In this document: positions 1 through 64,000 of the stretch, piece by piece
Numbering within the stretch: position 1 is the stretch's first letter
Layout of the letters: the number at the start of each line of letters is the position of its first letter
IMG/VR virus record: IMGVR_UViG_2706794662_000007
Strand: one strand, 5' to 3'
Length of the DNA: 64,000 nucleotides
From: a virus
Taxonomy: Duplodnaviria > Heunggongvirae > Uroviricota > Caudoviricetes
The notes under the pieces: generated by a model
What the model was told of the DNA's origin: nothing
The model's database searches: none
The model's input: the letters and a program-made list of their open reading frames with translations, nothing else
Position numbers and translations under genes: made by a program

Positions 1-319
1 CACCTTTGAGGGCGATCTCCGAACCGTTCTTCAACACGATTGTCATCGTGGTGTCGTTCTTTTTCCTAACCCACTTACGAGGCAGAACTTCCTGTAGATC
101 GTCCCACAAAATCTGGCGAGCCATCTGGTAAGTAGGAGCGACATACCAGACTCTTTGCTTTTTTTCCTTTGCCGCCGCACGAATAATAGTGGAGATCGAC
201 AACCGGGATTTTCCCCAGCGTCGACCAGCACAAACAACTTTAAATCGATGCGGAGACTGGAAGACTTTCATCTGTCCAGAATGCAGTTGCACAAGACTGA
301 GCGAGGACGGGATTGCCAT
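1..319 (-). CDS. terminase large subunit, N-terminal part (runs off window edge)
   Basis: Manual minus-strand translation from ATG at 319-317 gives MAIPSSLSLVQLHSGQMKVFQSPHRFKVVCAGRRWGKS... with a Walker A P-loop; start overlaps stop of upstream small terminase (TAATG). Not in ORF track because truncated. Confidence 0.55.
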   Translation of the reverse strand, partial: MAIPSSLSLVQLHSGQMKVFQSPHRFKVVCAGRRWGKSRLSISTIIRAAAKEKKQRVWYVAPTYQMARQILWDDLQEVLPRKWVRKKNDTTMTIVLKNGSEIALKG

Positions 320-951
320 TATTCGTCCTCCCCTTCACTTCCATCATCTGTCGCATCAAATTCGCTTAGAGCTTCTTCTTCCAACGTCTCAAGCAATTCG
401 TCATCGATGATTTCAGGCTCGTCGTCTTCCTGACGTAATTTCGCCACCTGGGAAGGCGTAAGCTCACCAAATACCAGGTTCGGAATTTCTTCCTCGTCAT
501 TTTCCGCATGATCCATGCCCAATGCTTTGGACGAAACTTCAAAGCATTTTGCAAGAGTATTACTGGCTCTCTGTAAGCTCTTGAGAGAATCCTCAATCGC
601 CCCTAAAGGCTTACCCTCACGTTTGGCCGTAGTGACTTCGACCATCACCATCTGCCCCAACGCATACGCCCAGCCGTCATAACGTGTACGACGTTCTTCT
701 ATCTTTTCCGCACGGGCTTTAGCGCGAAGCTCTGCGTCAGATTTAAGAGACTCACGAACCATCTTCCCAACAGAGTCCGCGCCTTTCTCTAATCCTCGCT
801 TTTTGAAATGTCTGGAGAGTGTTTCACGACGAATGCCGTACTCTTCCTCCAGCTTTGAGAGTGTATATTCGCCTGACGTCCATTTGGCTTCAGCTTCGGC
901 CCACTCCGCTGGTGTCAGGCGAGTTTTTACCTCGTCTTTTTCGACCGTCAT
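319..951 (-). CDS. terminase small subunit (HTH N-terminus, acidic C-terminus)
   Basis: 210 aa; N-terminal HTH-like segment TLSKLEEEYGIRRETLSRHFKKRG, acidic tail; directly upstream of and coupled to the large terminase ORF. Confidence 0.5.
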   Translation of the reverse strand: MTVEKDEVKTRLTPAEWAEAEAKWTSGEYTLSKLEEEYGIRRETLSRHFKKRGLEKGADSVGKMVRESLKSDAELRAKARAEKIEERRTRYDGWAYALGQMVMVEVTTAKREGKPLGAIEDSLKSLQRASNTLAKCFEVSSKALGMDHAENDEEEIPNLVFGELTPSQVAKLRQEDDEPEIIDDELLETLEEEALSEFDATDDGSEGEDE

Positions 952-1066
952 AGATCCCTCTAAAACACACAGAGCGCGTCCATGCGCTCTAAAACAACTT
1001 GTTTACTGCATATGCTAACCAACTTGTTTTCTGGGGTGTTTAATTAGGTCTGGGCATGTCTTACTA

Positions 1067-1123
1067 AGCCTGCTTCTGTATATATTTAATAAGTTACTTA
1101 TTATTTATATATACAGAAGCAGG
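1067..1123. repeat. long nested inverted repeat element, copy 1
   Basis: cctgcttctgtatatat...atatatacagaagcagg with palindromic AT-rich loop aataagttacttatt; flanked by outer inverted repeat ggtctggg/cccagacc. Confidence 0.7.
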
Positions 1124-1147
1124 TCTTTAAATAAGCTCCCAGACCGA

Positions 1148-1414
1148 TTACATCACCAGTAACTTCGCTTTGGCTCGACCTAAAGTGGTTAACCCAAGAG
1201 TCCGGCGGTGATAGCGATTGTCACTGCGTTGGCGCGTATGTCCTTTCTCCACCAGCCCCTTTTTTATCAGAGCGCGAATTGAGAACTGGATGCTTTGCTT
1301 GGTTGTCTTGTACGGCAAAACTTCAAGCAATTCGTCCAGATCAAGTAGATGACCTCGCTCATAACCGAGATTGAGCGTTTTGATGATGTCCTTTTGTTTG
1401 TCGGTTAACGTCAT
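1148..1414 (-). CDS. small winged-helix-like DNA-binding protein (hypothetical)
   Basis: 88 aa ORF, basic, HTH-like segment KQSIQFSIRALIKKGLVEKG; last gene of the leftward operon starting at 4568. Confidence 0.4.
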   Translation of the reverse strand: MTLTDKQKDIIKTLNLGYERGHLLDLDELLEVLPYKTTKQSIQFSIRALIKKGLVEKGHTRQRSDNRYHRRTLGLTTLGRAKAKLLVM

Positions 1415-1423
1415 GGCAAATCC

Positions 1424-2323
1424 TTATGCCGGTAAAGCAATTTCTAACGGTTTATCCAAAGGTTGTTTGTCGAATGCCAGCAGTGGCAGCGTGTCAGGCA
1501 GTCGACGACCAAAGTCAGGGTTTCGGTACACACCATACAACGGAGACGTAAAGCTCAGGTTGTGAATGTCCTTGAGCAGCTTCACAATGCTGGCCTCGTC
1601 CACCAGACTGTCGGCAATGTCCTGAATCGTCGTGCCACGATTCCGCCCAGCTTTTGCCAGGGAACTGTTCTTGTGGTAGTCCGCCACCAGATCACGCAGT
1701 GCACGGCGACGACGAGACTCGCTCATTGCGAACAACTCTTTGACGATCGCCTCGTTATCACCAGGGTCGGAACGGAAATGGCGCTGGAATACACGCAGTG
1801 CACTTTCATAGCTCTTCGGTCGCTCAGGGCGGATGAACTTAAACCCTGCTTTCATGGCGAAGGGATTGTATTTGCTCATCGAGGACTGGATCTCAATGAT
1901 TGGCCGGTCATGCATCCTGCTAACCAGGTTAATCATTCGATAAGAGACGCCTACGCCACGATACTGAGTATCCACAACTGAGCGACTGATCACCGCAAAG
2001 TTGTTATTCACGTACCGACCCCAGTACTGGTTAGCTACGGTGGTATTAGTGGTTGGTTTCAACTTAGGAAACATGCGGTGGCGAGGTGCCAACAGTAGTT
2101 TCGGGTAAGCCATAACCACGACGCCCACCAGACGGTCATCAAGTTCGCAGCGATAGTAAGTTGGCGCGAAAGGTTTGCCGTCTGTTTTGTAGTGAAGCGA
2201 CTTAAGAGCGTGCCAGTCCTCTACAGTTCCCTTTGTGACAGTCATTCGCTCCAGAAAGTCCAGATGACGCGGAAACTCTTCAGGGCGGTAGCGTTTGATG
2301 ATGATATCTGCCATGTCGATCAC
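1424..2323 (-). CDS. hypothetical protein (possible GNAT-like fold)
   Basis: 299 aa ORF; RGVGVS motif resembles acetyltransferase motif A; start overlaps upstream stop. Confidence 0.45.
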   Translation of the reverse strand: MIDMADIIIKRYRPEEFPRHLDFLERMTVTKGTVEDWHALKSLHYKTDGKPFAPTYYRCELDDRLVGVVVMAYPKLLLAPRHRMFPKLKPTTNTTVANQYWGRYVNNNFAVISRSVVDTQYRGVGVSYRMINLVSRMHDRPIIEIQSSMSKYNPFAMKAGFKFIRPERPKSYESALRVFQRHFRSDPGDNEAIVKELFAMSESRRRRALRDLVADYHKNSSLAKAGRNRGTTIQDIADSLVDEASIVKLLKDIHNLSFTSPLYGVYRNPDFGRRLPDTLPLLAFDKQPLDKPLEIALPA

Positions 2324-2574
2324 CTGCGCTCGATATTGGCATTGATGAAATCCAGGCGAAGAGACTCCATCGCCCCTACCATGACATACGGGCGCCCGCC
2401 GTTATGCCAGCAATCAAGAACACTGCCGTCGTTGTTGATCATCAACAGCGCCAGGCTCTGGCTTTTTCCTTCTCTGGCGTGCTGAAGTGCTTCTTCCAGC
2501 AGGCGGATGACTTCCACGTTGTTGTTATCAGTCTCTTTCGATGGCTTCAGCTCTACGATCTTCAAATCAGGCAT
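2320..2574 (-). CDS. hypothetical protein
   Basis: 84 aa ORF, coupled to flanking genes by overlapping start and stop. Confidence 0.4.
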   Translation of the reverse strand: MPDLKIVELKPSKETDNNNVEVIRLLEEALQHAREGKSQSLALLMINNDGSVLDCWHNGGRPYVMVGAMESLRLDFINANIERR

Positions 2575-3205
2575 ATTCCACCTTCACGCGTTCTTTGTAG
2601 TGCTTGGTGATCTGCATATCCGGGCGCAGCGCGTTCTTCAGGTCTTCGTGAGTCGTCGCCACCATTACCGTCGCACCAACCTTTCGAGCGGCACGCTGGA
2701 GGTTAGACGCCACAACCTGAGCGGTTACACGGTCTAGAACAGCGCCGAACTCGTCAGCAGCCCATACTTTAGCGCCTGACTCAATCAGTTTGGCAATCTT
2801 GAGACGATATTTCTGGCCGTCTGACATTTCAGAAGGCTTGCGAACAAACAGATATGCATCGTTCAGACCAGCCATAGATAACAACCCAAGCGCATCACTG
2901 GTCGTTTTGCCCAACTGATCGATGACGTTAACCTCATTATCGAAGGTAAAATCATCGATGGAGGCTACAGACAGCCCTTCATCCTTCATCTGTCGTTGCA
3001 ACTCGCGCAGCACAACGGATTTGCCGGAACCGGATTGGCCGGTGATGTACACCACATCGCCCTGCTTCACTTCCAGCTCCAGATTGTCGTAAAGCGTCCA
3101 CTCTTTTTCGTCCAGGCCAAGCCCGAACGACTCAGCGATTTCCAACGTGCGCGTGGTTTTATTTACGCGTGTCTGAAACGATACGTTGATGATGTATTTG
3201 CTCAT
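2567..3205 (-). CDS. standalone ABC-type ATPase (nucleotide-binding domain only)
   Basis: Walker A GQSGSGKS, ABC signature MSDGQKYR, Walker B VWAADEF, H-loop ATTHE; only 212 aa and no transmembrane partner nearby. Confidence 0.7.
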   Translation of the reverse strand: MSKYIINVSFQTRVNKTTRTLEIAESFGLGLDEKEWTLYDNLELEVKQGDVVYITGQSGSGKSVVLRELQRQMKDEGLSVASIDDFTFDNEVNVIDQLGKTTSDALGLLSMAGLNDAYLFVRKPSEMSDGQKYRLKIAKLIESGAKVWAADEFGAVLDRVTAQVVASNLQRAARKVGATVMVATTHEDLKNALRPDMQITKHYKERVKVEYA

Positions 3206-3870
3206 GCAGCCATCTCCCCGGAAGAGATTTTCTCCGCATATGCCACAAATGCGTCTACCCCGCTTTCTCCCGTCATTTCTTCCATGTGGGCAAGCAAATC
3301 ACCAACAACAATGGCAGAGCCAGCAGGAAGCGTTTTAAAGCCCAATACGTCGACAACACGTACTTCTTCCGCTGCAACTTCACGACTGATCTCGGTGTGT
3401 TCATCCTTCTGTCGTTTAGTTTCTTCGCCAAGATCGATAACTAGCGAGTCGGTGTCCATTTCTTCTGTCATACTGCCAACGAGAACATTCAACTCACGCT
3501 CTTCGAAGCCGAAAACCTCGATATCGTCCAGAACAAGCGACTCAAGCTCTTTCTGTAGCTTAATTGCATCGTAATCAATGCTGGCAAGTCGGTTATCTTC
3601 AAGGCGCTTCGCACGAACCTCGTCATCACTGAGATCATCGCGAACAATAACCGGTACACGCTCAAGTCCAGCAAAAATTGCAGCCTCACGACGGCCGTGG
3701 CCAGTAATAATTACGTCGTTCTTATCGACCGTAATTGGCTGGTCAAATCCGCGCTTTTTAATGGCTGCGGCCAGATCTCTGATCTGCTGTTCATCATGCT
3801 TTTTGGCATTCATCTCATAGGGAATAAGATCTGCCGGGTCGCGATATACGATTTCAAACTTTTTGGTCAT
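3202..3870 (-). CDS. ParB N-terminal domain (ParB/Srx-like nuclease fold) protein
   Basis: ParB-NTD motif ITGHGRREAA; start moved to internal ATG (M12 of track ORF) that overlaps upstream stop as TAATG with GGAG ribosome-binding site. Confidence 0.65.
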   Translation of the reverse strand: MTKKFEIVYRDPADLIPYEMNAKKHDEQQIRDLAAAIKKRGFDQPITVDKNDVIITGHGRREAAIFAGLERVPVIVRDDLSDDEVRAKRLEDNRLASIDYDAIKLQKELESLVLDDIEVFGFEERELNVLVGSMTEEMDTDSLVIDLGEETKRQKDEHTEISREVAAEEVRVVDVLGFKTLPAGSAIVVGDLLAHMEEMTGESGVDAFVAYAEKISSGEMAA

Positions 3871-4568
3871 TACATACGCTCCTTGTAGTAGTCGACCAGC
3901 CACACCAGAGCCTCACCAGCGTTCTCCATTTCATTACCGGTGTTAATAGCCTGCTCTTTGATGATGTTTTTTATGGTTTCTGCAACACGATCTGACGCAT
4001 CGAAAGTTACTTTGAAGCGCATGGTCTGATGTTCCGCCCCCACACGTTCGGTTTTCTCTCGTTTGTCGGTATCGACAGGCTCATCACTACCACGAGACAA
4101 CGCCTCCAGTGCTTCAAGGTCGATTGCCGCCTCTTTTGCTAAAACCATCGAGATTTCGTCGTCATACGGGGCGATTTCAGACAGTTGATAGTCAAGTTCT
4201 GACTGAATTTCTTCAATGAAGCGTTGCAATGCGATTTGGTCGTCTTCACCGTATCGCTCGTTGTCCACCAGTGACATCTGTTTAGCTACGACATCGCTAA
4301 TTTTGCCCACAGAAAGCACTGGAACCGTTGAAATTCCTTGCTCAATAGCGGCACGCCAGCGATGTTCGCCGCCGAGGATTTCAAAAAATCCATCTTCAAG
4401 TTCACGAGCCAAAATTGGCTTAAAAAAGCCCAATTTTTCGATAGAACCTTTCAGTTTTTCGAAATTCTGCGCACCAACCGAATTGGTGTTCCAGGTATTC
4501 GGGCGAAGGTTGGCAACATCAACCTGCAAAATCGTGATTTTTACGTCCATTTTATTGCTACAATCCAC
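3870..4568 (-). CDS. ParB N-terminal domain protein (paralog of neighbour)
   Basis: ParB-NTD motif ILGGEHRWRAA; first gene of leftward operon; motif B upstream at 4567-4589. Confidence 0.65.
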   Translation of the reverse strand: MDCSNKMDVKITILQVDVANLRPNTWNTNSVGAQNFEKLKGSIEKLGFFKPILARELEDGFFEILGGEHRWRAAIEQGISTVPVLSVGKISDVVAKQMSLVDNERYGEDDQIALQRFIEEIQSELDYQLSEIAPYDDEISMVLAKEAAIDLEALEALSRGSDEPVDTDKREKTERVGAEHQTMRFKVTFDASDRVAETIKNIIKEQAINTGNEMENAGEALVWLVDYYKERM

Positions 4569-4632
4569 TAAGTAATCACTTACTTATTATAATAGCCAAA
4601 TAACATACAAAAGGCACTAAGGAAAGAGGTTT

Positions 4633-6192
4633 ATGACTGTTCGGATTGTATCTAACGCAGTAAATGCGCTTATTTCTGGCGCAGATGACAAGGTAAAGCA
4701 ACTGGTGCAGCAAATGTTGAGCTACGAAGTCGAGGCTGGCGACTGGAAGGGCACAAGCACAATGTTCAACTGGAGCAAAAACTCGTTCCCTGCTGGCTTT
4801 GCCAAGCCCGTGGCGGCTAATTTGAACAAGGCGGGCATCAAATGTGTTCATATCCGCAAAGACAAAGCCCCGGCGCTTGGTAAACCAAATCCGGCGGTTA
4901 ACCCATTCCCATACAATCCTGATTATGCGTATCAGGATCAGACTGTGGAAACACTGGTTCGAGAGGGAATGATGATTGCGCAGATCGCTACTGGTGGCGG
5001 GAAATCTAACGTTGCCTGCAAAGCAGCTGCACGTATCGGTCGAATGACATTATTTTTAACAACCCGCTCTGTTCTGATGTTTCAAATGGCCGAAAACTTC
5101 CAGAGATCCATCGACTACCGCGCCAAAAATGGCGAACCGTGGTTAAAAGACCAAAAGGTTGGAGTCATTGGCTCGGGTGAGTTCCAGGTATCACGACATA
5201 TCAACGTCGCTACAGTTCAAACTCTTGCAAGTTTCCTCGAAGAACCACCACGCGATGCAACACCAGATAAGAAAAGCTACCACCTCAAACGTCGGGAGTT
5301 GGTGAAACGCTTCCTTTCAAGTGTCTCTCTTCTTATTCTGGAAGAGGCGCATGAGTCTTCAGGCTCAAATTTCTATGACATCGCCAGATTATGTGTGAAC
5401 GCAGACTATCGTCTGGCGCTTACAGCCACGCCGTTCATGAAGGATTCGACGGAAGCCAACATGCGCCTGATGGCGGTGGCCGGGCGAATTGAAATTAAAG
5501 TCACAGAAAAGTATCTGATTGATCGAGGCATTCTGGCAAAGCCGTACTTCCTTTATCATAAAGTTGCCTACAAGCCAGACGAGGCCAGAATCAAGGCCGA
5601 ACTTGCCAACAAACACCTCAATTTTAGAGTTGGTATGAGCACCGCCTACCAAAAGGCTTATCAGTTGGGGATCGTGTATAATTTGGGACGTAACGAGGCC
5701 ATTGTGCGCGAAGCATTGCTCTATAAGCAACATTCTCTCAATTGTATGACTCTGGTTCGCCTTAAACGCCACGGGCAAATCCTGATGGAAATGATGAAAG
5801 AGTCCGGCCTTAGAGTTGACTTCATCTATGGGGAATCTAACCAGGCGACAAGGCAAGCAAAGCTGAACAGTTTAGCGTCTGGAGAAATAGATGTTTTAAT
5901 AGGCTCGACTATTCTGGATGTCGGTGTTGATGTGCCAAGCGTTGGTGCGGTCATTCTTGCTGGTGGTGGGAAAGCAGAAGTTGAAATGAGGCAGCGTGTC
6001 GGTCGTGGCTTACGAGCCAAGAAGAATCAGGCAAACGTGTGTTTTATCACTGATTTCATTGACATTAGCAACAAATACCTGTTGTCTCACTCTTATGAGC
6101 GAAAACACATCATCGACACCACACCTGGCTTTGCAGAAGGTGTATTGCCTATTGATGGCGCATTCGATTTTGGAGTTCTGAAACGAGATTAG
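4633..6192 (+). CDS. SF2 (DEAD/DEAH-type) helicase
   Basis: Walker A ATGGGKS, Walker B LILEEAHE, motif III TATP, motif VI QRVGRGLR. Confidence 0.8.
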   Translation: MTVRIVSNAVNALISGADDKVKQLVQQMLSYEVEAGDWKGTSTMFNWSKNSFPAGFAKPVAANLNKAGIKCVHIRKDKAPALGKPNPAVNPFPYNPDYAYQDQTVETLVREGMMIAQIATGGGKSNVACKAAARIGRMTLFLTTRSVLMFQMAENFQRSIDYRAKNGEPWLKDQKVGVIGSGEFQVSRHINVATVQTLASFLEEPPRDATPDKKSYHLKRRELVKRFLSSVSLLILEEAHESSGSNFYDIARLCVNADYRLALTATPFMKDSTEANMRLMAVAGRIEIKVTEKYLIDRGILAKPYFLYHKVAYKPDEARIKAELANKHLNFRVGMSTAYQKAYQLGIVYNLGRNEAIVREALLYKQHSLNCMTLVRLKRHGQILMEMMKESGLRVDFIYGESNQATRQAKLNSLASGEIDVLIGSTILDVGVDVPSVGAVILAGGGKAEVEMRQRVGRGLRAKKNQANVCFITDFIDISNKYLLSHSYERKHIIDTTPGFAEGVLPIDGAFDFGVLKRD

Positions 6193-6194
6193 TT

Positions 6195-6473
6195 ATGAGC
6201 GAAAAGAAAACAACTTATTGTCAGGTGGCATTGTCCGATAAGGCCAATGACAAACTTGGAAAGTTTCAAATGAAACTAAAAGAAAAAAACATCAAAATGT
6301 CTAAGGCTGAAGTTATCAATACCATTCTGGAGACGATGACGATGGCTGAATTTGACAAAGTTTCATCTGCCGTTGGAGTCTCTGCTAAGGCTCGTGAGAA
6401 AATCATGCGCATCTATGAGAACTCTAATATGACAAAGGAAGATTTAGAGCAAATTCTAAGCAAACTGCCGTAA
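6195..6473 (+). CDS. hypothetical protein
   Basis: 92 aa ORF 3 nt after helicase stop; followed by hairpin terminator. Confidence 0.45.
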   Translation: MSEKKTTYCQVALSDKANDKLGKFQMKLKEKNIKMSKAEVINTILETMTMAEFDKVSSAVGVSAKAREKIMRIYENSNMTKEDLEQILSKLP

Positions 6474-6528
6474 TATTGGATTCTTAGTCAATTTCAGAAT
6501 TGCCAGACTTGAAGAGCTAATAGACAGA

Positions 6529-6561
6529 GTGCGGCAACAACGCCTTTGCCGCACAGCTTTT
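6529..6561 (+). terminator. rho-independent terminator-like hairpin
   Basis: gtgcggcaa...ttgccgcac stem followed by agctttt. Confidence 0.5.
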
Positions 6562-6654
6562 AGAGAAAACACGTCTGCTATTTACAGTTGAAAACTTATC
6601 GTTTGAGACTATTGGATATTTATAATTCTACTTTGCAATAATCGCTGTATAAAA

Positions 6655-7248
6655 ATGAAACGTTCGTTACTTCTTGCTTGTATATACCTCTCGTCATTTT
6701 CCGCCAATGCGTTGTCAGATATCGTCTCCGACATGCAAAAAACGTACAGCATGTATACTTCTGAAGACGTACTAAAATACGAATCACGAGGTCTGATTCA
6801 ACCAGTCTGGTTCAGATTCTCAGATAACGCAGAAGAAACAATACTTAATGCAGGAAAAGAAAGATTACGGTTGCAAATTAACGGAACCGCTGTACCAGAA
6901 AACGTTAATGTAAGCTCTGACGAAGCCATGAAGCCATCTGGAATTGTTTTGGAAGTTCAAGACGGCACACTTTACTGTGATGAAATGGCTACAACAGGTT
7001 GCCAAGTAAACATTAGGGTTGGCAATGAAGAGCCTATCGTTACTTACGCCAAGGCTGAAGGGAATACAAGTGGAAAGGTATTGTTTATCGATGAAAATAC
7101 CTCAAAACGTATCGTTCGTGACATACAGAAAACAGCGAACTCTAAATCCGTCGATAAAAAAATCTATGTTGAGGTTCCCTTCTTTGTCGTTGGTAACAAA
7201 GAATTTAAATTTGGGTTGCTGAAAACACCTCTAAGAGTATCAGAATGA
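6655..7248 (+). CDS. secreted protein with cleavable signal peptide (hypothetical)
   Basis: N-terminus MKRSLLLACIYLSSFSANA; in AT-rich island; stop overlaps next start (ATGA). Confidence 0.5.
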   Translation: MKRSLLLACIYLSSFSANALSDIVSDMQKTYSMYTSEDVLKYESRGLIQPVWFRFSDNAEETILNAGKERLRLQINGTAVPENVNVSSDEAMKPSGIVLEVQDGTLYCDEMATTGCQVNIRVGNEEPIVTYAKAEGNTSGKVLFIDENTSKRIVRDIQKTANSKSVDKKIYVEVPFFVVGNKEFKFGLLKTPLRVSE

Positions 7249-7766
7249 GAACATTGGACATCACCTACGGCATACCGGCTGAAGTATGGCCGCGAGACTA
7301 CGAACATGCTGAACGTACCTTGCTCTTCTGGCGGAGTGCAAAATTTCCTGTAAGAGTCACTCTCGAAGACGGCCAAGTGTTTTGCATGTATGTCTACGGG
7401 CTATTGAGCGCAAGAAATAAGCTGAACCTCACACCAGATCCGCTTAGCAACACAAATCGTATAAGGCTCCCTCTTGAGCGCATTAGCACAATTGAGTCGG
7501 GCATAGAAGAGGTTGACACTTCATTCACAGGTCGACTAACGCTAAACAATGAACAGATGGTTAATCAGCCATCACGTCGTGACTTTTTTAAGATATGTCG
7601 TCAGGCTTACCAAAACGGCAAATCTATAAGGGTCTACATGGCAGACGGTCGCGAAATTGAGGGAACGTCAGATGGCGTTGACGCCTGTCTAGTCACACTT
7701 AAGTTGGAAGACGGTAGAAAAATACTTATTTTCTTCGATTGGGTTGAACGAATCCTTCCGTTTTAA
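7245..7766 (+). CDS. hypothetical cytoplasmic protein coupled to secreted protein
   Basis: 173 aa ORF overlapping upstream stop. Confidence 0.5.
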   Translation: MRTLDITYGIPAEVWPRDYEHAERTLLFWRSAKFPVRVTLEDGQVFCMYVYGLLSARNKLNLTPDPLSNTNRIRLPLERISTIESGIEEVDTSFTGRLTLNNEQMVNQPSRRDFFKICRQAYQNGKSIRVYMADGREIEGTSDGVDACLVTLKLEDGRKILIFFDWVERILPF

Positions 7767-7780
7767 TTTCTATAAGGGTA

Positions 7781-7808
7781 ATAACCGGCTAAGTCCGGTT
7801 ATTATTTT
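7781..7808 (+). terminator. terminator-like hairpin
   Basis: aaccggctaagtccggtt stem followed by T-rich run. Confidence 0.45.
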
Positions 7809-7959
7809 ACATGCCATTCATTTTATACTCTTTCAATTCTACCCCGTATAAATATATAAGGTCTAAAGCCGGAATCGATTATTTATTTAGGGAACACCCT
7901 CGACGATCTAACATTTATTTCTAGGACTTTCATCCCTGCAAAAAAACTTAAAAAAACAC

Positions 7960-7988
7960 TTGCAATCTTTTTTCGCGTATCGATAATT
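7960..7988 (+). promoter_or_regulatory. candidate sigma70 promoter for 8064 gene
   Basis: TTGCAA, about 17 bp spacer, GATAAT, roughly 75 bp upstream of ATG with AGGA ribosome-binding site. Confidence 0.35.
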
Positions 7989-8063
7989 GAACGCATCAGG
8001 AACGAGTGCAAAACACTTTCTTTCTTGAGTTAAATTTTAATATTTATACTAAGGAATAAAATC

Positions 8064-8714
8064 ATGGCTAACATTATCATTTCTAAAAAGTCCATCATTG
8101 AAGCTGCATCTATTGTATCCGACGAACTGCGCGAAAAAGCAGATCTGGCAACTCAAACATATAACGAACATTATAAAAATGGTACGCACACTAAAGCAGA
8201 CAAAGCAAATATGCAAGCTGCGACCACTAAACTTGCTTACTTCATCAACAACGTCGTAAACGCTGTAGAAGACGAAAAATTATGCTCTGTTTTCTACTAT
8301 GCGATTAAAGCAAGCAAACAAGCGCCAGAAGTATTTTTTCGTGACGCTATGACTAATAGTTATTCACTGGAAAAACTGGTTTATCTGGTTAAATCAATTA
8401 AAGCTGGAAAATGTGTTTATTCCGTCGCTGATATGTCTGGATCTCGTGTATTCGCTTTAATCGATATGATTAACGACGAGATCGACACGTTCACGAATGG
8501 CGCTGTTTTCGATTTAATGAATGAAGCCAAAAAAGCGTGTGAAATTAAATTGGACGCTGGCTATACTCAAGCTAACCAGCTAATCAATCTTTGCGAACGT
8601 CTCGGACTTGTTGAGAAAGTCAAAGGAATGGGAAGCGCCAAAGCTGGTACACAGCAATATCGCTTTATCAAGAATGATTTCTACAATTATCTAGCTGACG
8701 CTTTCAAAGCGTAA
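8064..8714 (+). CDS. hypothetical protein (AT-rich island)
   Basis: 216 aa ORF, low GC codon usage, AAGGA ribosome-binding site. Confidence 0.5.
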   Translation: MANIIISKKSIIEAASIVSDELREKADLATQTYNEHYKNGTHTKADKANMQAATTKLAYFINNVVNAVEDEKLCSVFYYAIKASKQAPEVFFRDAMTNSYSLEKLVYLVKSIKAGKCVYSVADMSGSRVFALIDMINDEIDTFTNGAVFDLMNEAKKACEIKLDAGYTQANQLINLCERLGLVEKVKGMGSAKAGTQQYRFIKNDFYNYLADAFKA

Positions 8715-8763
8715 TTAATGGAATCAAGCGCCCACTATGGGCGCTTTAAAGGAGCTTTAAAAA

Positions 8764-8967
8764 ATGGTCAGCTATGACAAGATCCGCGCGGAATATCGCG
8801 CAAAGTATCGCGCTTATAAACTAGAATTAATCAATGATTTAATCGCGCAACGCGACCAATTAAATTTTACGTTTTCTGATTTGCTTAACAGCAAACGAGA
8901 TTGCAAGCGTAAACGTGAATACTTACGTTTAAGCGCATTAATCGGAAAACTTCATAATTCTATTTAA
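8764..8967 (+). CDS. hypothetical small basic protein
   Basis: 67 aa ORF with AGGAG ribosome-binding site. Confidence 0.4.
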   Translation: MVSYDKIRAEYRAKYRAYKLELINDLIAQRDQLNFTFSDLLNSKRDCKRKREYLRLSALIGKLHNSI

Positions 8968-8987
8968 TTTTTTTAAGGAGCTTAATC

Positions 8988-9215
8988 ATGGTTATTTTCA
9001 TCTCTGGCGTAAATATCAATAATCATACTCTTGTTTATGATATTGCTGGTTTAGCTGGATATGCTCTAAGTTCTGAAGTGGTTGATGAAACAACGTTTAA
9101 AATAAACATCAATGACGTAGAACATAGAGCGCGCGCAGGAATCAATGAAGCAGATGTTACTTTAATGCTTCAAGAATTTTTAAACGCTGGTTTTAATATT
9201 CGCTTAGAAAAATAA
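8988..9215 (+). CDS. hypothetical small protein
   Basis: 75 aa ORF with AAGGAG ribosome-binding site; followed by strong terminator. Confidence 0.4.
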   Translation: MVIFISGVNINNHTLVYDIAGLAGYALSSEVVDETTFKININDVEHRARAGINEADVTLMLQEFLNAGFNIRLEK

Positions 9216-9222
9216 AAACAAT

Positions 9223-9247
9223 AGCGCCCATAGTGGGCGCTTTTTTC
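9223..9247 (+). terminator. rho-independent terminator
   Basis: agcgcccatagtgggcgct stem followed by tttttt. Confidence 0.6.
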
Positions 9248-9579
9248 GTTTCCAATACTCCCACCATAACGCGCCAATGATGGCGCGTTTTTTATTGTCT
9301 TTGACTCACTCCAACAACATAAAAATAAGCGCCAAAATAACGCCATAGACGCGCTTTTATATCCTTGCCAGTACATACCCATTACTTAACACATTAACGC
9401 GCTTAAAACGCGTTATATTGCGCTATAGCGCATAGTTAATCATTGGCTTTTAGTCTTGCTATGTGATCCGCGTTTATTTGTCGGCGCGGATCGGCATTTT
9501 GTTTTGTTCCGTATCCGCTCGCGTATTATGTGCGCGTGATTTTTCACATAATCACACCACTTAATCACGTATGCGATTA

Positions 9580-9843
9580 NNNNNNNNNNNNNNNNNNNNN
9601 NNNNNNNNNNNNNNNNNNNNNNNNNNNNNNNNNNNNNNNNNNNNNNNNNNNNNNNNNNNNNNNNNNNNNNNNNNNNNNNNNNNNNNNNNNNNNNNNNNNN
9701 NNNNNNNNNNNNNNNNNNNNNNNNNNNNNNNNNNNNNNNNNNNNNNNNNNNNNNNNNNNNNNNNNNNNNNNNNNNNNNNNNNNNNNNNNNNNNNNNNNNN
9801 NNNNNNNNNNNNNNNNNNNNNNNNNNNNNNNNNNNNNNNNNNN
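9580..9843. other. N-run (masked or unresolved sequence)
   Basis: 264 consecutive n. Confidence 1.
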
Positions 9844-10324
9844 ACACGCCATCAAGGATGTGGATGCGGTTGCTTGCGTATACATTCAGCATAAAGTTAG
9901 CGCAAAACAGTTTCCATGTATCAACGCCAGCGGTATACGTAATGTTTTTGCATTTAATTGCATTGTTGGCGATCCGCATCCCCTGCGATACTGCTTCATC
10001 GTCGGAAAATTTGAACGACGATTGAGTTTTAATCCAGACAGAAATCTGCGTAGCGAACTCAATCAGCTTGGACTGGCAGAATCGCCCGGAGCGCACCGGA
10101 AAGACGAACGTTCCGAATCCAGAATTTACCACATACGCTTTCTCAAATACCCGCGAGTAACGACGATTGCCAATGATGTCGCGTGCAATAATGCATTTTT
10201 CTTGTGCTGACAGTTCTACCGTCTCATTGTCGCGCCATGCACCAAGTACTCGTTTTTCAATGTCAGAGAACGTTACAGCGATATTGCCATGTGCGGGTGC
10301 GTTTACAGTAGCGATAAAATTCAT
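9844..10324 (-). CDS. hypothetical protein, 3' end lost in N-run
   Basis: ORF starts MNFIATVNAPAHG at 10324; motif A at 10343-10360 upstream; true stop unknown. Confidence 0.4.
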
Positions 10325-10674
10325 GATTAATTCCTTATCGTAAATAACAAATTGTTTTCTTGTTGGCGTTAATTATCGTTGTACGAATAAGGCGTCAAAG
10401 TGGAAAGTTGCGGTAGCCGGACGGGAACAGGTGGGTTTGTCGGTTGCCTGGAGGTAAGAGGTTGGTGTTTTTAGCCTGCGGGAAACAGGATGGTCATTTA
10501 AGGCCACCAGCAGTGGTGGCCTTAATAATTATCGACCGATTACGCTAAGGATCTTTTCCTCAACTGATTTGTTGTTGCGACTAAACTGCCTTGCGTATCT
10601 GATGACAGAAGAGGCGTTTTGCTTTCTGACTATCTCGGCTCTTTCCTTCAGGCGTTTCTTGAAATCGCCCATAT

Positions 10675-11049
10675 TTACCACCAGGCGCAGAAGGTCAGTC
10701 TGTTATTGTGAAAGTCGTGGTTCTTAATCAGCTCTTCCACAAGTTTTTTCAACTCCCCCACGTCATGCCAGTACCCTTCATCGTACTCCTGACTGCCGAA
10801 GAAAAAACCTTCACAGGTAGGTAAGTACTCTTCGCAGTTACTTTCGTTCATGTGCATCAAATGAGCTTTCAGAGCACAAATGTCATTCATCGTTAATTCT
10901 AAAAGCTCACAATTTTTGACTTCACCTACGTTGCGTTCCATCCACCCAAAGAGAGCATTGAACTTACGGAAGTAAGCAACCTTCTTTCTGGATGCATCGT
11001 TATTCAGATCGTTTTTTGGTTGCGTCTCAATGTAGATATCAAGTCCCAT
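10675..11049 (-). CDS. hypothetical protein
   Basis: 124 aa ORF; motif A at 11107-11124 upstream. Confidence 0.45.
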   Translation of the reverse strand: MGLDIYIETQPKNDLNNDASRKKVAYFRKFNALFGWMERNVGEVKNCELLELTMNDICALKAHLMHMNESNCEEYLPTCEGFFFGSQEYDEGYWHDVGELKKLVEELIKNHDFHNNRLTFCAWW

Positions 11050-11126
11050 GATGGTTTCCTTATCAAGTTGCTTTCAGTGAAAGCATTTTCACAAATCAGA
11101 TAAGGCAGAAAACAAATTGTTATCGG

Positions 11127-11147
11127 GCATAAGAAAATGGCGCGGTT
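11127..11147 (-). terminator. terminator hairpin
   Basis: atggcgcggtttacgcgccat followed by T-run on minus strand. Confidence 0.55.
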
Positions 11148-11167
11148 TACGCGCCATTCAAAGAGGA

Positions 11168-11575
11168 TTAAGCGAATACGCTTTCAGGGATTAAGGTGTC
11201 AGCAGGAATGCCGGAGGTAATGCGCAGACCATACTGACCAATCCAGGTAGTGTTAGTGTTCAGACTGGAAGCGAATACGGTGTTAACCATATTCATCATG
11301 GTTTCAAACACCTCTTTATTCACCTTACGGAAGTAACTTTCAATTTTCAACAACAACGGGTCCGTTGCATCAAAAATGGACTGATATTGCGCCTCATATT
11401 CCCCGCCTGATGTATCTCCTTTACGCACAATAGTACTTGCCTGAACTTCAGTTCCAGTTTCGGTGTTGTACGTAACGACGGTGATTTTAGCTACATTCTT
11501 ACCTTCGGCGCTTTCTGAAGCATAGTAGACATCAACTGTCAGGTTTTCTCGTTTAACGCTCATATCACTCTCCAT
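11168..11575 (-). CDS. hypothetical protein
   Basis: 135 aa ORF. Confidence 0.45.
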   Translation of the reverse strand: MESDMSVKRENLTVDVYYASESAEGKNVAKITVVTYNTETGTEVQASTIVRKGDTSGGEYEAQYQSIFDATDPLLLKIESYFRKVNKEVFETMMNMVNTVFASSLNTNTTWIGQYGLRITSGIPADTLIPESVFA

Positions 11576-11632
11576 AGTGTCTTGGTTATTTTTCTATTTT
11601 ATAGACATAGGTATGTACTTACAATACAAAAA

Positions 11633-11651
11633 ACCCCGTAAGGATGGCGGG
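11633..11651 (-). terminator. terminator hairpin
   Basis: ccccgtaaggatggcgggg followed by T6 on minus strand. Confidence 0.55.
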
Positions 11652-11688
11652 GCTGTCGTACTGTCGACTAATTACCACTTGCACATTA

Positions 11689-12000
11689 TCAGGCTATTGC
11701 CATCACTGATGCTCTCTGAATCTCTTGCTGGGCCACGCGGTTAACTTCCATCAAAGCCAGTTCGAGCTGATGTTCCGGCCACATTCTTTGAAATGCCATC
11801 CAGCCTTTTCCACGCTGGCGACGAACATTCATTACATAACGAGTAAAGGTGTTTTTATCGAAAGACACCGCTGTTTCACGGAACAGACGAATAGAGGTTC
11901 CATTGGCAACGATGTCCAGCAAAGTTAATTGAGCAACCAGTGCAGGCTTCTCTTTTCTCTTCTGGTCTTTGTCCAGACCAAGAACCAATGATTTTTTCAT
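11689..12000 (-). CDS. hypothetical protein
   Basis: Start set to internal ATG (MKKSL) with GGAG ribosome-binding site; motif A 13 nt upstream. Confidence 0.45.
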   Translation of the reverse strand: MKKSLVLGLDKDQKRKEKPALVAQLTLLDIVANGTSIRLFRETAVSFDKNTFTRYVMNVRRQRGKGWMAFQRMWPEHQLELALMEVNRVAQQEIQRASVMAIA

Positions 12001-12154
12001 CACAACTCCGTAAACAACTTGTTTTCTCAATGGCGTAAATAATACCAGTAAGAAAACGGCTACAAAGCATATTGATCAGGCGCATGAGCGATATGCAGGT
12101 TCTTCCCTGCGGCTACAGATGAAGTTAAGCCAGCAATGCTGGCTTTGGTTGGGC

Positions 12155-12484
12155 TTACGCGAATATCGCAAGGAAGTCCTGAACGTCCCAATGCTGGACG
12201 AGGTGAAGATAGACCTTAGAAATCACGTCATTTTCGCTATCGCATGTGAAGTAGTACTTCTGGCTGCGGTTGTATGTGTCCACACAAAATTCGCTCATAT
12301 CCATAAAGTCAGCATCTTCACCCATGTCGCAAATCATCAAAGCAGGTGCGTCATCACGAGTCATCAGCTCCAGCACCCATCTTGAATTAATCAGAGTGGA
12401 AGACCAACCTTCCAGCTCATAAAACTGGTCAAACTCTTTTTGAGTCAATTTCTTAATTTGGTTGATGTCGATATTTGCAAACAT
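12155..12484 (-). CDS. hypothetical protein
   Basis: Start set to MFANIDINQ; upstream region is a near-duplicate of that of the 11689-12000 gene. Confidence 0.45.
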   Translation of the reverse strand: MFANIDINQIKKLTQKEFDQFYELEGWSSTLINSRWVLELMTRDDAPALMICDMGEDADFMDMSEFCVDTYNRSQKYYFTCDSENDVISKVYLHLVQHWDVQDFLAIFA

Positions 12485-12622
12485 AAAGCAATCCTTAAAC
12501 ATGTTGTTTTCTGAATTACGTAAACAATACCAGTAAGAAAACGGCCACAAAGTATATCGTTACGGTGCTGCGCTGCCCCGAGGTTAATAGCGACAAAAGC
12601 CACCGTGCTGGTGGCCTCACTC

Positions 12623-12841
12623 TTAATCTTGGTCGTCCGGGAACTCGCTGTGTACCGCGCCCACCAGCTCCCGCTTTTCATCTTCACTCAGCAGGTGCCA
12701 GATATCCTTCCCTTTGGGCGATTCCCCTTCTGCCGGGACGAACGACCACAACTTGCGGTACAACTCCGGCCCCACTGCATCCAGACACTCAGCCAGGGAA
12801 TCCACGCCCCACACCTCAACCGTCACAGGCATCTTAATCAT
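12623..12841 (-). CDS. hypothetical protein
   Basis: 72 aa ORF followed by hairpin. Confidence 0.35.
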   Translation of the reverse strand: MIKMPVTVEVWGVDSLAECLDAVGPELYRKLWSFVPAEGESPKGKDIWHLLSEDEKRELVGAVHSEFPDDQD

Positions 12842-14412
12842 CTCTTCATCCTCACTTCGTTTCTATAACGTCTAAATATGCTGTTTACTTGTTGGTGTTA
12901 TTATCGCAATAAGATAAAGGCGAAAAAGGATTTTATGTCGGGAAAGCCAGGCTGGGCAGTGAATATCCGGGAACGACACGAGAGCCAGTATTTACGATAT
13001 TCTGCTCTACGCGCGCCGCGGGGCTGGTGGGTAGAATAATCCTCTCCCCGAAAACCTACTGAAATCGATTGTGACCCGCTGGCTGTCTGGCACAATTACG
13101 CTGTATCTGGCATTCAGAGGGAATCCAGCGGTAAGCAAGTCAGCCTGCACGTGAGCGCCTCTCTTCTTCCCGCACATTACAGGTGGGTAGCTGCAACTCT
13201 CTCTCTCTCGCTATACCGGTACGCCGCCGTTCCAGAACCGGCATCGAGCCTTTTCCCGAAATCCACACAGGCAACTCGACCGTTTCCCTGAAAATCCCCA
13301 GCCGTTCCCCCGAAGGCAACCCAGCCGTTTCTGTAGCTGGATGCAACCTTTTCCCTGTATGGACCGAAGGCTGACCGTAGGGGGTGTTACGGGGGATAAA
13401 ATCAGGAGTTGAATAAATACGAAAAAGGAGGCGACCCCCCTCCTTCCCTCTCCACTTATACATACCTGGCTTCTTCGCTATACATGTTGTGTTTTATCTG
13501 TCTCAACCTCTCTATAGGCGTTAATGCTCACTCCTTCCAGAATGTTCTATACGGCGACTATTTCTGTTGGTGAATTGGGTGTGTTGTTTTCTCTGTCGGT
13601 GTATGTGGTTTCGTTAGTTTTGCGGTGGTTCTTCTATGGGGGTGTTCTCGTCGTTTTGGTGATTGTTCTTCTCCGTGTATGGAGTAATGGCAGGTGGGCG
13701 ATTGCTTTCGTTATTGTGTTTGAGTTGTTTGTCTGGAGTGTGTGAAGGCTTTTGTAGTTATTCGTGTATTGGGTAATGGCGTTTCCCGTGATTGTTATGT
13801 TTCGTGTCTTTTGGGATTGAGAGAAACCTTGCGGTTACAGGCTTCGTTAGGGTTTCAGCGGTTCAGGTGTTTCTTCGCTGTTTGGGTAATGGCGTGTCGT
13901 GGGTATCGCGCGTATGAATGTTTTCGGATTGCCTGTGAAAGTTAGGTTGGTTGTCCGGTAGCCTGGGGAGAAGAGGTGGGTCTTTTCGGTAGCCTGCCAT
14001 AAAGAGGTTGGTTGTTTTGGGTAATGGCATATGTGTTATTTGGTTGTTTTGTTATGCCTGAAAATAAGTTGTTTATATGGTTGTGTAACGCAACGGGAGC
14101 GATTTTGAGCGTGTGTTTTTGTTGGTAGTGTGTTGAGTCGTCTGTGGTGAAATTTGGACGCTGTGGCGCTATCTGCTGCGTAGAATTACGGGTATAAGAA
14201 GTGATGTGTGATAACGTCAATTTTTTAGACCAAATCGGGAGAAAGCGTTGATGTTTCGTTGATCTGTTATTTAGTTGTTTTCTTATTGGTATAAACAACC
14301 ATAACCTATTGATATTTAATGATGTGATTGCTGGTATGGGAGGGTAGTAGTGGCGATCAACGGGTTCTTATAGAAAAGAATCAAATTGTGACCGCCATTA
14401 TCAACGGTTTGA

Positions 14413-14598
14413 TTAGATGAGATGGTCTAATTCATCATCTATCATGGCTTTGACGCTGGAGTCGTTCACTCCATATTTATTTATGAGCTGTTTCAGCTCT
14501 GTCGAAAACTGAAGGTAGATATCGTGAGCGTTTTTCACTGTAGGTTCAACGCCACTCATTTCAAGCGCCTTTAGTAGATATGAGTCTTCTTTAAGCAT
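14413..14598 (-). CDS. hypothetical protein
   Basis: 61 aa ORF. Confidence 0.35.
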   Translation of the reverse strand: MLKEDSYLLKALEMSGVEPTVKNAHDIYLQFSTELKQLINKYGVNDSSVKAMIDDELDHLI

Positions 14599-14634
14599 AA
14601 ATTCTCCGTTATCTAGTATGAAGCGATTGCCGGA

Positions 14635-14934
14635 TTACCATTGCCAGCACTCAAGCCCTTCAACGACCGGTGCGCCACAATCAAAATGTACAGAGTTAAA
14701 GCCTACATCAAGTACTTTCTGAATGTTCGCAATCGCACCCTCGGATATACCATATCGACGCAACTCATCTTTCCAGTCATCGTCCTGTAACCCGGCGTGG
14801 ACAATGCAACCGTACTCAATTTGTGAAACCCAATCCAGCTCATTGCTTGCGATCATGAATCGGCGAGCATCTTCCTCTGATGTATGAGATGAACTGATCA
14901 ATGCCACCTGGTAGGCTTGGGTAATGTTCAACAT
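14635..14934 (-). CDS. hypothetical protein
   Basis: 99 aa ORF; two motif A copies upstream (14947-14963, 14997-15014). Confidence 0.4.
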   Translation of the reverse strand: MLNITQAYQVALISSSHTSEEDARRFMIASNELDWVSQIEYGCIVHAGLQDDDWKDELRRYGISEGAIANIQKVLDVGFNSVHFDCGAPVVEGLECWQW

Positions 14935-15045
14935 TTCAACTACTCCAAAACAAGTTGTTTTCTTATGTGGCTTATTATCTCAATCAACAAAAGGTAGAAA
15001 ACAAATTGTTTTAGGGCTTGTGTAAATCAGGAGGGATTGTGTCTA

Positions 15046-15076
15046 TATGAAAATGCCCGGCGTGTTGCCGGGCATT
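15046..15076 (-). terminator. metG rho-independent terminator
   Basis: atgcccggcaacacgccgggcat hairpin followed by T-run on minus strand, just after metG stop. Confidence 0.6.
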
Positions 15077-15095
15077 GCGAAGAGAGGTTGTTTAA

Positions 15096-17034
15096 TTACT
15101 TAACCTGGTGGCCAGGTTTAGCACCAGCATCCGGGCTTAACAGGAAGATATCTTTCCCGCCAGGACCGGCAGCCATCACCATGCCTTCAGAGATACCGAA
15201 GCGCATTTTACGTGGTGCCAGGTTAGCCACCATAATGGTGTGACGACCAATCAGTGCCTGTGGATCTGGATAAGCGGAACGGATGCCTGAGAAGACATTA
15301 CGCTTTTCACCACCGAGATCCAGCGTCAGGCGAAGCAGTTTGTCAGAACCTTCGACAAACTCCGCGTTTTCAATCAGCGCCACACGCAGGTCAACTTTGG
15401 CGAAGTCGTCAAAGGTGATGGTTTCCTGAATCGGTTCGTCAGCCAGTGGGCCAGTTACCGGTGCAGCTGTGGCTTTCACTTCTTCTTTGGATGCTTCCAC
15501 CAGTGCTTCCACCTGTTTCATATCGATACGGTTATACAGTGCCTTGAACGGATTCACTTTATGGCCCAGAAGCGGTTGCTGGATACCATCCCAGGTCAGT
15601 TCTGTATTCAGGAATGCTTCTGCACGTTCAGTCAGTTTCGGCAGTACCGGTTTCAGGTACGTCATCAGCACGCGGAACAGGTTAATGCCCATAGAGCAAA
15701 TCGCCTGCAGATCTGCATCGCGACCTTCCTGCTTCGCCACCACCCACGGAGCCTGTTCATCGACATAGCGATTAGCCAGGTCAGCCAATGCCATGATTTC
15801 ACGGATAGCTTTACCAAATTCGCGGCTTTCCCATGCTTCGCCAATCACTTCAGCGGCATCAGTAAAGGTTTTGTACAGTTGCGGGTCAGCCAGTTCGCTT
15901 GTCAGCACGCCGTCAAAACGCTTGTTGATAAAGCCTGCATTACGGGAGGCCAGGTTAACCACTTTGTTCACGATATCGGCATTCACGCGCTGAACGAAAT
16001 CTTCCAGGTTGAGATCGATATCATCAATGCGCGAAGAGAGTTTCGCAGTGTAGTAGTAACGCAGGCTGTCAGCGTCAAAATGATTCAGCCAGGTGCTGGC
16101 TTTAATAAAGGTGCCGCGAGACTTGGACATCTTCGCGCCGTTCACCGTCACATAGCCGTGAACAAACAGGTTGGTCGGCTTGCGGAAGTTGCTGCCTTCC
16201 AGCATGGCAGGCCAGAACAGACTGTGGAAGTAAACGATATCTTTGCCGATGAAGTGGTACAGCTCGGCGGTGGAGTCTTTCTTCCAGTATTCGTCGAAGC
16301 TTACGCTGTCGCCGCGCTTGTCGCACAGATTCTTGAAAGAACCCATGTAGCCAATCGGCGCGTCCAGCCAGACGTAGAAATATTTGCCCGGCGCGTTCGN
16401 NNNNNNNNNNNNNNNNNNNNNNNNNNNNNNNNNNNNNNNNNNNNNNNNNNNNNNNNNNNNNNNNNNNNNNNNNNNNNNNNNNNNNNNNNNNNNNNNNNNN
16501 NNNNNNNNNNNNNNNNNNNNNNNNNNNNNNNNNNNNNNNNNNNNNNNNNNNNNNNNNNNNNNNNNNNNNNNNNNNNNNNNNNNNNNNNNNNNNNNNNNNN
16601 NNNNNNNNNNNNNNNNNNNNNNNNNNNNNNNNNNNNNNNNNNNNNNNNNNNNNNNNNNNNNNNNNNNNNNNNNNNNNNNNNNNNNNNNNNNNNNNNNNNN
16701 NNNNNNNNNNNNNNNNNNNNNNNNNNNNCTCTTCGCTGTGCGTCGAGTGATAGTTGTCATAGCTGATGTTAAAGCCTGCGAAATCAGTCTGATGTTCCTG
16801 ACTCATTTCGCCAATCATCTGTTCCGGTGTGATACCAAGCTGCTGTGCTTTCAGCATGATTGGCGTACCGTGGGCATCGTCGGCACAGATGAAATTAACC
16901 TCGTGGCCGCGCATTCGCTGGTAACGAACCCAGACATCAGCCTGGATGTGCTCCAGCATATGGCCGAGGTGGATTGAGCCGTTAGCGTACGGCAGCGCGC
17001 ACGTCACCAGAATTTTCTTCGCGACTTGGGTCAT
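15096..17034 (-). CDS. metG: methionyl-tRNA synthetase (interrupted by N-run 16400-16728)
   Basis: Start [29 protein letters not shown] (HIGH-type motif) and C-terminus ...[24 protein letters not shown] match E. coli MetG as I recall it; the two flanking ORF fragments are in different frames because of the N-run. Confidence 0.95.
16400..16728. other. N-run inside metG
   Basis: 329 n. Confidence 1.
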
Positions 17035-17191
17035 AGTAGGCATTACTTCTTTGTAGTGAAAAGGGGCTTGATAGTAACAAAATGGCCTTATGTCTGCCAT
17101 GTGATAACAGCATTTCTCATAAATGATTAAATGTCGTAGCTGGAGTACACTACAAGGCGACAATTGCGCAAATTAAAATAAAGGAGACGGG

Positions 17192-18292
17192 ATGAGCGAG
17201 TCCAAATCGCCGGATGCCCTGAGAGCAATGGTAGCCGGTACGCTGGCTAATTTTCAGCACCCAACCCTGAAACACAACTTGACTACGCTTAAAGCGTTAC
17301 ACCATGTTGCGTTGATGGATGACACACTGCATGTCGAACTAATCATGCCTTTCGTGTGGAATAAGCCTTTTGAAGACCTGAAAGAGCAATGTAGTGGTGA
17401 TCTGCTCCGTATCACTGGCGCAAAGGCTATTGACTGGAAGCTGTCGTACAACATTGCCACGCTTAAGCGCGTCAAAAACCAACCAGGCATTAATGGCGTT
17501 AAGAACATTATCGCCGTCAGCTCAGGCAAGGGCGGCGTGGGTAAATCCTCCACAGCAGTAAACTTGGCACTGGCTTTGGCTGCTGAAGGTGCGAAAGTTG
17601 GTATTTTGGATGCCGATATCTATGGTCCATCAATTCCAACCATGCTGGGCGCGGAAAACCAACGTCCAACCTCACCGGACGGTACTCACATGGCACCTAT
17701 CATGTCTCATGGCCTGGCAACCAACTCTATTGGTTATCTGGTCACCGATGACAATGCAATGGTGTGGCGTGGACCGATGGCGAGCAAGGCGCTGATGCAG
17801 ATGTTGCAGGAAACACTGTGGCCTGATCTGGACTATCTCGTTCTCGATATGCCACCGGGCACTGGTGATATTCAATTGACGCTGGCGCAGAACATTCCTG
17901 TAACTGGTGCGGTTGTGGTAACTACGCCGCAAGACATCGCGCTGATCGATGCGAAGAAAGGCATTGTGATGTTCGAAAAAGTCGAAGTGCCGGTACTGGG
18001 TATCGTTGAAAACATGAGTGTGCATATTTGCAGTAACTGCGGTCATCACGAGCCAATTTTTGGCACCGGTGGAGCACAGAAACTGGCCGAGAAATACAAC
18101 ACGCAGTTGTTAGGCCAAATGCCACTTCATATCTCTCTTCGTGAAGATCTGGATAACGGAACACCAACCGTTATTAGTCGTCCAGATAGCGAATTTACGG
18201 CTATTTATCGTGACCTCGCAGATCGCGTTGCTGCCCAAATGTATTGGCAAGGTGAAGTAATACCTGGCGAAATCGCATTCCGCGCAGTGTGA
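17192..18292 (+). CDS. apbC: Mrp/ApbC Fe-S cluster carrier ATPase
   Basis: 366 aa; deviant Walker A AVSSGKGGVGKSST and CxxC (CSNCGH); divergent from metG as in the E. coli chromosome. Confidence 0.95.
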   Translation: MSESKSPDALRAMVAGTLANFQHPTLKHNLTTLKALHHVALMDDTLHVELIMPFVWNKPFEDLKEQCSGDLLRITGAKAIDWKLSYNIATLKRVKNQPGINGVKNIIAVSSGKGGVGKSSTAVNLALALAAEGAKVGILDADIYGPSIPTMLGAENQRPTSPDGTHMAPIMSHGLATNSIGYLVTDDNAMVWRGPMASKALMQMLQETLWPDLDYLVLDMPPGTGDIQLTLAQNIPVTGAVVVTTPQDIALIDAKKGIVMFEKVEVPVLGIVENMSVHICSNCGHHEPIFGTGGAQKLAEKYNTQLLGQMPLHISLREDLDNGTPTVISRPDSEFTAIYRDLADRVAAQMYWQGEVIPGEIAFRAV

Positions 18293-18294
18293 TA

Positions 18295-18319
18295 AAAAGG
18301 CGGTGCATTGCACCGCCTA
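18295..18319 (-). terminator. hairpin terminator (T-run on minus strand)
   Basis: ggcggtgcaatgcaccgcc followed by ttttt on minus strand, between apbC stop and UmuD'-like stop. Confidence 0.5.
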
Positions 18320-18329
18320 ATCAGTTCTC

Positions 18330-18719
18330 CTACATCACAGGACAATCATCAAACTCGCCACTTCTTGCGTCGTTGATAATGTGAGTGATCACACCAAACA
18401 CGGCATTGCTGCCCGTGCATCCATCGTCATCCTTTGGCAATGCTTCCTTCTTACCGGTTCTTAAATCCTCCAGATGCTGACGTGGAGACTTCCGGTATCT
18501 TTTTACGCGATATTCCCCATCCAGAGCGCATACAAGCAGAGAACCATCAACCGGGGTAAGTGAGGAATCAACCACCAGCAATGCACCCTGTAATATTCCC
18601 TCACGATGATGACTATCAGCTGCTCTCATGAAGTAGGTCGCTGAAGGATGTCTAATTATCTGCTGATCAAGAGAAATACGGCTCTCAGCATAATCCGCCG
18701 CAGGAGAAGGGAAGCCCAT
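18330..18719 (-). CDS. UmuD'-like S24 peptidase family protein
   Basis: GFPSPAADYAE...HPSATYF...DS...VKRYRK...VFGVITHIIN aligns with the UmuD C-terminal domain and lacks the N-terminal arm, like processed UmuD'; motif A upstream at 18839-18856. Confidence 0.7.
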   Translation of the reverse strand: MGFPSPAADYAESRISLDQQIIRHPSATYFMRAADSHHREGILQGALLVVDSSLTPVDGSLLVCALDGEYRVKRYRKSPRQHLEDLRTGKKEALPKDDDGCTGSNAVFGVITHIINDARSGEFDDCPVM

Positions 18720-18904
18720 AGCGTTTTGCCCTCAATACTGTTCATTTACACAGTATACATGAAAGAAGCTCACTCAGTGCAACTGATCGGTACATAGCAC
18801 CAGACAAAGGAACGTTATTTTCTCGAACAAGAAAAGGTAGAAAACAAATTGTTTAAGGCCACAACTAGTGGCCTTAATGGAGAAGGGATGCTTATTGGCT
18901 ATGG

Positions 18905-19423
18905 CTAAAAATCAAANNNNNNNNNNNNNNNNNNNNNNNNNNNNNNNNNNNNNNNNNNNNNNNNNNNNNNNNNNNNNNNNNNNNNNNNNNNNNNNNNNNN
19001 NNNNNNNNNNNNNNNNNNNNNNNNNNNNNNNNNNNNNNNNNNNNNNNNNNNNNNNNNNNNNNNNNNNNNNNNNNNNNNNNNNNNNNNNNNNNNNNNNNNN
19101 NNNNNNNNNNNNNNNNNNNNNNNNNNNNNNNNNNNNNNNNNNNNNNNNNNNNNNNNNNNNNNNNNNNNNTTTAAAGGAAGATAGGTTCCCCATAGTAGCT
19201 GTCTGCCGTGCGCTCGTGTGAAATACCGGGCCATCTTCGGATTGCTATGCTGCTTAGGAGCGCCTGGTCTGTATGTCTGATACCCGGCCAACATCCCATC
19301 AAACCTGTATAGAGGGAATGTAACAACTCCTTCGCTTTCATCGATCCACTGTCTATATGGATGCACATCATAGCGGTAGTTACGAGTTAGCAAATGAGCT
19401 TCCAGCTTTCCAAATTTAGTCAT
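18905..19423 (-). CDS. hypothetical protein (interrupted by N-run)
   Basis: Start set to MTKFGKLEAH with GAGGGA ribosome-binding site; C-terminal part and frame uncertain. Confidence 0.35.
   Translation of the reverse strand: MTKFGKLEAHLLTRNYRYDVHPYRQWIDESEGVVTFPLYRFDGMLAGYQTYRPGAPKQHSNPKMARYFTRAHGRQLLWGTYLPLXXXXXXXXXXXXXXXXXXXXXXXXXXXXXXXXXXXXXXXXXXXXXXXXXXXXXXXXXXXXXXXXXXXXXXXXXXXXXXXXXXXXXFDF
18917..19169. other. N-run
   Basis: 253 n. Confidence 1.
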
Positions 19424-19436
19424 AACTTCGCATCCC

Positions 19437-20291
19437 TCATAACACTTCCCATTTATCACCATATTTCTCCATAGCTCTTAGCCAATAAACATGGCCACTA
19501 GGCATAGTGATGTGAGGCTCGCCAAACTCTTCTCCATGTACATCAAAGATGTCCCCAACAGAAAATTGGGGGATTTCTGTTCCGTTTTCACCTATATGTG
19601 TAATTCGTATACGTTTCGGTTGGGATTGTCCACCTTTGAGCGAGTTGTTCACTGCTCTGGCAATTTTCTCCCGCAATTGCTGCGTTCCGTGATACGTAAC
19701 CGCAATATCCCGCAACTCATTCACTAGTTCTCGAATTTGGTGATCTTTAAGCTCATTATTTGGGTGATTGGTAACAACTCTGGTTAATTCCCCATTGTCT
19801 TTTGCTCTTACGTATGCAGCTCTTGTGCATTCGCCCCATGTATTACCGCCTACATTAACTTCGTAGATTAGGCTGGACTTATCTGTCAATTCGGAACAAA
19901 TACGGGCCGTGGTCTGGCAACTAGAGCATTCGCAGTTATCGCGGAAACCGTGGTCTACTGGCTTCGGTTTAACATCATCAACTTTTTCTACCCTATTGGA
20001 ATTTAAATACTTCGAAGCCTTGCTATGCCAATCGCTGGTTTTAGGATCTTGTCCATCCATCAAACGCCAGGCTTCAGCTATTAACTCATAACTAGTGACT
20101 GTAGCTTCCTGCGCATCACCAATAAGTCGTGTAATCTCTCTTTCAAGCCGACCGCCTAACTCCGTTTTAGTGCAATGTTCTGACCAATCGCCAGTCTCAA
20201 GAAGCGCGAGAATGCTTAAAATATCGTCCAATAGAACGGTAGTATTATCGACTTCCTTCTGAAACTCACCGGCTACTGATTTATGCATCAT
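19437..20291 (-). CDS. hypothetical protein
   Basis: 284 aa ORF. Confidence 0.5.
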   Translation of the reverse strand: MMHKSVAGEFQKEVDNTTVLLDDILSILALLETGDWSEHCTKTELGGRLEREITRLIGDAQEATVTSYELIAEAWRLMDGQDPKTSDWHSKASKYLNSNRVEKVDDVKPKPVDHGFRDNCECSSCQTTARICSELTDKSSLIYEVNVGGNTWGECTRAAYVRAKDNGELTRVVTNHPNNELKDHQIRELVNELRDIAVTYHGTQQLREKIARAVNNSLKGGQSQPKRIRITHIGENGTEIPQFSVGDIFDVHGEEFGEPHITMPSGHVYWLRAMEKYGDKWEVL

Positions 20292-20569
20292 TCGTCATCC
20301 TCATCCGAGTCATCCTCATCACAGGATGAGAGTAGTGGGTTAGTCATTCGCCCTACTTGAGTGGCGTAGCAACGCCGACAGAGATTGCGCAGCACACTGT
20401 ATATTTCGAACATCTCGGTTCGTTCATCGCCAACATCAAGCTCAGATGCTATAGCGTGGCATTCAGTCGCGAGAGCCGATATTTTCTGAAATAACTCTGC
20501 TTTATTCACTCTTCGACTCCTGCGGAGGTTCTGGTAGCGGCATCCAGTGAGTTGCTTGCTCAATACCAT
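20288..20569 (-). CDS. hypothetical protein
   Basis: 93 aa ORF; overlaps neighbour 5' region, low certainty. Confidence 0.3.
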   Translation of the reverse strand: MVLSKQLTGCRYQNLRRSRRVNKAELFQKISALATECHAIASELDVGDERTEMFEIYSVLRNLCRRCYATQVGRMTNPLLSSCDEDDSDEDDE

Positions 20570-21077
20570 TACCCGGCTTAATCGTTACATCTCCGCGCCG
20601 AAAGGTGATTCCGGTATAGCGTGCGGAGCATATTAGCGGTTCAACCAGAGAGCTATCGAAATTCACCGAAATAAGCACGTTCTGGCCCTTTTCAGGCATT
20701 CGCTCACTACAGCTTATCCAACCATCCGGAGTTACCGGATGGGGTCCAGCGAACTCGGGAATGTCAGGACCTTTTCTGATAGCTTTAGCCAGATCCAGCG
20801 GGTCATCGTAAAGCCAGTCGCCAGTTTGTGGGTGATTTGCTTCTGCAAGCTGCGCAGCCCATTCAAGACCATCTTTTTGACCTTGGAGATAATCAAGCGG
20901 CAACTCTTCATGATTACTTGCAGGTTCTGCACTATCAGCTTCGCGCCGCTTCTGTAGCTCTGCTGCCATCGCTCTCACGACTTCAACTGGTGCCCTTGCA
21001 GCAAACTCTATGTTGGTGATCAGCTCATTAAGATATTGCTCGCCTGGATACTGTTTCTTATCGGTTATAGTGGTCAT
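20502..21077 (-). CDS. DUF551-like phage protein
   Basis: Start MTTITDKK; C-terminal ...GITFRRGDVTIKPGNG...THWMPLPEPP resembles the DUF551 signature. Confidence 0.5.
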   Translation of the reverse strand: MTTITDKKQYPGEQYLNELITNIEFAARAPVEVVRAMAAELQKRREADSAEPASNHEELPLDYLQGQKDGLEWAAQLAEANHPQTGDWLYDDPLDLAKAIRKGPDIPEFAGPHPVTPDGWISCSERMPEKGQNVLISVNFDSSLVEPLICSARYTGITFRRGDVTIKPGNGIEQATHWMPLPEPPQESKSE

Positions 21078-21078
21078 A

Positions 21079-21465
21079 TCACTCTCCTTTTCCCTGAAGC
21101 ATAGCAGCGCGGCAGGCATTCCAGCCTCTCACCTCTGCAATAGCGGCAACAGCATCAACCGCGTACATGCTAAGAGGATTAGGCATTGGTTTTTCTTCCG
21201 GTACTACTGGAACGGGTGGAGCGGCGTAGACCTCAATAATTCCATTATCAATAGGCCATTCTCCATCCTTGAGGTAGTCACTTGTGCCGTCAACTTGCTG
21301 TTCTGCAATGTGGAATGCACCTATTGGTTTTGCTTCCAGCGATGCCAGAGCAATTCGTGCCAGTTCTTCCGCTTCTTCTGCTGGCAGTACAACGTTGCTA
21401 CCAGGTCCGTATGTTTCGCGCCACTGTTTGATTGTCAGTAGTCGCTCTTTGGTAATAGTGGTCAT
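21079..21465 (-). CDS. hypothetical protein
   Basis: 128 aa ORF starting MTTITKERLL with AAGGAG ribosome-binding site. Confidence 0.5.
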   Translation of the reverse strand: MTTITKERLLTIKQWRETYGPGSNVVLPAEEAEELARIALASLEAKPIGAFHIAEQQVDGTSDYLKDGEWPIDNGIIEVYAAPPVPVVPEEKPMPNPLSMYAVDAVAAIAEVRGWNACRAAMLQGKGE

Positions 21466-21475
21466 GTGTTACTCC

Positions 21476-21748
21476 TTAACCCGCAGTGCNNNNNNNNNNN
21501 NNNNNNNNNNNNNNNNNNNNNNNNNNNNNNNNNNNNNNNNNNNNNNNNNNNNNNNNNNNNNNNNNNNNNNNNNNNNNNNNNNNNNNNNNNNNNNNNNNNN
21601 NNNNNNNNNNNNNNNNNNNNNNNNNNNNNNNNNNNNNNNNNNNNNNNNNNNNNNNNNNNNNNNNNNNNNNNNNNNNNNNNNNNNNNNNNNNNNNNNNNNN
21701 NNNNNNNNNNNNNNNNNNNNNNNNNNNNNNNNNNNNNNNAGTTGCCAT
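21476..21748 (-). CDS. hypothetical protein (mostly masked by N-run)
   Basis: ATG at 21748 preceded by conserved junction GGAGAGTGATATG; body is n. Confidence 0.3.
   Translation of the reverse strand: MATXXXXXXXXXXXXXXXXXXXXXXXXXXXXXXXXXXXXXXXXXXXXXXXXXXXXXXXXXXXXXXXXXXXXXXXXXXXXXXXXXXXXTAG
21490..21739. other. N-run
   Basis: 250 n. Confidence 1.
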
Positions 21749-21749
21749 A

Positions 21750-22271
21750 TCACTCTCCTTTGATGCGAATGCCTGCTGCAATGCTGTTTATGATGCTGTC
21801 AGTGCATGGAGTAGAAAGCTGGGCATCTCCAGCAATTTTCATGACCTCAACATCCGCATATCGAATACCGAGGTGTATCAGACCGGCTATACCTGACTTA
21901 AGTCGAACATTTTCCATAAACAGATCTTTTTCCCGCTGTTTAGCGGCTTCCAACTCCATCGACAATTTTTCCAACTGCTCTTTATGCTTCTTGTATTCCT
22001 GATACGCGTGCCAAGACTGACCTTTGCGCACACTATCAGTGATATCAGCAACCTGCTCCGGTGTTAGCGTGGTCAGTGGCTGTGCTGGAAAAATCATCAC
22101 TTTCCCGGCATCCCAATCAAAACCCGCCTGAATTGACTGAACCTCAACTGATGGTGTTGAACCGATGCGACCAGGCGAATGAACAACGATCGTTACATCC
22201 ATATCGCGACGATGGCTGTGGTTGTTGGACAAAATACGATTCACCAACTCAGAAAATTTGGAAAATTTCAT
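21750..22271 (-). CDS. hypothetical protein
   Basis: Start [10 protein letters not shown]; C-terminus ...AAGIRIKGE encoded by the repeated junction sequence. Confidence 0.5.
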
Positions 22272-22591
22272 GCTGATCCCTCTTTCTCTCCCCGGATAAT
22301 TCTGTTGCACACATCCACACACTCGTCGCAGATGAAAACGGCGTCCCCAGCAATTAACTTTTTGACGGCGTACTGGGATTTGTTGCAGAAGCTGCAACAA
22401 AGTGTTCGCCTGACTGATAAGGATGGAGCGCCAGATGTCAGCCGCTCCATATCGTTCTTGCGACGCAATATCACACGGCTGAACTCAACCAGTTTCTCCG
22501 GGGATATCTCCTCCTCCGTAGCAAGCGCCTCTAATCGTTCGAGTATGTGGAAGGCTTTTTTCTGGGTAATTGCAGAATGCGATGTGGTCAT
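22268..22591 (-). CDS. ClpX zinc-binding-domain-like protein
   Basis: C-terminal [34 protein letters not shown] closely resembles the ClpX N-terminal C4 zinc finger. Confidence 0.55.
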
Positions 22592-22592
22592 C

Positions 22593-23123
22593 TCACTCTC
22601 CTTTGATGCGAATGCCAGCGGCGCGGGAATCATTCCATCGCTTTACTTCTTCACGAATTACGTCAATGCATTCTTTCGAATCCATTAGGTAATCTTCATC
22701 AAAAAGACGTTCCTGTTCGTTTTCTATCGCAACAATGATTGCTTCAACTAACTTTTGTGCCTGAGAATCACTTTCTAACTCTGCTATGCGCTTACTTCCA
22801 TCCGAGATAACGCCCTCGTAATACTCACGCTGCTCGTTGAGTTTTGATTTTGCCAACTCCAGTTGTTTTGTTAGTTCCGCAATACGGCAAACATCGTTGA
22901 TACGCGTTTCCTCTAATGCGTTGATCTCATCCAGTAGTGCCAGCACGGTTTCTGGTCCGGCCAGAAATTTGAAGGCGTTGAGGGCATCAATATCAACACC
23001 GCTATCTTTAAGTTCCTGTTCACTTAACAAGTCATCATCAGCTGGCAACATTAACAGGCGTTCCATTGCTGGAATTGCACGTTCCGCCACCTCACGCAGT
23101 GCCTGGTAATTAATTTCGCTCAC
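22593..23123 (-). CDS. hypothetical protein
   Basis: 176 aa ORF ending ...AAGIRIKGE. Confidence 0.5.
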
Positions 23124-23364
23124 TGGCTGCCTCCTGCTTTTCTGCCTTCAACACCATGCGAGAACCATCATCCAGCTCCCACACTATCTCACCACCTTCA
23201 GCCATGACCAGTTGCCACACCAATTGAGCAGCCTCATTGGTAACATCACGACCTGGATCATTGCCAACGCGCATACGTCCACCTTCAACATCGCGCATTT
23301 TTGCCAGCATGATAGTTTTTGATAGCGGTGAAAAACCAAGCTGTAGTCGTGCTGAATTACTCAC
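23110..23364 (-). CDS. hypothetical protein
   Basis: 84 aa ORF. Confidence 0.4.
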   Translation of the reverse strand: MSNSARLQLGFSPLSKTIMLAKMRDVEGGRMRVGNDPGRDVTNEAAQLVWQLVMAEGGEIVWELDDGSRMVLKAEKQEAASERN

Positions 23365-23903
23365 TGGTTGCCTCCTTTGCGAAGCTGGGCAGCAAAGTCA
23401 ACTAACCACTCAGTCATTTCAACCTTCCCTACCAGGTCTGAACCAGGGTGCATACAGCAATCACTCTGCGCCGCTTTGAAATCCTTATACTCATATTCTT
23501 GGGCCACCAGATTTTTTGCAGCTTCTATAGCAGCATCCACCCCCTGCGCACGTACTTCAGCCAGAAAAGCATCGGTGGCTGGAGTCTCCGTTAATTCGCT
23601 AACCCAATTATCTCCGTGTTCCTCGGCACACATCGCATCGAATGCTCGCTCAGATTCTTTCAGGGCTGCATTCTCCGCCGCTAATGCGTCTCTCTGCGCC
23701 CGCAACTTCTCAATTTCGGCAGCCATGTAGTAACCAACCATAGCGAAGACGGCAAAAGAGTTGTCTGCCTCATCAGGCGACACTGAGGCCATTAGCAGAC
23801 CATCGTAATAATCGTGACTCCCATTGGTGATCGCCACCTCATAGGAGTCGTGGTTCTCACGCTTGTGAATGAGAACTACGGGGTTTTCGATTTTGTTACT
23901 CAT
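23361..23903 (-). CDS. hypothetical protein
   Basis: 180 aa ORF; conserved start context aaaaacacATG. Confidence 0.5.
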   Translation of the reverse strand: MSNKIENPVVLIHKRENHDSYEVAITNGSHDYYDGLLMASVSPDEADNSFAVFAMVGYYMAAEIEKLRAQRDALAAENAALKESERAFDAMCAEEHGDNWVSELTETPATDAFLAEVRAQGVDAAIEAAKNLVAQEYEYKDFKAAQSDCCMHPGSDLVGKVEMTEWLVDFAAQLRKGGNQ

Positions 23904-24041
23904 GTGTTTTTCTCTTCTTTGCTGTTACATAAGCACTACCAAGTGCTGGTTTATTTTCACAAATAAGAAAATGTAGAAAACAATTTATTTAAGGCCACAA
24001 CTTATGGCCTTTATTTATTCATGCCGAAGGATTTGTAGCGT

Positions 24042-24422
24042 CTAATTGCCGTATAAAATGGGGTGAGGTGCTTGCCAGTAGGCTCCACCGGTCCATGTGA
24101 ACCCCATGCGAATAAGAGTGTTTATTGCGGCTTTGGTAGACTCCGATTCGACACTGGCTTTACGAAACTCTTGAACCTCTTTCGCCAACCTGTATGTAAT
24201 TGTGCAGGGGACGATTGCAGCCCAGCCTTTCTCATGACTGTTAATGACCATCTGGATGTGACCATCCAGAATAGGTTGATTAGACATGTTATTGAAAATG
24301 TCTGCCTGTTTTTGAATGTGAAGAAAAAGCCTTGCCAGCTCCATTTGCTCACTACGAGACAAGGGATTATCAAGAGGGCTTTTTGCAAAAGCGGCTATAC
24401 GCTGTGCGTCAATGCCAAACAT
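24042..24422 (-). CDS. hypothetical protein
   Basis: 126 aa ORF. Confidence 0.45.
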   Translation of the reverse strand: MFGIDAQRIAAFAKSPLDNPLSRSEQMELARLFLHIQKQADIFNNMSNQPILDGHIQMVINSHEKGWAAIVPCTITYRLAKEVQEFRKASVESESTKAAINTLIRMGFTWTGGAYWQAPHPILYGN

Positions 24423-25126
24423 CAGCGCACCTCACCATCTTTATGGCTGGAGTTAACTTCCGCCATTAAATGTCTGACGTAATCGACAAGAGAGCCACCT
24501 GGTGGAATCTGGCATTCCTCAACTAACTGGAAGTAGATATCCGCAGCATTACGTGTATTGCTACCCGCGCATATTCTTTCTTCCCGAAGTGCATGAAGCT
24601 CGTTGATCAAACGGTCACACTCTCCGTTACGCTGATCCACAACAGCCTCAAGTTCTGCGACGCGTTCACCTGGCGTCTTACCTTCTTCGCGTTGGATGGT
24701 AACGACGAAATCGCCAATTGCAGGGACGTTGTAATCCAGCTCAAGGTAGTTTTTGGCACCGCTGCGGACGAACTCACCCGCGAACATGGTGGCGAACATC
24801 TCAGAGGCCATTGTGCTGTTGAAAAGTGACTCCAGATCTAACGGAGTCCCGGCAGCCAGAGCCTCTTTTGCTGTATCCATTGTATCCATGAACCGATCAA
24901 ACTCATTAGCGCGCTTTTCCAGGTCTTTCCATTGCTCGCTCCAACGTTTGGCAATGAAGTCTATGAATGTTTTCGCGGATTCATCAAAATCCCCCTCAAA
25001 CTTAACGATGCCTTTATCAATAATGATCTGGCCTACCGCATCCTCTGCATAACCTTTCAATGTAAACTTGAAAGGAAAATCAGAATGGCCTGTGACGTTA
25101 AAATGCTCTAACTGGAGGTTGTTCAT
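24422..25126 (-). CDS. hypothetical protein
   Basis: 234 aa ORF; motif B upstream at 25170-25190. Confidence 0.5.
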   Translation of the reverse strand: MNNLQLEHFNVTGHSDFPFKFTLKGYAEDAVGQIIIDKGIVKFEGDFDESAKTFIDFIAKRWSEQWKDLEKRANEFDRFMDTMDTAKEALAAGTPLDLESLFNSTMASEMFATMFAGEFVRSGAKNYLELDYNVPAIGDFVVTIQREEGKTPGERVAELEAVVDQRNGECDRLINELHALREERICAGSNTRNAADIYFQLVEECQIPPGGSLVDYVRHLMAEVNSSHKDGEVR

Positions 25127-25187
25127 ATGTTTTTCTCTTATCGTTTAGTTATTACATTCTTACACAAATTAAGTAAGTATTTACCTA

Positions 25188-26892
25188 TCATTTAACGCGT
25201 TTGAAAACGTATACGCTGACTGTGATCCCTGTGTCTTCAAACTCGTTGGTAAACGACTTCCCTCTGGCATAAACGTAATTATCCATCGTCATCCAGTCCA
25301 GTATTGGCGCNNNNNNNNNNNNNNNNNNNNNNNNNNNNNNNNNNNNNNNNNNNNNNNNNNNNNNNNNNNNNNNNNNNNNNNNNNNNNNNNNNNNNNNNNN
25401 NNNNNNNNNNNNNNNNNNNNNNNNNNNNNNNNNNNNNNNNNNNNNNNNNNNNNNNNNNNNNNNNNNNNNNNNNNNNNNNNNNNNNNNNNNNNNNNNNNNN
25501 NNNNNNNNNNNNNNNNNNNNNNNNNNNNNNNNNNNNNNNNNNNNNNNNNNNNNNNNNNNNNNNNNCCAGATCGGCGTTAATATAGGCCAGAAGATCCCCA
25601 CGTCCGGCTTGAGGCTCCAACAGCTTCTCACCAGGCTTCAATTCAGTGGCTCTGGCAACGTACTCAGCAATCAAGCGTGGGGTAGGGTAGAACTGGTGTG
25701 ATTTTGTATCCGGTATTAAACCGGTAGCCACAATCGTATTTAGCGTATGGCCGATCTCATACGGGAACTGCCAGTGCTTTTTCTCCTGCACGCCGCCAAT
25801 GAAGCTCAGTGTGCGCTCAAGCTCTTCCACCTGCGACTTCTGGAGAGCTGAATCAGAGAAGTACCATACGCCTTTGTCTTTGCTCAATCGCCCGTCACGA
25901 AGCGCAGTGCGAACCGGCACGGAGATCGTCTTCTGGATTAACCCGAACTGCTTTGGTGCCCGTGTTTTTGGCGCAGTTCGGCATGGCGCGGGGATTGCAG
26001 CAGGCATACTGTAAGCCAGCACCTCATTCAACTTCCAGGCCACGTCAGGATGTATTTCAAAGTGAACGTTGCCGTTCTTGAACATCTTCACGCGCATCAG
26101 ATTTCCATCGACGTTCATCCAGTCACCGGTCTGGCAGTCGTTTGCCCGATACGCAGCTGATAGCACCTCAGCAGTGCGGTTGATGGTAATAAATTCTTTG
26201 TGCGCGAAGAAATGAAGCAAGACACGCAGATCGTCGATGTAGTCCTCTTTGCGATAGTTCACGCTAACGCTGTCACGCCAGAAATCAGAAATGCAGTCAG
26301 CGATTATCAGACGCTCGCTGAAACCGTTTGTCTTATTTGTCTTGTGCGCAGGACTCAGCGCCTTAAACAAGCCATACACGCGCTCAGAGAGATATTTGTG
26401 CCTGTCATTCAGCAAATTAAGCATCGTTGGTATGACCGTTTCTGCTTTGAACTCCGGTACACCAACGAACTCTTTAACCTTCATCTGATAGCCGGTTCTG
26501 TCAGTTTTGATGACTTCCTGCTTGCCCTCGATAAATAGCTCACGCCACTCGTCGCGACGGGAAGCTGGCATGATCAGCAGAACGTTAGTCATATCCGTAA
26601 CCTTCCTCCAGTACTCGGCCCAAATATTCTGTTTCACCCATTCCAGATCGACGTTATCCAGCCAGACTCGATTCAAACGTGAGCGATCTTCATCTGGTCG
26701 GTGGTTTAGTCGAAGCAGGCGATTAATCATGTTGTGGCGTTCATCGCCATAAACGAAGTCGTGTACCTGATACATGAAGGAGATCTCTTTCTCGCACTCG
26801 GCCACAATTTCGTGGATGACGTTCATTTCCTGTCGATAGTCGATAGCAGTGTTTGAGCTGGCATCGCCCATGATGGAAAGGGCTGTATTCAT
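25188..26892 (-). CDS. putative N6-adenine DNA methyltransferase with large N-terminal extension (C-terminal part masked)
   Basis: FYPTPRLIAEYV followed by EPQAGRGDLLAYI (motif X then motif I, gamma-class order) just before the N-run; the catalytic (D/N)PPY region would lie in the masked part. Confidence 0.45.
25311..25565. other. N-run
   Basis: 255 n. Confidence 1.
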
Positions 26893-26995
26893 AATTGCAC
26901 CATTAAGAAATGATTTGTTTAATGATGCAATTATTTCAAAAATAAAAAGGTGCTAAATAGAAATTAACAGGCAATACTTAAAATAAAGGCATTGA

Positions 26996-27670
26996 CTAAT
27001 CATACTTGGATGTATTTATAACCAGGACTTTATTTGTATATAGTTTTTTTACATTCCATGTAACATTACTTGAATACCATTCACCATTATATATTTGGTT
27101 TCCCGTTGCGCCTGTCATTGTTACGTATACAGGTCTGTCGTAAGGTGTTCGTCTATAGTTATATACTCCAACCATTGCAGGCATTATCGCACACGGGTAT
27201 CCCATATTTATGGTAAATTGAGGATTTGTAATAGTGATAATCTCTGCATCAAGGGGCATCATCTCACCGTGATATACCATTTTACCTGCGCTATTATACA
27301 TGGCAATACCATATCCTGAATGTGGTAACACCATATCAGAAAAAGCATAAACTGTTATCGTTCCGGGGTTTCCTCCAACCTGATTCAGTCTGAGAACATT
27401 ATACCCATCTCTAAATTCATGAACGAACATCATATTCGCCTTATTACTGCTTTTTATAAAGAAAAAACATGATTTGTTCGACGGTATTGAAGTCTTAAAA
27501 ACAGAACCTTTAGACGTGGACATTGTCCCCCTATTAATCAAATTTTGCGGTGTAAATTCTGGACTCATCCACACATTACCATTTGACTGAGTAATTGACA
27601 TCCCGAACATTATTGTTATCCCCAATATGTATATATATAAGATCCAAGTCCCTTGTATAAATTTGACCAA
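26996..27670 (-). CDS. membrane-anchored or exported protein (hypothetical)
   Basis: N-terminal hydrophobic segment WILYIYILGITIMFGM; AT-rich region. Confidence 0.45.
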   Translation of the reverse strand: MVKFIQGTWILYIYILGITIMFGMSITQSNGNVWMSPEFTPQNLINRGTMSTSKGSVFKTSIPSNKSCFFFIKSSNKANMMFVHEFRDGYNVLRLNQVGGNPGTITVYAFSDMVLPHSGYGIAMYNSAGKMVYHGEMMPLDAEIITITNPQFTINMGYPCAIMPAMVGVYNYRRTPYDRPVYVTMTGATGNQIYNGEWYSSNVTWNVKKLYTNKVLVINTSKYD

Positions 27671-27897
27671 CTTACTGTATTGCCGTTAATAGTGATAGTT
27701 GGTGTAGGTATATTTACATGGTTATCGTTATTTAAAGGCATCAATGAGCACACAGCATGTAATGATTTGCCAGGTGGTGGATTTGGGTAAGTCTTAGAGC
27801 CTGACGTGGTTGTAAATCGATCAAGAAAAAAAATAGGAGTAAGGAAGCCGGTAACGTTAACTCCCTTATTATTGTAGATCCCTGTACCGTATGCCAT
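27616..27897 (-). CDS. hypothetical ORF overlapping the 5' end of the previous gene in another frame
   Basis: 93 aa ORF; may be the N-terminal part of a frameshifted gene. Confidence 0.3.
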   Translation of the reverse strand: MAYGTGIYNNKGVNVTGFLTPIFFLDRFTTTSGSKTYPNPPPGKSLHAVCSLMPLNNDNHVNIPTPTITINGNTVSWSNLYKGLGSYIYTYWG

Positions 27898-27951
27898 TTT
27901 TCATCCTTGTTTTTATCAACATAATATGGCCGATCATGCGGCCATATCAGA

Positions 27952-28521
27952 TCAATTAGAGCTTTGAAAGGCTTTGTGTGGCTGTGTTGCGAGGTTATGT
28001 CGATGGCTTAACTCACGCATCATGTCTTCAAGGCGACTCTTTGTGTCGTCGAGTTGGTCAGCCATTGCTCCTAAAAGCTGACGAACTACCATCGGATCGT
28101 CGCTGTTTAGTGATGGCATTTTATAACCCGCCTGAGAAGACATCAGATTGAATGCTGACATCAACATCGTTAGAGAGGATTTAAGCCCGGCAATTTCACG
28201 ATCTTTGCTGGCAATAATCGTCTCACTTTTGTTACTGTCATGAGTTCCTTGAGTCTCGATCACCATATCCAAAGTCTCTTGCAACTTATCAGCTCTCTGT
28301 TTTTCAGCAAGATAATGAACACCGAAATGATGTGCTAAAGCTACAACCTGAGTTGGCTCTTCAAAGGTGGACTCAAAATTAAGTGCTGTAACCACTCTCT
28401 CAAAAATGGAAACGTCTTCTATTCCTCGAAGAATGGCTAACATTTTGACAAGTTCATTAGCATCCATTTCTTCGAATAGGGCGTTTTGTTCATCAGCTAT
28501 TGCTTTGCATTTCTCGCACAT
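27952..28521 (-). CDS. hypothetical protein
   Basis: 189 aa ORF; motif A at 28538-28555 upstream. Confidence 0.5.
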   Translation of the reverse strand: MCEKCKAIADEQNALFEEMDANELVKMLAILRGIEDVSIFERVVTALNFESTFEEPTQVVALAHHFGVHYLAEKQRADKLQETLDMVIETQGTHDSNKSETIIASKDREIAGLKSSLTMLMSAFNLMSSQAGYKMPSLNSDDPMVVRQLLGAMADQLDDTKSRLEDMMRELSHRHNLATQPHKAFQSSN

Positions 28522-28660
28522 ATGTTTTCCTTAATGCTTAAACAAGTTGTTTTCTTATTGGCTTTATTGTGATGTGGCATAAAAGGGGAGCAAGCTAAAC
28601 GTAAAGGTGCAAACTCTCTATTTCGGTCAACGAAACACAATGGCCATTTGACCCTTGTCA

Positions 28661-28819
28661 TTAACACGTTGCTTTACGGACTAGCGGATAAGCGAAGTAG
28701 ATCGCCAGACCAATGAGGACGCCATCAGAAATGACAGACATCATCTTTCCCGTAAAATCCACCAACACCGCCATCACCAGAAGAGCAATGACGGTCACAA
28801 GCCGGAATCTCTCAAGCAT
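28661..28819 (-). CDS. small hydrophobic peptide (52 aa), coupled to TerB-like gene
   Basis: Manual translation MLERFRLVTVIALLVMAVLVDFTGKMMSVISDGVLIGLAIYFAYPLVRKATC; ATG overlaps upstream stop as TAATG; below ORF-track size cutoff. Confidence 0.35.
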   Translation of the reverse strand: MLERFRLVTVIALLVMAVLVDFTGKMMSVISDGVLIGLAIYFAYPLVRKATC

Positions 28820-29244
28820 TAGAGATAAGCATCCAGTGACAACTGAAGCGCCTGGGCGATCTTTTTCAGCGCCTGCTCTTCTGGTTCATCAATGCCGTCT
28901 TGGTCGGCAATATCAAGGCACAGACAAAGTACATCTACTGCATCATCAGTCCCGGCCACATCCGCCAGCTCACGTAAAGCCTGGGCATTAGCACGGCGCG
29001 GTGAGGCTTCGTATTGAGCGCGGATATTGGCGCTCATCTGGGCTATCTCACCAGCAAAAGGAGAAAATGCAGGCAGAGCTGCAATTGTTTTCTCAAGAAT
29101 GGAAATTTCTTTTGCATCGCATGTACCGTTGGCATAGGAGATCATGTACCCACCCCACACGGTGGCTTCAACCGCATCACGGTTCTCCATTTTTTTGACT
29201 TCGATAACTGCTTTACGAGTTTTCTTTTTGAAGAAACCTAACAT
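28819..29244 (-). CDS. TerB-like domain protein (hypothetical)
   Basis: 141 aa, all-helical profile reminiscent of TerB; motif A at 29268-29284 upstream. Confidence 0.4.
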   Translation of the reverse strand: MLGFFKKKTRKAVIEVKKMENRDAVEATVWGGYMISYANGTCDAKEISILEKTIAALPAFSPFAGEIAQMSANIRAQYEASPRRANAQALRELADVAGTDDAVDVLCLCLDIADQDGIDEPEEQALKKIAQALQLSLDAYL

Positions 29245-29337
29245 GTGTTTTCCTTTTGTTATTGGTCAAAACAAGTTGTTTTCTAGTTAAATAAATTGCT
29301 TACGCAAAGACGGTCAATGCATATGCACTAACAACCG

Positions 29338-29526
29338 TCAGAAATAACCAAGTACCGAACCGACTGGAAAAATAAAAATCCCAACTACACGAGCCAAGGT
29401 CATGCCAGCCTGAAACTGGAGATCGCCAGAGCAAACAAGTTTTATAATGTTCGATACCCAACCGGCGGCCATGAGGGCAAGAATTGCCAGCCAAATTTTT
29501 CCAAAGTGATTTGAAAACCAGTTCAT
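29338..29526 (-). CDS. small membrane protein
   Basis: 62 aa, hydrophobic segments WLAILALMAAGWV and VVGIFIFPVGSVLGYF. Confidence 0.4.
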   Translation of the reverse strand: MNWFSNHFGKIWLAILALMAAGWVSNIIKLVCSGDLQFQAGMTLARVVGIFIFPVGSVLGYF

Positions 29527-29535
29527 ACAACCGCC

Positions 29536-30051
29536 TTAGTCACAGCATGATCCTGAGTAACTGGATGAACTTGAGGTATCGCATCCACCGTCATCCCATC
29601 CAGAGTGACAGGTCGCTCTACTGGAGTGGTGGTAATTGTCGTCGACGGAGGTGTGGTGATGGATGAATCCGGCATCAAAAGGCTCTGACCGGCTGGAACG
29701 GCTACCGTCGCCAGTGAAACTATAATGAGAACGTAGGCCATTGGTTTCAGCCTCTTTCTTTGAAAATTTTCCATTCGAACTGTCCTTGTTGTTTTTCTCC
29801 TTCACTAAAGGCCGTGCATTTTTCGCTTCGCGTGAAGAACCAGAGGCAACAATCGCCCACACGTTCGCAACAACTGACGCTTGATTATCTAAACGTTCAT
29901 TCAGCAACCGAACGGTAGTCTCTAGTTCATCAAGGCGTGACATAACACGACCGCTAAATAATTCGGCCAAAATTTGACGTAAAGAACGAGGACGTTTAGT
30001 TACAGAAGTGAAATAGGTTTGACGTGCCATGTGGACTCCATCCAGTGTCAT
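29536..30051 (-). CDS. hypothetical protein (3' end ambiguous; overlapping alternative frame 29523-29774)
   Basis: N-terminal part MARQTYFTSV... is plausible; C-terminal low-complexity tail is doubtful. Confidence 0.3.
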   Translation of the reverse strand: MTLDGVHMARQTYFTSVTKRPRSLRQILAELFSGRVMSRLDELETTVRLLNERLDNQASVVANVWAIVASGSSREAKNARPLVKEKNNKDSSNGKFSKKEAETNGLRSHYSFTGDGSRSSRSEPFDAGFIHHHTSVDDNYHHSSRATCHSGWDDGGCDTSSSSSYSGSCCD

Positions 30052-30175
30052 AAAGAGTTGCGGCTGGCAATCGCCAGCCGCCTTTCTCGTTCCATCCTGG
30101 AACTGTGTCTTACCGACACATTGTCATCCTGACGCCGATAAGATACATGATTTATAATGATAGGTAAACACTTAC

Positions 30176-30769
30176 TTACTGTTTGTTATAAACAAAACCA
30201 ATATCTTTCTTGTGAGGCATATCTGCTGCTGAAAAAGCTGCGATCTTCGCGAGTCGATCACATATTTCATTTTCACGATGCCCGGCGTGACCTTTAACCC
30301 ACTTCCAGCGAACATTATGTCGACTTGCGGCCTCATCCAGACGCTTCCACAGATCAACATTCTTTACCGGTTTTTTGTCAGAAGTCATCCATCCATTGCG
30401 TTTCCACCATTTCATCCACTGTGTCATGCCGTTTTTCAGATACTGGCTATCAGAGTGCAAAATAACGTTGCATGGATATTTCAAACGCTCCAGCCCGATA
30501 AGTGCCCCCATCATCTCCATGCGGTTATTGGTGGTGCTATGAAAACCATCTGAGAACTCGCGTTCCTCGCCACGATACTGGAGAACGATACCGTAACCGC
30601 CCGGGCCACCCGGATTTTTAAGGCAAGAGCCATCACTAAAGATTTTCACGGTTTTAAGCTGGGGATTGAACTCTACGACAGGCGTTGTGGGATTGGTGCG
30701 GGGAGAATTTTTGTTTTTGTCTTTTTTGCGAGTTTTTGCTTGCGGTCGGGCTGGTGTCTTCGTTGTCAT
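30176..30769 (-). CDS. rnhA: ribonuclease HI
   Basis: [19 protein letters not shown]...HSDSQY...[16 protein letters not shown] matches the RNase H fold catalytic pattern; start set to MTTKTPAR. Confidence 0.85.
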
Positions 30770-31350
30770 ATAAACTCCTGAATCAAGCGCCGCGCCGATT
30801 TTTCCTCGCGCGTGCGCACACGCGTGCGTGTTAATAATTATTAAAATAAACAAATTACTTCCCAGAACAGGTTTTTATAAACCTGAACTGAACGAACGAA
30901 GTGAGTGAAGTTCACCTCGAACGAAGTGAGAGGTTGTCTTTTCAGGTAATACTCTCCCAGGGAGGTGAGTATAAAATTCCTCACCAACCTGGTCGTTTCA
31001 TAACCTGAAAAGCTATGGTCTAAGTCTACTGCCAGCTTAGACTTGGGAAGTTATGGATGACAGCACCCCAGAACCGAGATCTTCCCACACTTTATGAAGG
31101 GGAGTACTGGATTCAACCTCTCGAAACACCCCAGACTCGACAATCATAAAGTGACCCTTGTCTCCGCTCACTTTGGTTCCCCCTTCCCCGACACCTAAAC
31201 GGCACCGGTTCTACGCTGGTAGTGAGCTTTTTTAAACCTGACGCCAGTGACGCTTACCCCCACCCATCAGGTCGAGTCTCCAGTCTACGACTGGAAACTA
31301 TCAGATCTTAGCACTTACAATTCATCTTATGAATAGTTTGTACTTATCTA

Positions 31351-31581
31351 TCATTTCGATTGATTATTTTCTCGACCATGTAGTTGAACATTCAAGGCAA
31401 ACACCTCGTTGATCAACTCACCTAAAAGCTGTTCAACAAGTTCGCGATGCTCCCCAAGATGCAAGCACTTAATTGCCCACTCGTACAAGTTGAAAGCCTG
31501 CTCACGATCTTTCATCATTTCACGAGCCTGGGCCAGAAAATCGCTGTCTACGAGCGCAACGACATTAGTCGGGTATGACAT
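31351..31581 (-). CDS. hypothetical protein
   Basis: Start MSYPTNVV with AAGGA ribosome-binding site. Confidence 0.4.
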   Translation of the reverse strand: MSYPTNVVALVDSDFLAQAREMMKDREQAFNLYEWAIKCLHLGEHRELVEQLLGELINEVFALNVQLHGRENNQSK

Positions 31582-31689
31582 GTTGGTTTCCTTAAAGTGG
31601 TTCATAAAATCGATTTTAAAGCGTCTGGGAAGGGGGTCTAGTGGATTCTGTAGTGATGTTCAGGTCTGGAGTCTCTGATACAAAACAGC

Positions 31690-31746
31690 CTGCTTCCGTA
31701 TATTAATAATTAATATGTAGTTATTTATATATATACAGAAGCAGGC
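31690..31746. repeat. long nested inverted repeat element, copy 2
   Basis: cctgcttccgtatat...atatatacagaagcagg, same architecture as copy 1. Confidence 0.7.
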
Positions 31747-31768
31747 TAATTACAGACGCCAGAACAAA

Positions 31769-32362
31769 CTAAGCAGCCTTCTTTGATGGTCTTTTTTTCC
31801 TGATCACATTCGCAGGATCATACCCTCCCAGACTTTTCATGACGTCCAAAGGGATCTTGCTTATAGAGTGCCCAGCGTCCTGACAGAATCCTCGAAAAAC
31901 AACGAGCATACTGCCACCGGGGTTGATGTTTACTTCTACCTGACCCAAATTGACGTCAGGCTCGACAAACGCTACGCGGCCACCAGACAGAATAATCGTC
32001 TCATTCGCATACTCTGTTGCACGCTCATACCACTTTGTATCGAGGGATTGAGGAATTAGCATCACTGTAGTAACTCCGCGAGCCTGCTCACGTATAGCAG
32101 CATCAATCCAGGGGGAGATTTTGGAGTAGGGTGGATTGAGGAAGGCAATTGTACCTGGCTGTCCCCATTCAGATTTCAAAGCATCACGCTCAATGCCTAT
32201 GAAATTAGGCAGCTTTGCGTTGTCCTTGTTGCAGGCAACGTCAACATCAAATGTCACTCCAAGATAACGTTGAATGGCAGAAAACAGCCAATCAGGTGTT
32301 CTCCAGAGGTCACGAAGAGAGTTGTCGCGCTTTCGCTGTTTGATTTTTTCGGCTGCAATCAT
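31769..32362 (-). CDS. phage-type N6-adenine DNA methyltransferase (Dam-like)
   Basis: TPDWLF and NPPY motifs; about 197 aa typical of the phage Dam family. Confidence 0.75.
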   Translation of the reverse strand: MIAAEKIKQRKRDNSLRDLWRTPDWLFSAIQRYLGVTFDVDVACNKDNAKLPNFIGIERDALKSEWGQPGTIAFLNPPYSKISPWIDAAIREQARGVTTVMLIPQSLDTKWYERATEYANETIILSGGRVAFVEPDVNLGQVEVNINPGGSMLVVFRGFCQDAGHSISKIPLDVMKSLGGYDPANVIRKKRPSKKAA

Positions 32363-32544
32363 CTTCTTTCTCGATAGGTAAGTAAATACCTATTTTTGCA
32401 TTTGATTTTATGTATGGCAATCAAATAAAACGCGCCAGAAATGCGAACAAGAAGCTCTCTGGCGCGTTTTTTTGGTGCTGGGTATGGGTTATCTTACCCA
32501 GCACTATAAAGCTCTCTATGGGCTTTATTTTCAGTAGGGGAACG

Positions 32545-33354
32545 TCATCCAATAGTGTACTCCGCGACAAACTTCTTAACGATCGGTGATTCTTCGTTCA
32601 ATGTTAGATTTCCACCGTCTCTAACGGCAATTCCTGTAGCTGGAAATACAGCCATCATTTGCCCAGCCTGAGTTGACGCAGTGTTAAGCGGATACGGTTT
32701 TTCTGGATTGCTCATTAAAGCAATCTTAATACTATTACTTGTAGCCTTCTTTTCTGTAAGAAGGTGTCTCATGGAAATTACCGTGTAAACACTAATATCT
32801 GGACCTCCGCTAAACCAATTAAGAAGGTTTAATATCTTATCCTTCGCTTTGACAGGCGCGTTTTCGTAAGCGTCTAAGAAAATATCTTTTTCTAAGCCTG
32901 CTTTATTGAAAAACGAATCATCTTTATCACTTAAAGTAAAACTAGGACCTCTTGCAGCACGAGTTTTTTTATTTGTATTGCTATCATTTGACTGTTGAAC
33001 TTTTAATTCATCATTAACCTCAACACAATCTTCAACCTCAATGATCCCCAACTGTTCTGGCTCATTTTCGGCAGCTTCACCACTTTCAGCGTTAATTACG
33101 TTTATAGGCTCATGCGCTAACTCCAACTCATTTAAAGCAGAGCTGAAATCACCTGCTTTTTCTTCATTGAACAGTTCTTCGGCAACATCATCAGAACTCA
33201 TGGCTACGCCAGCATCGAGGCCGAGAAGCAGATCGTCAATATCATCAGTATTTTCAACCTGTGCAGCTTTTTTTACTGGTTCATCAAGTGATTGCAACAT
33301 GGCTGTCAGCTCATCCAGATCATCATTTGTCATTACATTTTCAACCGAACTCAT
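32545..33354 (-). CDS. hypothetical protein with highly acidic N-terminal half
   Basis: 269 aa; D/E-rich N-terminus. Confidence 0.5.
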   Translation of the reverse strand: MSSVENVMTNDDLDELTAMLQSLDEPVKKAAQVENTDDIDDLLLGLDAGVAMSSDDVAEELFNEEKAGDFSSALNELELAHEPINVINAESGEAAENEPEQLGIIEVEDCVEVNDELKVQQSNDSNTNKKTRAARGPSFTLSDKDDSFFNKAGLEKDIFLDAYENAPVKAKDKILNLLNWFSGGPDISVYTVISMRHLLTEKKATSNSIKIALMSNPEKPYPLNTASTQAGQMMAVFPATGIAVRDGGNLTLNEESPIVKKFVAEYTIG

Positions 33355-33514
33355 GTAAGTCTCCTTCTGTTTAGTTGCATTTGCGTTTCGATGGCTACAT
33401 TTTGACTAAACCTATCAGGCGGAAAAGTATTAAATACAGGCAGGAAATGATTGAAAGGCGACTGTTCTTTAAAAGAAAGCCTGCTTCAAACTCTCTTTAA
33501 AGCAGGCTTTTGTT

Positions 33515-34072
33515 TTACACAATTTCAGAGGGTAATTTAAAAAATCCGTATTTATTACGTGCCTTAAAGAAGCATTGCATCATTAAGTTTGTGTCATATA
33601 AGGCACTATGTGCTTTGGCATGATCGTATATAAAGCCAAGAGAGAAGGCCAATTCTTCAAGGCGAGGACGTTTACCGTCTTCTGTGGCCCACAATCCCGA
33701 TAACATAGTATCTATAACGGGAACGTCTGGCAGTCTTACTCCATACCCTGAAAACTCGTGTCTAATAAATGGTATATCAAACGCTTCGCCGTTATGAGCA
33801 ACCCACGCACTACATGCCTCCATATAAGCGCCAATTTCGCTAGCATGATTTGACAACAAAGGTTCAGCTGCGAGCTGTTCTAATGAAATGCCATGAACGG
33901 CTTGAGCTTTCGGATCTATGTTTCTGCGAGGGTTAAAACGCATCTCCAGACTATCAATATGTCTCTGTGTCTCCAGTTCATAGCGGGTAATTGCGATTTC
34001 AATAATTTTATGACCAGCAAGGAAATCCAGTCCCGTAGACTCGATATCGATGCCTGCAACAATCGTTGTCAT
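33515..34072 (-). CDS. DnaQ-like 3'-5' exonuclease (DEDDh)
   Basis: GIDIESTGL (Exo I), HNGEAFDIPF (Exo II), HSALYDT (Exo III). Confidence 0.8.
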   Translation of the reverse strand: MTTIVAGIDIESTGLDFLAGHKIIEIAITRYELETQRHIDSLEMRFNPRRNIDPKAQAVHGISLEQLAAEPLLSNHASEIGAYMEACSAWVAHNGEAFDIPFIRHEFSGYGVRLPDVPVIDTMLSGLWATEDGKRPRLEELAFSLGFIYDHAKAHSALYDTNLMMQCFFKARNKYGFFKLPSEIV

Positions 34073-34081
34073 CAGAACTCC

Positions 34082-34501
34082 TTACAACTTCTTAGCGCCC
34101 TTAAGTAGTGCGCTACGTACAAATTGAGCCGCTTTTTTCAAAGTTTCTTCACTGGTTTCACAGACAATCGGATCTTTCCACTTACCTGACGCAGTGTTGA
34201 GAATATTGATTTGGTTGCTATCCAGACAAACAGAGATATAAAGCACCGTGCCACCAGCCAGCATCAAATGCATAGGAAACAGAGGCTTTTTACTGTCTTC
34301 ACTGAACTGAGACATGGCGATGTTAATGGCTTCACCTACTTGTGCGCCAACAAGCCCCTGCGCAGTTTCGAATATGGCACGAATAGCCAGACGAGCCTCT
34401 CGATCGCTCATAAGCGACCGGGAATGTTCGTCCGCTACACGAATCAAAGCCTCTGTTGTTTTCCGATCCAGTTCATCTTCAAGCAACATTTCACTAAACA
34501 T
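34082..34501 (-). CDS. hypothetical protein
   Basis: 139 aa ORF. Confidence 0.45.
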   Translation of the reverse strand: MFSEMLLEDELDRKTTEALIRVADEHSRSLMSDREARLAIRAIFETAQGLVGAQVGEAINIAMSQFSEDSKKPLFPMHLMLAGGTVLYISVCLDSNQINILNTASGKWKDPIVCETSEETLKKAAQFVRSALLKGAKKL

Positions 34502-34562
34502 TTTTTATCCTTAACCCATTTTGAGAGTTTTATTGTCGCAATGTCGAAGAGGCGAACAATTT

Positions 34563-35207
34563 CTAATGAACGGTCACTCGACCACAGAACCGGTTTTCTA
34601 TCTTTTCTACAGCGTTATCTAGCATTCTCATCACTGATCTGGCTCTTGCTTCAACCGTGCGATATCGGTTGGAAACGACGAAGGTTTGCAGATCCCCCCT
34701 TTGCGGATGCAGGTGAATTTTTGTCAGTTCCCCGCACATCAACGCATCAATACGAGCGACATACAGACGGTCTAATGATGCTCGTTGTGATCGCAAGTAA
34801 TCTCGCTCTGAGAGAGCGACTCCCGGGCGTAGGCCAGCAATGGCGTTAAAGTTTGAAATAGCAGTTTTGTGGCAAAACTTTTCGATATCGAGGGCTAACT
34901 CAATACATCGATCTTCATTGGTATGGCCGACCAAATCCAACGTGTAGGCCATAACATCAGCAGGTGTGCGATCGATAACAAAGCCTTCAACACCACGCGT
35001 AAGTAGCTCTATATGCTTTGCGATTTCCATTTGAATCTGAAGCCGCTCATATAGAGGCATAGACTCACCTACTCGAACACCGAGTCGGCTCATCAAACTT
35101 CCGACACCAGCATCCACGTAAGGGATTCCGTAATGTTTGTCGATATATTTTGCCAGGGTTGTTTTCCCACTGCCCTGAGCACCAGTGATCCCAATCCGGT
35201 AATCCAT
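34563..35207 (-). CDS. P-loop nucleotide kinase-like protein
   Basis: Walker A GITGAQGSGKTT; sits within nucleotide-metabolism cluster. Confidence 0.5.
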   Translation of the reverse strand: MDYRIGITGAQGSGKTTLAKYIDKHYGIPYVDAGVGSLMSRLGVRVGESMPLYERLQIQMEIAKHIELLTRGVEGFVIDRTPADVMAYTLDLVGHTNEDRCIELALDIEKFCHKTAISNFNAIAGLRPGVALSERDYLRSQRASLDRLYVARIDALMCGELTKIHLHPQRGDLQTFVVSNRYRTVEARARSVMRMLDNAVEKIENRFCGRVTVH

Positions 35208-35683
35208 TACGACCTTCTGTATACGATCTGCGAAAAGCCAGGCTCTTCCTCGCTGGCTCGTTGGGTAAAAACTGTTTCAACAGGCACAAAGCCTAAATTA
35301 CGCATCATGCTTGCCGGGAAGAATGCATCGGCGTTTGGCACATCAACGCCGATGTGGGAGAGCCAAATCTCTTCAACATGCGGCATGAATAGCGAGTAAA
35401 TTTGTTCCCCGCCAATCACCCACACAGGCTCTGGTAATCGCAACACATCATCCACACCAGCAGGGTAGAATCCATTTGGTACAAAGCCATGAGAGCGCGT
35501 CAAAACGAGGTTATGACGCTCTGGAAGAGGGCGTTTGAGACTTTCCATCGTTTTACGCCCCATAACGACAGTGGCGTTTTTGGTGAGTCTCTTAAATAGC
35601 TTCAGATCGGTAGAACAACGCCAGGGCAGTTCGTTCGCTATGCCGATCTCATAGTTACGGCCAACAGCAGCTATCATCTTCAT
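35207..35683 (-). CDS. dihydrofolate reductase
   Basis: IAAVGRNYEIG...LPW...VVMGRKT...LPER...VIGG matches DHFR motifs. Confidence 0.85.
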   Translation of the reverse strand: MKMIAAVGRNYEIGIANELPWRCSTDLKLFKRLTKNATVVMGRKTMESLKRPLPERHNLVLTRSHGFVPNGFYPAGVDDVLRLPEPVWVIGGEQIYSLFMPHVEEIWLSHIGVDVPNADAFFPASMMRNLGFVPVETVFTQRASEEEPGFSQIVYRRS

Positions 35684-36093
35684 TTGCTCACCTCATAGAT
35701 GACCGGTCTATGATGAGAGTCAGCTAAAGCGGCACGGAGTCGAGGATCGTGCACCAGCGCAGCGATAAGCAGATCGCCTTTATGCTCCGCTAATGTGCGC
35801 TTAATATGCTTCTCATAACTGGTGCCATTCGGTACGAGATGAAGCCAGTCGTAATCAACGCCAAAATCTTTCAGCCATCGTTTAGTGGGCGCTTCAAGAG
35901 TTTCAGAGCGGCTACTGATAAGCACCACTTCAGCCCCTGAGCGAGCAAAACCACGCAACATACGGCTGGTGGGGAAAATGAGTTCATCACCGGCAATGAG
36001 CTGGCCTGCATCCGTGTCAGGTACAGATTTACGATGGCTGGTATTTGCCAGCACACCTTCAATTTCGCATAAGACATACATACCTCTTGCCAT
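35680..36093 (-). CDS. HAD-like (5'(3')-deoxyribonucleotidase-like) protein with non-canonical motif I
   Basis: MYVLCEIEGVLANT aligns to the HAD motif hhhDxDGVLAD but with C and E at the aspartate positions; start ATG 4 nt after thyA stop. Confidence 0.4.
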   Translation of the reverse strand: MARGMYVLCEIEGVLANTSHRKSVPDTDAGQLIAGDELIFPTSRMLRGFARSGAEVVLISSRSETLEAPTKRWLKDFGVDYDWLHLVPNGTSYEKHIKRTLAEHKGDLLIAALVHDPRLRAALADSHHRPVIYEVSK

Positions 36094-36094
36094 A

Positions 36095-37198
36095 TCACAC
36101 CGCCACTGGAACCTTGATCCACGGTAGAGGGTCATAGCCAAGAATCAGAATATCGTCCCATTTGAAATCATCCAGCTCAGACCATTCATGAGGGAAAATA
36201 ACGACCGGATCTGAATGCTCTGGAGCCTGTCGTTTCATTAGCTCACACACACCTTCCATGTGGTTGTTGTACAAATGCACGTCAAAGCCAAAATGCACAA
36301 ATGCACCGGCCATGTGACCCGTAATCTTCGCGAGAAAATGAGTGAGAATGCCATAGCCAGCAATATTGAATGGCATACCAACAAAAGTGTCTACGCTACG
36401 CTGTACGAGGCAGGAGTTGAGGATGCGTTTGGGGATTCCAAGTTCATCCAGTTCAGTTTCAGTAACACTGCCGTCCATCTCCAGATCGTATAGCATCTTG
36501 GTGTAGATAGACTCATAACCGAAGCGACTGTGTTGAAGACCAATGTCAGTTGCCATCGTTAAACGGGTTTCAAAATCAAGCTCACGACTCCACAAAGAGA
36601 AGACAAAGTGGCAAGGTGGCAGTTTCATATCCTCAAGCTCGCCTACGTTCCATGCGTTAAGCATGATGCGACGATCGGTAGGGTTCGTGCGCAGTGTGTC
36701 GACAATACGCTGTAGCTGATCGATTTCACGGGACAGCACTACGCGATCTTCACTGATACCCAGGTATCCCTCGACTTTGTACCCGCGTTCACGGAAAGTA
36801 GCGATCTTGCTCAGATATTCACTATGGCTCACGATGCGGGTATCTTCCCATCGACGCCACTGCTTACCGTAAACCGGCCCCAAATCGCCATTCTCATCGG
36901 CCCATGCATCCCAAATCTTAACGCCGTTATCCTTAAGAAATTGGATGTTGCCCGTGCCTTTCAGATACCACTCAAGTTCGACAAGCAGTGGCTTAAGATT
37001 TACCGCCTTTCCAGAAATAAGCGGCACAGTCCCACCAGTAAGCATGTAGTAAGAGGGAACGTAGCAGGTGCTTAAAGTACCAGTGCCTGTGCGATCATCA
37101 GTCTGCACGCCGCTTTTAAGCACCGTCTCAATAACTTTTGCATACGATGCGTTTGTTACCTGACCGTTCGTATGCTCACGATTCAAAAGGAGTGACAT
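36095..37198 (-). CDS. thyA: thymidylate synthase family protein (ThyA-like, with insertions)
   Basis: DRTGTGT, GPVYGKQWR, RRIMLNAWN, LPPCH, QRSVD, PFNIA, DVHLY, C-terminal IKVPVAV; 367 aa with an insertion of about 50 aa after the PCH motif. Confidence 0.85.
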   Translation of the reverse strand: MSLLLNREHTNGQVTNASYAKVIETVLKSGVQTDDRTGTGTLSTCYVPSYYMLTGGTVPLISGKAVNLKPLLVELEWYLKGTGNIQFLKDNGVKIWDAWADENGDLGPVYGKQWRRWEDTRIVSHSEYLSKIATFRERGYKVEGYLGISEDRVVLSREIDQLQRIVDTLRTNPTDRRIMLNAWNVGELEDMKLPPCHFVFSLWSRELDFETRLTMATDIGLQHSRFGYESIYTKMLYDLEMDGSVTETELDELGIPKRILNSCLVQRSVDTFVGMPFNIAGYGILTHFLAKITGHMAGAFVHFGFDVHLYNNHMEGVCELMKRQAPEHSDPVVIFPHEWSELDDFKWDDILILGYDPLPWIKVPVAV

Positions 37199-37279
37199 AA
37201 AACCTCACGAAGATAAGTAATCAATTATTTATCACGTGAGTTTACATTCATTGATAAAACAAGACCAGATAGATAAAAA

Positions 37280-37298
37280 ATGGTGGCCATAGGCCACC
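37280..37298 (-). terminator. terminator hairpin
   Basis: tggtggccataggccacca flanked by A/T runs. Confidence 0.5.
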
Positions 37299-37365
37299 AA
37301 AAAGAATAGTCGTTCCAGAGTTTTATACGCAAATCAAATATACATTAGTAGATAATCACCTACAA

Positions 37366-38235
37366 TTATTTTTTGATCATTCCGTACATTGCTGAGGCTT
37401 TAGCTTGCTCAACAAAGGAGGATAAATCGACATCACTATAGGTTGGAGACTTCAGAATCTTTCCATCGGAAATTCGAAAACCGATCATCTTATCGGTGCC
37501 ATCAGCATGGCGAAATCCCAGGTCTGAAGAGTCGTATTTGCAGTTGGCCACAGCCTGGCGACGTTCCTCTACATCAGCAGGCCATAATTTTGTCATGTTA
37601 GACCGATGAATTTCGCCAACCAGCTCGACTACATTGATACCGAGGAAATCAGCCAGTCGATAGGTCATCATGCACGCCACATAGATTTTGTTCATGACAC
37701 GGCGCAGTTCCTGAATCAGCTCAGAATCCTTAACAGTCTTGTTCTCAAGTTTATCTGCCAGCTCTTCGAGCATACATGACGCCTCACGAGCTTCCTGAAA
37801 TGGCATTGCCATATCATCGAAAACAGTGTTACCGGGCACAAAAATTGTCTGCATAAAGCGATCAATGCTCTGTTCCTGCGTGTAATAGGTCATGCCGGTA
37901 GAAATACCACCTTTGATGGCGACCATCGTACCAACACCAACGTATAAAAAGTCGGCCATTGCATCCAGCAGTTGCTCAATATCCCCATTCATTGCAGCTG
38001 GAATACCTTCCACTACAGCTTCTTCATGAATCAGGCTTGCACGGAGACGAAGCAGCTCTGGTGTCGGCATAACGCGTCTCGGATGCTGGAAGAGTTCATG
38101 AAACTGATCGACCATCTTGTAAATACTTTCAGTAGCTACACCATGACCTTCATGCAACTCATATGGTTCTGGCTTAAATCCAATGAGACGATCGGTGGCA
38201 AGTTTCAGGTGGTCAGTCAGTTTGGTAAAGTTCAT
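37366..38235 (-). CDS. hypothetical protein (possibly nucleotide metabolism)
   Basis: Start set to MNFTKLTDH; helical, with several ExxE-type acidic pairs; function not recognised. Confidence 0.45.
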   Translation of the reverse strand: MNFTKLTDHLKLATDRLIGFKPEPYELHEGHGVATESIYKMVDQFHELFQHPRRVMPTPELLRLRASLIHEEAVVEGIPAAMNGDIEQLLDAMADFLYVGVGTMVAIKGGISTGMTYYTQEQSIDRFMQTIFVPGNTVFDDMAMPFQEAREASCMLEELADKLENKTVKDSELIQELRRVMNKIYVACMMTYRLADFLGINVVELVGEIHRSNMTKLWPADVEERRQAVANCKYDSSDLGFRHADGTDKMIGFRISDGKILKSPTYSDVDLSSFVEQAKASAMYGMIKK

Positions 38236-38312
38236 GCTAGTTTTGTTCCTTCTTAATTCTTGTGATCCATTGTGGCCCAGCGTTGCCAGGTTACATAATG
38301 CTTTGTATCGGT

Positions 38313-39455
38313 TCACAGGTCTGCAAACTGGCTTAGAGAAGCCTTGTCCACGGTAGAATCGATCTGACCTACCAGATATGTGCTTTGCTCTGCCTCTTGT
38401 GGTGCAATTTGCAGTGTGTCGGTTAACAACCACTTGTTCATCCAGACCAGCGGATCGGTGGTAACCTCTGGAAATAAAGCCTTCAGGCCAAGACGATTCA
38501 TAGCCAGATTGGTGCGGTATTTTACATAGGTCTTCAAAATATCCGCGTTTAAACCAATCATCGAACCGTCTTTGAAGAGATACTCGGCCCAGTTCATTTC
38601 TTGTTCGGCGACTGATTTCATGGTGTCGTAAATGACGTTTTCTTCATCAGCAGCAATCTCTTTCCACAATAAACCTTCGCGACCGGTACGCATGAAGCGG
38701 ATCATGCGTTCAGTTCCTTCGCAATGCAGAGCTTCATCACGGGCAATAAAGCGCATAATTTTGGTGTTACCCTCAAGCAACTTCCGTTCGCCAAAGGCAA
38801 ACGTACATGCAAAACTTACATAGAAACGGATCGCCTCAAGCGCATTAATGGACACCAACGTGCGGAAAAGCTGACGGTGCAAAGGATATGGCTCCCAGCC
38901 ATATTCATTTACGTACAGACGCTCAAATTCCTTCTCGCCTAACGACTGGCGCTCGCAGGTCATCCCATAAAGCCTGTCATATTCAGCAGAGATACTGATC
39001 GCTCGGTTGATGATTTCTTCATCCGTAACAATACCGTCAAAAACAATGCTCGGATCGTCCACCATGCCACGAATAATGTGGGTGTAGCTGCGGCTATGGA
39101 TAGTCTCAGAGAAAGACCATGTTTCAACCCACGTTTCCAGTTCAGGAATAGAGATAAGCGGCAGCAGCGTTGCATTTGGGCTACGTCCCTGAACTGAATC
39201 GAGTAACGTTTGATAACGGAGATTGCTCAGAAAAATGTGACGTTCGTGGTCCCGCAGCTTCGTGTTGAAGTCGATACGATCGCTCGAAATATCAACTTCT
39301 TCCGGCCGCCAGAAGAAAGACAATTGACGTTCAATCAACTTTTCAAAATCACGGTATTTTTGCTGATCGTAACGTGCCACGTTGACAGATTGTCCGAGGA
39401 ACATAGGCTCTTTGGTTGCATCATTAGCACCCAAACGGAACGTTGAATATGACAT
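38313..39455 (-). CDS. nrdB: ribonucleotide reductase class Ia beta subunit
   Basis: Near-colinear with E. coli NrdB as I recall it ([38 protein letters not shown]-terminal YLVGQIDS...); start set to MSYSTFRLG. Confidence 0.95.
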
Positions 39456-39536
39456 GTGTTTTTCCTTTTGCTTTTTGATGTGTTTAAACAAGTTGTTATC
39501 CTATTTGTTTAAACAAGGCTTACAAATCAAAGAGAA

Positions 39537-39555
39537 GGTGGGGATACACCCCACC
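39537..39555 (-). terminator. terminator hairpin after nrdA
   Basis: ggtggggatacaccccacc followed by T-rich run on minus strand. Confidence 0.55.
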
Positions 39556-39560
39556 ATATG

Positions 39561-41876
39561 TCAGATTTTGCAGGCTCCGTCGCACTCATCTTCTGGCTCG
39601 ACGGCTACAGCTTGCGTCAGTGGATTCTGCGGTTCGTCGTCATCACGCTTTCCTGCCCCATCTCTGGTGTTGTGGTAGTAAAGCGTTTTAACTCCCATCT
39701 TGTAGGCGAGAAGCAAATCTGACAGTAGCGTCATCATTGGGACTTTATCGCCTTCAAAGCGAGAAGGGTCATAGTTGGTATTGGCCGAAATAGCCTGGTC
39801 AAAGAACTTCTGGATGATCGCCACCTTTGTCAGATAGCCGCGGTTGTCCGGCATATCCCACAGGTATTCATACTGTTCCTTCAGTTTTTCAATCTCAGGC
39901 ACGACCATCTTAACGATGCCGTCCTTAGAAGATTTCACCGACACCGGTCCACGAGGCGGTTCGATGCCGTTTGTGGAATTAGTGATCTGGCTGGAAGTCT
40001 CGCATGGCATTTGTGCCGTCAGTGTGGAGTTGCGAAGACCGTATTTTGCAATACGTTCACGCAGTTCTTCCCACGGCATCTTTAACTCAAAGTTGGTTTC
40101 GCCACTTTCGTCTAATGAAGAACGGTAATGGTCGATCGGCAACTGACCAATTGCGTACTTGGTCTGCTCAAACCAGTCACACTCACCTTTTGCTTCAGCA
40201 AGTTGGCAGCTGGCATCAAGAAGGTAATACTGGATAGCTTCGAACGTTTCATGCACCAGTTTATTACCAGCGGTATCAGAATAACGAATGCCATTCTTTG
40301 CCAGGTAATAAGCAAAGTTGGTTACACCGATCCCCAGGCTACGACGAGCTTTGGCAGGCACTTCGGCTGCCTCCATCGGATAGTCTTGATAATCCAGTAA
40401 CGAATCCAGTGCAGCAACGGCATAGAACGCCACCTCTTTAAGAGACTCCAGTGAACGGATGGCTCCGAGGTTAAAAGCGGATAAAGTGCATAGCGCGATC
40501 TCACCGTTCGGGTCGTCGGTAAATGCCAGTGGACGGGTAGGTAGGGTGATCTCCATACACAGGTTTGACTGGCGGACAGGTGCAAGAGCAGGAATGAAAG
40601 CGCCATGCTCATTAATATGATCGACGTTCGCAATATAAATTCGGCCCGTGGACGCTCGTTCCTGCATCAGAGATGAGAACAGCTCAATGGCAGGTACTGA
40701 CTTCTTGCGAATTGAATCATCGGCTTCGTATTTATGGTACAGCTTTTCAAACAGCTCCTGGTCTGTGAAGAAGGCTTCGTACATATCAGGCACATCATGC
40801 GGGCTGAACAGAGTGATGTTCTCGCTTCTGACGAGTCGACGGTACATTAGACGGTTACTCATGACGCCGTAATCAAGATGGCGAACGCGGTTTTCATCAA
40901 TACCACGGTTATTTTTCACCACCAGCAGACTTTCAACTTCAAGATGCCAGATCGGGTAAAACGCTGTTGCTGCGCCACCACGAACACCACCTTGCGAACA
41001 AGATTTAACAGCCGTCTGGAAATGCTTCAGGAATGGAATAACTCCGGTATGGGTGGCTTCACCATTGCGGATCTCGCTGCCCAGCGCACGGATACGGCCA
41101 AAACCAATACCAATTCCAGCACGACGTGAAACGTAGTCGATAATTGCGGCTGAAGCTGCACTAATCCCTTTCAGACTATCGCCAGACTCAATCAGCACAC
41201 AACTGGAGAACTGACGGGTTGGAGTACGGACGCCGGCCATGATTGGTGTGGGCAGAGACAGTTTGAACGTACTTGTAACGTCATAGAAACCTTTGACCAT
41301 CTCCATACGTGTTTTGCCAGCGCAGTCGTCTTCCCAATTCTGGAACAGACACATGCCTACCAGCATATAGATATGTTGCGGCCCCTCATGAATCTCACCA
41401 GTAACACGGTTTTGAACGAGGTATTTGCTTTGCAACTGCACCGTAGCTGCATAGCCAAAAAGATCGTCACGTTTCGGCTTAATGTAATTACCGAGTTCTT
41501 CGATCTCTTCAAACGAATAATGTGTCAGCAAATCCTTGTCATAAACGCCCTTGTTAACGTTCTTGACAATGTGTTGGTAGAAGTTCGGATAGTCGTAACG
41601 ACCGAAGGCATCTTTGCGGATTTTAAAAATGTTCAGGCGGGCAGCCACCTGTGAGTAATTTGGTGCTTCTGGTGAGATCAAATCAGCGGCAGATTTAACC
41701 AAAGCCTCATGCAACTGGCTGGTGGTCATCCCATCAAAAATGCTGGCCGCAGCTCCCATTGCTACAGCGGATGCGCTTACACCACGAATGCCTTCTACGC
41801 CATACATTACGACGCGGTTGTATTTTTCTTCGGATAACGGCTCTGTTTGGCCGTTACGTTTTACGATGCTTATCAT
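39561..41876 (-). CDS. nrdA: ribonucleotide reductase class Ia alpha subunit
   Basis: 771 aa; SLPTPIMAGVRTPTRQFSSCVLIE, NLCMEI, C-terminal ...TLYYHNTRDGA...DECDGACKI with CxxC tail. Confidence 0.95.
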   Translation of the reverse strand: MISIVKRNGQTEPLSEEKYNRVVMYGVEGIRGVSASAVAMGAAASIFDGMTTSQLHEALVKSAADLISPEAPNYSQVAARLNIFKIRKDAFGRYDYPNFYQHIVKNVNKGVYDKDLLTHYSFEEIEELGNYIKPKRDDLFGYAATVQLQSKYLVQNRVTGEIHEGPQHIYMLVGMCLFQNWEDDCAGKTRMEMVKGFYDVTSTFKLSLPTPIMAGVRTPTRQFSSCVLIESGDSLKGISAASAAIIDYVSRRAGIGIGFGRIRALGSEIRNGEATHTGVIPFLKHFQTAVKSCSQGGVRGGAATAFYPIWHLEVESLLVVKNNRGIDENRVRHLDYGVMSNRLMYRRLVRSENITLFSPHDVPDMYEAFFTDQELFEKLYHKYEADDSIRKKSVPAIELFSSLMQERASTGRIYIANVDHINEHGAFIPALAPVRQSNLCMEITLPTRPLAFTDDPNGEIALCTLSAFNLGAIRSLESLKEVAFYAVAALDSLLDYQDYPMEAAEVPAKARRSLGIGVTNFAYYLAKNGIRYSDTAGNKLVHETFEAIQYYLLDASCQLAEAKGECDWFEQTKYAIGQLPIDHYRSSLDESGETNFELKMPWEELRERIAKYGLRNSTLTAQMPCETSSQITNSTNGIEPPRGPVSVKSSKDGIVKMVVPEIEKLKEQYEYLWDMPDNRGYLTKVAIIQKFFDQAISANTNYDPSRFEGDKVPMMTLLSDLLLAYKMGVKTLYYHNTRDGAGKRDDDEPQNPLTQAVAVEPEDECDGACKI

Positions 41877-41894
41877 GTATCACCAAATAAAGAG

Positions 41895-41916
41895 GGCCAC
41901 TAAATATAGTGGCCCA
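41895..41916 (-). terminator. terminator hairpin
   Basis: gggccactatatttagtggccc followed by T-rich run on minus strand. Confidence 0.5.
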
Positions 41917-41949
41917 TGTTAATAGATAAGCACTTACCTATCAATGAAA

Positions 41950-42519
41950 TCAAATGAGAGACTTAAGAACATCGCGCACCTGGCGGAACTGATCTGTTTG
42001 CATACCGGTATGGATGGCAGCCACCGCATCAGCCAAATGTTCGTTTTTGTTCACGAGAACATCCTGTCCAGATTGCTTACGACGCAGCCACGGTGCTTTA
42101 GAGTGTTTTTTCGTAGCCCACTGGATAATCTCTTCTTTCGATGTAGTAAGTTTATTGCCGACAAAATGCTTGATTTCGTTTGGAGTAACCTGGATCAATG
42201 GCTTATCCACACACGCAAGTACACCGATACAAATACCGTAAGACGTCTGCGAACGAGAGTTTTGGCTCCCAACCGGTAGCTCACAAAAAACCATATTTGC
42301 CTTATCAATGATTGGCTTCGCAACACGCCATATTTCACTGGCTCGGCGCAGATCGTCACTGTTCACACGAACGGTCTTTTTGTTACTCCCCGCTTTAGTC
42401 TCAACAAGAGTAAGGTCGTGAATCTCAAGTTCGTCCGTTTCAAGGTCTAAAGTGCCCACAGCAAGCCCAAAGTTGCTCATTGAGGGATCAACACCAACTA
42501 CGCTGATTTTTTTACTCAT
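41950..42519 (-). CDS. RuvC-like Holliday junction resolvase
   Basis: VVGVDPSMSNFG (catalytic D), CELPVG (E), EHLADAVAAIH (H/D) spacing typical of the RuvC fold. Confidence 0.65.
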   Translation of the reverse strand: MSKKISVVGVDPSMSNFGLAVGTLDLETDELEIHDLTLVETKAGSNKKTVRVNSDDLRRASEIWRVAKPIIDKANMVFCELPVGSQNSRSQTSYGICIGVLACVDKPLIQVTPNEIKHFVGNKLTTSKEEIIQWATKKHSKAPWLRRKQSGQDVLVNKNEHLADAVAAIHTGMQTDQFRQVRDVLKSLI

Positions 42520-42528
42520 ATAGTCTCC

Positions 42529-43272
42529 TTACCATGTTCCCCATATAGGGTTTTCCAATAATCTCGCCTCCAACGAATTGGTTACTATTGCCGTTTGCAA
42601 CGTTGGTTGGGGAGAGTTTGCAAAGTCTGAATACTCATTTTCCTGCGTGACACGTTTATCTACGGCATGTTTAACGCCACTTGCTATGAAATGACGCATG
42701 ATGCCCAACAGCCTCCGACTGTCTGCACTATCGTTTGCTAAAACATGCGGGAGCTGAAGTTCGATTTCTACCATTTCTCCATACTTACCAACAAACTGTA
42801 GTTTGTCCGCACTGTACTTTTTATCCCTCCTTTGGATAAGGAAACCAGTAAAAGCATCACCTGGCGATGCCAAACTATCCACCCGCTTATTGGCAAGTCG
42901 AATAAGGTTGGTGAAAGCCATACAGTGATGCGCACCCATTCCCCCAAAGAACCCTTCGCTATTAATGTTAAGATCTTCATTTTCATGGGATGCAATAAAC
43001 CCAGGCCCGACGTTGGGAAGATATCCCCCCTCAACAAAAGGATTAATCAGGATCGGCGCAATACATCCAGGTGGTAGTGATTTCAAACTTTGCATCAATG
43101 GCGTCTCGGATATTAGACCAAGCAACGCGGCAAATTGTACTCCGTCAATATTGTTGCTGCCCCACAGAATACGTGGAGCCGCACCATTGGAAGTATGCCC
43201 ATTGATCAGTTTTATCGACTGCATCACTGCAAATACCTGCAAAAACTGCGAGCGGCTTAATTTAAACGACAT
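42529..43272 (-). CDS. hypothetical protein
   Basis: 247 aa ORF. Confidence 0.5.
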   Translation of the reverse strand: MSFKLSRSQFLQVFAVMQSIKLINGHTSNGAAPRILWGSNNIDGVQFAALLGLISETPLMQSLKSLPPGCIAPILINPFVEGGYLPNVGPGFIASHENEDLNINSEGFFGGMGAHHCMAFTNLIRLANKRVDSLASPGDAFTGFLIQRRDKKYSADKLQFVGKYGEMVEIELQLPHVLANDSADSRRLLGIMRHFIASGVKHAVDKRVTQENEYSDFANSPQPTLQTAIVTNSLEARLLENPIWGTW

Positions 43273-45195
43273 AGCTGCGCCCCTCTTTAACTTCCAGCGT
43301 AATAGTTTCCCGGAACCATGACTTCATCTCTTTATGGGAGATAATCAGCACAGTACCTCGCTCGCGAGCTTTGGACTCCAGAATACCCATGAGGCGTTCA
43401 AGACCGGCTGTATCGAGTGCATCGTCAATTTCGTCGCCGATAAACAAATCGATGTTTTTACTCGCCCGGTTACTAACCAGATCCTGCAATGCCAAAGAAC
43501 ACGCAATGCGAACCTTCCGCTTCTCACCACCAGAGAGGGTCTGGAACGACTTACTTGAACCTTTCTTCTGCACACTAATGTTGAATTTGTCGCGATACTC
43601 ACCTTTTTTGGTGACATCCATCGTCGACCACTCAGCAGTAATATTCCCGTCAGACAACGTATTGAGATACTCGGCAGTGCGTGTATTCAGGAAAGGCGTA
43701 ACAGACGTCAAAATATGAGAACGCACCCCGGCAGGAGAGTAGACCTGACGAGCTTTTTCCAATAGCAACGTTTGTTCCTGAATAGCCTTCAACTCATCTT
43801 TTAAGGACTTGAAGGTAGACTTACTGGATACCAGGTTATCTTCGTGTCTGGCGATAAGAGCAATAAACGGATTAATCTCTTTTGATATACGATCGACCTC
43901 AGTACGAGCACGAGTCACAAGAGACTCAATAGCAACAATCTCCTTCTCACGATGACGCAAAGATGAGAGTTGTTTCGTAAGCTCTTCAATCCGGGCAATG
44001 ATAGCCGTTACATCAGGTGTCGTTTTAACAAGGGCAGACTCAATGCTTAACGCTTTCTCAAGATTCGTTTTGTGTTTAGCCATTGCCTCTGCAAGTGTCT
44101 TCGCCTGACCAATTTCCTGACGTGCTTGTTCAATGAAATTCTCCTTCACCGTTGATAGATCTTCTTCGCAGTAGGCTTTGCCACAAGTAGGGCATGGTGA
44201 TCCCACTTTAGTACCAACCTCTTCTGCTTTGGTCTTAAAATTACGCGCGCGGTTCATTGCATCAGCCTGACTATTTTCTGTAGCTTTGATGCTTGCCCGA
44301 ATATCAGTTATCGCACCACGAACNNNNNNNNNNNNNNNNNNNNNNNNNNNNNNNNNNNNNNNNNNNNNNNNNNNNNNNNNNNNNNNNNNNNNNNNNNNNN
44401 NNNNNNNNNNNNNNNNNNNNNNNNNNNNNNNNNNNNNNNNNNNNNNNNNNNNNNNNNNNNNNNNNNNNNNNNNNNNNNNNNNNNNNNNNNNNNNNNNNNN
44501 NNNNNNNNNNNNNNNNNNNNNNNNNNNNNNNNNNNNNNNNNNNNNNNNNNNNNNNNNNNNNNNNNNNNNNNNNNNNNNNNNNNNNNGATTGTCGACTCCA
44601 ATTTGGTTTTAACCACATCCATACGTGCGGCAGCTGCATTAGCTCGCTCACGAGCAATAGCGTAGGCGCGTGTCAGTCTGTCAACGCCAGCGGCTTCTTC
44701 TACGATGGTTTTGAGGTTTTTGTCGGACATTCCAGGTAAATCTGGCATAGCTTCTTGGCTCGCATAGATGGAAGCCATGAAAACCTCTTTAGATGCACCG
44801 ATCAGACGCTCGACGAACTCTTGCGTCAGCGCATCTTTGCCTTTCGTCATATCGCCGTCTTCACCACGAACGATAAGCCGATTTTTGAACTCTTTGTGTT
44901 TACGGTGACGAATGATCGCATATCTCTTGCCTTCATCCTCGATGGTTACTGCAACACGACAGTTCTTTTCATGGTCGGTAGACAACACATCGTCACCCTT
45001 CACACCATGAGCTGTTTCGCCATAAAGACACCACATCAGGCTATTCATTAGCGTTGACTTTCCAGAGCCATTACTTGATGCGGAACTATCATCACTATTA
45101 ACACCCTGAATGAGCACTAAACCACGCTGATCTAACTCGACCTCCGCGCTGGCGATAGCCATAAAATTCTCAACCTGGAGCTTTAAAAACTTCAT
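43262..45195 (-). CDS. SbcC/Rad50-like ATPase (gp46-like), interrupted by N-run 44324-44586
   Basis: N-terminal Walker A GSNGSGKST; C-terminal signature LSGGEKRK and Walker B LFIGDEID; coiled-coil middle. Confidence 0.8.
44324..44586. other. N-run
   Basis: 263 n. Confidence 1.
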
Positions 45196-45424
45196 ATAAC
45201 ACCTTTGATACCGTGTGTTAGCTTTTGACCTTCTTTCAATCTGAACTCCGTATGCGCCGGGAAGGATCTGCGCCTCAATACGCCTTTTCTGGTTAACCTT
45301 CCAAGATAAAACGCTACGGGATTTCCTTGTGGCGGGTAGGGCTTGTGAAACATCACCGTCTGGCCTCGTTCAAGTCTTTTCATCGTGATGGCAAAGTCTC
45401 GAAAGCTCCCATAACGACTTTGTC

Positions 45425-46510
45425 TCACACAGCCTCCGAACTCTCCGCTTCGGTGAGGATTTCCTGACACAAAATATCCAACTTGCTCAGATCAAATCCG
45501 CCGTCAGTATCGTGGACAATCTTGCAATAAGCAGATACCGACTCTCCCAGGCTATCGATTTTGCTGGTTTCAGTTGTGCTGGCTGTCCCTTCCATCATTG
45601 ATGACTTACGGATGAAGTTGCACACGACACCTTTTGCGCCCATTGTTTTGAGGATGTTCTGGTACTTAATGCCTTCTTCATCGTTCTCAATTACGGCGCG
45701 GAAACGCACGTAGTTGCCGCGAATTTGGTCATCAGCAACATCATCTTCCAGGTTAATGAATTTAGGCGCACTGGTTTCGTAGTGACTGAAACTGCCGTCC
45801 GGGTTTACGATCATGTAACCAGCCAGAGATCCAACATCTCCCCAATTTTGATGGGTCAGTGCACCGACACTGATAACTCCAGGAATGACCTCTTTGTGGT
45901 TGTGGTAATGCCCACTAAGCACGAGACGAAAGCCGATATCCTTTAACTCCTGCGCATCGATACCGACGTCAGGCATTGTTGGAATGGCTTTGTTAATGGA
46001 TGTATGGATAACAACGTCATGATTATCACCTTCTACGCTCTTACGTAATGCTTTCAGATCGCTGATAAGCTCCGCATGATTGTTACGCCAGCTAATCAGG
46101 TGGACAGTCACATCACCAATTTTTATTGAGTGTGGGCGTTTGCCACATACGATTACCACGCCGATAGAACTCAGCGATGCTGCTGCGTTGGCGCTATATA
46201 CTGAATCGTTGGTTTCAAGATCGTGATTACCGGCCAGCATTACTACTGTCAGATCAAGCTCGTTGATAATCCACTTGTACGTTTCAGTTACGTAATGCAA
46301 AACAGAAGGGGACACAGTTCCTCGGACGTGAAATGTATCACCGGCAACCAACATGTACTTACAACCGGCCTTCTTCATGGCGATGGCTGCTTCTTTCGTT
46401 GCTTCCAACTGTATTTCAAGTCTGGAGTTAAGCCCCTCTGCGTTCGTCGTGGAGAACGCATCCCATTTGTGGTAGTGGCAGTCAGAAATGACGCCGTATG
46501 GCAAAGTCAT
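45425..46510 (-). CDS. SbcD/Mre11-like nuclease (gp47-like)
   Basis: Calcineurin-like phosphoesterase motifs DCHYH, GDTFH, GNHD, GHYH. Confidence 0.85.
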   Translation of the reverse strand: MTLPYGVISDCHYHKWDAFSTTNAEGLNSRLEIQLEATKEAAIAMKKAGCKYMLVAGDTFHVRGTVSPSVLHYVTETYKWIINELDLTVVMLAGNHDLETNDSVYSANAAASLSSIGVVIVCGKRPHSIKIGDVTVHLISWRNNHAELISDLKALRKSVEGDNHDVVIHTSINKAIPTMPDVGIDAQELKDIGFRLVLSGHYHNHKEVIPGVISVGALTHQNWGDVGSLAGYMIVNPDGSFSHYETSAPKFINLEDDVADDQIRGNYVRFRAVIENDEEGIKYQNILKTMGAKGVVCNFIRKSSMMEGTASTTETSKIDSLGESVSAYCKIVHDTDGGFDLSKLDILCQEILTEAESSEAV

Positions 46511-46764
46511 GTGTTTTTCCTTTGTGGTTATTTTGATACAAATTTTAAGAGCAATGAGAAGGTAAACAACTATGCATAACGGTATGTTAGGAATGAAACG
46601 AGCGTCTTAATATACAAAATTTATAAGTAAGTATATACCTATTTGTTGTGGCGCAACTTTGCTTGTCTGTATGACTAAAAATAAGACAGGATCACTGTAG
46701 AACGCTATGAGAGCTATTTTGAGGAGGCGTAGATTCTATCTACGCCAATATACGATCTGGAGGG

Positions 46765-47409
46765 TTACAGCGCGTCAGTGGGCTTTTTACGCGCTGCGTT
46801 TATGCTTATGACGCCAGCTTTTGGACGTGGGTCAACAAGGTTAAGCTCTTCTTCGCTGTGGTATTCGAGGTCGAACTCACGTTTTACATGTCTGATGTAG
46901 ATTGCGGTGAGCAGGCTATCTTTGGTCAGAAAGTGTCCGTAGGATTTGCGGATCACTTCTTCTACCTTCTCGATTTTCTCACCACCCATACAGAGATGAT
47001 TAAACCGGCTGTGTTTCCGCAACATTTCGTCTACTGGGCCTGAGTAAACCTTGTCTACTTTCCCAAAACGGATGATTTTTCCTGTGTCTGCGGATACGAG
47101 GCAAATCAGCTTGTCTGGTGATAAACGATCTCGCCACGTCACACCTGAACGGAGTGTGTTGAAGTAGGGGGCATCCAATCCGATGATCGGTTTACGAAAT
47201 GCGAGTAATGGAACGTACCTGATGCAACTGTTTAAATGAAAATTCACACCAGCCTTATCAAGTTTAATTCTGGTTTCGTAGATCGGGCACTTCGCCGCTA
47301 TACCGCAGATGTCACAAAGCAACTTCTGCTTATTCAGGTTGGAATTTGATTCGATAGTGTAGGAGCCGTCTTCAAGACGACGAACCCAGCGCGTGCGTTT
47401 TAGATCCAT
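46765..47409 (-). CDS. hypothetical protein (Cys-containing)
   Basis: 214 aa ORF. Confidence 0.5.
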   Translation of the reverse strand: MDLKRTRWVRRLEDGSYTIESNSNLNKQKLLCDICGIAAKCPIYETRIKLDKAGVNFHLNSCIRYVPLLAFRKPIIGLDAPYFNTLRSGVTWRDRLSPDKLICLVSADTGKIIRFGKVDKVYSGPVDEMLRKHSRFNHLCMGGEKIEKVEEVIRKSYGHFLTKDSLLTAIYIRHVKREFDLEYHSEEELNLVDPRPKAGVISINAARKKPTDAL

Positions 47410-47495
47410 ATGTCATTTTTCTGTGATTGTTAGCCGAGGCAACGATAACCCACCAGGTGCGCCGAAGGTAGTAAATGCCTGTTTTAATTATTCAC

Positions 47496-47570
47496 ATATC
47501 CACAGGATAGATCCTAATAAAGAGATCCATAGATAGATCCTTATATAGATCAAATAAGATCCCCGATCGC
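47496..47570. promoter_or_regulatory. origin elements: DnaA-box-like site plus cluster of GATC-containing heptamers
   Basis: atatccaca (8/9 match to TTATCCACA) followed by five AGATCC/AGATCA repeats and cgatcg, immediately upstream of the iterons. Confidence 0.6.
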
Positions 47571-47608
47571 TGTAAGCCGCGCCACGACTGGTCTGAAGTC
47601 ATGTTCAT

Positions 47609-47710
47609 GTATGCTGTCAGCGGTAATTGATAGTCTGTCAGCGGTTCACCGTATGCTGCCAACTGTTTTTGGTATTCTGTCAGCGGCAAATCAAGTATGC
47701 TGTCAGCGGT
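47609..47710 (+). repeat. five upstream iterons, consensus (g)tatgctgtcagcggt
   Basis: Copies at about 47609, 47632, 47651, 47674, 47695, ending 21 nt before the repA ATG. Confidence 0.85.
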
Positions 47711-47730
47711 TGAATGACAAAGGTGTCCAC

Positions 47731-48825
47731 ATGTCCACAAAAAATAAAAAAGGTAAAAATAACAAAGAAGTAGAAGATAACATCGACAACTTTGAAGAAG
47801 GTTCCCTTGAATTGTACACAGGGGAACTTGTCCCTAATAGCAACAATACAGTCCAACCAATTGCGTTGATGCGACTGGGGTTGTTCGTCCCCACGCTTAA
47901 GGGAACAAAATACAGTAAACGTAACAAGCCAAATGAGATCGATGCTTCAAAGGAGCTTGTCCAGCTCGAAGTAGCCCGTTCTGAAGGCTATTCCGATATC
48001 AAGATAACCGGTCCTCGTCTCGACATGGATCATGATTTCAAAACGTGGGTGGGCGTTGTGCGTTCGCTGGCAGAATACGGCGAACCTAACGGTCGTGTCG
48101 AGTTAAGCATCACGAAATTTGCTAAGTTTTGTGGCTATCCATCGTCACAGATCCGCAAAACACTCCGCGACCGGCTTACAAACAGTCTTTTGAAGATCAT
48201 GCGTACAACTCTGTCTTTCCAGAGAACGTATGAAGAAAAGAACGTCGACGGCTCTAACAAGATCTCGCTTCTGATGGTGCACCTCATCAATAGCGTGGAC
48301 TACAACGAGCAGAAAGATACGGTGGTGTTCTATGCAGAACCGAAGCTGGCCGAACTATATCGCTTTGACCATAAGGTTCTTTTGCAGTTAAAGGTTATCA
48401 ATAAGCTACCACGCAAAGAAACAGCACAGGCTCTGTACACCTTCATCGAAAGTCTTCCAACCAAGCCTGCGCCGGTATCGCTTGCTCGATTGCGTGCGCG
48501 ACTCAATTTGAGTAGCAGGAATGTCAGCTCGCAGAATCAGACTATACGTAACGGCTTAAAAGCTCTCCAAGATTTGGGCTATCTCGAATACAGCGAGATT
48601 AAGCGTGGGCGGTCGATCTATATCCAGATTCACAGCCGCAATCCAAAACTCAAAGTCGCACCGCCAAAACCTGAAGACATCGAACCCAAAAAACCAGATG
48701 AGAAAGCTGGGGAAATTGATGCCAAACAGAACATTATCAACAAGATAACCGAACTTTCGCAGAATTTGACGCCTGAAAATATCAAGATGATTGAGATCCT
48801 TTCCAATAGTCTCAAACTGCTTTGA
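47731..48825 (+). CDS. repA: iteron-binding replication initiator RepA (P1-type)
   Basis: NSNNTVQPIALMRLGLFVP...GYSDIKITGPRLDMDHDFKTW...ALYTFIESLP...IHSRNPKLK resembles P1-family RepA as I recall it; start set to MSTKNKK (M41 of track ORF). Confidence 0.85.
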   Translation: MSTKNKKGKNNKEVEDNIDNFEEGSLELYTGELVPNSNNTVQPIALMRLGLFVPTLKGTKYSKRNKPNEIDASKELVQLEVARSEGYSDIKITGPRLDMDHDFKTWVGVVRSLAEYGEPNGRVELSITKFAKFCGYPSSQIRKTLRDRLTNSLLKIMRTTLSFQRTYEEKNVDGSNKISLLMVHLINSVDYNEQKDTVVFYAEPKLAELYRFDHKVLLQLKVINKLPRKETAQALYTFIESLPTKPAPVSLARLRARLNLSSRNVSSQNQTIRNGLKALQDLGYLEYSEIKRGRSIYIQIHSRNPKLKVAPPKPEDIEPKKPDEKAGEIDAKQNIINKITELSQNLTPENIKMIEILSNSLKLL

Positions 48826-49357
48826 TATGCTGTCAGCGGTGAAATGTATGCTATCAGCGGCTATTTTTCTGAAAAGTATGCTGTGAACGGTTAAAGATAT
48901 GCTACCAGCGGTATAGTGAGATGAACGTATGCTGTGAGCGGTAAATCATCTATCACCACTCAATGCTCTGTCATACCTCCCCAGTGGTTACTAACCTCGA
49001 AGAGTGCATTCCATATAGGTTTGCGCTCACTAACATTCTATTGCTATTGCGCTGATTGCTTGTAGTGAAAGGCATTTATTGCCTGCTACTCCCTGATAGA
49101 ACGTATGCTGTCAGCGGTGTTTTATTGAGGAATTTTTGTTTGGATATGCTATCAGCGGTAATTAATGGCATATGTCAGACATTCGTATGCTGCCAGCGGT
49201 AATTTTGTTCTGGTTATACCCATACCGGTACACATTATTCATGCAATGTCTTAAGTATGCTGTCAGCGGTAAAAAATCGAGTAAAGTATGCTGTGAGCGG
49301 TGAGATAGACTCTCGATATGCTATCAGCGGTAGTTGATTGTGTATGCTGTCAGCGGT
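48824..49357 (+). repeat. downstream iteron array (12 copies in two groups)
   Basis: tatgctNNcagcggt copies at about 48824, 48846, 48876, 48896, 48926, then 49103, 49143, 49184, 49254, 49285, 49315, 49341; all same orientation. Confidence 0.85.
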
Positions 49358-49404
49358 GACGACTATGAAATATGACTGCGGAACGTGCCGCAGTCAGTTT
49401 GCAT

Positions 49405-49617
49405 TTAGTGTATTTTCTTTAACAGACCCCAAAGTGTACCGGCTTTTGTAGTCAGTTTTCCTGTTTCTGGATCGTACATACGCCATTCACGCCGCTGGTG
49501 GACGATATACCCATCTTCACGTTCCAGACGCTCAAGAATGCCAGGCTGCTTGAAACCCTTAGCACGCCAGTAGCCGCTTGTTTTCTCGATTTCCAGACCT
49601 GCCAGTGTTAATGCCAT
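49405..49617 (-). CDS. hypothetical protein
   Basis: 70 aa ORF; hairpin 49373-49394 downstream. Confidence 0.4.
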   Translation of the reverse strand: MALTLAGLEIEKTSGYWRAKGFKQPGILERLEREDGYIVHQRREWRMYDPETGKLTTKAGTLWGLLKKIH

Positions 49618-49952
49618 TACCCAACCTCCTTGCAGTCATCGAAAAGGTAGCTTTGCTGAGAAGCGTGAACGCCATAGAAGCCCTTGTATTTGTTGTATAC
49701 GAAGTGGTCTTCTCCGACGCCGGTTAATTTGCCATTACGATTTGTGAGATATGGGGATGACAACACTCGATCGTCACGCACAACATAGAACTGGTCGCCG
49801 CTGTCTACGACCATCGCTCCATATGGTGCTTTTATGACGTCGGTAAGAGCGCCATTCTTAACGTCGGCTACAGACATTTCACACTGATAAACAGTGGTGT
49901 CGGCCACAACGATCGAAGAAAGAAACAACAGCGCGAATGGGATGGTCTTCAT
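49617..49952 (-). CDS. secreted protein with signal peptide (hypothetical)
   Basis: MKTIPFALLFLSSIVVA N-terminus. Confidence 0.45.
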   Translation of the reverse strand: MKTIPFALLFLSSIVVADTTVYQCEMSVADVKNGALTDVIKAPYGAMVVDSGDQFYVVRDDRVLSSPYLTNRNGKLTGVGEDHFVYNKYKGFYGVHASQQSYLFDDCKEVG

Positions 49953-50128
49953 GCTGCCACCTCTTTGATTACATCAAATGCTGAATTAAATACGAGCACG
50001 ATAGCCAAAGCGTTTATGACTACGTCGTGCACCGGGGAAAAGACTTTACGAATGACACCAGTGAAAATGCAGTCGATGACAAAAGCTATTGAAACGATGA
50101 GTAACAAGTATTCAATAAAAATCTTCAT
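49949..50128 (-). CDS. small membrane protein (59 aa)
   Basis: Manual translation MKIFIEYLLLIVSIAFVIDCIFTGVIRKVFSPVHDVVINALAIVLVFNSAFDVIKEVAA; stop overlaps next ATG (ATGA); motif B upstream. Confidence 0.35.
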   Translation of the reverse strand: MKIFIEYLLLIVSIAFVIDCIFTGVIRKVFSPVHDVVINALAIVLVFNSAFDVIKEVAA

Positions 50129-50167
50129 GATAGGTAGATACTAACTTATATAAACTTTACTGTAAAC

Positions 50168-50443
50168 TCACTCAAAAGTGCTGATGCTTAAAATACGCTC
50201 AAGATGTTCAGCATCTTCATTACTGATTTGTTGAGTCTCTTCTACGTACCAACAGTTGCCGTTATGCCAACAAACACCATCATCATCAACCATCACTGAA
50301 TCAGCGTCATGACCTGTATATTCAACAAGAGTACGCTGGATCAGCGCGTCAGTTTCTTCATCGTTAAGGCCATCGACTTTGACCATAAAAAGCGGAAACA
50401 CGTCATAGACAGTGCTGGTAACGATTCGAACTAAAACTCTCAT
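50168..50443 (-). CDS. hypothetical protein
   Basis: 91 aa ORF with conserved start context. Confidence 0.45.
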   Translation of the reverse strand: MRVLVRIVTSTVYDVFPLFMVKVDGLNDEETDALIQRTLVEYTGHDADSVMVDDDGVCWHNGNCWYVEETQQISNEDAEHLERILSISTFE

Positions 50444-50498
50444 GTGTTTTTCCTTTTGTGGTTAGTGTTTACTTATTTTGTTAGTTATGAATAGGCGA

Positions 50499-50924
50499 TC
50501 AATCTTCTTGGTTAGGGAAAAACTGTTCAATAACTCTGTCAACGGCTGTGTCTATATGGAGTAGATGCCACACAACCATATCTTTGCTTCCCATGCCTTG
50601 TGTGAATATCACGTCATACTTACGCCATGCGCAGTGGAACCAATATGCTGAGTCATCAATTGGTAAATCCTCTCCCGCCTCTTTGAAGTATTTCAGCAGC
50701 ATTGCCTGCTCTGCCGTTGGCGTTGGACCTATTTCCTGAGCGTACATACGGATGAATCGCTGCCAGTCTGTCTCGTCGGGGGTTGGATCTGGTGGGGTCA
50801 TTTCTGCGATAGCGTTTCGTAGCTGATGCGCCCAATCAGGTTCAGGAAAGCCTTTTGCTACTTCATCATCAATAACATCCAGAGCCACGTTTGCGGCATC
50901 GTAGAGTTTCTTAATTGCTGCCAT
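50499..50924 (-). CDS. hypothetical protein
   Basis: 141 aa ORF. Confidence 0.45.
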   Translation of the reverse strand: MAAIKKLYDAANVALDVIDDEVAKGFPEPDWAHQLRNAIAEMTPPDPTPDETDWQRFIRMYAQEIGPTPTAEQAMLLKYFKEAGEDLPIDDSAYWFHCAWRKYDVIFTQGMGSKDMVVWHLLHIDTAVDRVIEQFFPNQED

Positions 50925-50985
50925 GTTTACTTCTCCTTATAAATAGGAAAATAATCACCTTTGAAAAAATAAAGCAAAGATATAT

Positions 50986-51375
50986 TCACTCCGATACAAG
51001 ACGTTTATATGCTTCGATGTCTCGACGTGCTTCACCGAGTTTTCTTCTTAGGTCCATATTTTCTGATTCAAGTTTTTCAATGTTTTTTTGGTATCGGCCA
51101 CGATGTTCTTCCCAGGCATCCTGATATGCCTTCATATATGTCGTATTAGCCTTTCTTTTTGCCTGACGAACCGCGTGGTGATTTTCTACAAACCAGTCAG
51201 GGTCGTTAAATGCTGCTCTTGCGCATTTATACCAATAATCGGTTGACTCTCTGTTTAACCAATGAATGGTGATAAATGGTAATCGAATAGACAGAATTTT
51301 TCGTTTGGAATCTCGCTCACCAAACATATGCCCTTTTTTTATCTTTAAACCGAACCCAGGTTGAATTAAAAGCAT
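50986..51375 (-). CDS. hypothetical protein
   Basis: 129 aa ORF. Confidence 0.45.
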   Translation of the reverse strand: MLLIQPGFGLKIKKGHMFGERDSKRKILSIRLPFITIHWLNRESTDYWYKCARAAFNDPDWFVENHHAVRQAKRKANTTYMKAYQDAWEEHRGRYQKNIEKLESENMDLRRKLGEARRDIEAYKRLVSE

Positions 51376-51395
51376 TGTCAGTACCTCAGATGCAT

Positions 51396-52136
51396 TTATG
51401 GCAGTAATTCTTTACCGCTTTCCATTTTGGTGATAGAGACAGTAGGATCATCGTTAATGCATGATTCTGTGCCTAATGCTGCTAACCCTTTACGCATAAC
51501 CGTGCCCGCAACATACGCCTCAATCTCCGCCTTTCCAGATGAGACAATTTCATCCATTTGTTCCTGCATTAATTCGGTAGCAAAGCACAGATTTTCAGGA
51601 AGGTTAGCTACAGCAGATGCTAGTTTTCTATATAGTTCTTCAAGGTCACGTTTTCCAGCTCTTCCTTTTTTCACAAGTTCACCTAGCTCTGAAACTTGCT
51701 GATTAAGTCGATCAATCTCACTATTCGTAGCGGCCTTTATTTGATCGTTGAATTTTTGCCGAATACTTTTTTGCTCGGCAATATCATGAACTCTAATTGA
51801 GTCTCCAATGGTTTTATATGAAATAGTGCATGGCACACCTTCGCCCACTCCAAAACTGCTAACCATAGCAGCCCATTGTGCCTGGCTAAGTCTAATTTCA
51901 ACTAAAGGCCGTCTATTGCAACTTCTTTGTGGGCGGGTTCGTTCATTGTCTAAGGACAGTTCCGCCTCGTAAACGCCTATTTCAATATAGTCTCTATGTT
52001 CCAGTTCTGAATCAAATAGGCGAATGCCAGTTGTGCTAACACGGCTTGTTTTCACAAGACCGAACGCTGGATGTGTTTGAATTTTTTCCCCATGTTTATT
52101 AAGGGTCGTTTTTGGTTCTTCAATTTTTCTTTTCAT
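51396..52136 (-). CDS. hypothetical protein
   Basis: 246 aa ORF. Confidence 0.5.
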   Translation of the reverse strand: MKRKIEEPKTTLNKHGEKIQTHPAFGLVKTSRVSTTGIRLFDSELEHRDYIEIGVYEAELSLDNERTRPQRSCNRRPLVEIRLSQAQWAAMVSSFGVGEGVPCTISYKTIGDSIRVHDIAEQKSIRQKFNDQIKAATNSEIDRLNQQVSELGELVKKGRAGKRDLEELYRKLASAVANLPENLCFATELMQEQMDEIVSSGKAEIEAYVAGTVMRKGLAALGTESCINDDPTVSITKMESGKELLP

Positions 52137-52183
52137 CTTATTAACCTCTATGCTTCATGCGTAAAGCTAAATGACAATTTTTT

Positions 52184-53008
52184 TTAATATCCGGCGTATT
52201 CGTATTCTTCATTTAGACCGTATTCTTGTGGAGTGATACCAGGACAACATAACTCAAAGGCGAACTTGCGCCATTTGATTTTTTCTTCTGACGATTGTTT
52301 GTTATTCGCCGGTGCAATGTAGTCATATTCCCATTTGCCGTTGCGAAGTAAAATGAATCCGCAGTTATTGCCGAAGTCTTCGTCTGCATAACGTATTACA
52401 AACTCAAGGTGCGGGAACTTTCTAGCCATCGCTTGATAAATTGGTTTTGGCATAGACCAGGCTGTTTCAAAGCGAATCACCAACTCACCACCAGTTGCGG
52501 CATGTCTTGCAAGACGTTTTTTATAGATTCGTTTTGCATATGCTCGAACGTGTGTATGGCGGAAATTATGGCCGTACTTAATACGTGTAGGGATACGTTT
52601 TACGGGCATTTCGATGTTGTAGGCATTCCATTTTGTTCCCCAATTAGCTCGCGACCAGTCAAACCATGAGTAATAGCCATAGCGACGATAATTCTCAAGC
52701 CGCATAAGAGCCTGCTCTTTGATTTTGCGAATTTCCTTGCGTGTCATTCCTGATTCACGCATAGCTAATTCGACCTGTTCTGGAGTCTTTAATTCACCGA
52801 ACATGTGGTCGTAAACTGTTTCGCCCGCCATTGCAGAGGCCATGCGCCTGATATGATTGTTTTCTTCCATTTCTATACTTTTCGGACGTCTGCAAATGGT
52901 ATTAAAGTCAATTAGACCTTTTTTGTTAGTTATGGCACGTATGAAATCTAAGCGTTGTTTATTTGTACCACCTATGACTCGGATTTCGTTTGTAATGTGG
53001 TTGGGCAT
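52184..53008 (-). CDS. hypothetical conserved phage/plasmid protein
   Basis: 274 aa; YGYYSWFDWSRANWGTKWNA motif; motif A at 53013-53031 upstream. Confidence 0.5.
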   Translation of the reverse strand: MPNHITNEIRVIGGTNKQRLDFIRAITNKKGLIDFNTICRRPKSIEMEENNHIRRMASAMAGETVYDHMFGELKTPEQVELAMRESGMTRKEIRKIKEQALMRLENYRRYGYYSWFDWSRANWGTKWNAYNIEMPVKRIPTRIKYGHNFRHTHVRAYAKRIYKKRLARHAATGGELVIRFETAWSMPKPIYQAMARKFPHLEFVIRYADEDFGNNCGFILLRNGKWEYDYIAPANNKQSSEEKIKWRKFAFELCCPGITPQEYGLNEEYEYAGY

Positions 53009-53067
53009 AATTAACTTAACCTTTTAACAAATTGTTTTCTTGTGTGTGATAATAACGAGAATAAAAC

Positions 53068-53086
53068 GGCGTCCAACTGGACGCCT
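53068..53086 (-). terminator. terminator hairpin
   Basis: ggcgtccagttggacgcc followed by T-run on minus strand. Confidence 0.55.
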
Positions 53087-53103
53087 GATCTTCTTAATGA
53101 GAG

Positions 53104-53934
53104 TTATTTCACTGTAATGAAAGGAGTGTTAGCCCCTTGAGTCATGTACTGCGGTAACTGGCCATTCCATTTATTGATGGCTTCCAGTTCCATAACGTTC
53201 GGGTTTTGACGCAGAGCTTCACCGCGCAGACGAATGGCGTCTGCTTCTGCTTGCGCACGAGCACGGATAGCATCAGCTTCACCATTAGCCTGTTCACGTA
53301 GCATATTCGCCTCAGCTTTACGTTGTTCAACTTCCTGCTGACGTTGCAGAGTACGCTGGTTAGCCGTTACTTTGGCGTTGATAGATTCAATGACGGTTTT
53401 TGGGTAATCAGGCTTTCCAACCCATGACAGGCTCAGTACCTCAATACCAACCGGAGACATCTCTTTCTGAATATCTTTCAGTGCGTTGTCCAGCAATTGC
53501 GCCTTACCACCGTCGATAAATGAGTCAGTGGTCATACGGCTGGCCAAACGGTTTAGAGAGTCGGCAATTTTCTGACGCAGATCTGATTCGGTGATATCGT
53601 CTACGCCTTTGCGATAGGTCTGGAACACCGTCGTTACCTTGTCACGATTAACCAGATACGCAACGCCAATTTTGTGACCAATAGCAGTACCGTCACTCAT
53701 CTGGAATGTGAACGGTTCGTCGTAGGTCTTCATTTGTTTGAAGGTCGGGAATACGTAAAGTTCGGTGTTAAGACCTGTCCATTGGCGACCAACGCCAACC
53801 ACTTCACCGATCCCTTTGTCTTCACCTAATTTGTTTACTTTGATGCCAACGTATCCAGGCTCCACGCGATCACAGCCAGTAAGACCCATTGTGCAAATAG
53901 CCGCCAGAGCAACTGCAAGTAAACCTTTCTTCAT
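53104..53934 (-). CDS. SPFH/band-7 domain lipoprotein
   Basis: Lipobox-like MGLTGC at N-terminus; SPFH-type body with coiled-coil A/E/R-rich C-terminal region. Confidence 0.7.
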   Translation of the reverse strand: MKKGLLAVALAAICTMGLTGCDRVEPGYVGIKVNKLGEDKGIGEVVGVGRQWTGLNTELYVFPTFKQMKTYDEPFTFQMSDGTAIGHKIGVAYLVNRDKVTTVFQTYRKGVDDITESDLRQKIADSLNRLASRMTTDSFIDGGKAQLLDNALKDIQKEMSPVGIEVLSLSWVGKPDYPKTVIESINAKVTANQRTLQRQQEVEQRKAEANMLREQANGEADAIRARAQAEADAIRLRGEALRQNPNVMELEAINKWNGQLPQYMTQGANTPFITVK

Positions 53935-53937
53935 TAC

Positions 53938-54138
53938 TTATTTCCCCTTTGCTTTGATTAATGAGTTGATAAACTTACGACCAGCAATAAGACCGATTAC
54001 AGGAGCACCAAAACCAACGATAACTCCAAACATGACGGCTAAATCACTCTTGGTAGAAATCAGCGACGGAACCAGTAAACCGTAGATGAGAGCCACTGAA
54101 ACGCCTGTGGCTACTGCCAATAGATAGATTTTGATCAT
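53938..54138 (-). CDS. small two-helix membrane protein upstream of SPFH gene
   Basis: 66 aa, IYLLAVATGVSVALIYGLLV and VMFGVIVGFGAPVIGLIAG; 3 nt from SPFH start. Confidence 0.45.
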   Translation of the reverse strand: MIKIYLLAVATGVSVALIYGLLVPSLISTKSDLAVMFGVIVGFGAPVIGLIAGRKFINSLIKAKGK

Positions 54139-54205
54139 GTGTTTTCCTATGTGGTTGTTATGCGAAAATAATAAGTAAGTACTTATATATTTTCAAGAGA
54201 TAAAA

Positions 54206-54226
54206 AAGGCGTCCTGTGGACGCCTT
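54206..54226 (-). terminator. terminator hairpin
   Basis: aaggcgtccacaggacgcctt followed by T6 on minus strand. Confidence 0.6.
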
Positions 54227-54230
54227 GTGT

Positions 54231-55321
54231 TTACTCTTCTACTGACTCGGTGGGGTTGTCTTTTGCTCTTCGGTCGTCGATTGCCTGCAAAGCCGCAATG
54301 ATTTCAGCCAGTGGCTTCTCCCGATACATCTCGACGATCTGCGATTTGGTGTATTTCTTGTCACCAATTTCAACTCGCCCGCTGGCGTTCTTTGGCAGGT
54401 ATCCTTCTTCCAGCATGTACTCGACGAGCGATTCGATAACGTCGAGGCCACGAGTAGGATCGAAGTAGAATTTCCAGGTGCATTTGCCATACGGTGGTGC
54501 AACTTTGTTTTTGATGCATTCTGCGCCTACGTCCTGGCCGATCTTCTCTTTACCATCCTTCATCACCGATGCACCAAGACGGATACGTACAGAAGCGTAG
54601 AACTTCGGTGAATCTCCACCTGGAGACGTAGTAGGGTCGCCAAACATTACACCGATTTTTGTGCGAACCTGATTCAAGAAGATGATGCAGGCGTTGTATT
54701 TGCGTGCCCACAAAGCCAGAGTAGGGAAGTTCGCACTTGTCGCACGAGCCAGTGCCGTATTGTCGTTCATGTTTAGCTGATCTTTGTCTTTGGCAGTGCC
54801 TTCAGCCATCTTTTCGAACTTCTCGGCTTTGGAGTTCGGAACCATAGACGCAAGTGAGTCAGCCACGATACAGATAGGTGCTGATTCAGGAATAAGCTCT
54901 TCATCACGTACCAATTTAAGAATTGTGCCGATCAACTCTACAGAGTCTTCGAAGGTATCAGGCTGCTTGTATACCCACTGACCGTCATCCTCATCTGCAT
55001 TCAAACCATTGGCTACAGCCAGGCCAACGTCAAAACTGTTCTCATGATCGAGGANNNNNNNNNNNNNNNNNNNNNNNNNNNNNNNNNNNNNNNNNNNNNN
55101 NNNNNNNNNNNNNNNNNNNNNNNNNNNNNNNNNNNNNNNNNNNNNNNNNNNNNNNNNNNNNNNNNNNNNNNNNNNNNNNNNNNNNNNNNNNNNNNNNNNN
55201 NNNNNNNNNNNNNNNNNNNNNNNNNNNNNNNNNNNNNNNNNNNNNNNNNNNNNNNNNNNNNNNNNNNNNNNNNNNNNNNNNNNNNNNNNNNNNNNNNNNN
55301 NNNNNNNNNNNNTTTTGCCAT
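54231..55321 (-). CDS. RecA-family recombinase (UvsX/RecA-like), interrupted by N-run 55055-55312
   Basis: C-terminal part ...IIFLNQVRTKIGVMFGDPTTSPGGDSPKFYASVRIRLG matches the RecA core (loop L2 region); N-terminal ATG at 55321; Walker motifs presumably masked. Confidence 0.8.
55055..55312. other. N-run
   Basis: 258 n. Confidence 1.
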
Positions 55322-55323
55322 GA

Positions 55324-55596
55324 TCAGGCTCCTTTTGTTTCGTTGATTCGTTTTAAAGCGGCGGATTCGTCGAATACAATCGCATCGTGGTTAAGGAGTC
55401 TGGATACACGAGCGAGGATTTTTACGACCTGCTCGCTGACTAATCCAAACTCGCGATCTGTCGCTTTCATTCCGGCAGCGCCTAGAATTGACGGCAGTGC
55501 GATGACAGCGTACTCACCGTGATAAAAGACAATCTCTTTTGCCAGTTGGGTAGGGGTGGTTGTAGCGCCATTAATAATCGATTTAAGCATTAGCAA
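55324..55596 (-). CDS. hypothetical protein
   Basis: 90 aa ORF. Confidence 0.4.
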   Translation of the reverse strand: MLMLKSIINGATTTPTQLAKEIVFYHGEYAVIALPSILGAAGMKATDREFGLVSEQVVKILARVSRLLNHDAIVFDESAALKRINETKGA

Positions 55597-56534
55597 TACC
55601 TTTCGAATGGAAGAACAAACACTTCAAGGTCTTCAAGGAACGAACGGAAATTCAGCTCGTAGCACAGTTGCTCGAATGCTTTCACGTCACGATTGCCTTT
55701 GATTGTTTCGATTTCGGTAGGCGGAAACTTCGTCTCAATCAGGTTCATTAGCGTGATGTTTCTCTTGAACGCTTCGAGCATTCGACAGCCTGTTTTCTCG
55801 TTGAAGGCATTCTTCGCTAGTTTGTTGAAGGCGGTCTTATGGCGTCCTTTGTCAACCACGATTGAGCCGTCGTTGATGCCGCGTACCATCGTTGCGACAC
55901 TTCCCCATTCATGCAGCAGCTCTTTCGCACCGCCAGCACCAATGCCACCAACACCGCTAATGTTGTCCGATTTATCGCCTTGTAATGCTTTTGCTTCCAA
56001 AAATGCGCGAGGAGTAGCGAATCCTGTCAGCTCCGCAAATTGCTCAAAATTAACCTGCTTGTTTTTGGCGTCTTCGCGCAGGCTTACCCAGCTTACGTTT
56101 TCGCGAACTAACTGAAGCCAGTCGCTATCGCCTGTTAACAGATAGATGTGTTCAACAATTGGCTGCGGTGCAATGCTGGCTACCAGCAGCCCGGCCAGAT
56201 CATCCGCTTCTGCATCTTTTGCAATGAGTTGGGTAACTCCAAGCGCGGTCATCATTTTGAGGATGTATGGCTTCTGGATAGCAAAGCCTTCCTTCATCTT
56301 TTTCATATCAGGATCGTCGTCGCGATTTGCTTTGTAGTCCGGGTAAAAGTCGCGACGCTTGTCACTAAATCCATCCCAAAGAATCATAGGTCGGGCATGG
56401 AGGATGGAGGCATAACGACGGACGTTCTTAACAAAGCCGAAAGCAGCCTGTACTTCCATTTCGCCGTTGTGCAATTTGTCAGATTGTTGGTGGTAATAAC
56501 CCAGGCTATTGCCATCTACGAAGAGATAATTCAC
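55590..56534 (-). CDS. 5'-3' exonuclease / flap endonuclease (FEN family)
   Basis: NYLFVDGNSLGYY, EADDLAG, LLTGDSDWLQL, GDKSDNISGVGGIG; start set to GTG after GGAAGGA ribosome-binding site, because the longer track ORF runs through the ssb terminator hairpin. Confidence 0.8.
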   Translation of the reverse strand: MNYLFVDGNSLGYYHQQSDKLHNGEMEVQAAFGFVKNVRRYASILHARPMILWDGFSDKRRDFYPDYKANRDDDPDMKKMKEGFAIQKPYILKMMTALGVTQLIAKDAEADDLAGLLVASIAPQPIVEHIYLLTGDSDWLQLVRENVSWVSLREDAKNKQVNFEQFAELTGFATPRAFLEAKALQGDKSDNISGVGGIGAGGAKELLHEWGSVATMVRGINDGSIVVDKGRHKTAFNKLAKNAFNEKTGCRMLEAFKRNITLMNLIETKFPPTEIETIKGNRDVKAFEQLCYELNFRSFLEDLEVFVLPFERYC

Positions 56535-56552
56535 CGGTACATTCCTTCCAAA

Positions 56553-56578
56553 AAGTAAGGCGTCCGTAGACGCCTTAC
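56553..56578 (-). terminator. terminator hairpin after ssb
   Basis: aaggcgtctacggacgcctt followed by T-run on minus strand. Confidence 0.5.
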
Positions 56579-56594
56579 TGGTCACGTAATGGGA

Positions 56595-57623
56595 TTACAG
56601 AGAGTCCAGCTCTCTCAGTAGGTCATCCAGACCTTCATCTTCCGTCGCAGATGCGGCTGCTACAGATGTCGCTGCGACTGCTTCAGACTCTTTGACTGAT
56701 ACGGCAACGGCAGCGGAACTTGCCTCTGGTTTAAATTCAGTTTCAACGGCACGGAGGATTTCTTCATCAACCAGACTGGTTGGTTCAGAAGCCGGTGTGT
56801 GCGCGGTTGCTACAGCCGTCGCTCCTTCTGTATGACCAGTGACAGAGCCAAATCCAGGTAGTGCCGCAGCCGATGTTTTCGCGGTTGAGGAAATTGCTGG
56901 TGCAGATGCTGCGGCAGTTGGTGCAGCGATGCCAATCAGACGACCCATAGTGCGAACTGTCGACAGAAGACGAGTTTCATCAGCCTGATTTGCGTATGCG
57001 ATCAGATCATGCTGGGTGTTCCAGAATTTATCTTCGATATCGCCTTTGTAGACTTTACGCTTAGGCGAGACGTCATATTTGGTATCGCGACCAGAGCCAG
57101 TACGTTTAATCAGGAATGCGTAGCCTTCCTCTTTGCTCAGTGGATTGCCGATATCATCAGCGATGTCTTCGGTGATTGCTTTGCAGATATCATCGAATAC
57201 AGTAGACGGCAGCTCGATTAATTGGCATTTCTCAGCATCTGCGAAATCCTCACGAGCAGAAAGAATGCCGTTGACCAGGTAGCGAGGAGTGGCACGCATT
57301 TGACCGATGCGTTCTTCCATTGCTTTGTTACCCTTGTGACGAGCGCGACCTTCCATCACCATTTCGCATAGCTGACAAGCGCGACCGTGAGTATGTTGCT
57401 CACAAATATAAGCGTTGGTTGCTTCTTTACCTTCCTCGTTCTGATACTTAACGTAGTGCATACCGAAAGTCTGGAAGAACTTACCGTTTGGGTCGTCTTT
57501 ATTCGGGAAGATGCGGATATAGTTGACGCCGTCTTTTAAGCGAGTCAGATCAACGTTGTTGCCACGTTTGGCGGCAATGTCTTCACGAGTTTTGTTAAGC
57601 AAATCAAGTAATGTCTTAGACAT
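56595..57623 (-). CDS. single-stranded DNA-binding protein (gp32-like)
   Basis: Zn-ligand-like C/H cluster YICEQHTHGRACQLCE, A/S/T-rich linker, acidic tail DEGLDDLLRELDSL. Confidence 0.6.
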   Translation of the reverse strand: MSKTLLDLLNKTREDIAAKRGNNVDLTRLKDGVNYIRIFPNKDDPNGKFFQTFGMHYVKYQNEEGKEATNAYICEQHTHGRACQLCEMVMEGRARHKGNKAMEERIGQMRATPRYLVNGILSAREDFADAEKCQLIELPSTVFDDICKAITEDIADDIGNPLSKEEGYAFLIKRTGSGRDTKYDVSPKRKVYKGDIEDKFWNTQHDLIAYANQADETRLLSTVRTMGRLIGIAAPTAAASAPAISSTAKTSAAALPGFGSVTGHTEGATAVATAHTPASEPTSLVDEEILRAVETEFKPEASSAAVAVSVKESEAVAATSVAAASATEDEGLDDLLRELDSL

Positions 57624-57740
57624 GTGTTTCTCCTTGTTGTGATTTGGCCGATGGCGCTATGCGCGTTGGGCTTTCGTTCATTCGTGGCTCTTTCGAGCTG
57701 TTAAATGATAGATCAGTACTTACTTATTATCTATCAAAAA

Positions 57741-58172
57741 TCAACGGGGAGTAATAAAGCGTTCAGAGCCTAATCGCTCTAATTCAACGATGGCCATCTT
57801 TGACGCCTGAACGATCATGTCTCGGCGATGCGAAAAGGCGGCGACAGCATGTTTGTATATGTCTGCTATGTGCCGTGCGTCATCCAACTTCTGACGTTTA
57901 GATAGATACTGTGGGTTCGTTTTAACCTTAGCGTCCAGTACAGACTCGTTGAACTTAATGCCGTTCATACTCAAGTTCTTACGCTCTGTGTCGTATAGCT
58001 TTGCTTCAACAGCTTCAAGGTTAAGTTTTGCCTCTGCGACACTTCTTTCTGCATGAGCGAGTTTTGAGCCATACTCCATTAAAAGGCGGGGTTGTCTACG
58101 CCAGACTTCCTCCAGATTGTCTCGGTCAAACTCGAGATCAGACATTATTTTCTCGTAAATATCGGTGATCAT
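57741..58172 (-). CDS. hypothetical protein (helical; possible recombination mediator)
   Basis: 143 aa ORF between ssb and dnaE; function not recognised. Confidence 0.45.
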   Translation of the reverse strand: MITDIYEKIMSDLEFDRDNLEEVWRRQPRLLMEYGSKLAHAERSVAEAKLNLEAVEAKLYDTERKNLSMNGIKFNESVLDAKVKTNPQYLSKRQKLDDARHIADIYKHAVAAFSHRRDMIVQASKMAIVELERLGSERFITPR

Positions 58173-58267
58173 GTGCTTTCCTTTTTACTTATCATCTTAT
58201 ATTGATTATATCATTGTGATGATAAGGCAAGGAGTTCGAGGATAGGGGATATGAGGGGATAAGAGAA

Positions 58268-58290
58268 AACATGGCCATAGAGGCCATGTT
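58268..58290 (-). terminator. terminator hairpin after dnaE
   Basis: aacatggcctctatggccatgtt followed by T-rich run. Confidence 0.55.
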
Positions 58291-58297
58291 TATTGGA

Positions 58298-61200
58298 TCA
58301 CGACTTAATAGTTTCTGCTACGTCGGCTAATATCGCTTCTAGTCGTTCTCCCTCTTCAGGTCTGAAGTAAAGAATGTTGGGGTTAAACCCGTAAAAGACT
58401 GTAACGTCAAGGTCTGGAAGATACTCCTTCCTACCGACTAAATCGGATGGCTTGTTTTTGTTGTTAAACAATGCCGTTGCCCGACTGCCACACGTCAGCA
58501 CATAGGTCGGACGTACCAGATTGATCTCTTCACGCATAAAGTCGGTGAACTGGCCGATCTCGTCTTTGGTGTAGTCCTTTTCTTTGTCTTTCACCTTTTT
58601 GCAAACGCCTGTGACATAGAGATCGCCCATGCGCAAATCTCCAGCCGTCAACAGCTTGGCCTTAAAATCGTCGTATCCGTTCTCCATGAAGTAACCGGTT
58701 CGAGCATCATTGCCGTTTGCATTGTCCAGAATGATCATGATTTTCGGCTTAATACCAATGCTGGGGCGGATTAGTTCATCACCTAAGCCCATTTCAGCCG
58801 CCATCCGCGTCATAAGTACGTTAATTTCAGCCGAACGTTTGGAGTTCATCTCAAACGGACGTGAGGCTTTAACTGCGTCTATGACAAGATTTCCCATCAA
58901 TTCCGCTTGGTCGCGGAGACGTTCTGGATCAGTTGCTGGCAGACTGCCTGGCTCGATGGATGCAAACGCCCCTACTTTTTGCAGTGATTCGCGCACTCGA
59001 CTATTACAGGCACGTTTCTCGACAGCTTCTTCGAATTGCGCCAGTGACTCGAATTTGCCGCCAACTTTTTCTCGCGCTCTCATGATGGCCTGGCAGCCAT
59101 TCTCAGAACAACCTTTCACAGCAGAGAAGGGCGCATACAGCACCTGGCTGCCATCTTCAAGCGTGCGGATCTCAATTCGGTTAGATGACACGTTAACGTC
59201 TGGTGGCAATACGCGAATACCATAGGTCAGCGCATCTTTAACCAGCCCCTGGTGTTTATCTTCGCCAAGAATAGTGAGAGCAGCAGCGAAAAACTCTGCG
59301 GGATAATGAGTTTTCAACCACATAGATTGATAACTGATTAAGGAGTAAGCAACAGAGTGTGATTTGTTGAACTGGTAGGCACCATTCTTTTCGAATGCGG
59401 TCCAGATCTCCTTCGCTTTCATCTCTGATAGCCCTGGATGTGACGCTGTAACGCGTACTGCGTTTATAGGTAGTTTTGCGCCGTACTCAAGTGCCTCTTC
59501 GACAGTTTTCATAGTTCCGTCTTCGCATTTAAAATGTTCCGCACGGTGAATGCGCTGTGTAGTGCCATCTTCCAGCTCAACGTCTATCCAGCCAGCTTGA
59601 GCCTGAACGATGAACTTCTCGCCCATGCTCTTCATTTTTTCCATGTCTTTTTTGCCTATCGCTTTACGAACGCCGTCAGCTTCAGCCATTGTGAAGCCAG
59701 CAAGCAATCGAGTCGCGTTCATCGTCTGTTCCTGATAGAGAATCACGCCATTTGTTTCTGCGGTAAGTTCATCAAGAACGGGGTGTAATGATTCCGGCGT
59801 CATAAAGCCTTTGGCGACAGAAACATAATCATCCAACATGCCTGACTGAATTGGTCCCGGCCGGAAGAGCGCAGTCGTGGCGACAACGGTTTTAAAGCTC
59901 ATTGGCTCAATGCCACCGCCCAGATCTTTAAGCAGCTTGCGCATTGGGCCTGATTCAAGCTGGAAAACACCTTGAGTGTACCCAGCAGCAAAACCATCCA
60001 GCACCTTGCGATCTTCAAGAGAAATGGTATCAAGATTGATATCTTCACCTGTGTTCTCTTTAATGTAGCGTTTTGCACTATCGAGCAAATCGAGAGTTGC
60101 CAGGCCAAGCACGTCCAGCTTAATTAGGCCCATAGCCTCGCAGTAACGCTTGTCAAATGCGATACAACGCGCGTCACCACGGCGCTCAACCGGTGTACGT
60201 TCTGTCAGAGGAACACCTGCTACGATCATCCCTGCCGCATGTCTACCAAAGCCACGCATAAGGCTTTGTAACTTGCAGGCTGCATTGAATGCATCAGGAT
60301 ATTTTGTTGCGTATTTGTCGAGACTTGCCAGTTGTTCGCGCAGCTCTTCCAATGGAAGGCTATCATCCTCGACGTTCTTCAGTTCTTTTGATACCGCCAT
60401 ATCTGCGGACTCCACACCATAAATACGAGCGGTATCACGTAGTGCAGAGGCTGCGCCCAGGTAGGTGAAGTTCGGAATGCCTGCAACGTAATCTTCGCCG
60501 TAGCGTTCATTCAGATACTCGATCACTTCATGGCGACGTGCCTGGCTGAAGTCCAAATCCGCATCCGGCAAGTCGAGACGCTCAGGGTTGATGAAACGTT
60601 CAAACAGAAGACCGTGACGGATTGGGTCGACGTTGGTTATGCCTATGCACCATGCCACCAGAGATCCAGCGGAGGAACCACGACCAGGCCCGACAGGAAT
60701 GCCAGTTTCACGACTATGATTCATCAGATCGCGCACCATCAGGAAGTAACCACAGAATCCCAGGCGAGTCAGCGTGTCCATTTCGTACTTTAGCCGCTCA
60801 ACATAAACCCTGTTCTCAGAAGCAGGTGGTGTGTATCCAAACTCTTTTGTGGTAAGACGTTTACGCAGCCCTGCAACAGCCAGTTTCATCAGCGTTGCAG
60901 GTTCGTCGTCTGCCATCTTGGGCAGTGCTGGTGGCAATTCATGCCAGCGCCATGTGCAGGCATCGATAATGGTATCCTGCGTTGTTGAGGCCATTGCAGC
61001 TGTTACCGGCACATCCATGCGAACGGAGAAGGCTTTAAGCGCCTCAAGGAGATGGCGGCGACCATTGACGGCGTTATCTCGCTGGTGGGGGATACGCAGA
61101 CGATGCGGCTGGTCGATTTTTATGTTGTTCGTAACCATGTGCGCAATGTCTTTAATGTCTGCATCGTCGATCGATTCGTAATAAGCGGGATAGAACGCCA

Positions 61201-61816
61201 CTGGCTCTATTTTCAATGCGCTGGCGACTTTCATCGCCCGGACGTTAATCTGGTCGTAGAATGGGGTAGGGTGCGGATAAACCACACTATAGAAGTTGTC
61301 TTTTCCACCCGGTGTAATCAGTGTGCTTATGATTTTTGCAAAATCGTTGCGTTGGAACACGCTACCGATGTCGGAAGTGAGCAGGATGATGTTGCCTTTG
61401 GCATATGTAGAAACCAACTGTTCGAGCGAGAGACGCGGTACAAAGTAGAACTGTTCTCGTGTGTTGGCCACCGTCATTAGTTCGCAGATGTCGCGATATC
61501 CTTGCTCATTTTTAATTAGAGCGGTAAACGAGTAGTTACGTCCTCGCTCTAATGATTCCATACATCCCTTAGATTCTTTAGCAAGTTTATCCCGGTGCTC
61601 GTATGTGGGATCATCAACGATGTTTAGTTTCACACCACAAATAACCGCCATGTCGTCACCAGCGGCACGTTGTAGTGGAATAACACTCGCAATATTCATG
61701 CTATCTGCTGAAATTACAGCGGTGTAGCCAGCTTCTCTGGCAATCTTCACCGCGTTTTCTGCTTTTAGAGCCGACTCCCCAAGTGAGAAGTCAGTTCGAA
61801 CCATCAGTGCCTTCAT
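58298..61816 (-). CDS. dnaE: DNA polymerase III alpha-type replicative polymerase (PHP domain N-terminus)
   Basis: 1172 aa; N-terminal PHP-like region, GFCGYFLMVRDLMNHSRETGIPVGPGRGSSAGSLVAWCIGITNVDP palm/fingers signature. Confidence 0.9.
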   Translation of the reverse strand: MKALMVRTDFSLGESALKAENAVKIAREAGYTAVISADSMNIASVIPLQRAAGDDMAVICGVKLNIVDDPTYEHRDKLAKESKGCMESLERGRNYSFTALIKNEQGYRDICELMTVANTREQFYFVPRLSLEQLVSTYAKGNIILLTSDIGSVFQRNDFAKIISTLITPGGKDNFYSVVYPHPTPFYDQINVRAMKVASALKIEPVAFYPAYYESIDDADIKDIAHMVTNNIKIDQPHRLRIPHQRDNAVNGRRHLLEALKAFSVRMDVPVTAAMASTTQDTIIDACTWRWHELPPALPKMADDEPATLMKLAVAGLRKRLTTKEFGYTPPASENRVYVERLKYEMDTLTRLGFCGYFLMVRDLMNHSRETGIPVGPGRGSSAGSLVAWCIGITNVDPIRHGLLFERFINPERLDLPDADLDFSQARRHEVIEYLNERYGEDYVAGIPNFTYLGAASALRDTARIYGVESADMAVSKELKNVEDDSLPLEELREQLASLDKYATKYPDAFNAACKLQSLMRGFGRHAAGMIVAGVPLTERTPVERRGDARCIAFDKRYCEAMGLIKLDVLGLATLDLLDSAKRYIKENTGEDINLDTISLEDRKVLDGFAAGYTQGVFQLESGPMRKLLKDLGGGIEPMSFKTVVATTALFRPGPIQSGMLDDYVSVAKGFMTPESLHPVLDELTAETNGVILYQEQTMNATRLLAGFTMAEADGVRKAIGKKDMEKMKSMGEKFIVQAQAGWIDVELEDGTTQRIHRAEHFKCEDGTMKTVEEALEYGAKLPINAVRVTASHPGLSEMKAKEIWTAFEKNGAYQFNKSHSVAYSLISYQSMWLKTHYPAEFFAAALTILGEDKHQGLVKDALTYGIRVLPPDVNVSSNRIEIRTLEDGSQVLYAPFSAVKGCSENGCQAIMRAREKVGGKFESLAQFEEAVEKRACNSRVRESLQKVGAFASIEPGSLPATDPERLRDQAELMGNLVIDAVKASRPFEMNSKRSAEINVLMTRMAAEMGLGDELIRPSIGIKPKIMIILDNANGNDARTGYFMENGYDDFKAKLLTAGDLRMGDLYVTGVCKKVKDKEKDYTKDEIGQFTDFMREEINLVRPTYVLTCGSRATALFNNKNKPSDLVGRKEYLPDLDVTVFYGFNPNILYFRPEEGERLEAILADVAETIKS

Positions 61817-61996
61817 GTGTTTTTACCTTTCTGGTTTTTTTGATTTTGTCATTTGGGAAGCCTACGAACTTCCCATGCATCGAAATCGCAACTTCTTTTG
61901 CTGATTGGTGACAATAAGGCTTGTCTGGACACTCCAGACAAGCCTTACCAGTTTCAGAAGCAGCGATAAGAGAGCCGAAACATCCTTTACGCACGA

Positions 61997-63232
61997 TCAA
62001 CCAAATATTTTTTGAACAACTTCACGAGCCGCTTGTGCAGAAGCTGAAGGGAGTTTGTTAATGAAAGAACGCTCAATACCTGTCACAAAATCGCCTCGCA
62101 TCATTCCAATCTTGGCCGACAACAAAAGCTCACGAGGCCCAATCGGTTGGCTGATATTGTGTTCTTCGTATCCATCGCGAACGATACCGGCAAACTTAAC
62201 CATCTTTTCAGCGTATTCATCCACGATGCCTGCATTTGTCAACATGTTGATCTCTGCGTCTTTGCTCATGTATTTCACATTCGAAACGATGCCAAAACGC
62301 GAAAAGTTCGCGGCGTTCTGGATGTTTGTACCCTGGTACAAGCCGGTTTCATCACCAGATCCGTTCGTGTTGCCAGTGCCAATGAAAGCAAACCGTTCAT
62401 GCGGAGTAATGCGACGCCATTCTGGAGTTGCCTCTTTGATGACCAACGCTTCACCTTCCAGCACTGGCTGATACACGCCAAGAATTTGTGGAAACGCAAA
62501 GTCGTATTCATCCGCGAGGTAAACCCAGCCATGCTTCATTGCGAGCGCAAGCAAGCCAGGTTCGAAATACGTAGAGCCATCACGCGCCAGAATTTGCCCC
62601 GTAACATGTGCCTCTTCCATTGATGCTGTATGTTGGGCACGGATCAACGGACGATTGAGCAAAGCACATAGCTGTGTAGGCAATGACGATTTGCCTGTTC
62701 CTGCATGACCCCACAAATAGCCAGGTATGCCAAGTTCAAGCATCATGAAAATATCTTTGATCAGTTCGAAGTCGCCATATACGTAGCCTTTCTTCACTTC
62801 GGGAACGAACTCTGGATACGGCGTATTGACGTTGACGCTAACCATGAGCGGCGTCCCACGTTTTGTTCCGAGTTCTTCCACCGTTACGTTTAGCAGTTCG
62901 TGAGCTGCGACCAGATCTGTCTTGTACTCAACTGTGCCTGTGTAGCCAGGGCTACTGGTCAAGCCAGAAGATTTGGCCATTTCGCTTTTTTGCTCGGCAC
63001 GTTTAGCTTGAATTGCATCAAGTGCCTTTTTCGATAGCGTTGGCTCATCTGGAAACTGTGTTGTGTACATTTTCAGTACGGTGTCAGGATCGGCATCTTT
63101 TACTGACTCAGGAATGCCCTCGCAATTACCATTGGCTACATGGGACTTAAAATAGTGAAATGATTTTCCGCACCACTTGCAAACAAGGTAATCAGAAGGA
63201 TTTTTTTCATTTTGCAGTGCAGTAGTAGTCAT
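61997..63232 (-). CDS. MoxR/CobS-like AAA+ ATPase
   Basis: Walker A GHAGTGKSS, Walker B VYLADEYD; N-terminal C4-like cluster CKWCGK...C. Confidence 0.65.
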   Translation of the reverse strand: MTTTALQNEKNPSDYLVCKWCGKSFHYFKSHVANGNCEGIPESVKDADPDTVLKMYTTQFPDEPTLSKKALDAIQAKRAEQKSEMAKSSGLTSSPGYTGTVEYKTDLVAAHELLNVTVEELGTKRGTPLMVSVNVNTPYPEFVPEVKKGYVYGDFELIKDIFMMLELGIPGYLWGHAGTGKSSLPTQLCALLNRPLIRAQHTASMEEAHVTGQILARDGSTYFEPGLLALAMKHGWVYLADEYDFAFPQILGVYQPVLEGEALVIKEATPEWRRITPHERFAFIGTGNTNGSGDETGLYQGTNIQNAANFSRFGIVSNVKYMSKDAEINMLTNAGIVDEYAEKMVKFAGIVRDGYEEHNISQPIGPRELLLSAKIGMMRGDFVTGIERSFINKLPSASAQAAREVVQKIFG

Positions 63233-63327
63233 GCGTTTTTCCTTTGTTTTCTAATGAGCTTTCAACTTCTTATATAAATATACCATCAAATATCGTAAGT
63301 GATTACTTATCATTAAGGCTATTCTAA

Positions 63328-64000
63328 TCACTTCAAAATGATACGAGATAGTTCAGTAACTACAGATGAACCAAGACTATCAACGCTCGTTACCAGGGCA
63401 TGATTTGAGTAAAATCTCTCCGGTGCGTCAGTCATGATGCCAATTGCCATCAAATCAATGTCAGTCTGCGTTTCAATTTGCTTCGCAACCGAACGCAAAT
63501 GAGCGTCAAAACCTCTCCCAACAGCCCACGGCGCGCCATCACTCAGAACAAGCATGATCTTCCTGTCCTCCATGCGACCGGAAAATAACGATGCAAGGCT
63601 GGCTATGCTTTCACCATCCACGTTATTAAGAAGTGGGAATGTGTAGCCTACGCACCCCATACGTGAGCGAACTTCGCGAGAACTTACCTTTTCATTCCAA
63701 TTTTTGATGATAGGTAGCATTAAAGATTCAAAGCGAGAGAACTCATACTTGACAGCCTTAAGTTCTCCTGCCGCCATATGACTACCAAATGTAGTGAAGC
63801 CGGTGATAATGTTGGGAACATTTATTCGATCAAGGGCATCGGCGATGGTATATGAACTTGCAAGAGCCAATTGTATCGTTATACCACTCATTGAACCTGA
63901 TAAATCAATCACTTGTTGAACACAGGCGTTAACGGCTTTAGATTCTTCTTTTTTACGAAACACGCGATCATCATTCATTGCTAATCTGTAGATACTAGAA
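63328..64000 (-). CDS. vWA (MIDAS) domain protein, CobT-like; N-terminus beyond window
   Basis: MIDAS motif DLSGSM; no in-frame stop between listed ATG (63978) and window end, so likely longer. Confidence 0.6.
   Translation of the reverse strand, partial: SSIYRLAMNDDRVFRKKEESKAVNACVQQVIDLSGSMSGITIQLALASSYTIADALDRINVPNIITGFTTFGSHMAAGELKAVKYEFSRFESLMLPIIKNWNEKVSSREVRSRMGCVGYTFPLLNNVDGESIASLASLFSGRMEDRKIMLVLSDGAPWAVGRGFDAHLRSVAKQIETQTDIDLMAIGIMTDAPERFYSNHALVTSVDSLGSSVVTELSRIILK

What the first reader, a model, noticed from the sequence alone, without database searches (positions are those of the whole stretch)
9216..9580. Cluster of GCGC-core palindromes downstream of the island
Within about 350 bp there are at least six short hairpins built on GCGC cores (agcgcccatagtgggcgct, acgcgccaatgatggcgcgt, aacgcgcttaaaacgcgtt, tgcgctatagcgca, gatccgcg...cgcggatc) and aatcac direct repeats, ending at an N-run. 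This is more palindromes than a terminator needs, so the region may be a recombination or nicking site or a protein-binding array.
Basis: seen in the sequence. Interest (0 to 1): 0.4.

Follow-up and report, generated by a model that had tools for sequence, protein, structure and literature searches.

The report
Back-to-back terminator hairpins between converging operons
The palindrome cluster is real, but it is best read as a stack of transcription-stop hairpins, facing both ways, in a conserved non-coding spacer where two opposing gene blocks of an SSU5/pHCM2-type phage-plasmid meet; this is ordinary biology, not a DNA-transfer nick site.

Summary
Every quoted palindrome is at the stated place. 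Five of the window's 12 perfect GCGC-core hairpins lie in 270 bp, and GCGC/CGCG tetramers are about 8-fold enriched.

The window is an SSU5/pHCM2/pMT1-type phage-plasmid. Region 9216-9579 is the left two thirds of a 590-650 bp convergent spacer, present in all 55 distinct relatives examined.

T1 (9223-9241) and T2 (9268-9289) are textbook intrinsic terminators: -14 to -15 kcal/mol, T6 tails, nearly invariant stems and variable or flipped loops. H6 (9465-9492, -18 kcal/mol) is a third plus-strand one. H3 and H4 fold better on the minus strand.

H5 is lineage-specific and probably chance. The middle part exists as allelic types about 50% identical, with recombinants.

I found no relaxase, the family is typed non-mobilizable, the initiator gene lies 41 kb away, and there is no conserved ORF or Rfam match.

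Still unexplained: the AATCAC operator-like array, and the conserved right part, which is masked here. That part has GCCGTTYCC repeats, a paralog at about 13229-13345, and two Chi sites.

Verdict: a new member of a known kind, of low interest.

The parts
8726..8746 (+). T0: hairpin AAGCGCCCA-CTA-TGGGCGCTT just after the stop of the 216-aa gene (8064-8714). It has the same stem as T1 with the loop in the opposite orientation, and only a weak T-run (TTT).
   Evidence: -15.4 kcal/mol, z -2.85. It is present at this position in all lineages aligned.
8764..9215 (+). Two small genes (67 aa, phrog_6145; 75 aa, phrog_1585) bracketed by T0 and T1. These are the last genes of the rightward unit. Other lineages carry only one of the two.
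   Evidence: gene tables.
9223..9246 (+). T1: intrinsic terminator with an 8-bp stem AGCGCCCA/TGGGCGCT, a 3-nt loop and a T6 tail. It also scores on the - strand (tail ATTGTTTTTA), so it is possibly bidirectional.
   Evidence: -14.1 kcal/mol, z -4.5. The stem is invariant in 52 of 55 distinct relatives, with one compensatory A-T to G-C change, and the loop is flipped in several lineages.
9268..9295 (+). T2: second intrinsic terminator, 45 nt after T1, with a 9-bp stem AACGCGCCA/TGGCGCGTT, a 4-nt loop and a T6 tail.
   Evidence: -14.8 kcal/mol, z -3.7. The stem is conserved, and the loop occurs as two sequences in both orientations. T1 and T2 are the only adjacent pair of stringent terminator-like sites in the 64 kb window.
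9318..9356 (-). H3: weak hairpin that folds better on the - strand (GGCGUUAUUUUGGCGCU followed by UAUUUUU). The invariant block AAAAATAAGCGCCA forms its 3' arm and U-tract.
   Evidence: The - strand is more stable in 51 of 55 relatives (mean -8.5 vs -5.3 kcal/mol).
9395..9415 (-). H4: hairpin TAACGCG/CGCGTTA, in this form specific to the E. coli type. The other types have a different hairpin here that also favours the - strand and is followed by a U-run.
   Evidence: The - strand is more stable in 49 of 55 relatives.
9419..9432 (.). H5: 14-bp perfect palindrome TGCGCTATAGCGCA. It is lineage-specific and most likely without a function of its own.
   Evidence: It occurs as a palindrome only in the window and 2 of the 55 relatives. 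Most E-type relatives read TTGCGCTATAGAGTATGG. Folding gives z -0.96.
9461..9506 (+). H6: strong + strand terminator-like hairpin (GATCCGCG N12 CGCGGATC, extended stem) followed by UUUUGUUUUG. It is specific to E. coli-type spacers and contains the region's two GATC sites.
   Evidence: -18.3 kcal/mol, z -3.6. The + strand is more stable in 52 of 55 relatives. The stem is absent in the pMT1 and Klebsiella types.
9520..9548 (+). H7: weak hairpin CGCGTA-TTA-TGTGCGCG followed by TGATTTTT. It lies inside the conserved block GCTCGCGTAT.AT.
   Evidence: z -1.6.
9536..9579 (.). AATCAC array: GTGATT (9536), AATCAC (9550), AATCAC (9563) and GCGATTA (9573), including an 18-bp near-palindrome TAATCACGTATGCGATTA. 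This is a perfect TAATCACATATGTGATTA in some relatives. It looks like an operator; no binding protein is known.
   Evidence: (family D6). It is partly kept in the pMT1 type (ATTCACATAATCAC) and deleted in the Klebsiella type.
9580..9843 (.). Masked stretch. In a 96.7%-identical relative it holds the most conserved part of the spacer: TTCTACATAAAGG, 3-4 direct GCCGTTYCC repeats (22-nt spacing between the first two), two oppositely oriented Chi octamers, the - strand terminator of the downstream gene (GGGCC..GGCCC followed by TTTCTCT), and that gene's stop codon.
   Evidence: The mask is one of seven N-runs of 250-330 nt.
9844..10324 (-). The 160-aa gene of unknown function (phrog_1641), last gene of the long leftward unit. 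Its 3' end is hidden by the mask.
13229..13345 (+). Paralog of the masked right part of the spacer: GCCGTTYCC-type repeats 22 nt apart. About 100 nt further on lies a - strand terminator at 13425-13445.
   Evidence: nhmmer E = 1e-4 in the relative plasmid. The same second hit lies about 3.5 kb from the spacer in several IMG/VR contigs. Sequence.

Best explanation
Region 9216-9579 is the left two thirds of a conserved, non-coding, 590-650 bp spacer in an SSU5/pHCM2/pMT1-type phage-plasmid. A short rightward gene block (helicase ... 75-aa gene, ending at 9215) meets the long leftward gene block there (ending just inside the N-run).

Most of the GCGC-core palindromes are intrinsic (Rho-independent) terminator hairpins arranged in series and facing both ways:
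- Rightward transcripts meet T1, then T2, then H6 and H7.
- Leftward transcripts meet the terminator in the masked part, then H4, H3 and the reverse face of T1.

Together they insulate the two converging units from read-through and antisense transcription.

GCGC/CGCG cores recur because, in this AT-rich stretch, they supply self-complementary G+C-rich stems. That tetramer richness also creates incidental palindromes such as H5.

What is shown: the anatomy, folding energies, position, strand asymmetry and conservation. What is inferred: that termination actually occurs, and the insulating role.

The AATCAC array and the conserved right part are not explained by this model and probably carry an extra cis-acting function.
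For: Identity and context:
- The closest relatives are E. coli plasmids (90-97% identity) and SSU5-like phages.
- Gene tables show convergent units with a 590-650 bp gap in E. coli, Yersinia pMT1, Salmonella pHCM2, Citrobacter, Enterobacter and Klebsiella.

Terminator anatomy:
- T1 and T2 start 8 and 53 nt after the stop codon. They have 8-9 bp G+C-rich stems, 3-4 nt loops and T6 tails.
- Folding energies are -14.1 and -14.8 kcal/mol, z -4.5 and -3.7. H6 folds at -18.3 kcal/mol, z -3.6, with a UUUUGUUUUG tail.
- Terminator-like sites number 9 against 1.5 +/- 1.1 in shuffles. The same excess is seen in pMT1 (9 vs 1.0) and Klebsiella (5 vs 1.2).
- T1 and T2 are the only adjacent stringent pair in the 64 kb window.

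Conservation pattern:
- In 55 distinct spacers the stems of T1 and T2 are almost invariant, while the loops vary or flip.
- Hairpin potential with strand-specific G.U pairing persists where sequence identity between types is only about 50%. H3 favours the - strand in 51/55, H4 the - strand in 49/55, H6 the + strand in 52/55.

Other readings tested:
- No conserved ORF; reading frames shift between lineages.
- No Rfam family. The only hits are sub-threshold matches of the T1/T2 terminator pair to sRNA terminators.
Against: - No transcript 3' ends have been mapped, so termination is inferred.
- Six or seven hairpins are more than insulation obviously needs.
- The rightward genes next to the spacer (CYRAN_112 and 113 in phage Cyrano) are at the detection floor in lysogen RNA-seq, so no strong read-through pressure is evident in that state.
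- H3, H4, H5 and H7 are individually no better than shuffles.
- Stems that never vary give no covariation evidence.
- Blocks that are not hairpins are also strongly conserved (GATCCGCG, GCTCGCGTAT, the AATCAC array, the whole right part), so the spacer as a whole does something more.
Confidence: 0.6

Rival explanations
1. The spacer is a cis-acting DNA element bound by proteins. It could be an origin for phage-mode replication, an incompatibility or immunity determinant, or an operator region. The GCGC-rich repeats (TAACGCGC-like), the AATCAC array and the GCCGTTYCC repeats would be the binding sites.
For: - The spacer has invariant blocks across genera. In Enterobacter plasmids the DNA match begins exactly at the spacer, not in the flanking genes.
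- The middle part occurs as discrete allelic types (about 50% identity) between conserved flanks, with recombinants. Specificity determinants often look like this.
- AATCAC half-sites form an 18-bp palindrome.
- GCCGTTYCC repeats, the first two 22 nt apart, have a paralog about 3.6 kb away.
- A recurring CA..ATAACGCGC 13-mer is present (family D3).
- The element encodes its own DnaB-like helicase, primase and DnaE, so it should need a second origin somewhere.
Against: - The plasmid initiator gene is 41 kb away, and none of its neighbourhood carries the GCCGTTYC motif.
- Cumulative GC skew is monotonic, with no switch at the spacer.
- There is no consistent DnaA box or IHF site.
- The direct repeats in the flagged part are short and only 60-85% alike.
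- No candidate binding protein was identified; the neighbouring proteins have no Pfam or PDB relatives.
Confidence: 0.2
2. The spacer encodes one or more small RNAs. An example in E. coli-type spacers would be a roughly 70-nt + strand RNA, started from a promoter overlapping H4/H5 and ended by H6. A - strand RNA ending at H4 or H3 could overlap it, giving a sense/antisense pair.
For: - H6 sits 170 nt beyond T2. If T1 and T2 are efficient, H6 has nothing to terminate unless transcription starts inside the spacer. The same logic applies to H3 and H4 on the - strand.
- A promoter-like TTAAAA-17-TAGAAT lies at L001 7371-7399. Most E-type relatives read TAGAGT or TATGGT there.
- The predicted RNA would have a single-stranded A/U-rich 5' part, then a terminator hairpin and a U-tail.
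Against: - In the window itself the -10-like hexamer reads TAGCGC and is not detected.
- No promoter-like site is found in the pMT1 or Klebsiella spacers.
- There is no Rfam match.
- Covariation in the conserved right part is negligible: one compensatory pair on each strand.
- A Y. pestis sRNA survey lists two pMT1 intergenic sRNAs, and both are elsewhere.
Confidence: 0.13
3. The region is an origin of transfer or another nicking site, where a relaxase or nickase cuts next to inverted repeats (one of the first reader's suggestions).
For: Only the presence of several inverted repeats in an AT-rich non-coding stretch.
Against: - No relaxase, coupling protein or type IV secretion genes are annotated in the complete 109-kb relative.
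- 759 of 786 related plasmids are typed non-mobilizable.
- The element spreads as a tailed phage: terminase, portal, capsid and tail genes are present.
- The hairpins carry T-tails typical of terminators.
Confidence: 0.02

Closest known systems
Tandem and bidirectional Rho-independent terminators at operon ends (for example rrnB T1-T2, or terminators shared by convergent genes); comparison from general knowledge
   Same: G+C-rich stem, short loop and a T/U tail directly after the stop codon. Two or more occur in series. One hairpin (T1) has A-rich and T-rich flanks on both sides. They lie between convergent genes.
   Different: There are six or seven hairpins spread over about 320 bp, with mixed orientation, embedded in a spacer conserved well beyond the hairpins. 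Termination has not been measured.
Plasmid oriT (nic site plus inverted repeats)
   Same: An AT-rich non-coding stretch with several inverted repeats.
   Different: No relaxase or mating genes are present, the family is typed non-mobilizable, and the hairpins carry terminator T-tails.
Iteron-type replication and copy-control regions (P1 oriR/incA, RepFIB); comparison from general knowledge
   Same: Short direct repeats spaced about two helical turns apart (GCCGTTYCC, 22 nt) next to an AT-rich stretch. There are two separated clusters, as with P1 incC and incA. The plasmid is typed IncFIB.
   Different: The repeats lie in the masked right part, not in the flagged region. They are 9 nt long, not 19-22. 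The initiator gene is 41 kb away, and its surroundings lack the motif.
REP/BIME extragenic palindromes of enterobacteria; comparison from general knowledge
   Same: G+C-rich imperfect palindromes in intergenic DNA after genes, which can stabilise or end transcripts.
   Different: REPs are dispersed in hundreds of copies. The T1-type hairpin occurs only twice (T0 and T1), and the spacer matches only plasmids, never E. coli chromosomes.
Phage operators (inverted half-sites for a dimeric repressor)
   Same: The AATCAC/GTGATT half-sites form an 18-bp near-perfect palindrome, with extra direct copies.
   Different: No adjacent repressor gene or promoter was identified, and the array is missing in Klebsiella-type spacers.

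Membership tests
Intrinsic (Rho-independent) terminator | G+C-rich stem of about 5-12 bp with a loop of 3-8 nt | tested here: met
   T1 has 8 bp and a 3-nt loop; T2 has 9 bp and a 4-nt loop. H6 has 8-11 bp, with a 12-nt loop in its perfect 8-bp form and an 8-nt loop in the scan tool's extended form.
Intrinsic (Rho-independent) terminator | A run of T (U) immediately 3' of the stem | tested here: met
   T1 has TTTTTT, T2 has TTTTTT, H6 has (GGCA)TTTTGTTTTG. The run is weaker or absent for H4 and H5 on the + strand.
Intrinsic (Rho-independent) terminator | Position at the 3' end of a transcription unit | tested here: met
   T1 starts 8 nt after the stop codon at 9215. The spacer is convergent in every relative.
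Intrinsic (Rho-independent) terminator | Hairpin maintained in evolution (stems kept, loops free) | tested here: met
   Among 55 distinct spacers the stems are nearly invariant, the loops vary or flip, and T1 shows one compensatory change. The invariance limits the covariation evidence.
Intrinsic (Rho-independent) terminator | Transcripts actually end there | not testable with these tools
   This needs Term-seq, 3' RACE or a termination assay.
oriT / relaxase nick site | A relaxase (and usually mating-pair genes) encoded by the element or a known helper family | tested here: not met
   None is annotated in complete NZ_CP113488.1. PLSDB types 759 of 786 relatives as non-mobilizable.
oriT / relaxase nick site | A match to a known nic consensus next to an inverted repeat | not tested
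   No systematic scan with nic-site consensus sequences was run. Such short motifs would not be decisive on their own.
Iteron origin / copy-control array | At least three well-conserved direct repeats of 17-22 bp | tested here: not met
   In 9216-9579 the direct-repeat families are 10-21 nt long, and non-reference copies are mostly 60-85% identical (up to 91%). The GCCGTTYCC repeats are 9 nt and lie in the masked part.
Iteron origin / copy-control array | An adjacent initiator gene; DnaA box or DUE; GC-skew switch | tested here: not met
   The RepB-family gene is 41 kb away. There is no consistent DnaA or IHF site. GC skew is monotonic.
Known RNA family (Rfam 15) | A covariance-model hit at or above the gathering score | tested here: not met
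   The best hit is MicX at 33-34 bits against a gathering score of 75, and it aligns only the two terminators.
REP/BIME-type dispersed palindromes | Many dispersed copies in the genome | tested here: not met
   The T1-type hairpin is present only at T0 and T1. The query matched 0 chromosomes.

The most novel reading that the evidence does not exclude
The whole 590-650 bp spacer, not just its terminators, would be a dedicated cis-acting control element of SSU5-type phage-plasmids. It could be the origin used by the element's own helicase, primase and DnaE in the lytic mode, or an incompatibility or immunity determinant.

On this reading the allelic middle part (E, Y and K types, about 50% identical, exchanged by recombination) sets specificity. 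The GCCGTTYCC repeat clusters (spacer plus the paralog at about 13229-13345) and the AATCAC palindrome are the protein-binding sites.
Probability: 0.2. Interest if true: 0.55.

Novelty: new member of a known kind. Interest (0 to 1): 0.22.

Why it matters
As terminators, the hairpins matter mainly for annotation. They mark the boundary between the rightward accessory/helicase block and the long leftward DNA-metabolism block in a widespread family of phage-plasmids. That family includes pHCM2 of S. Typhi, pMT1 of Y. pestis, and ESBL-carrying E. coli and Klebsiella elements.

They also give a compact natural two-way insulator, and they show small palindrome-centred inversions and module exchange happening at this junction.

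The conserved non-hairpin blocks could turn out to be an origin, operator or incompatibility site. The spacer would then be a handle on how these elements switch between plasmid and phage life, which no paper found in the searches here describes.

Tried and rejected
- Rfam, on the unmasked relative and on window 8000-15000: only sub-threshold terminator look-alikes.
- Coding potential of the spacer: long stop-free frames exist, but the frame changes between lineages. A small hydrophobic - strand ORF (MALFW...) is truncated to 8 codons in the Klebsiella type and runs through hairpins. Rejected (own reading).
- Consensus RNA structure of the conserved right part, both strands: one compensatory pair each, so no convincing structure.
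- Plasmid origin: the initiator is 41 kb away, and GC skew shows no switch.
- Partition site: the 'MinD' gene of Cyrano is ApbC-like and 4 kb from the second non-coding region.
- pac-like TGATC clusters: 3 in the pMT1 type but only 1 TGATC (plus 1 other GATC) in the E. coli type, and the terminase genes are 5-9 kb away. Left open but weak.
- Chi: present in the masked part, but enriched about 10-fold over the whole plasmid, so it is not a property of this spacer.
- Published sRNAs on pMT1 (sR082, sR083) map elsewhere.
- Literature searches on SSU5, pHCM2 and pMT1 origins, packaging and sRNAs found nothing about this spacer.
- Neighbouring proteins have no Pfam or PDB relatives that would suggest a DNA-binding partner.

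Full report
**1. What the window is**

- Region 8000-9579 matches 240 E. coli plasmids at 80-97% identity and no chromosome.
- It also matches the SSU5-like phages PhiR41_1, CMS-2020a, Cyrano and SSU5, and Klebsiella relatives.
- A distant search with the unmasked relative finds 786 plasmids of Klebsiella, Escherichia, Enterobacter, Yersinia (pMT1), Salmonella (pHCM2), Citrobacter and Cronobacter. Of these, 759 are typed non-mobilizable.
- The window is therefore part of an SSU5/pHCM2/pMT1-type phage-plasmid.
- In the complete 109-kb relative NZ_CP113488.1 (96.7% identical here) almost every gene lies on the - strand. The main exception is a 4.6-kb rightward block from a helicase gene to a 75-aa gene.
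- The flagged region starts right after that block. The next gene, a 160-aa gene of unknown function (phrog_1641), converges from the other side.
- The gap between the two is 590-650 bp in E. coli, Yersinia, Salmonella, Citrobacter, Enterobacter and Klebsiella.

**2.

- All quoted palindromes and the AATCAC repeats are at the stated coordinates.
- Of only 12 perfect GCGC/CGCG-core hairpins in 64 kb, five lie in 9223-9492.
- GCGC plus CGCG occur 20 times in 364 nt, about 8-fold over the window rate.
- Terminator-like sites number 9 against 1.5 +/- 1.1 in shuffles.
- The region folds with z about -5 on either strand.
- The N-run is one of seven masks of 250-330 nt, and nothing about them looks specific to this feature.

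**3. Anatomy**

- T1 (9223-9241 plus T6) and T2 (9268-9289 plus T6) are canonical intrinsic terminators, at -14.1 and -14.8 kcal/mol with z -4.5 and -3.7.
- They are the only adjacent pair of stringent terminator-like sites in the window.
- H6 (9465-9492, extended to 9461-9497, followed by UUUUGUUUUG) is as strong, at -18.3 kcal/mol and z -3.6.
- H3, H4, H5 and H7 are weak taken one at a time.
- The same hairpin as T1, with its loop flipped, also follows the upstream 216-aa gene (T0, 8726-8746). T0 and T1 therefore bracket the two small genes, and other lineages keep only one of those two.

**4. Comparison with relatives**

I collected 55 distinct spacers: 13 from annotated plasmids and phages, the rest from IMG/VR.

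- The stems of T1 and T2 are almost invariant.
- Their loops vary, and the same loop repeatedly appears in both orientations: CTA/TAG in T1; ATTGTT/AACAAT and ATCATT/AATGAT in T2.
- This pattern indicates selection on the hairpin. It also shows that the palindromes undergo small centre inversions at the DNA level.
- The middle of the spacer (H3 to the AATCAC array) exists as three types. E is the E. coli type, which includes the window. Y covers pMT1, pHCM2, Citrobacter and Enterobacter. K is the Klebsiella type.
- These types are only about 50% identical to one another, while the flanks are 68-93% identical.
- Two E. coli plasmids are clear recombinants between types.
- H5 is a palindrome only in the window and two other sequences.
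- H4 and H6, in the forms seen here, are specific to the E type.

Hairpin potential nevertheless persists across types, with a consistent strand preference created by G.U pairs:

| Hairpin | Stronger strand | Relatives (of 55) |
|---|---|---|
| H3 | - | 51 |
| H4 | - | 49 |
| H6 | + | 52 |
| Right-hand terminator | - | 31 |

The pMT1 and Klebsiella spacers also show an excess of terminator-like sites. These include - strand ones at the H3 and H4 positions.

**5. Best explanation**

- The cluster is a two-way series of terminator hairpins at a convergent junction. Rightward transcripts meet T1, T2, H6 and H7.
- Leftward transcripts meet the right-hand terminator, H4, H3 and the reverse face of T1.
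- The GCGC/CGCG cores are the G+C-rich, self-complementary building blocks of these stems in an AT-rich stretch. Their density also produces incidental palindromes such as H5.
- This reading rests on anatomy, position, energies, strand asymmetry and conservation. Actual termination is inferred. I put it at 0.6.

**6. What it is not**

- Not an oriT: there are no relaxase or mating genes, and the family is typed non-mobilizable.
- Not the plasmid origin. The RepB-family initiator is 41 kb away and the GCCGTTYC motif is absent near it. GC skew is monotonic, and there are no consistent DnaA or IHF sites.
- Not coding: reading frames are not conserved.
- Not a known RNA family.
- Published Y. pestis sRNAs on pMT1 lie elsewhere.
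- Lysogen RNA-seq of Cyrano shows the adjacent rightward genes at the detection floor and the leftward neighbour modestly expressed. This does not argue for heavy read-through in lysogeny, so the need for so many terminators may apply to lytic growth, or may not be the whole story.

**7. What remains unexplained**

- Several non-hairpin blocks are invariant: GATCCGCG, GCTCGCGTAT, and the whole right part.
- The AATCAC/GTGATT half-sites at 9536-9579 form an operator-like 18-bp palindrome, which is perfect in some relatives.
- In relatives, the masked part carries TTCTACATAAAGG, 3-4 GCCGTTYCC repeats (22 nt between the first two), and two outward-facing Chi octamers.
- Chi is about 10-fold enriched over the whole plasmid, so the Chi sites are not special to this spot.
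- The repeat block has a paralog about 3.6 kb away, unmasked in the window at about 13229-13345. The paralog is also present in IMG/VR relatives.
- Consensus folding of the right part shows essentially no covariation. Its conservation therefore looks like primary-sequence, DNA-level constraint.
- These features keep alive a cis-acting DNA role such as an origin, operator or incompatibility site (0.2) and an internal small-RNA reading (0.13).

**8. Verdict**

There are indeed more hairpins than one terminator needs, and the region is conserved. The nick-site idea fails, and recombination is visible only as a by-product.
- This is a new member of a known kind, of low interest for the flagged region itself.
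- The spacer's conserved non-hairpin half and its paralog are the part worth an experiment.

Noticed in passing
window 12870-14420: A second long non-coding gap, unannotated in NZ_CP113488.1 at 71890-73485.
- It holds a paralog of the spacer's right part (GCCGTTYCC-type repeats at about 13229-13345).
- A - strand terminator lies at 13425-13445.
- A G/T-rich stretch follows (AT skew -0.29), with four GGGTAATGGC-centred repeats at about 13677, 13771, 13885 and 14019, and other direct repeats.
- It is conserved in SSU5-like phages at 69-97% identity.
It may be more interesting than the flagged region.
   Followed up: partly
window 8726-8746 and 9223-9241: The same 19-nt hairpin (T0 and T1, loops in opposite orientation) brackets the 67-aa and 75-aa genes. 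pMT1, pHCM2 and Citrobacter keep only the 75-aa gene; most Klebsiella and the Enterobacter plasmid keep only the 67-aa gene. The repeated hairpin may help small-gene cassette gain and loss.
   Followed up: partly
window 9231-9233 and 9277-9280; alignments: The hairpin loops of T1 and T2 occur in both orientations (exact reverse complements) in different lineages while the stems stay unchanged. These are small palindrome-centred inversions that recur independently.
   Followed up: partly
window 7245-7766 (+): A gene with a full-length match to Pfam PF03614, 'Repressor of phase-1 flagellin' (FljA-like; E = 1.4e-68). It is carried by the phage-plasmid in the low-G+C block upstream and could be a host-flagellin-silencing moron.
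   Followed up: no
whole window (e.g. 5959, 12607, 13023 on +; 1249, 10504, 12661 on -): Chi octamers (GCTGGTGG) are about 10-fold over-represented. There are 14 in the unmasked window against 1.3 expected, and 23 against 2.4 in the complete relative plasmid.
   Followed up: partly
window 9580-9843, 16400-16728, 18917-19169, 21490-21739, 25311-25565, 44324-44586, 55055-55312: Seven N-runs of 250-330 nt. The one next to the finding hides the most conserved part of the spacer, and it ends 1 nt short of the end of the downstream gene's stop codon.
   Followed up: partly
alignment A2; L016 (CP057431.1) and L017 (NZ_CP046008.1): The spacer is mosaic. Two E. coli plasmids combine E. coli-type and pMT1-type segments, with breakpoints inside the spacer. 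NZ_MG825385.1 appears to carry an insertion of about 270 bp there.
   Followed up: partly
L008 37122-39906 and L009 8463-12775 (NZ_CP113488.1): The closest complete relative carries ISEcp1-blaCTX-M-15 inserted among the phage genes. Its dnaE is interrupted by an HNH endonuclease gene.
   Followed up: no

Follow-up and report, generated by a model that had tools for sequence, protein, structure and literature searches.

Paired arrays of a conserved two-box repeat in the leftward early region of an SSU5/pHCM2-type phage-plasmid

The presence of one short repeated unit at two loci some kilobases apart raises the question of what reads that unit, and in particular whether it belongs to the iterons from which plasmid origins are built or to a control system of another kind. 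The window analysed here is the whole 64,000-nucleotide stretch of DNA, which is interrupted by seven runs of N and which sequence comparison identifies as an SSU5/pHCM2-type phage-plasmid (SSU5/pHCM2/pMT1 family). Positions 10300-14400, which hold both loci, are 100% identical to the 108-kb Shigella sonnei plasmids LR213459.1 and NZ_CP053753.1 and 94-99% identical to the Escherichia phages CMS-2020a, PhiR41_1 and Cyrano, and their conserved core is shared with Salmonella phage SSU5. The complete element is 108,107 bp long. According to the annotation of the identical record, its left part carries the terminase and structural genes, and its right part a long leftward (minus-strand) series of early, nucleotide-metabolism and replication genes. 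Clinical E. coli, Salmonella, Klebsiella, Enterobacter and Yersinia commonly carry phage-plasmids of this type, and DNA homologous to the element is present in hundreds of plasmid records. Carriage of resistance genes is reported for the family (PMC9600943), and the 39-fold induction of Cyrano by ciprofloxacin (PMC9928086) indicates that the family is a working phage.

Each unit consists of a short T-run, a first box with the consensus yCGGTAGCCTG (box 1), an 8-nt gap, a second box with the consensus AGGTKGGT (box 2) and a further T-run; the gap is purine-rich and usually ends in AAG or AAC. A repeat search grouped four 30-nt copies, starting at 10408, 10438, 13953 and 13984. Four sites (10411, 10441, 13956 and 13987) match the pattern CGGTWGCC-N10-AGGTKGGT exactly and a fifth (13926) matches it with two mismatches, all on the plus strand, and with up to three mismatches allowed the pattern is found 9 times against an expectation of 0.98, a count that none of 100 shuffles gave. 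A weight matrix built from the relatives recovers exactly six sites in the 108,107-bp element, with scores of 15-51 bits, while the top score in five shuffled genomes was 1.0. Three of these sites lie at 10408-10497 (locus A) and three at 13923-14012 (locus B); all six are on the plus strand, and within a locus they follow one another every 30-31 bp, a period that ranges from 28 to 31 bp among relatives. The pattern matches and the weight-matrix scan thereby confirm the first-pass annotation in placing a repeated unit at these two loci. Its count of two copies per locus has to be raised to three, the additional copies A3 (10468-10497) and B0 (13923-13951) being degenerate, and its unit length of about 26 bp fits the recognised part (box 1, gap and box 2) and not the period. 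The six units are as follows.

10408..10437, plus strand: unit A1; box 1 CGGTAGCCGG at 10411-10420, box 2 AGGTGGGT at 10429-10436; exact match, 33 bits
10438..10467, plus strand: unit A2; box 1 CGGTTGCCTG at 10441-10450, box 2 AGGTTGGT at 10459-10466; exact match, 47.6 bits
10468..10497, plus strand: unit A3, degenerate; TAGCCTG at 10472-10478, box 2 AGGATGGT at 10487-10494; 15 bits
13923..13951, plus strand: unit B0, degenerate; CGGATTGCCTG at 13925-13935, box 2 AGGTTGGT at 13944-13951; two mismatches, 24 bits
13953..13982, plus strand: unit B1; box 1 CGGTAGCCTG at 13956-13965, box 2 AGGTGGGT at 13974-13981; exact match, 50.9 bits
13984..14017, plus strand: unit B2; box 1 CGGTAGCCTG at 13987-13996, box 2 AGGTTGGT at 14005-14012, followed by a T-run; exact match, 41.6 bits

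Locus A had been placed in the 5' leader of the gene that occupies 9844-10324, but it lies upstream of that gene's conserved promoter instead. Read leftward, the order is the stop codon of the preceding small gene, a hairpin, units A3, A2 and A1, a 12-bp spacer, the promoter, a palindrome, the ribosome-binding site and the ATG of the gene, which encodes a 160-aa protein. These neighbouring features are listed below.

10500..10523, minus strand: terminator-type hairpin of the preceding leftward gene, with a 9-bp stem in RNAalifold, bordering locus A
10372..10398, minus strand: sigma-70-like promoter of the 160-aa gene (TTGACG, 15 nt, GATAAT), 12 bp from A1
10345..10357, no strand assigned: operator-like palindrome TAACAAATTGTTT, just downstream of the promoter of the 160-aa gene
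9844..10324, minus strand: conserved 160-aa gene (PHROG 1641, no assigned function), downstream of locus A

The hairpin is supported by compensatory changes in two stem pairs, GGCCAC/GTGGCC becoming GGCCAT/ATGGCC in some variants, and its U-tract is weak. Six lineages preserve both hexamers of the promoter (-35 at 10398-10393 and -10 at 10377-10372, minus strand), while the spacer sequence between them varies. In most relatives the distance from A1 to the -35 hexamer is longer by 7 bp, and a difference of this size between lineages means that a strict helical phasing of the units with the promoter is not conserved. The 160-aa protein, the 3' end of whose gene is covered by the run of N at 9580-9843 in the window, has a confidently predicted fold which matches nothing and contains no recognisable DNA-binding fold; its gene in Cyrano (CYRAN_111) is weakly expressed in E. 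coli LF82 (PMC9928086 S1 Table). Fifteen copies of AAACAANTTGTTT occur in the window against an expectation of 0.49, the palindrome at 10345-10357 among them. The palindrome AAACAAnTTGTTT, with 15 copies in the window against 0.5 expected, stands at those early-gene promoters that were examined and also precedes the terminase operon. It has the look of a general operator for the element, so that the two-box units would belong to a second, more specialised system.

Locus B lies within a long non-coding region, here called the “hub”, which begins and ends as given below together with the features to the right of the units.

12842..14412, no strand assigned: conserved non-coding hub containing locus B, about 1.5 kb, with homologous DNA in 839 plasmid records
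14062..14074, no strand assigned: operator-like palindrome AAATAAGTTGTTT, about 50 bp right of B2
14191..14220, minus strand: conserved leftward promoter (TTGACG, 18 nt, TATACC)

In those 839 plasmid records the hub is almost never annotated, and it contains no conserved open reading frame. The possibility that the repeat is protein-coding was rejected, the minus-strand frame of 118-122 codons over locus B shrinking to 60-105 codons in relatives; the stretch that it covers shows gaps of differing length in their alignment and is without annotation in RefSeq, and the frames drawn over locus B in some phage records are, to judge from these alignments, probably spurious. The leftward promoter retains its hexamers and the 18-nt distance between them in six lineages whose spacer sequences are unrelated, and the counterpart in a distant relative, L111, reads TTGACA, 18 nt, TATACC. 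A leftward transcript from this promoter would cross locus B about 170-260 nt downstream. In the E. coli LF82 lysogen of Cyrano, counts for CYRAN_103, the frame over B1 and B2, are at the floor in both LB replicates and low in all ten RNA-seq samples, whose strandedness is not stated (PMC9928086 S1 Table), which places the locus-B site outside the lysogenic transcripts. A candidate intrinsic terminator on the minus strand at 13446-13421 was set aside as it is not conserved in relatives.

The conservation of the units was evaluated in relatives fetched by homology, namely those from E. coli (75% identity), S. Tennessee, S. Typhi (pHCM2), Enterobacter and Klebsiella (about 68% identity in non-coding DNA). 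All of them carry units at both loci and in the same two places. Of the 36 box columns of B1 and B2, 31 do not vary among six lineages (14/18 in B1 and 17/18 in B2), compared with invariance in 45% of columns in the whole non-coding region and 40-47% in the 100-bp flanks, the boxes being about twice as conserved as the non-coding DNA that surrounds them. The sequences of the gaps differ between units, while the boxes are conserved well above the flanks. B0 is less conserved than B1 and B2. At locus A the best conserved unit is A2, whose TCGGTAGCCTGGCGGTAAGAGGTGGGTGTTTT is nearly invariant among 54 distinct variants and which is intact in Y. pestis pFra; A1 is in most relatives a diverged copy, TGGTGGCC..CGGAGGGT. 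The columns of A3 are invariant in the six lineages, and its boxes persist even in L063, L087, L059 and L074, where other DNA has taken the place of the downstream flank.

The spacing between the two boxes is rigid. The gap is fixed in 336 of the 364 units detected in all, while the start-to-start distance between units ranges from 28 to 31 bp, as would be expected of independent sites that bind one protein each; most of the loci behind these counts were fetched with the motif itself, so that box conservation among them is partly ascertained, the loci fetched by homology being L005-L009, L110 and L111. A scan of IMG/VR with the motif returned 98 loci, 96 of which are homologous to this region of the element, and the remaining two are chance matches in GC-rich coding DNA. 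The motif is therefore family-specific. Between the two arrays the gene content varies, from one small gene in L051 and L043 through six here to nine in L111, and both arrays and the hub are always kept despite this variation. A copy inside a large mosaic Klebsiella contig (L112) has a 3-nt deletion in box 1 of A2, and the version of the hub that large IncHI1B/IncFIB plasmids of Klebsiella carry, which was considered as a further comparison, is an IS-truncated remnant and is uninformative.

One lineage bears on whether the units are read by a protein of the element or of the host. This is the distant relative L111, in which box 2 has changed in the same way at both loci and the 160-aa protein has only 51% identity to its counterpart here. 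Its locus B has three units 29 bp apart, each with TGCCTG, 9 nt and then GAGTGGTGTT, one copy reading GGCGGGTGT, and its locus A also has GAGTGGTGTT, with GCCTG kept. In the 14.5 kb of L111 this 10-mer occurs 3 times, only at the two loci and on one strand only, and the box 2 of the main lineage, GAGGTGGGT, is absent. As judged from these sequences, box 2 has drifted together at both loci. A shared new box 2 points to a single co-evolving reader of the element's own and is difficult to square with a host factor whose specificity is fixed. The argument draws on this single distant lineage; a scan of genome contigs and a second scan of viral contigs for further distant lineages gave members of the main lineage only.

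The explanation preferred here, which is held tentatively, is that the two loci form paired protein-binding arrays of a silent early/lytic control region and act on leftward transcription. Each unit would be a bipartite DNA site for one sequence-specific DNA-binding protein encoded by the element, box 1 and box 2 standing at a fixed distance and being read by two DNA-reading parts of this protein or complex, and three adjacent units would give rise to a short nucleoprotein array. The two arrays, in the same orientation, lie in a leftward-transcribed early region that is silent in the lysogen. Array A has the terminator of a small early operon on one side and the 160-aa gene's promoter on the other, and array B is in the untranslated leader of the conserved leftward promoter, at the entrance of the hub. 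When bound, they would influence early transcription in the leftward direction in a regulatory or architectural way, whether by forming a barrier or insulator or by providing a platform which possibly bridges both loci, and they would stand outside plasmid maintenance.

The restriction of the unit to six copies in 108 kb, in one orientation and at two loci, argues for this reading, as do the lack of any RNA structure signal and the conserved promoters that flank the arrays. The 7-bp change in the distance from A1/A2 to the promoter argues against an activator of the classical kind that depends on the face of the helix, and it also counts against the reading that among the relatives there is no conserved sigma-70 promoter immediately left of locus B. 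The proposal of the first-pass annotation that the units are binding sites for the same protein gains indirect support from the conservation of the boxes, from their fixed gap and from box 2 of L111; the iteron-like character that it attached to them does not stand, as the element has Rep3 iterons of its own. The sequences themselves show the sites, their conservation, the concerted change at the two loci, the placement of the arrays relative to conserved promoters and a terminator, and their independence of the plasmid replicon. We infer that a protein rather than an RNA reads the units, and the identity of that protein and the regulatory outcome of its binding are put forward on the same footing. 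A search for the binder among the ten adjacent proteins recognised no DNA-binding domain with Pfam or PHROGs, and the small neighbouring proteins gave no significant Pfam match apart from one of the FljA family (E = 1e-68), which is encoded 2.6 kb away.

In kind, the units belong to a familiar theme, that of tandem protein-binding repeats, and on the evidence of their sequence they are a genuine, strongly conserved and family-specific cis-element. A close parallel is offered by the phage-plasmid P1, whose C1 operators are asymmetric 17-bp sites that overlap promoters, number more than a dozen and are sometimes in tandem. Like the units, the C1 sites are non-palindromic and distributed over several loci, and they control lytic genes that are silent in the lysogen; unlike them, the units are present at two loci only and overlap a promoter at neither. 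The literature that was searched contains no description of the repeats, of the 1.5-kb hub or of a plasmid-to-lytic switch in these elements. The arrays are the sharpest cis-element of the hub and supply a 90-bp bait with which the regulator could be fished out, and they offer an entry point to the lytic switch of a clinically common family of phage-plasmids.

The main rival, although an unlikely one, is that the arrays are accessory (enhancer) sites of a lytic origin, an initiator or helicase loader binding both and looping the DNA so that replication starts in the hub; action as RNA, as ops elements or as iterons or a centromere is less likely still. The hub does resemble an origin. It contains five direct repeats of the CCGTTTCCC type spaced 22 bp apart (13249-13360), an AT-rich patch next to them (13395-13425) and, between this patch and the units, about 750 bp of extreme G+T richness on the plus strand with four to five GGGTAATGGC words; at 13550-14300 the GC skew is about +0.5 and the AT skew about -0.5, the strongest strand skew of the element, and a Chi sequence is present at 13023. 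The conserved promoter fires into the hub, the arrays are 1.4-3.6 kb apart with dispensable content between them, and a DnaB-like helicase, a primase, DnaE and RNase HI are all encoded by the element itself. In addition, pFra/pMT1 lacks locus B and the hub, and pMT1 is not known to produce phage. A known precedent is phage P4, in which the alpha primase-helicase binds octamer repeats at ori and at the distant crr with looping of the DNA, and which shares with the present case two cis-acting clusters of one short repeat a few kilobases apart in a phage-plasmid-like element.

Several observations weigh against the origin reading. The units differ from the P4 repeats in being 26-bp bipartite sites, and no initiator gene lies beside the hub. 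Locus A is without origin-like features, and the part of the hub that resembles iterons is the set of 22-bp repeats and not the 30-bp units. The deletion in pMT1 extends over about 30 kb and thus tells little about locus B specifically.

It is improbable that the units act as RNA on the minus-strand transcript, as an unstructured C-rich element which recruits a termination or antitermination factor (as a Rho loading site or a boxA-like Nus site) or an RNA-binding protein. The arrays do lie on the path of leftward RNA polymerase, which would reach locus A past a weak terminator and locus B about 170-260 nt from a conserved promoter, and the RNA of the minus strand is rich in C and has essentially no structure (-10 kcal/mol per 100 nt). 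On this strand box 2 reads CCACCUCUU(U/A), which resembles boxA (GCUCUUUA) and the 3' end of 16S rRNA (the anti-Shine-Dalgarno sequence), and the nearby FljA-family protein is of interest in this connection, FljA being an mRNA-binding repressor. Against this, base-for-base conservation is unusual for Rho loading sites, L111 has lost the CUCUU core (CACCACUC) in spite of the conservation of the host machinery, and no transcript of locus B is detectable in lysogens. The units also show no covariation or structure and no Rfam match. With 16 diverse locus-A sequences RNAalifold predicts only the neighbouring terminator hairpin, and the folds of both arrays on both strands are no better than those of shuffled sequences (z-scores -0.9 to +0.7). 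For the whole window Rfam returns nothing at gathering scores, and a search of 10250-14450 at E<=5 gives only a chance Trp-leader match; the search for an antisense partner elsewhere in the element found words at chance level only. A hairpin between the two boxes was rejected, the longest stem being a 4-bp GCCU/AGGU stem which the W/K variants mostly mismatch without co-varying.

Equally speculative is a version of protein binding in which the units are non-palindromic loading or anchor sites for a ParB-like heterodimer, one paralogue per box, and the arrays delimit an early or lytic-origin segment and silence or fire it. The element encodes two adjacent ParB-N paralogues (3202-3870 and 3870-4550), 6-7 kb to the left, which are the only leads to a binder, one aligning to Spo0J residues 23-171 and one matching KorB weakly, and an asymmetric two-box site could in principle be read by two different ParB-like subunits. 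Box 1 (TAGCC, or TTTAGCC in A3) resembles the KorB half-site TTTAGC, and regulators of the KorB type work from sites on either side of a promoter. The known sites of this class (parS, OB) are 13-16-bp palindromes, whereas the units are asymmetric, with boxes about 17 bp apart and in one orientation. Were the proposal true, a KorB-like long-range switch would be built into the phage-plasmid.

A much smaller chance attaches to the reading of box 1 as an ops-like element on a rightward transcript, the plus strand being the non-template strand, which would recruit host RfaH to RNA polymerase. The likeness is that CGGTAGCCTG has C3, G4, G5, T6, A7, G8, T11 and G12, all the bases reported to be needed for RfaH recruitment or pausing, G2 being dispensable (PMC5995543). 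The functional core and pause bases are found in box 1 of three to four units, and they are complete in B1, in B2 and in the A2 of most relatives. In the present element, by contrast, A2 carries A7T and A1 carries T11G, and the middle unit of relatives carries G4T, while A7T, T11G and G4C are among the changes reported to abolish or strongly reduce the effect of RfaH (PMC5995543). All neighbouring genes are on the opposite (minus) strand, and no conserved plus-strand promoter lies upstream of either array among the relatives. The pattern of conservation differs as well, the positions that never vary (T, G, C and C) including two that ops leaves free; the units come in tandem with a second box, which ops does not explain; and the core is not kept in L111, whose locus B has TGCCTG without GGTAG. 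The element has no NusG/RfaH paralogue, and a likeness over eight bases that is noticed after the fact is weak evidence. The resemblance is best regarded as a coincidence, or at most as a minor possibility.

The remaining reading, that the units are plasmid-maintenance repeats, either iterons of a plasmid initiator or a partition centromere, is largely refuted, since the tandem direct repeats at two loci, which recall the origin and incompatibility arrays of P1 or F, and the ParA-like and ParB-like genes of the element are outweighed by a Rep3 gene which has on its flanks 15-20 iterons of a different, unrelated sequence and lies 34-37 kb from the units, themselves set among small genes without assigned function, by the presence of the same boxes in rep_cluster_488 and IncFIB elements, by a unit period of 28-31 rather than 21-23 bp, by the absence of units near the ParA-like gene, and by Y. 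pestis pFra/pMT1, which lacks locus B and the hub and has locus A intact. In that plasmid an IS1541-bordered deletion took locus B together with roughly 30 kb of early genes, a natural experiment which shows, for locus B only, that it is dispensable for plasmid replication and partition. The comparison with known iteron arrays (P1 incC/incA, F oriS/incC and Rep3) is nevertheless instructive: in these, too, a unit of about 20-30 bp is repeated directly and in tandem at two loci, all copies pointing the same way and presumably bound by a single protein with two DNA-contacting parts, but the two-box units do not flank an initiator gene, have a period of about three helical turns instead of the roughly two turns (about 21-23 bp) at which iterons of 17-22 bp are spaced, are independent of the type of replicon, and include a locus that plasmid life can dispense with.

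The true replicon is located elsewhere. A scan for short-range direct repeats pointed to a different non-coding region, at a Rep3-family initiator gene (47611-48825; Pfam Rep3_N, E = 5e-9), where the iteron GTATGCTGTCAGCGGT occurs in five copies 21 bp apart at 47605-47710 and in ten more copies at 48821-49357, so that the replicon with its iterons occupies 47.6-49.4 kb in the classic layout of an origin and a copy-control array. The PLSDB gene table gives no gene at the Rep3 position, perhaps because the gene spans the start of the record. The annotation of the element is thus corrected in two places, at the open reading frames over locus B and in the position of the true replicon.

The stretch at 47498-49357 is the real plasmid replicon of the element, and its components are arranged as follows.

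Repeats and genes of the plasmid replicon
47498-47551: GATAGATCC/ATCCACAGG repeats, ahead of the Rep3-family gene and its iteron block
47605-47710: five GTATGCTGTCAGCGGT iterons at a spacing of 21 bp, on one flank of the Rep3-family gene
47611-48825, plus strand: Rep3-family initiator gene
48821-49357: ten further GTATGCTGTCAGCGGT iterons, on the other flank of the gene

The GATAGATCC/ATCCACAGG repeats resemble DnaA-box and GATC elements. In the PLSDB gene table no gene is entered for 47498-49357, perhaps because the Rep3-family gene spans the start of that record.

A second set of direct repeats, which is distinct from the 30-bp two-box units of loci A and B, lies within the 1.5-kb conserved non-coding hub that contains locus B. 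At 13249-13425 an AT-rich patch comes after five direct repeats that fit (A/C)GCCGTTTCCC(T)G and have spacings of 30, 22, 22 and 22 bp; this layout is kept in relatives, including the distant relative L111. The arrangement of repeats and AT-rich patch is origin-like. The hub also contains a perfect Chi sequence, GCTGGTGG, on the plus strand (13023-13030), which is kept in four of the six lineages in the hub alignment. The roughly 750 bp at 13550-14300 exhibit an extreme strand asymmetry, with a GC skew of about +0.5 and an AT skew of about -0.5. No other part of the 108-kb element is as strongly skewed, and the coding regions are skewed in the opposite direction. Four to five copies of GGGTAATGGC, all in a single orientation, occur within this segment. 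Because the minus strand has few stop codons here, the segment contains long spurious ORFs, which the records of the related phages PhiR41_1 and Cyrano annotate as CDS. The word CGTTGAT/CGTTGAC (ATCAACG) occurs about five times in both orientations at 14200-14415, around the conserved leftward promoter, and one copy overlaps GATC.

The hub is deleted or truncated in some relatives. In the Yersinia pestis plasmid pMT1/pFra a single gene separates locus A from an IS1541 copy on its right (positions 7472-8340 of locus L110, from NZ_CP154818.1), and the genes beyond the IS1541 copy are homologous to those at about 42-46 kb of the window, so that the plasmid lacks the non-coding hub together with about 30 kb of early genes. 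An IS-truncated hub fragment that retains units B1 and B2 and the promoter region is found in Klebsiella pneumoniae NZ_CP050827.1 (positions 6700-7470 of locus L109) and in L112, a large mosaic Klebsiella contig in which one unit has a 3-nt deletion; the fragment sits in large IncHI1B/IncFIB plasmids, beside a type I restriction-modification system.

The palindrome AAACAAnTTGTTT is strongly overrepresented in the window, with 15 copies compared to an expected count of 0.5.

Examples of AAACAAnTTGTTT sites
992, 1017, 10345, 11110, 12012, 12497, 14062, 14948, 14999, 18842, 28540, 29269

In the early genes examined, copies lie at the promoter or just downstream of it, and two copies lie upstream of the gene that precedes the terminase large-subunit gene. 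The palindrome is probably the operator for a dimeric master regulator.

Several other genes of the element deserve mention.

Other genes
2567-4550, minus strand: operon of two ParB-N-domain paralogues and an ATPase
3870-4550 and 3202-3870, minus strand: the adjacent ParB-N-domain paralogues
2567-3205, minus strand: small ABC/SMC-like ATPase
7245-7766, plus strand: FljA-family protein (Pfam Flag1_repress, E = 1.4e-68)

The operon, located upstream of the terminase genes, is kept in pMT1 as well; the ParA-like partition ATPase of the element is encoded elsewhere, apart from it. The FljA-family gene is likewise kept in relatives, among them pMT1 and L111. FljA is a post-transcriptional repressor of phase-1 flagellin, and the phage-plasmid might use its FljA-family protein to shut off host flagellin. 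The segment at 15096-18292 encodes a full-length methionyl-tRNA synthetase, whose gene is partly N-masked (16400-16728), and an ApbC/Mrp (MinD-like) ATPase.

In Cyrano lysogens the ApbC/Mrp ATPase gene is expressed at 9 times background, and the LF82 RNA-seq table places CYRAN_43 (OV696614.1, 40268-40822) about 700-fold over the prophage background (PMC9928086). The latter, a hypothetical gene which adjoins the integrase and repressor genes and is outside the region studied, may represent a lysogeny gene, or else an RNA, that is expressed at a high level.

Follow-up and report, generated by a model that had tools for sequence, protein, structure and literature searches.

A conserved, gene-free and strand-skewed control region of SSU5-type phage-plasmids, most likely with a role in the lytic cycle

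The DNA analysed here, a window of 64,000 nucleotides, belongs to a phage-plasmid of the SSU5/pHCM2 type. Between the minus-strand genes at 12623–12841 and 14413–14598 lies a gene-free gap of 1.6 kb (12842–14412), which is the longest of the window and also of the whole element of about 110 kb. In related plasmids nothing is annotated by PGAP across the corresponding gap, no known function was found for the small flanking proteins, and no description of the region was found in the literature. The element encodes DnaE, theta, a 3′-5′ exonuclease, a DnaB-like helicase, a ligase, a 5′-3′ exonuclease and RNase HI. Genes for ParB_N-domain proteins are located about 9 kb from the region, the terminase genes about 13–14 kb, repA and its iterons about 32 kb and the integrase about 50 kb.

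All three clades of these elements carry the region (Escherichia; Salmonella/Enterobacter/Citrobacter; Klebsiella). Of 5426 complete E. coli genomes, 246 contained it, as did about 840 PLSDB plasmids from Klebsiella, Escherichia, Enterobacter, Salmonella and others. No similarity to host chromosomes was detected, the 253 E. coli matches being all on plasmids. A scan of genome contigs for more distant relatives returned just 3 loci, and a metagenome scan, made with a gapped and unspecific pattern, gave 17 true relatives among the 120 matches listed, all within the known clades. Large Klebsiella plasmids contain a fragment of the region, which is an IS-flanked relic and not informative. SSU5-type phage-plasmids also carry resistance genes, e.g. 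dfrA51. The right-hand neighbour genes vary, this flank being a hot spot for different accessory genes, and the region itself is retained in every lineage. Overall identity between clades is only 62–70%, yet blocks within the region are 85–96% conserved.

Ten ORFs of 41–118 aa from the region had no match in Pfam and a single one in PHROG (E=0.09). Most of the distinct indels found among relatives (61 of 76) were not multiples of 3, i.e. frame-breaking, and substitutions were evenly spread over the three phases (103/95/90 and 76/75/74), with no codon periodicity. Homology search, indel phase and substitution phase together rule out a protein-coding gene, as the initial annotation had supposed when it found no credible ORF. 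Since there is no protein homology and related elements in different genera have kept the region, a cis-acting site or non-coding RNA locus, as proposed there, is the right class. It is extremely improbable that the region is a decayed gene or a spacer without function, with a composition that arose as a mutational by-product. The minus strand is nearly stop-free over 13540–14300 in all sequences, which would suit a former gene, but the A+C richness of that strand predicts the same by itself. In addition to the coding tests, the conservation pattern largely refutes this explanation: the blocks are conserved well above the overall identity, motif spacings are fixed, and the region is kept in every lineage while neighbour genes come and go.

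The composition of the region is one-sided over a long zone:

13470–14330, no strand assigned: zone of keto skew, with a plus strand rich in G+T and poor in C; read in the minus sense, it is A+C-rich and nearly unable to base-pair

The plus strand is 71% G+T over this zone, and contains 17% A, 11.7% C, 31% G and 40% T over 13560–14330. The keto skew, (G+T−A−C)/N, reaches +0.46 (z=8.2 as compared with 1121 other 500-nt windows, none of which exceeds +0.15). It is present in every clade, also at variable sites, which bears out the G+T-rich, C-poor plus strand first noted from about 13500 to 14400. At variable columns, 80 changes were G<->T versus 10 A<->C. Read in the minus sense, the RNA would consist of 39% A, 30% C, 15% G and 15% U, with 12.5 YC dinucleotides per 100 nt. 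Its folding energy is about −98 to −100 kcal/mol per 700 nt, versus −201±19.5 for background segments. This poverty in structure is common to all clades (−89 to −122 kcal/mol), and the consensus folding energy of the minus-sense RNA is about 0 across the skewed zone, whereas the plus-sense RNA is ordinary. The structure conservation index was below 0.6 in all 120-nt windows of both strands, and just one local inverted repeat, a trivial one, was detected in the region, with no covarying structure. Over the whole window, Rfam 15 gave no match at the gathering score (one at E≤5, with E=3.4), and no tRNA or tmRNA was found. A known RNA family, a tRNA, a tmRNA and a structured non-coding RNA were rejected on these grounds. 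Given that the skew persists at variable columns and that the minus-sense RNA is structure-poor in all clades, the skew looks like the product of selection.

The repeats and simple motifs of the region, and one related locus outside it, are the following:

10411–10466, plus strand: second locus of the 31-nt repeat, outside the region, two units; also found in relatives of other clades
13023–13030, plus strand: exact Chi octamer GCTGGTGG
13197–13209, plus strand: (CT)6.5 tract, lineage-specific, absent from the other clades in the alignment
13227–13357, plus strand: six direct repeats CCGTTTCCC(T/C)G in a C-rich segment, starting at 13227, 13249, 13280, 13302, 13325 and 13347
13669–13696, 13758–13785 and 13871–13898, plus strand: three copies of the 28-nt direct repeat TGTTCTTCTCCGTGTATGGAGTAATGGC, with an extra GGGTAATGGC core at 14019–14028
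13925–14017, plus strand: three tandem 31-nt units CGGTAGCCTG-N5-AAGAGGTGGGT-N5, the leftmost degenerate

Every repeat is direct and lies on the same strand, and four direct-repeat families can be distinguished, whose spacings are either conserved within clades or helically phased (22 nt, 31 nt, 93/135 nt and 231 nt). The CCGTTTCCC(T/C)G units follow each other at 22/31/22/23/22 nt, an iteron-like phasing of about two helical turns. The array is also present in SSU5, with a spacing of 21–32 nt, and is aligned in all clades. As a bare 9-mer the unit is not enriched window-wide; what matters is its phased local clustering and its conservation across clades. The 28-mers are spaced by 89 and 113 nt in the window, and three copies are found at 93 and 135 nt in SSU5 and Klebsiella; the first copy is nearly invariant, and the genome has no further member of this family. 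Most of these repeats had been noticed initially in a less exact form. Three to four TTTCCCnGAAAATCC-like units had been reported where the actual unit is CCGTTTCCC(T/C)G, in six copies, and the four copies reported for GGGTAATGGC are three exact ones (13771, 13884 and 14019) plus the variant GAGTAATGGC at 13682, the earlier coordinates being off by 1–9 nt. Three of these four are cores of the 28-nt repeat. The (CT)n tract, placed at about 13196–13210, exists but is lineage noise rather than a conserved element, and the Chi-like site, placed at about 13022, is an exact but unremarkable Chi, since the window has 14 such sites, about 1 every 4.6 kb.

The 31-nt period is retained in 28 of 35 sequences, and the relative EC052 has one extra unit. 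The second locus is flanked by a terminator hairpin on one side and the −35 of a leftward promoter on the other, and hence lies in an untranscribed spacer. This recurrence of the 31-mers 3.5 kb away, in DNA that is not transcribed, argues for DNA-level protein sites at two loci. The repeats do not form one long tandem array: autocorrelation revealed no global period, and the one call of TRF was at the left edge, none being in the region proper. A CRISPR array and type III antitoxin (ToxI-like) repeats were rejected because of the irregular 28-mer spacing, the lack of a global period and the absence of an ORF after the 31-mer array on either strand. An ops element of RfaH was rejected too. Such an element reads GGCGGTAGCGTG and belongs to transcribed operon leaders, where it is carried by the non-template strand. 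It is matched by CGGTAGCCTG at 9 of 10 core bases, but the plus strand is the template strand for every nearby gene, and the copies at 10411–10466 are in the untranscribed spacer.

Around the repeats, modules resembling promoters, operators and hairpins were found:

12880–12912, minus strand: promoter/operator-like block of the 72-aa gene, with an extended −10 TGCGATAAT (12908 to 12900) followed by ACAAGTAAACAGC; conservation across clades 0.89–0.96
13362–13420, no strand assigned: conserved block GACCGAAGGCTGACCG..GTTACGGGGGAT, then a stretch that is modestly A+T-rich by the A+T profile; column conservation 0.76–0.90
13421–13446, minus strand: hairpin, from a terminator scan and the folds of four clades
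14031–14055, plus strand: copy B of the operator-like 25-mer, ATGTGTTATTTGGTTGTTTTGTTAT, within an A+T-rich island that is conserved
14191–14220, minus strand: promoter-like site P_L, TTGACG (14220 to 14215), 18-nt spacer, TATACC (14196 to 14191); predicted start near 14184, leftward into the A+C-rich reading
14246–14286, plus strand: two direct CGTTGAT heptamers (14246–14252 and 14257–14263), then operator-like 25-mer copy A (14262–14286); conservation 0.89–0.93
14351–14406, no strand assigned: right-end module, with inverted arms TGGCGATCA (14351–14359) and TGACCGCCA (14389–14397), and ATCAACG at 14356–14362 and 14400–14406

The leftmost block is one copy of an early-promoter/5′-leader motif, AAGAAAACAAC/TTGTTT, which has 15 matches in the window versus 2.4 expected, nearly all directly upstream of minus-strand gene starts. 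Of the promoter-like sites conserved across 21 sequences, P_L is the best. Its hexamers (TTGACG-18-TATACC/TATATC) are invariant in these sequences, and its spacer varies in sequence at a fixed length. The −10 lacks the final T of the sigma-70 consensus, and a consensus scan called no promoter there. Membership of P_L in a promoter class was rejected, as it is unique in the genome. Operator-like copies A and B flank P_L and are 231–232 nt apart in 34 of 41 sequences, and the distance from the CGTTGAT/copy A block to the P_L −35 is invariant in 40 of 41. The hairpin at 13421–13446 has a U-rich tail in the window clade and in the Klebsiella clade, and is intrinsic-terminator-like there; the SSU5 clade has a weaker version that lacks the U-run. 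The right-end module marks the boundary with the variable gene slot. Its heptamers read CGTTGAT on the minus strand, its arms are invariant and 36–37 nt apart in all sequences, and minus-sense RNA of this module folds into a hairpin that lacks a U-tail.

Clustered oriented repeats together with an inverted-repeat module are typical of sites for headful packaging (pac), of centromeres for ParB-like proteins and of multimer-resolution sites. CGTTGAT also occurs twice in each orientation around a variable centre of about 90 nt, and the ParB_N-domain proteins are encoded about 9 kb away. Such sites normally adjoin the genes of their enzymes, however, and those for terminase and integrase are remote. 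No palindromic parS-like sequence was detected and local inverted repeats are almost absent; the skew over 850 nt would be explained by none of these roles. A P1-type pac was rejected more specifically, as the window copy has two GATC sites only, with no cluster of Dam-site (GATC) hexamers like that of P1 pac, and the terminase genes are at the distance given above. Altogether, a cis-acting site of this kind is highly unlikely. The packaging or resolution functions initially suggested for the region thus find nothing specific in their favour.

Expression data are available for the related phage-plasmid Cyrano. In lysogens grown in LB, CYRAN_103, which overlaps P_L, is at 0 FPKM and the adjacent gene at 57 FPKM. 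From this upstream gene (up to about 590 FPKM in one condition), expression falls to 0–2 FPKM within about 110 nt, across the right-end module (PMC9928086 S1 Table). By these published data the region is silent while the phage is dormant, and a long non-coding RNA of the constitutive kind, one form of the initial proposal, is excluded by the lack of transcript in lysogens.

Such a stop could reflect a transcriptional insulator, a clearly unlikely role for the region as a whole. Leftward read-through from the accessory slot would produce a long, untranslated and unstructured C>G RNA, a substrate for Rho loading (rut), with the intrinsic hairpin as a back-up, and the downstream early lytic genes would thereby be shielded from expression in the lysogen. 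A review describes rut regions as C>G-biased, poor in secondary structure and working at 60–90 nt, and the composition, YC density and minimal structure of the minus-sense reading agree with that description (PMC12360218). The sharp fall in Cyrano and the diversity of accessory genes at the right flank speak for an insulator as well. In contrast, the length of about 850 nt far exceeds the 60–90 nt needed, and the RNA-seq drop precedes most of the A+C-rich zone. The near-invariant repeats, the fixed spacings, the internal promoter-like module and the second 31-mer locus would also be left unexplained.

Silence in the lysogen is what one expects of a lytic product, and it is possible, though doubtful, that the region is a gene for a lytic-phase non-coding RNA. 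After induction, P_L or read-through would give rise to a putative minus-sense RNA of about 750 nt, A+C-rich, untranslated and structure-free, acting either in trans, as a decoy or sponge for Rho, Hfq, S1 or a phage protein, or in cis, as an attenuating leader for the downstream early genes. It would carry 4–6 motifs containing GCCAUUAC(C/U)C. The skew resembles selection for a pair-free alphabet, with G<->T dominating the transversions at variable sites, and only the minus-sense RNA is abnormal in folding. Its direction agrees with P_L, with the hairpin at 13446–13421 and with all flanking genes, and the repeats are all direct on one strand. Several points weigh on the other side. No transcript has been observed so far, the P_L −10 is poor, and the terminator is non-canonical in the SSU5 clade. 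The 31-mers in an untranscribed spacer and the helical-looking spacings both point to DNA-level sites, and one operator-like copy is upstream of the predicted start. Two particular targets were examined. A GcvB decoy was rejected, as the best duplex with the G/U-rich R1 was no better than with composition-matched shuffles in four clades (the gcvB sequence used was confirmed at 100% identity). A CsrA sponge was rejected as well, GGA motifs being too few and CGGAGAA being missing from two of three copies in the window clade.

A more specific idea, which we regard as rather unlikely, is that this lytic RNA of about 750 nt, with its near two-letter A/C alphabet, is kept unfolded by selection. It might serve as a decoy, for instance of Rho or another protein that binds single-stranded RNA, so that long early operons are read through, or as a structure-free primer or R-loop former for replication. 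We know of no natural regulatory RNA of such an A/C pair-free kind, and the literature searched has none.

The reading we favour, with a probability of roughly one in three, is a repressor-controlled, transcription-activated lytic origin (“oriLyt”), distinct from the plasmid origin served by RepA. The lysogen would keep the region silent, and read-through from the neighbouring accessory gene would end at the right-end inverted-repeat module. The candidate promoter P_L lies between two operator-like sites, whose distance of 231 bp corresponds to exactly 22 helical turns and would suit repression by DNA looping. Upon induction, P_L would transcribe about 0.75 kb leftward across the phased direct-repeat arrays (28-mers, 31-mers), towards the hairpin at 13446–13421 and the 22-bp-phased iteron-like array. 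The predicted transcript could not fold, as it consists of almost only A and C; being unfolded and untranslated, we propose, it could stay on its template or re-invade it. The displaced DNA strand would be equally structure-free. The element's DnaB-like helicase and DnaE replisome might then gain access to the opened duplex, and its RNase HI could shorten the RNA to a primer.

In favour of a lytic origin, this is the longest gene-free stretch of the element, kept in every clade despite a variable right flank. An element with replication genes of its own (DnaE, theta, helicase, RNase HI and others) plausibly needs a second, lytic start site. The phased repeat families, the recurrence of the 31-mers in an untranscribed spacer, the invariant P_L hexamers around a spacer of fixed length, the silence in lysogens and the skew that persists at variable columns also speak for this reading. 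The region is not the RepA (IncFIB-pHCM2) iteron origin, nor an incA-like copy-control locus: RepA iterons are ATCCACTATAGAGAG-like, 21-bp phased, accompanied by DnaA boxes and beside the distant repA, and the repeats of the region are unlike them. A host-type, DnaA-dependent origin was rejected too, for lack of conserved hallmarks. DnaA boxes with at most 1 mismatch are absent from the window copy and none is conserved, IHF consensus sites occur in the window clade only, and there is no conserved GATC cluster (1–4 GATC sites per sequence). No strong A+T-rich unwinding element was found, the best conserved islands being 65–72% A+T over about 40 nt. Against a lytic origin, these hallmarks are missing, no initiator gene (repL- or alpha-like) overlaps or adjoins the region, the −10 of P_L lacks its final T, gene orientation does not switch there, and the cumulative GC skew of the window, a check suggested at the outset, gave no origin signal. 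Moreover, stable R-loops of the known type involve G-rich RNA, not A+C-rich RNA.

Whether as a start of replication or as an unusual unfolded RNA, a lytic-cycle role is most likely for this gene-free, one-sided (G+T) control region, common to every SSU5-type phage-plasmid. It is the best single candidate locus for the lytic replication start and the lysis-lysogeny circuitry of these common elements, and precise coordinates are now at hand for deletion, reporter and mapping work. An unfoldable RNA, if selection for it does explain the skew, would represent a design principle new among regulatory RNAs; should the region prove to be the lytic origin, it would offer a handle for copy-number control and engineering of these elements.

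Several known systems can be compared with this region. Rho-dependent terminators with rut regions, such as lambda tR1, are likewise untranslated, C>G and minimally structured, with an abrupt stop of expression after the upstream gene, but the region is about ten times longer and has near-invariant repeats at fixed spacings and an internal promoter-like module. CsrB/RsmZ (for CsrA) and CrcZ (for Hfq/Crc) are protein-sponge RNAs, and AgvB is a phage anti-sRNA acting as a C/A-rich decoy. In the candidate RNA, too, one motif would recur several times in accessible surroundings, and AgvB sets a phage-encoded C/A-rich precedent, but the candidate has no GGA-loop repeats, is not expected in lysogens and has no specific match to GcvB.

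Among origins, those with iterons (P1 oriR/incA, R6K gamma and the element's own RepA origin) resemble the region by its six direct repeats with a phasing of about 22 bp, and differ from it in that its repeats are unlike the RepA iterons and that it has no adjacent rep gene, DnaA boxes or A+T-rich 13-mers. Known R-loop origins combine a structured or G-rich RNA with a short A+T-rich unwinding element. Like ColE1 RNA II, T4 oriF/oriG and herpesvirus oriLyt, the region has a candidate promoter directed into a non-coding zone beside repeats, a transcript predicted to be untranslated, and an RNase HI encoded by the same element; unlike them, its RNA would be A+C-rich and unfolded, and no strong unwinding element is present. 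Finally, the P1 Op53-P53-repL/oriL system is a repressor-controlled lytic replicon, and P4, with its ori and distant cis replication region (crr), has a two-locus origin. Here no initiator gene adjoins, the repeats are unrelated in sequence, and P1 and P4 are not known to have anything like the strand skew over 850 nt. The likeness lies in the plasmid-prophage lifestyle with a lytic start apart from the plasmid origin (a candidate in our case), in the proposed silencing by a lysogeny repressor via operators at the promoter, and in binding sites that are repeated at two places within a few kb of each other, to which the 31-mers at 13925–14017 and 10411–10466 would correspond.

The 12850-14410 interval matched Shigella sonnei plasmid LR213459.1 at 100% identity, E. 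coli plasmids of ~110 kb as well as phages Cyrano, PhiR41_1 and CMS-2020a at 92-97%, and Salmonella phage SSU5 together with Klebsiella, Enterobacter, Citrobacter, Cronobacter and Buttiauxella plasmids at 67-76%. These nucleotide matches indicate that the window derives from an SSU5/pHCM2-type phage-plasmid. The interval was present in 246 of 5426 complete E. coli genomes, plasmid-borne every time. The element is laid out as follows, according to the annotation of a close relative:

~32 kb from the region: repA and its iterons
~13-14 kb left of the region: terminase and portal genes
right of the region, minus strand: a long run of early and DNA-metabolism genes

In this right-hand run lies a captured host metG, together with genes for RNase HI, thymidylate synthase, DfrA51 and NrdAB; the element also has a DnaE, theta, DnaB-like helicase, ligase and exonucleases of its own. 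Full-length host-gene copies of metG (methionyl-tRNA synthetase, 15096-17130, minus strand) and apbC/mrp (~17290-18390, plus strand) are divergently arranged, as on the E. coli chromosome. This arrangement of the two full-length genes indicates capture of a chromosomal segment, now a family trait within the Escherichia clade. Seven N runs of 250-329 nt each (9580-9843, 16400-16728, 18917-19169, 21490-21739, 25311-25565, 44324-44586 and 55055-55312) mask parts of metG among others; none touches the region studied.

That region, the gap 12842-14412, is bounded by two minus-strand genes. The NCBI pipeline leaves it without annotation in nearly all relatives, and the few ORFs called by other annotators are inconsistent between records. 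The initial annotation saw no credible ORF here, and this was borne out: none of ten gap ORFs matched Pfam or PHROG; when 21 non-redundant relatives were aligned, 61 of the 76 distinct indels were not multiples of three; and substitutions among relatives showed no codon phase. All of this speaks against a protein-coding gene. Long stop-free stretches on the minus strand are due to its A+C richness.

Forty full-length relatives from three clades (Escherichia; Salmonella/Enterobacter/Citrobacter, with SSU5; Klebsiella) were compared. The region is kept in all three, and with the left-hand 72-aa gene it is present in every lineage; junk DNA is the least credible of the readings weighed here. The right-hand neighbour varies by lineage (a 61-aa gene in the window, in Cyrano one encoding a coiled coil, and in other lineages genes of 0.56 kb or 1.2 kb). 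Identity between clades across the region was only 62-77%, in a mosaic of 85-96% blocks alternating with 25-55% stretches. A ~250-nt insertion with a small gene (SSU5_110 in SSU5) lies just past the promoter block in the clade of SSU5 and Enterobacter, at a point equivalent to window ~12912; the left part of the gap thus tolerates insertions, and the constant core is ~13200-14412. The 72-aa gene of the Escherichia clade shares 92-94% nucleotide identity with SSU5, Enterobacter and Citrobacter and ~75% with Klebsiella and Buttiauxella, far better conservation than that of the non-coding region or of other neighbours; its protein lacks any known domain and is restricted to this family of phage-plasmids. 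A ~750-nt piece of the Klebsiella-type region (the G+T-rich right half) lies in Klebsiella pneumoniae plasmid pKP21HI1 (CP031563.1) and in similar large non-phage IncFIB/IncHI1B plasmids of 190-260 kb. IS elements flank it on both sides, and it is probably a recombination relic.

Features of the region and its surroundings
10411-10466, plus strand: second locus of the 31-mer repeat, two units (CGGTAGCC..AGGTGGGT), in a small G+T-skewed spacer
12623-12841, minus strand: gene for a 72-aa acidic protein, adjoining the region
left end: 72-aa gene promoter, with an extended -10 and, after it, the motif AAGAAAACAAC-TTGTTT
left part: moderate conservation, holds the Chi site
12882-12920 (promoter block), 13382-13400, 13642-13700, 13962-14000 (31-mers) and 14222-14280: blocks of 85-96% identity
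six CCGTTTCCC-type repeats: spaced about two helical turns
13446-13421, minus strand: hairpin, with a conserved block on its left
skewed zone: three 28-mers, extra GGGTAATGGC cores, three tandem 31-mers
14185-14290: rigid module with TTGACG, TATAC(C/T), an A-tract, two CGTTGAT heptamers and an operator-like 25-mer
right-end module: inverted arms, invariant and separated by 36-37 nt, with two further heptamers of the opposite orientation

The repeats first noticed are real, in somewhat different form. Where four copies of GGGTAATGGC had been reported, three are exact and the fourth is a variant, and they are the cores of a longer 28-nt repeat; the 'TTTCCC' unit is properly CCGTTTCCC(T/C)G, with six copies at ~22-nt phasing. 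The (CT)n tract exists but is lineage-specific, and the supposed Chi-like site is an exact Chi, but one among 14 in the window. The Chi octamer GCTGGTGG (e.g. at 10504, 12607, 12661 and 13023) was expected 1.3 times from shuffles, and its density equals that of the E. coli chromosome; two of the copies examined lie within terminator hairpins, with Chi on one strand or the other.

The 28-mers are spaced by 89 and 113 nt here; in the SSU5 clade and the Klebsiella clade alike, the spacings are 93 and 135 nt. The hairpin at 13446-13421 is terminator-like in two clades and weaker in the third. In the rigid module, invariant TTGACG and TATAC(C/T), separated by an 18-nt spacer of variable sequence, form a leftward promoter-like site (P_L), the best one conserved in all sequences, which scores above the evident gene promoter. 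In 34 of 41 sequences the operator-like 25-mer is duplicated at a distance of 231-232 nt. No other copies of the 28-mers, the right-end arms or P_L were found across the element. The 31-mers recur once outside the region, at a locus conserved in other clades and situated in an untranscribed spacer with a Chi-containing terminator hairpin (10501-10524) on one side and a leftward promoter's -35 on the other, which argues that this family, at least, would work as DNA. Position-fixed, phased repeats and the duplicated, untranscribed 31-mer locus point to putative DNA-protein assemblies.

The plus strand was described as G+T-rich and C-poor, and it is: between 13560 and 14330, C amounts to 11.7% and G+T to 71%, and keto skew reaches +0.46, 8.2 standard deviations away from the remainder of the window (maximum there +0.15). 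Over ~950 nt, GC skew ranges from +0.21 to +0.44 and AT skew from -0.18 to -0.52 in every clade. Skew was equally strong at variable and invariant columns, and two-state variable columns comprised 80 G<->T and 10 A<->C changes. Sites in the skewed zone thus appear to vary freely only within G/T, and the skew appears to be a selected, strand-specific property.

Taken as minus-sense RNA, this zone is an A/C alphabet without base-pairing capacity. A 700-nt segment folded at -98 kcal/mol, versus a mean of -201±19.5 for 61 background segments (least stable, -153), and the plus-sense RNA of the same segment was ordinary (-182 kcal/mol). Minus-sense values were -89 to -122 kcal/mol in ten sequences from all clades. 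The region lacks conserved RNA structures, Rfam families and tRNAs, and has almost no local inverted repeats. An 850-nt pair-free, one-strand alphabet points to a single-stranded RNA or DNA that would be required to stay unfolded. An unstructured lytic-phase RNA, serving as decoy or cis leader, would account best for the skew, but accounts more poorly for the DNA-level features; this main rival is possible, though we hold it tentatively. As to particular RNA functions, complementarity to GcvB was not specific beyond composition, and the CGGTAGCCTG resemblance to the RfaH ops element is on the wrong strand. By accepted criteria the minus-sense transcript is also a textbook Rho substrate, so insulating the early genes through Rho is probably a function of the region, if only a secondary one. 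That the region is a Rho-dependent insulator alone, shielding these genes from the variable accessory-gene slot, is doubtful, as its length and invariant repeats would be left unexplained.

Expression was assessed from per-gene Cyrano values in reanalysed E. coli LF82 RNA-seq (PMC9928086, S1 Table). The spurious ORF CYRAN_103 (window ~13945-14300, minus strand), which spans the predicted P_L start, had log2(5+FPKM)=2.32, i.e. 0 FPKM, in both LB replicates, from libraries that may not be strand-specific, and at most about 14 FPKM in other conditions. CYRAN_102, directly upstream of CYRAN_103, reached 57 FPKM in LB and, under one condition, about 590 FPKM; CYRAN_104, covering the left half of the region, was at background level. 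The region is therefore not expressed in lysogens, and transcripts of the neighbouring gene end within ~110 nt, at the right-end module. Ciprofloxacin induces Cyrano (Cyrano phage paper).

A repressor-controlled, transcription-activated lytic origin would cover both kinds of constraint, DNA-protein assembly and an unfolded single strand. The lack of any origin hallmark or initiator keeps our probability for it at 0.35. The region has no conserved DnaA box, IHF site or GATC cluster, no strong A+T-rich unwinding element and no gene-orientation switch, and GC-skew analysis of the window gave no origin signal. Its repeats are not RepA iterons, which are ATCCACTATAGAGAG-like, 21-bp phased and adjoin repA with DnaA boxes. 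A pac, par or res site is improbable; P1-pac-like features are absent, and the terminase and integrase genes are far off. Full-text literature searches gave no description of the region, and the Cyrano phage paper has none either. This element, conserved yet unannotated in a widespread family, is most likely a lytic control and origin region or else a terminator, with an outside chance of being a new type of regulatory RNA.

The motif AAGAAAACAAC-TTGTTT of the 72-aa gene promoter is found where about a dozen early transcription units of the window begin. On the minus strand it reads as an (extended) -10, 7-8 nt, then A(C/T)AAGAAAACAA(C/T)TTGTTT (10351, 12018, 12503, 12880, 14954, 28546, 29275, 39492, 53031 and weaker copies; 15 matches versus 2.4 expected). 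Each early-gene copy lies after a promoter-like -10 and ahead of the ribosome-binding site, and the motif contains the palindrome AAACAAnTTGTTT. A full-length FljA homologue is encoded at 7245-7766, plus strand ('repressor of phase-1 flagellin', PF03614, E=1e-68). FljA in Salmonella targets the fliC mRNA leader, which presumably resembles the early-gene motif; silencing of host flagellin and control of phage mRNAs are possible roles of the homologue. The leader motif itself could be a shared 5'-leader RNA element or the operator of the lysogeny repressor, and in the latter case it would be reminiscent of the scattered C1 operators of P1.
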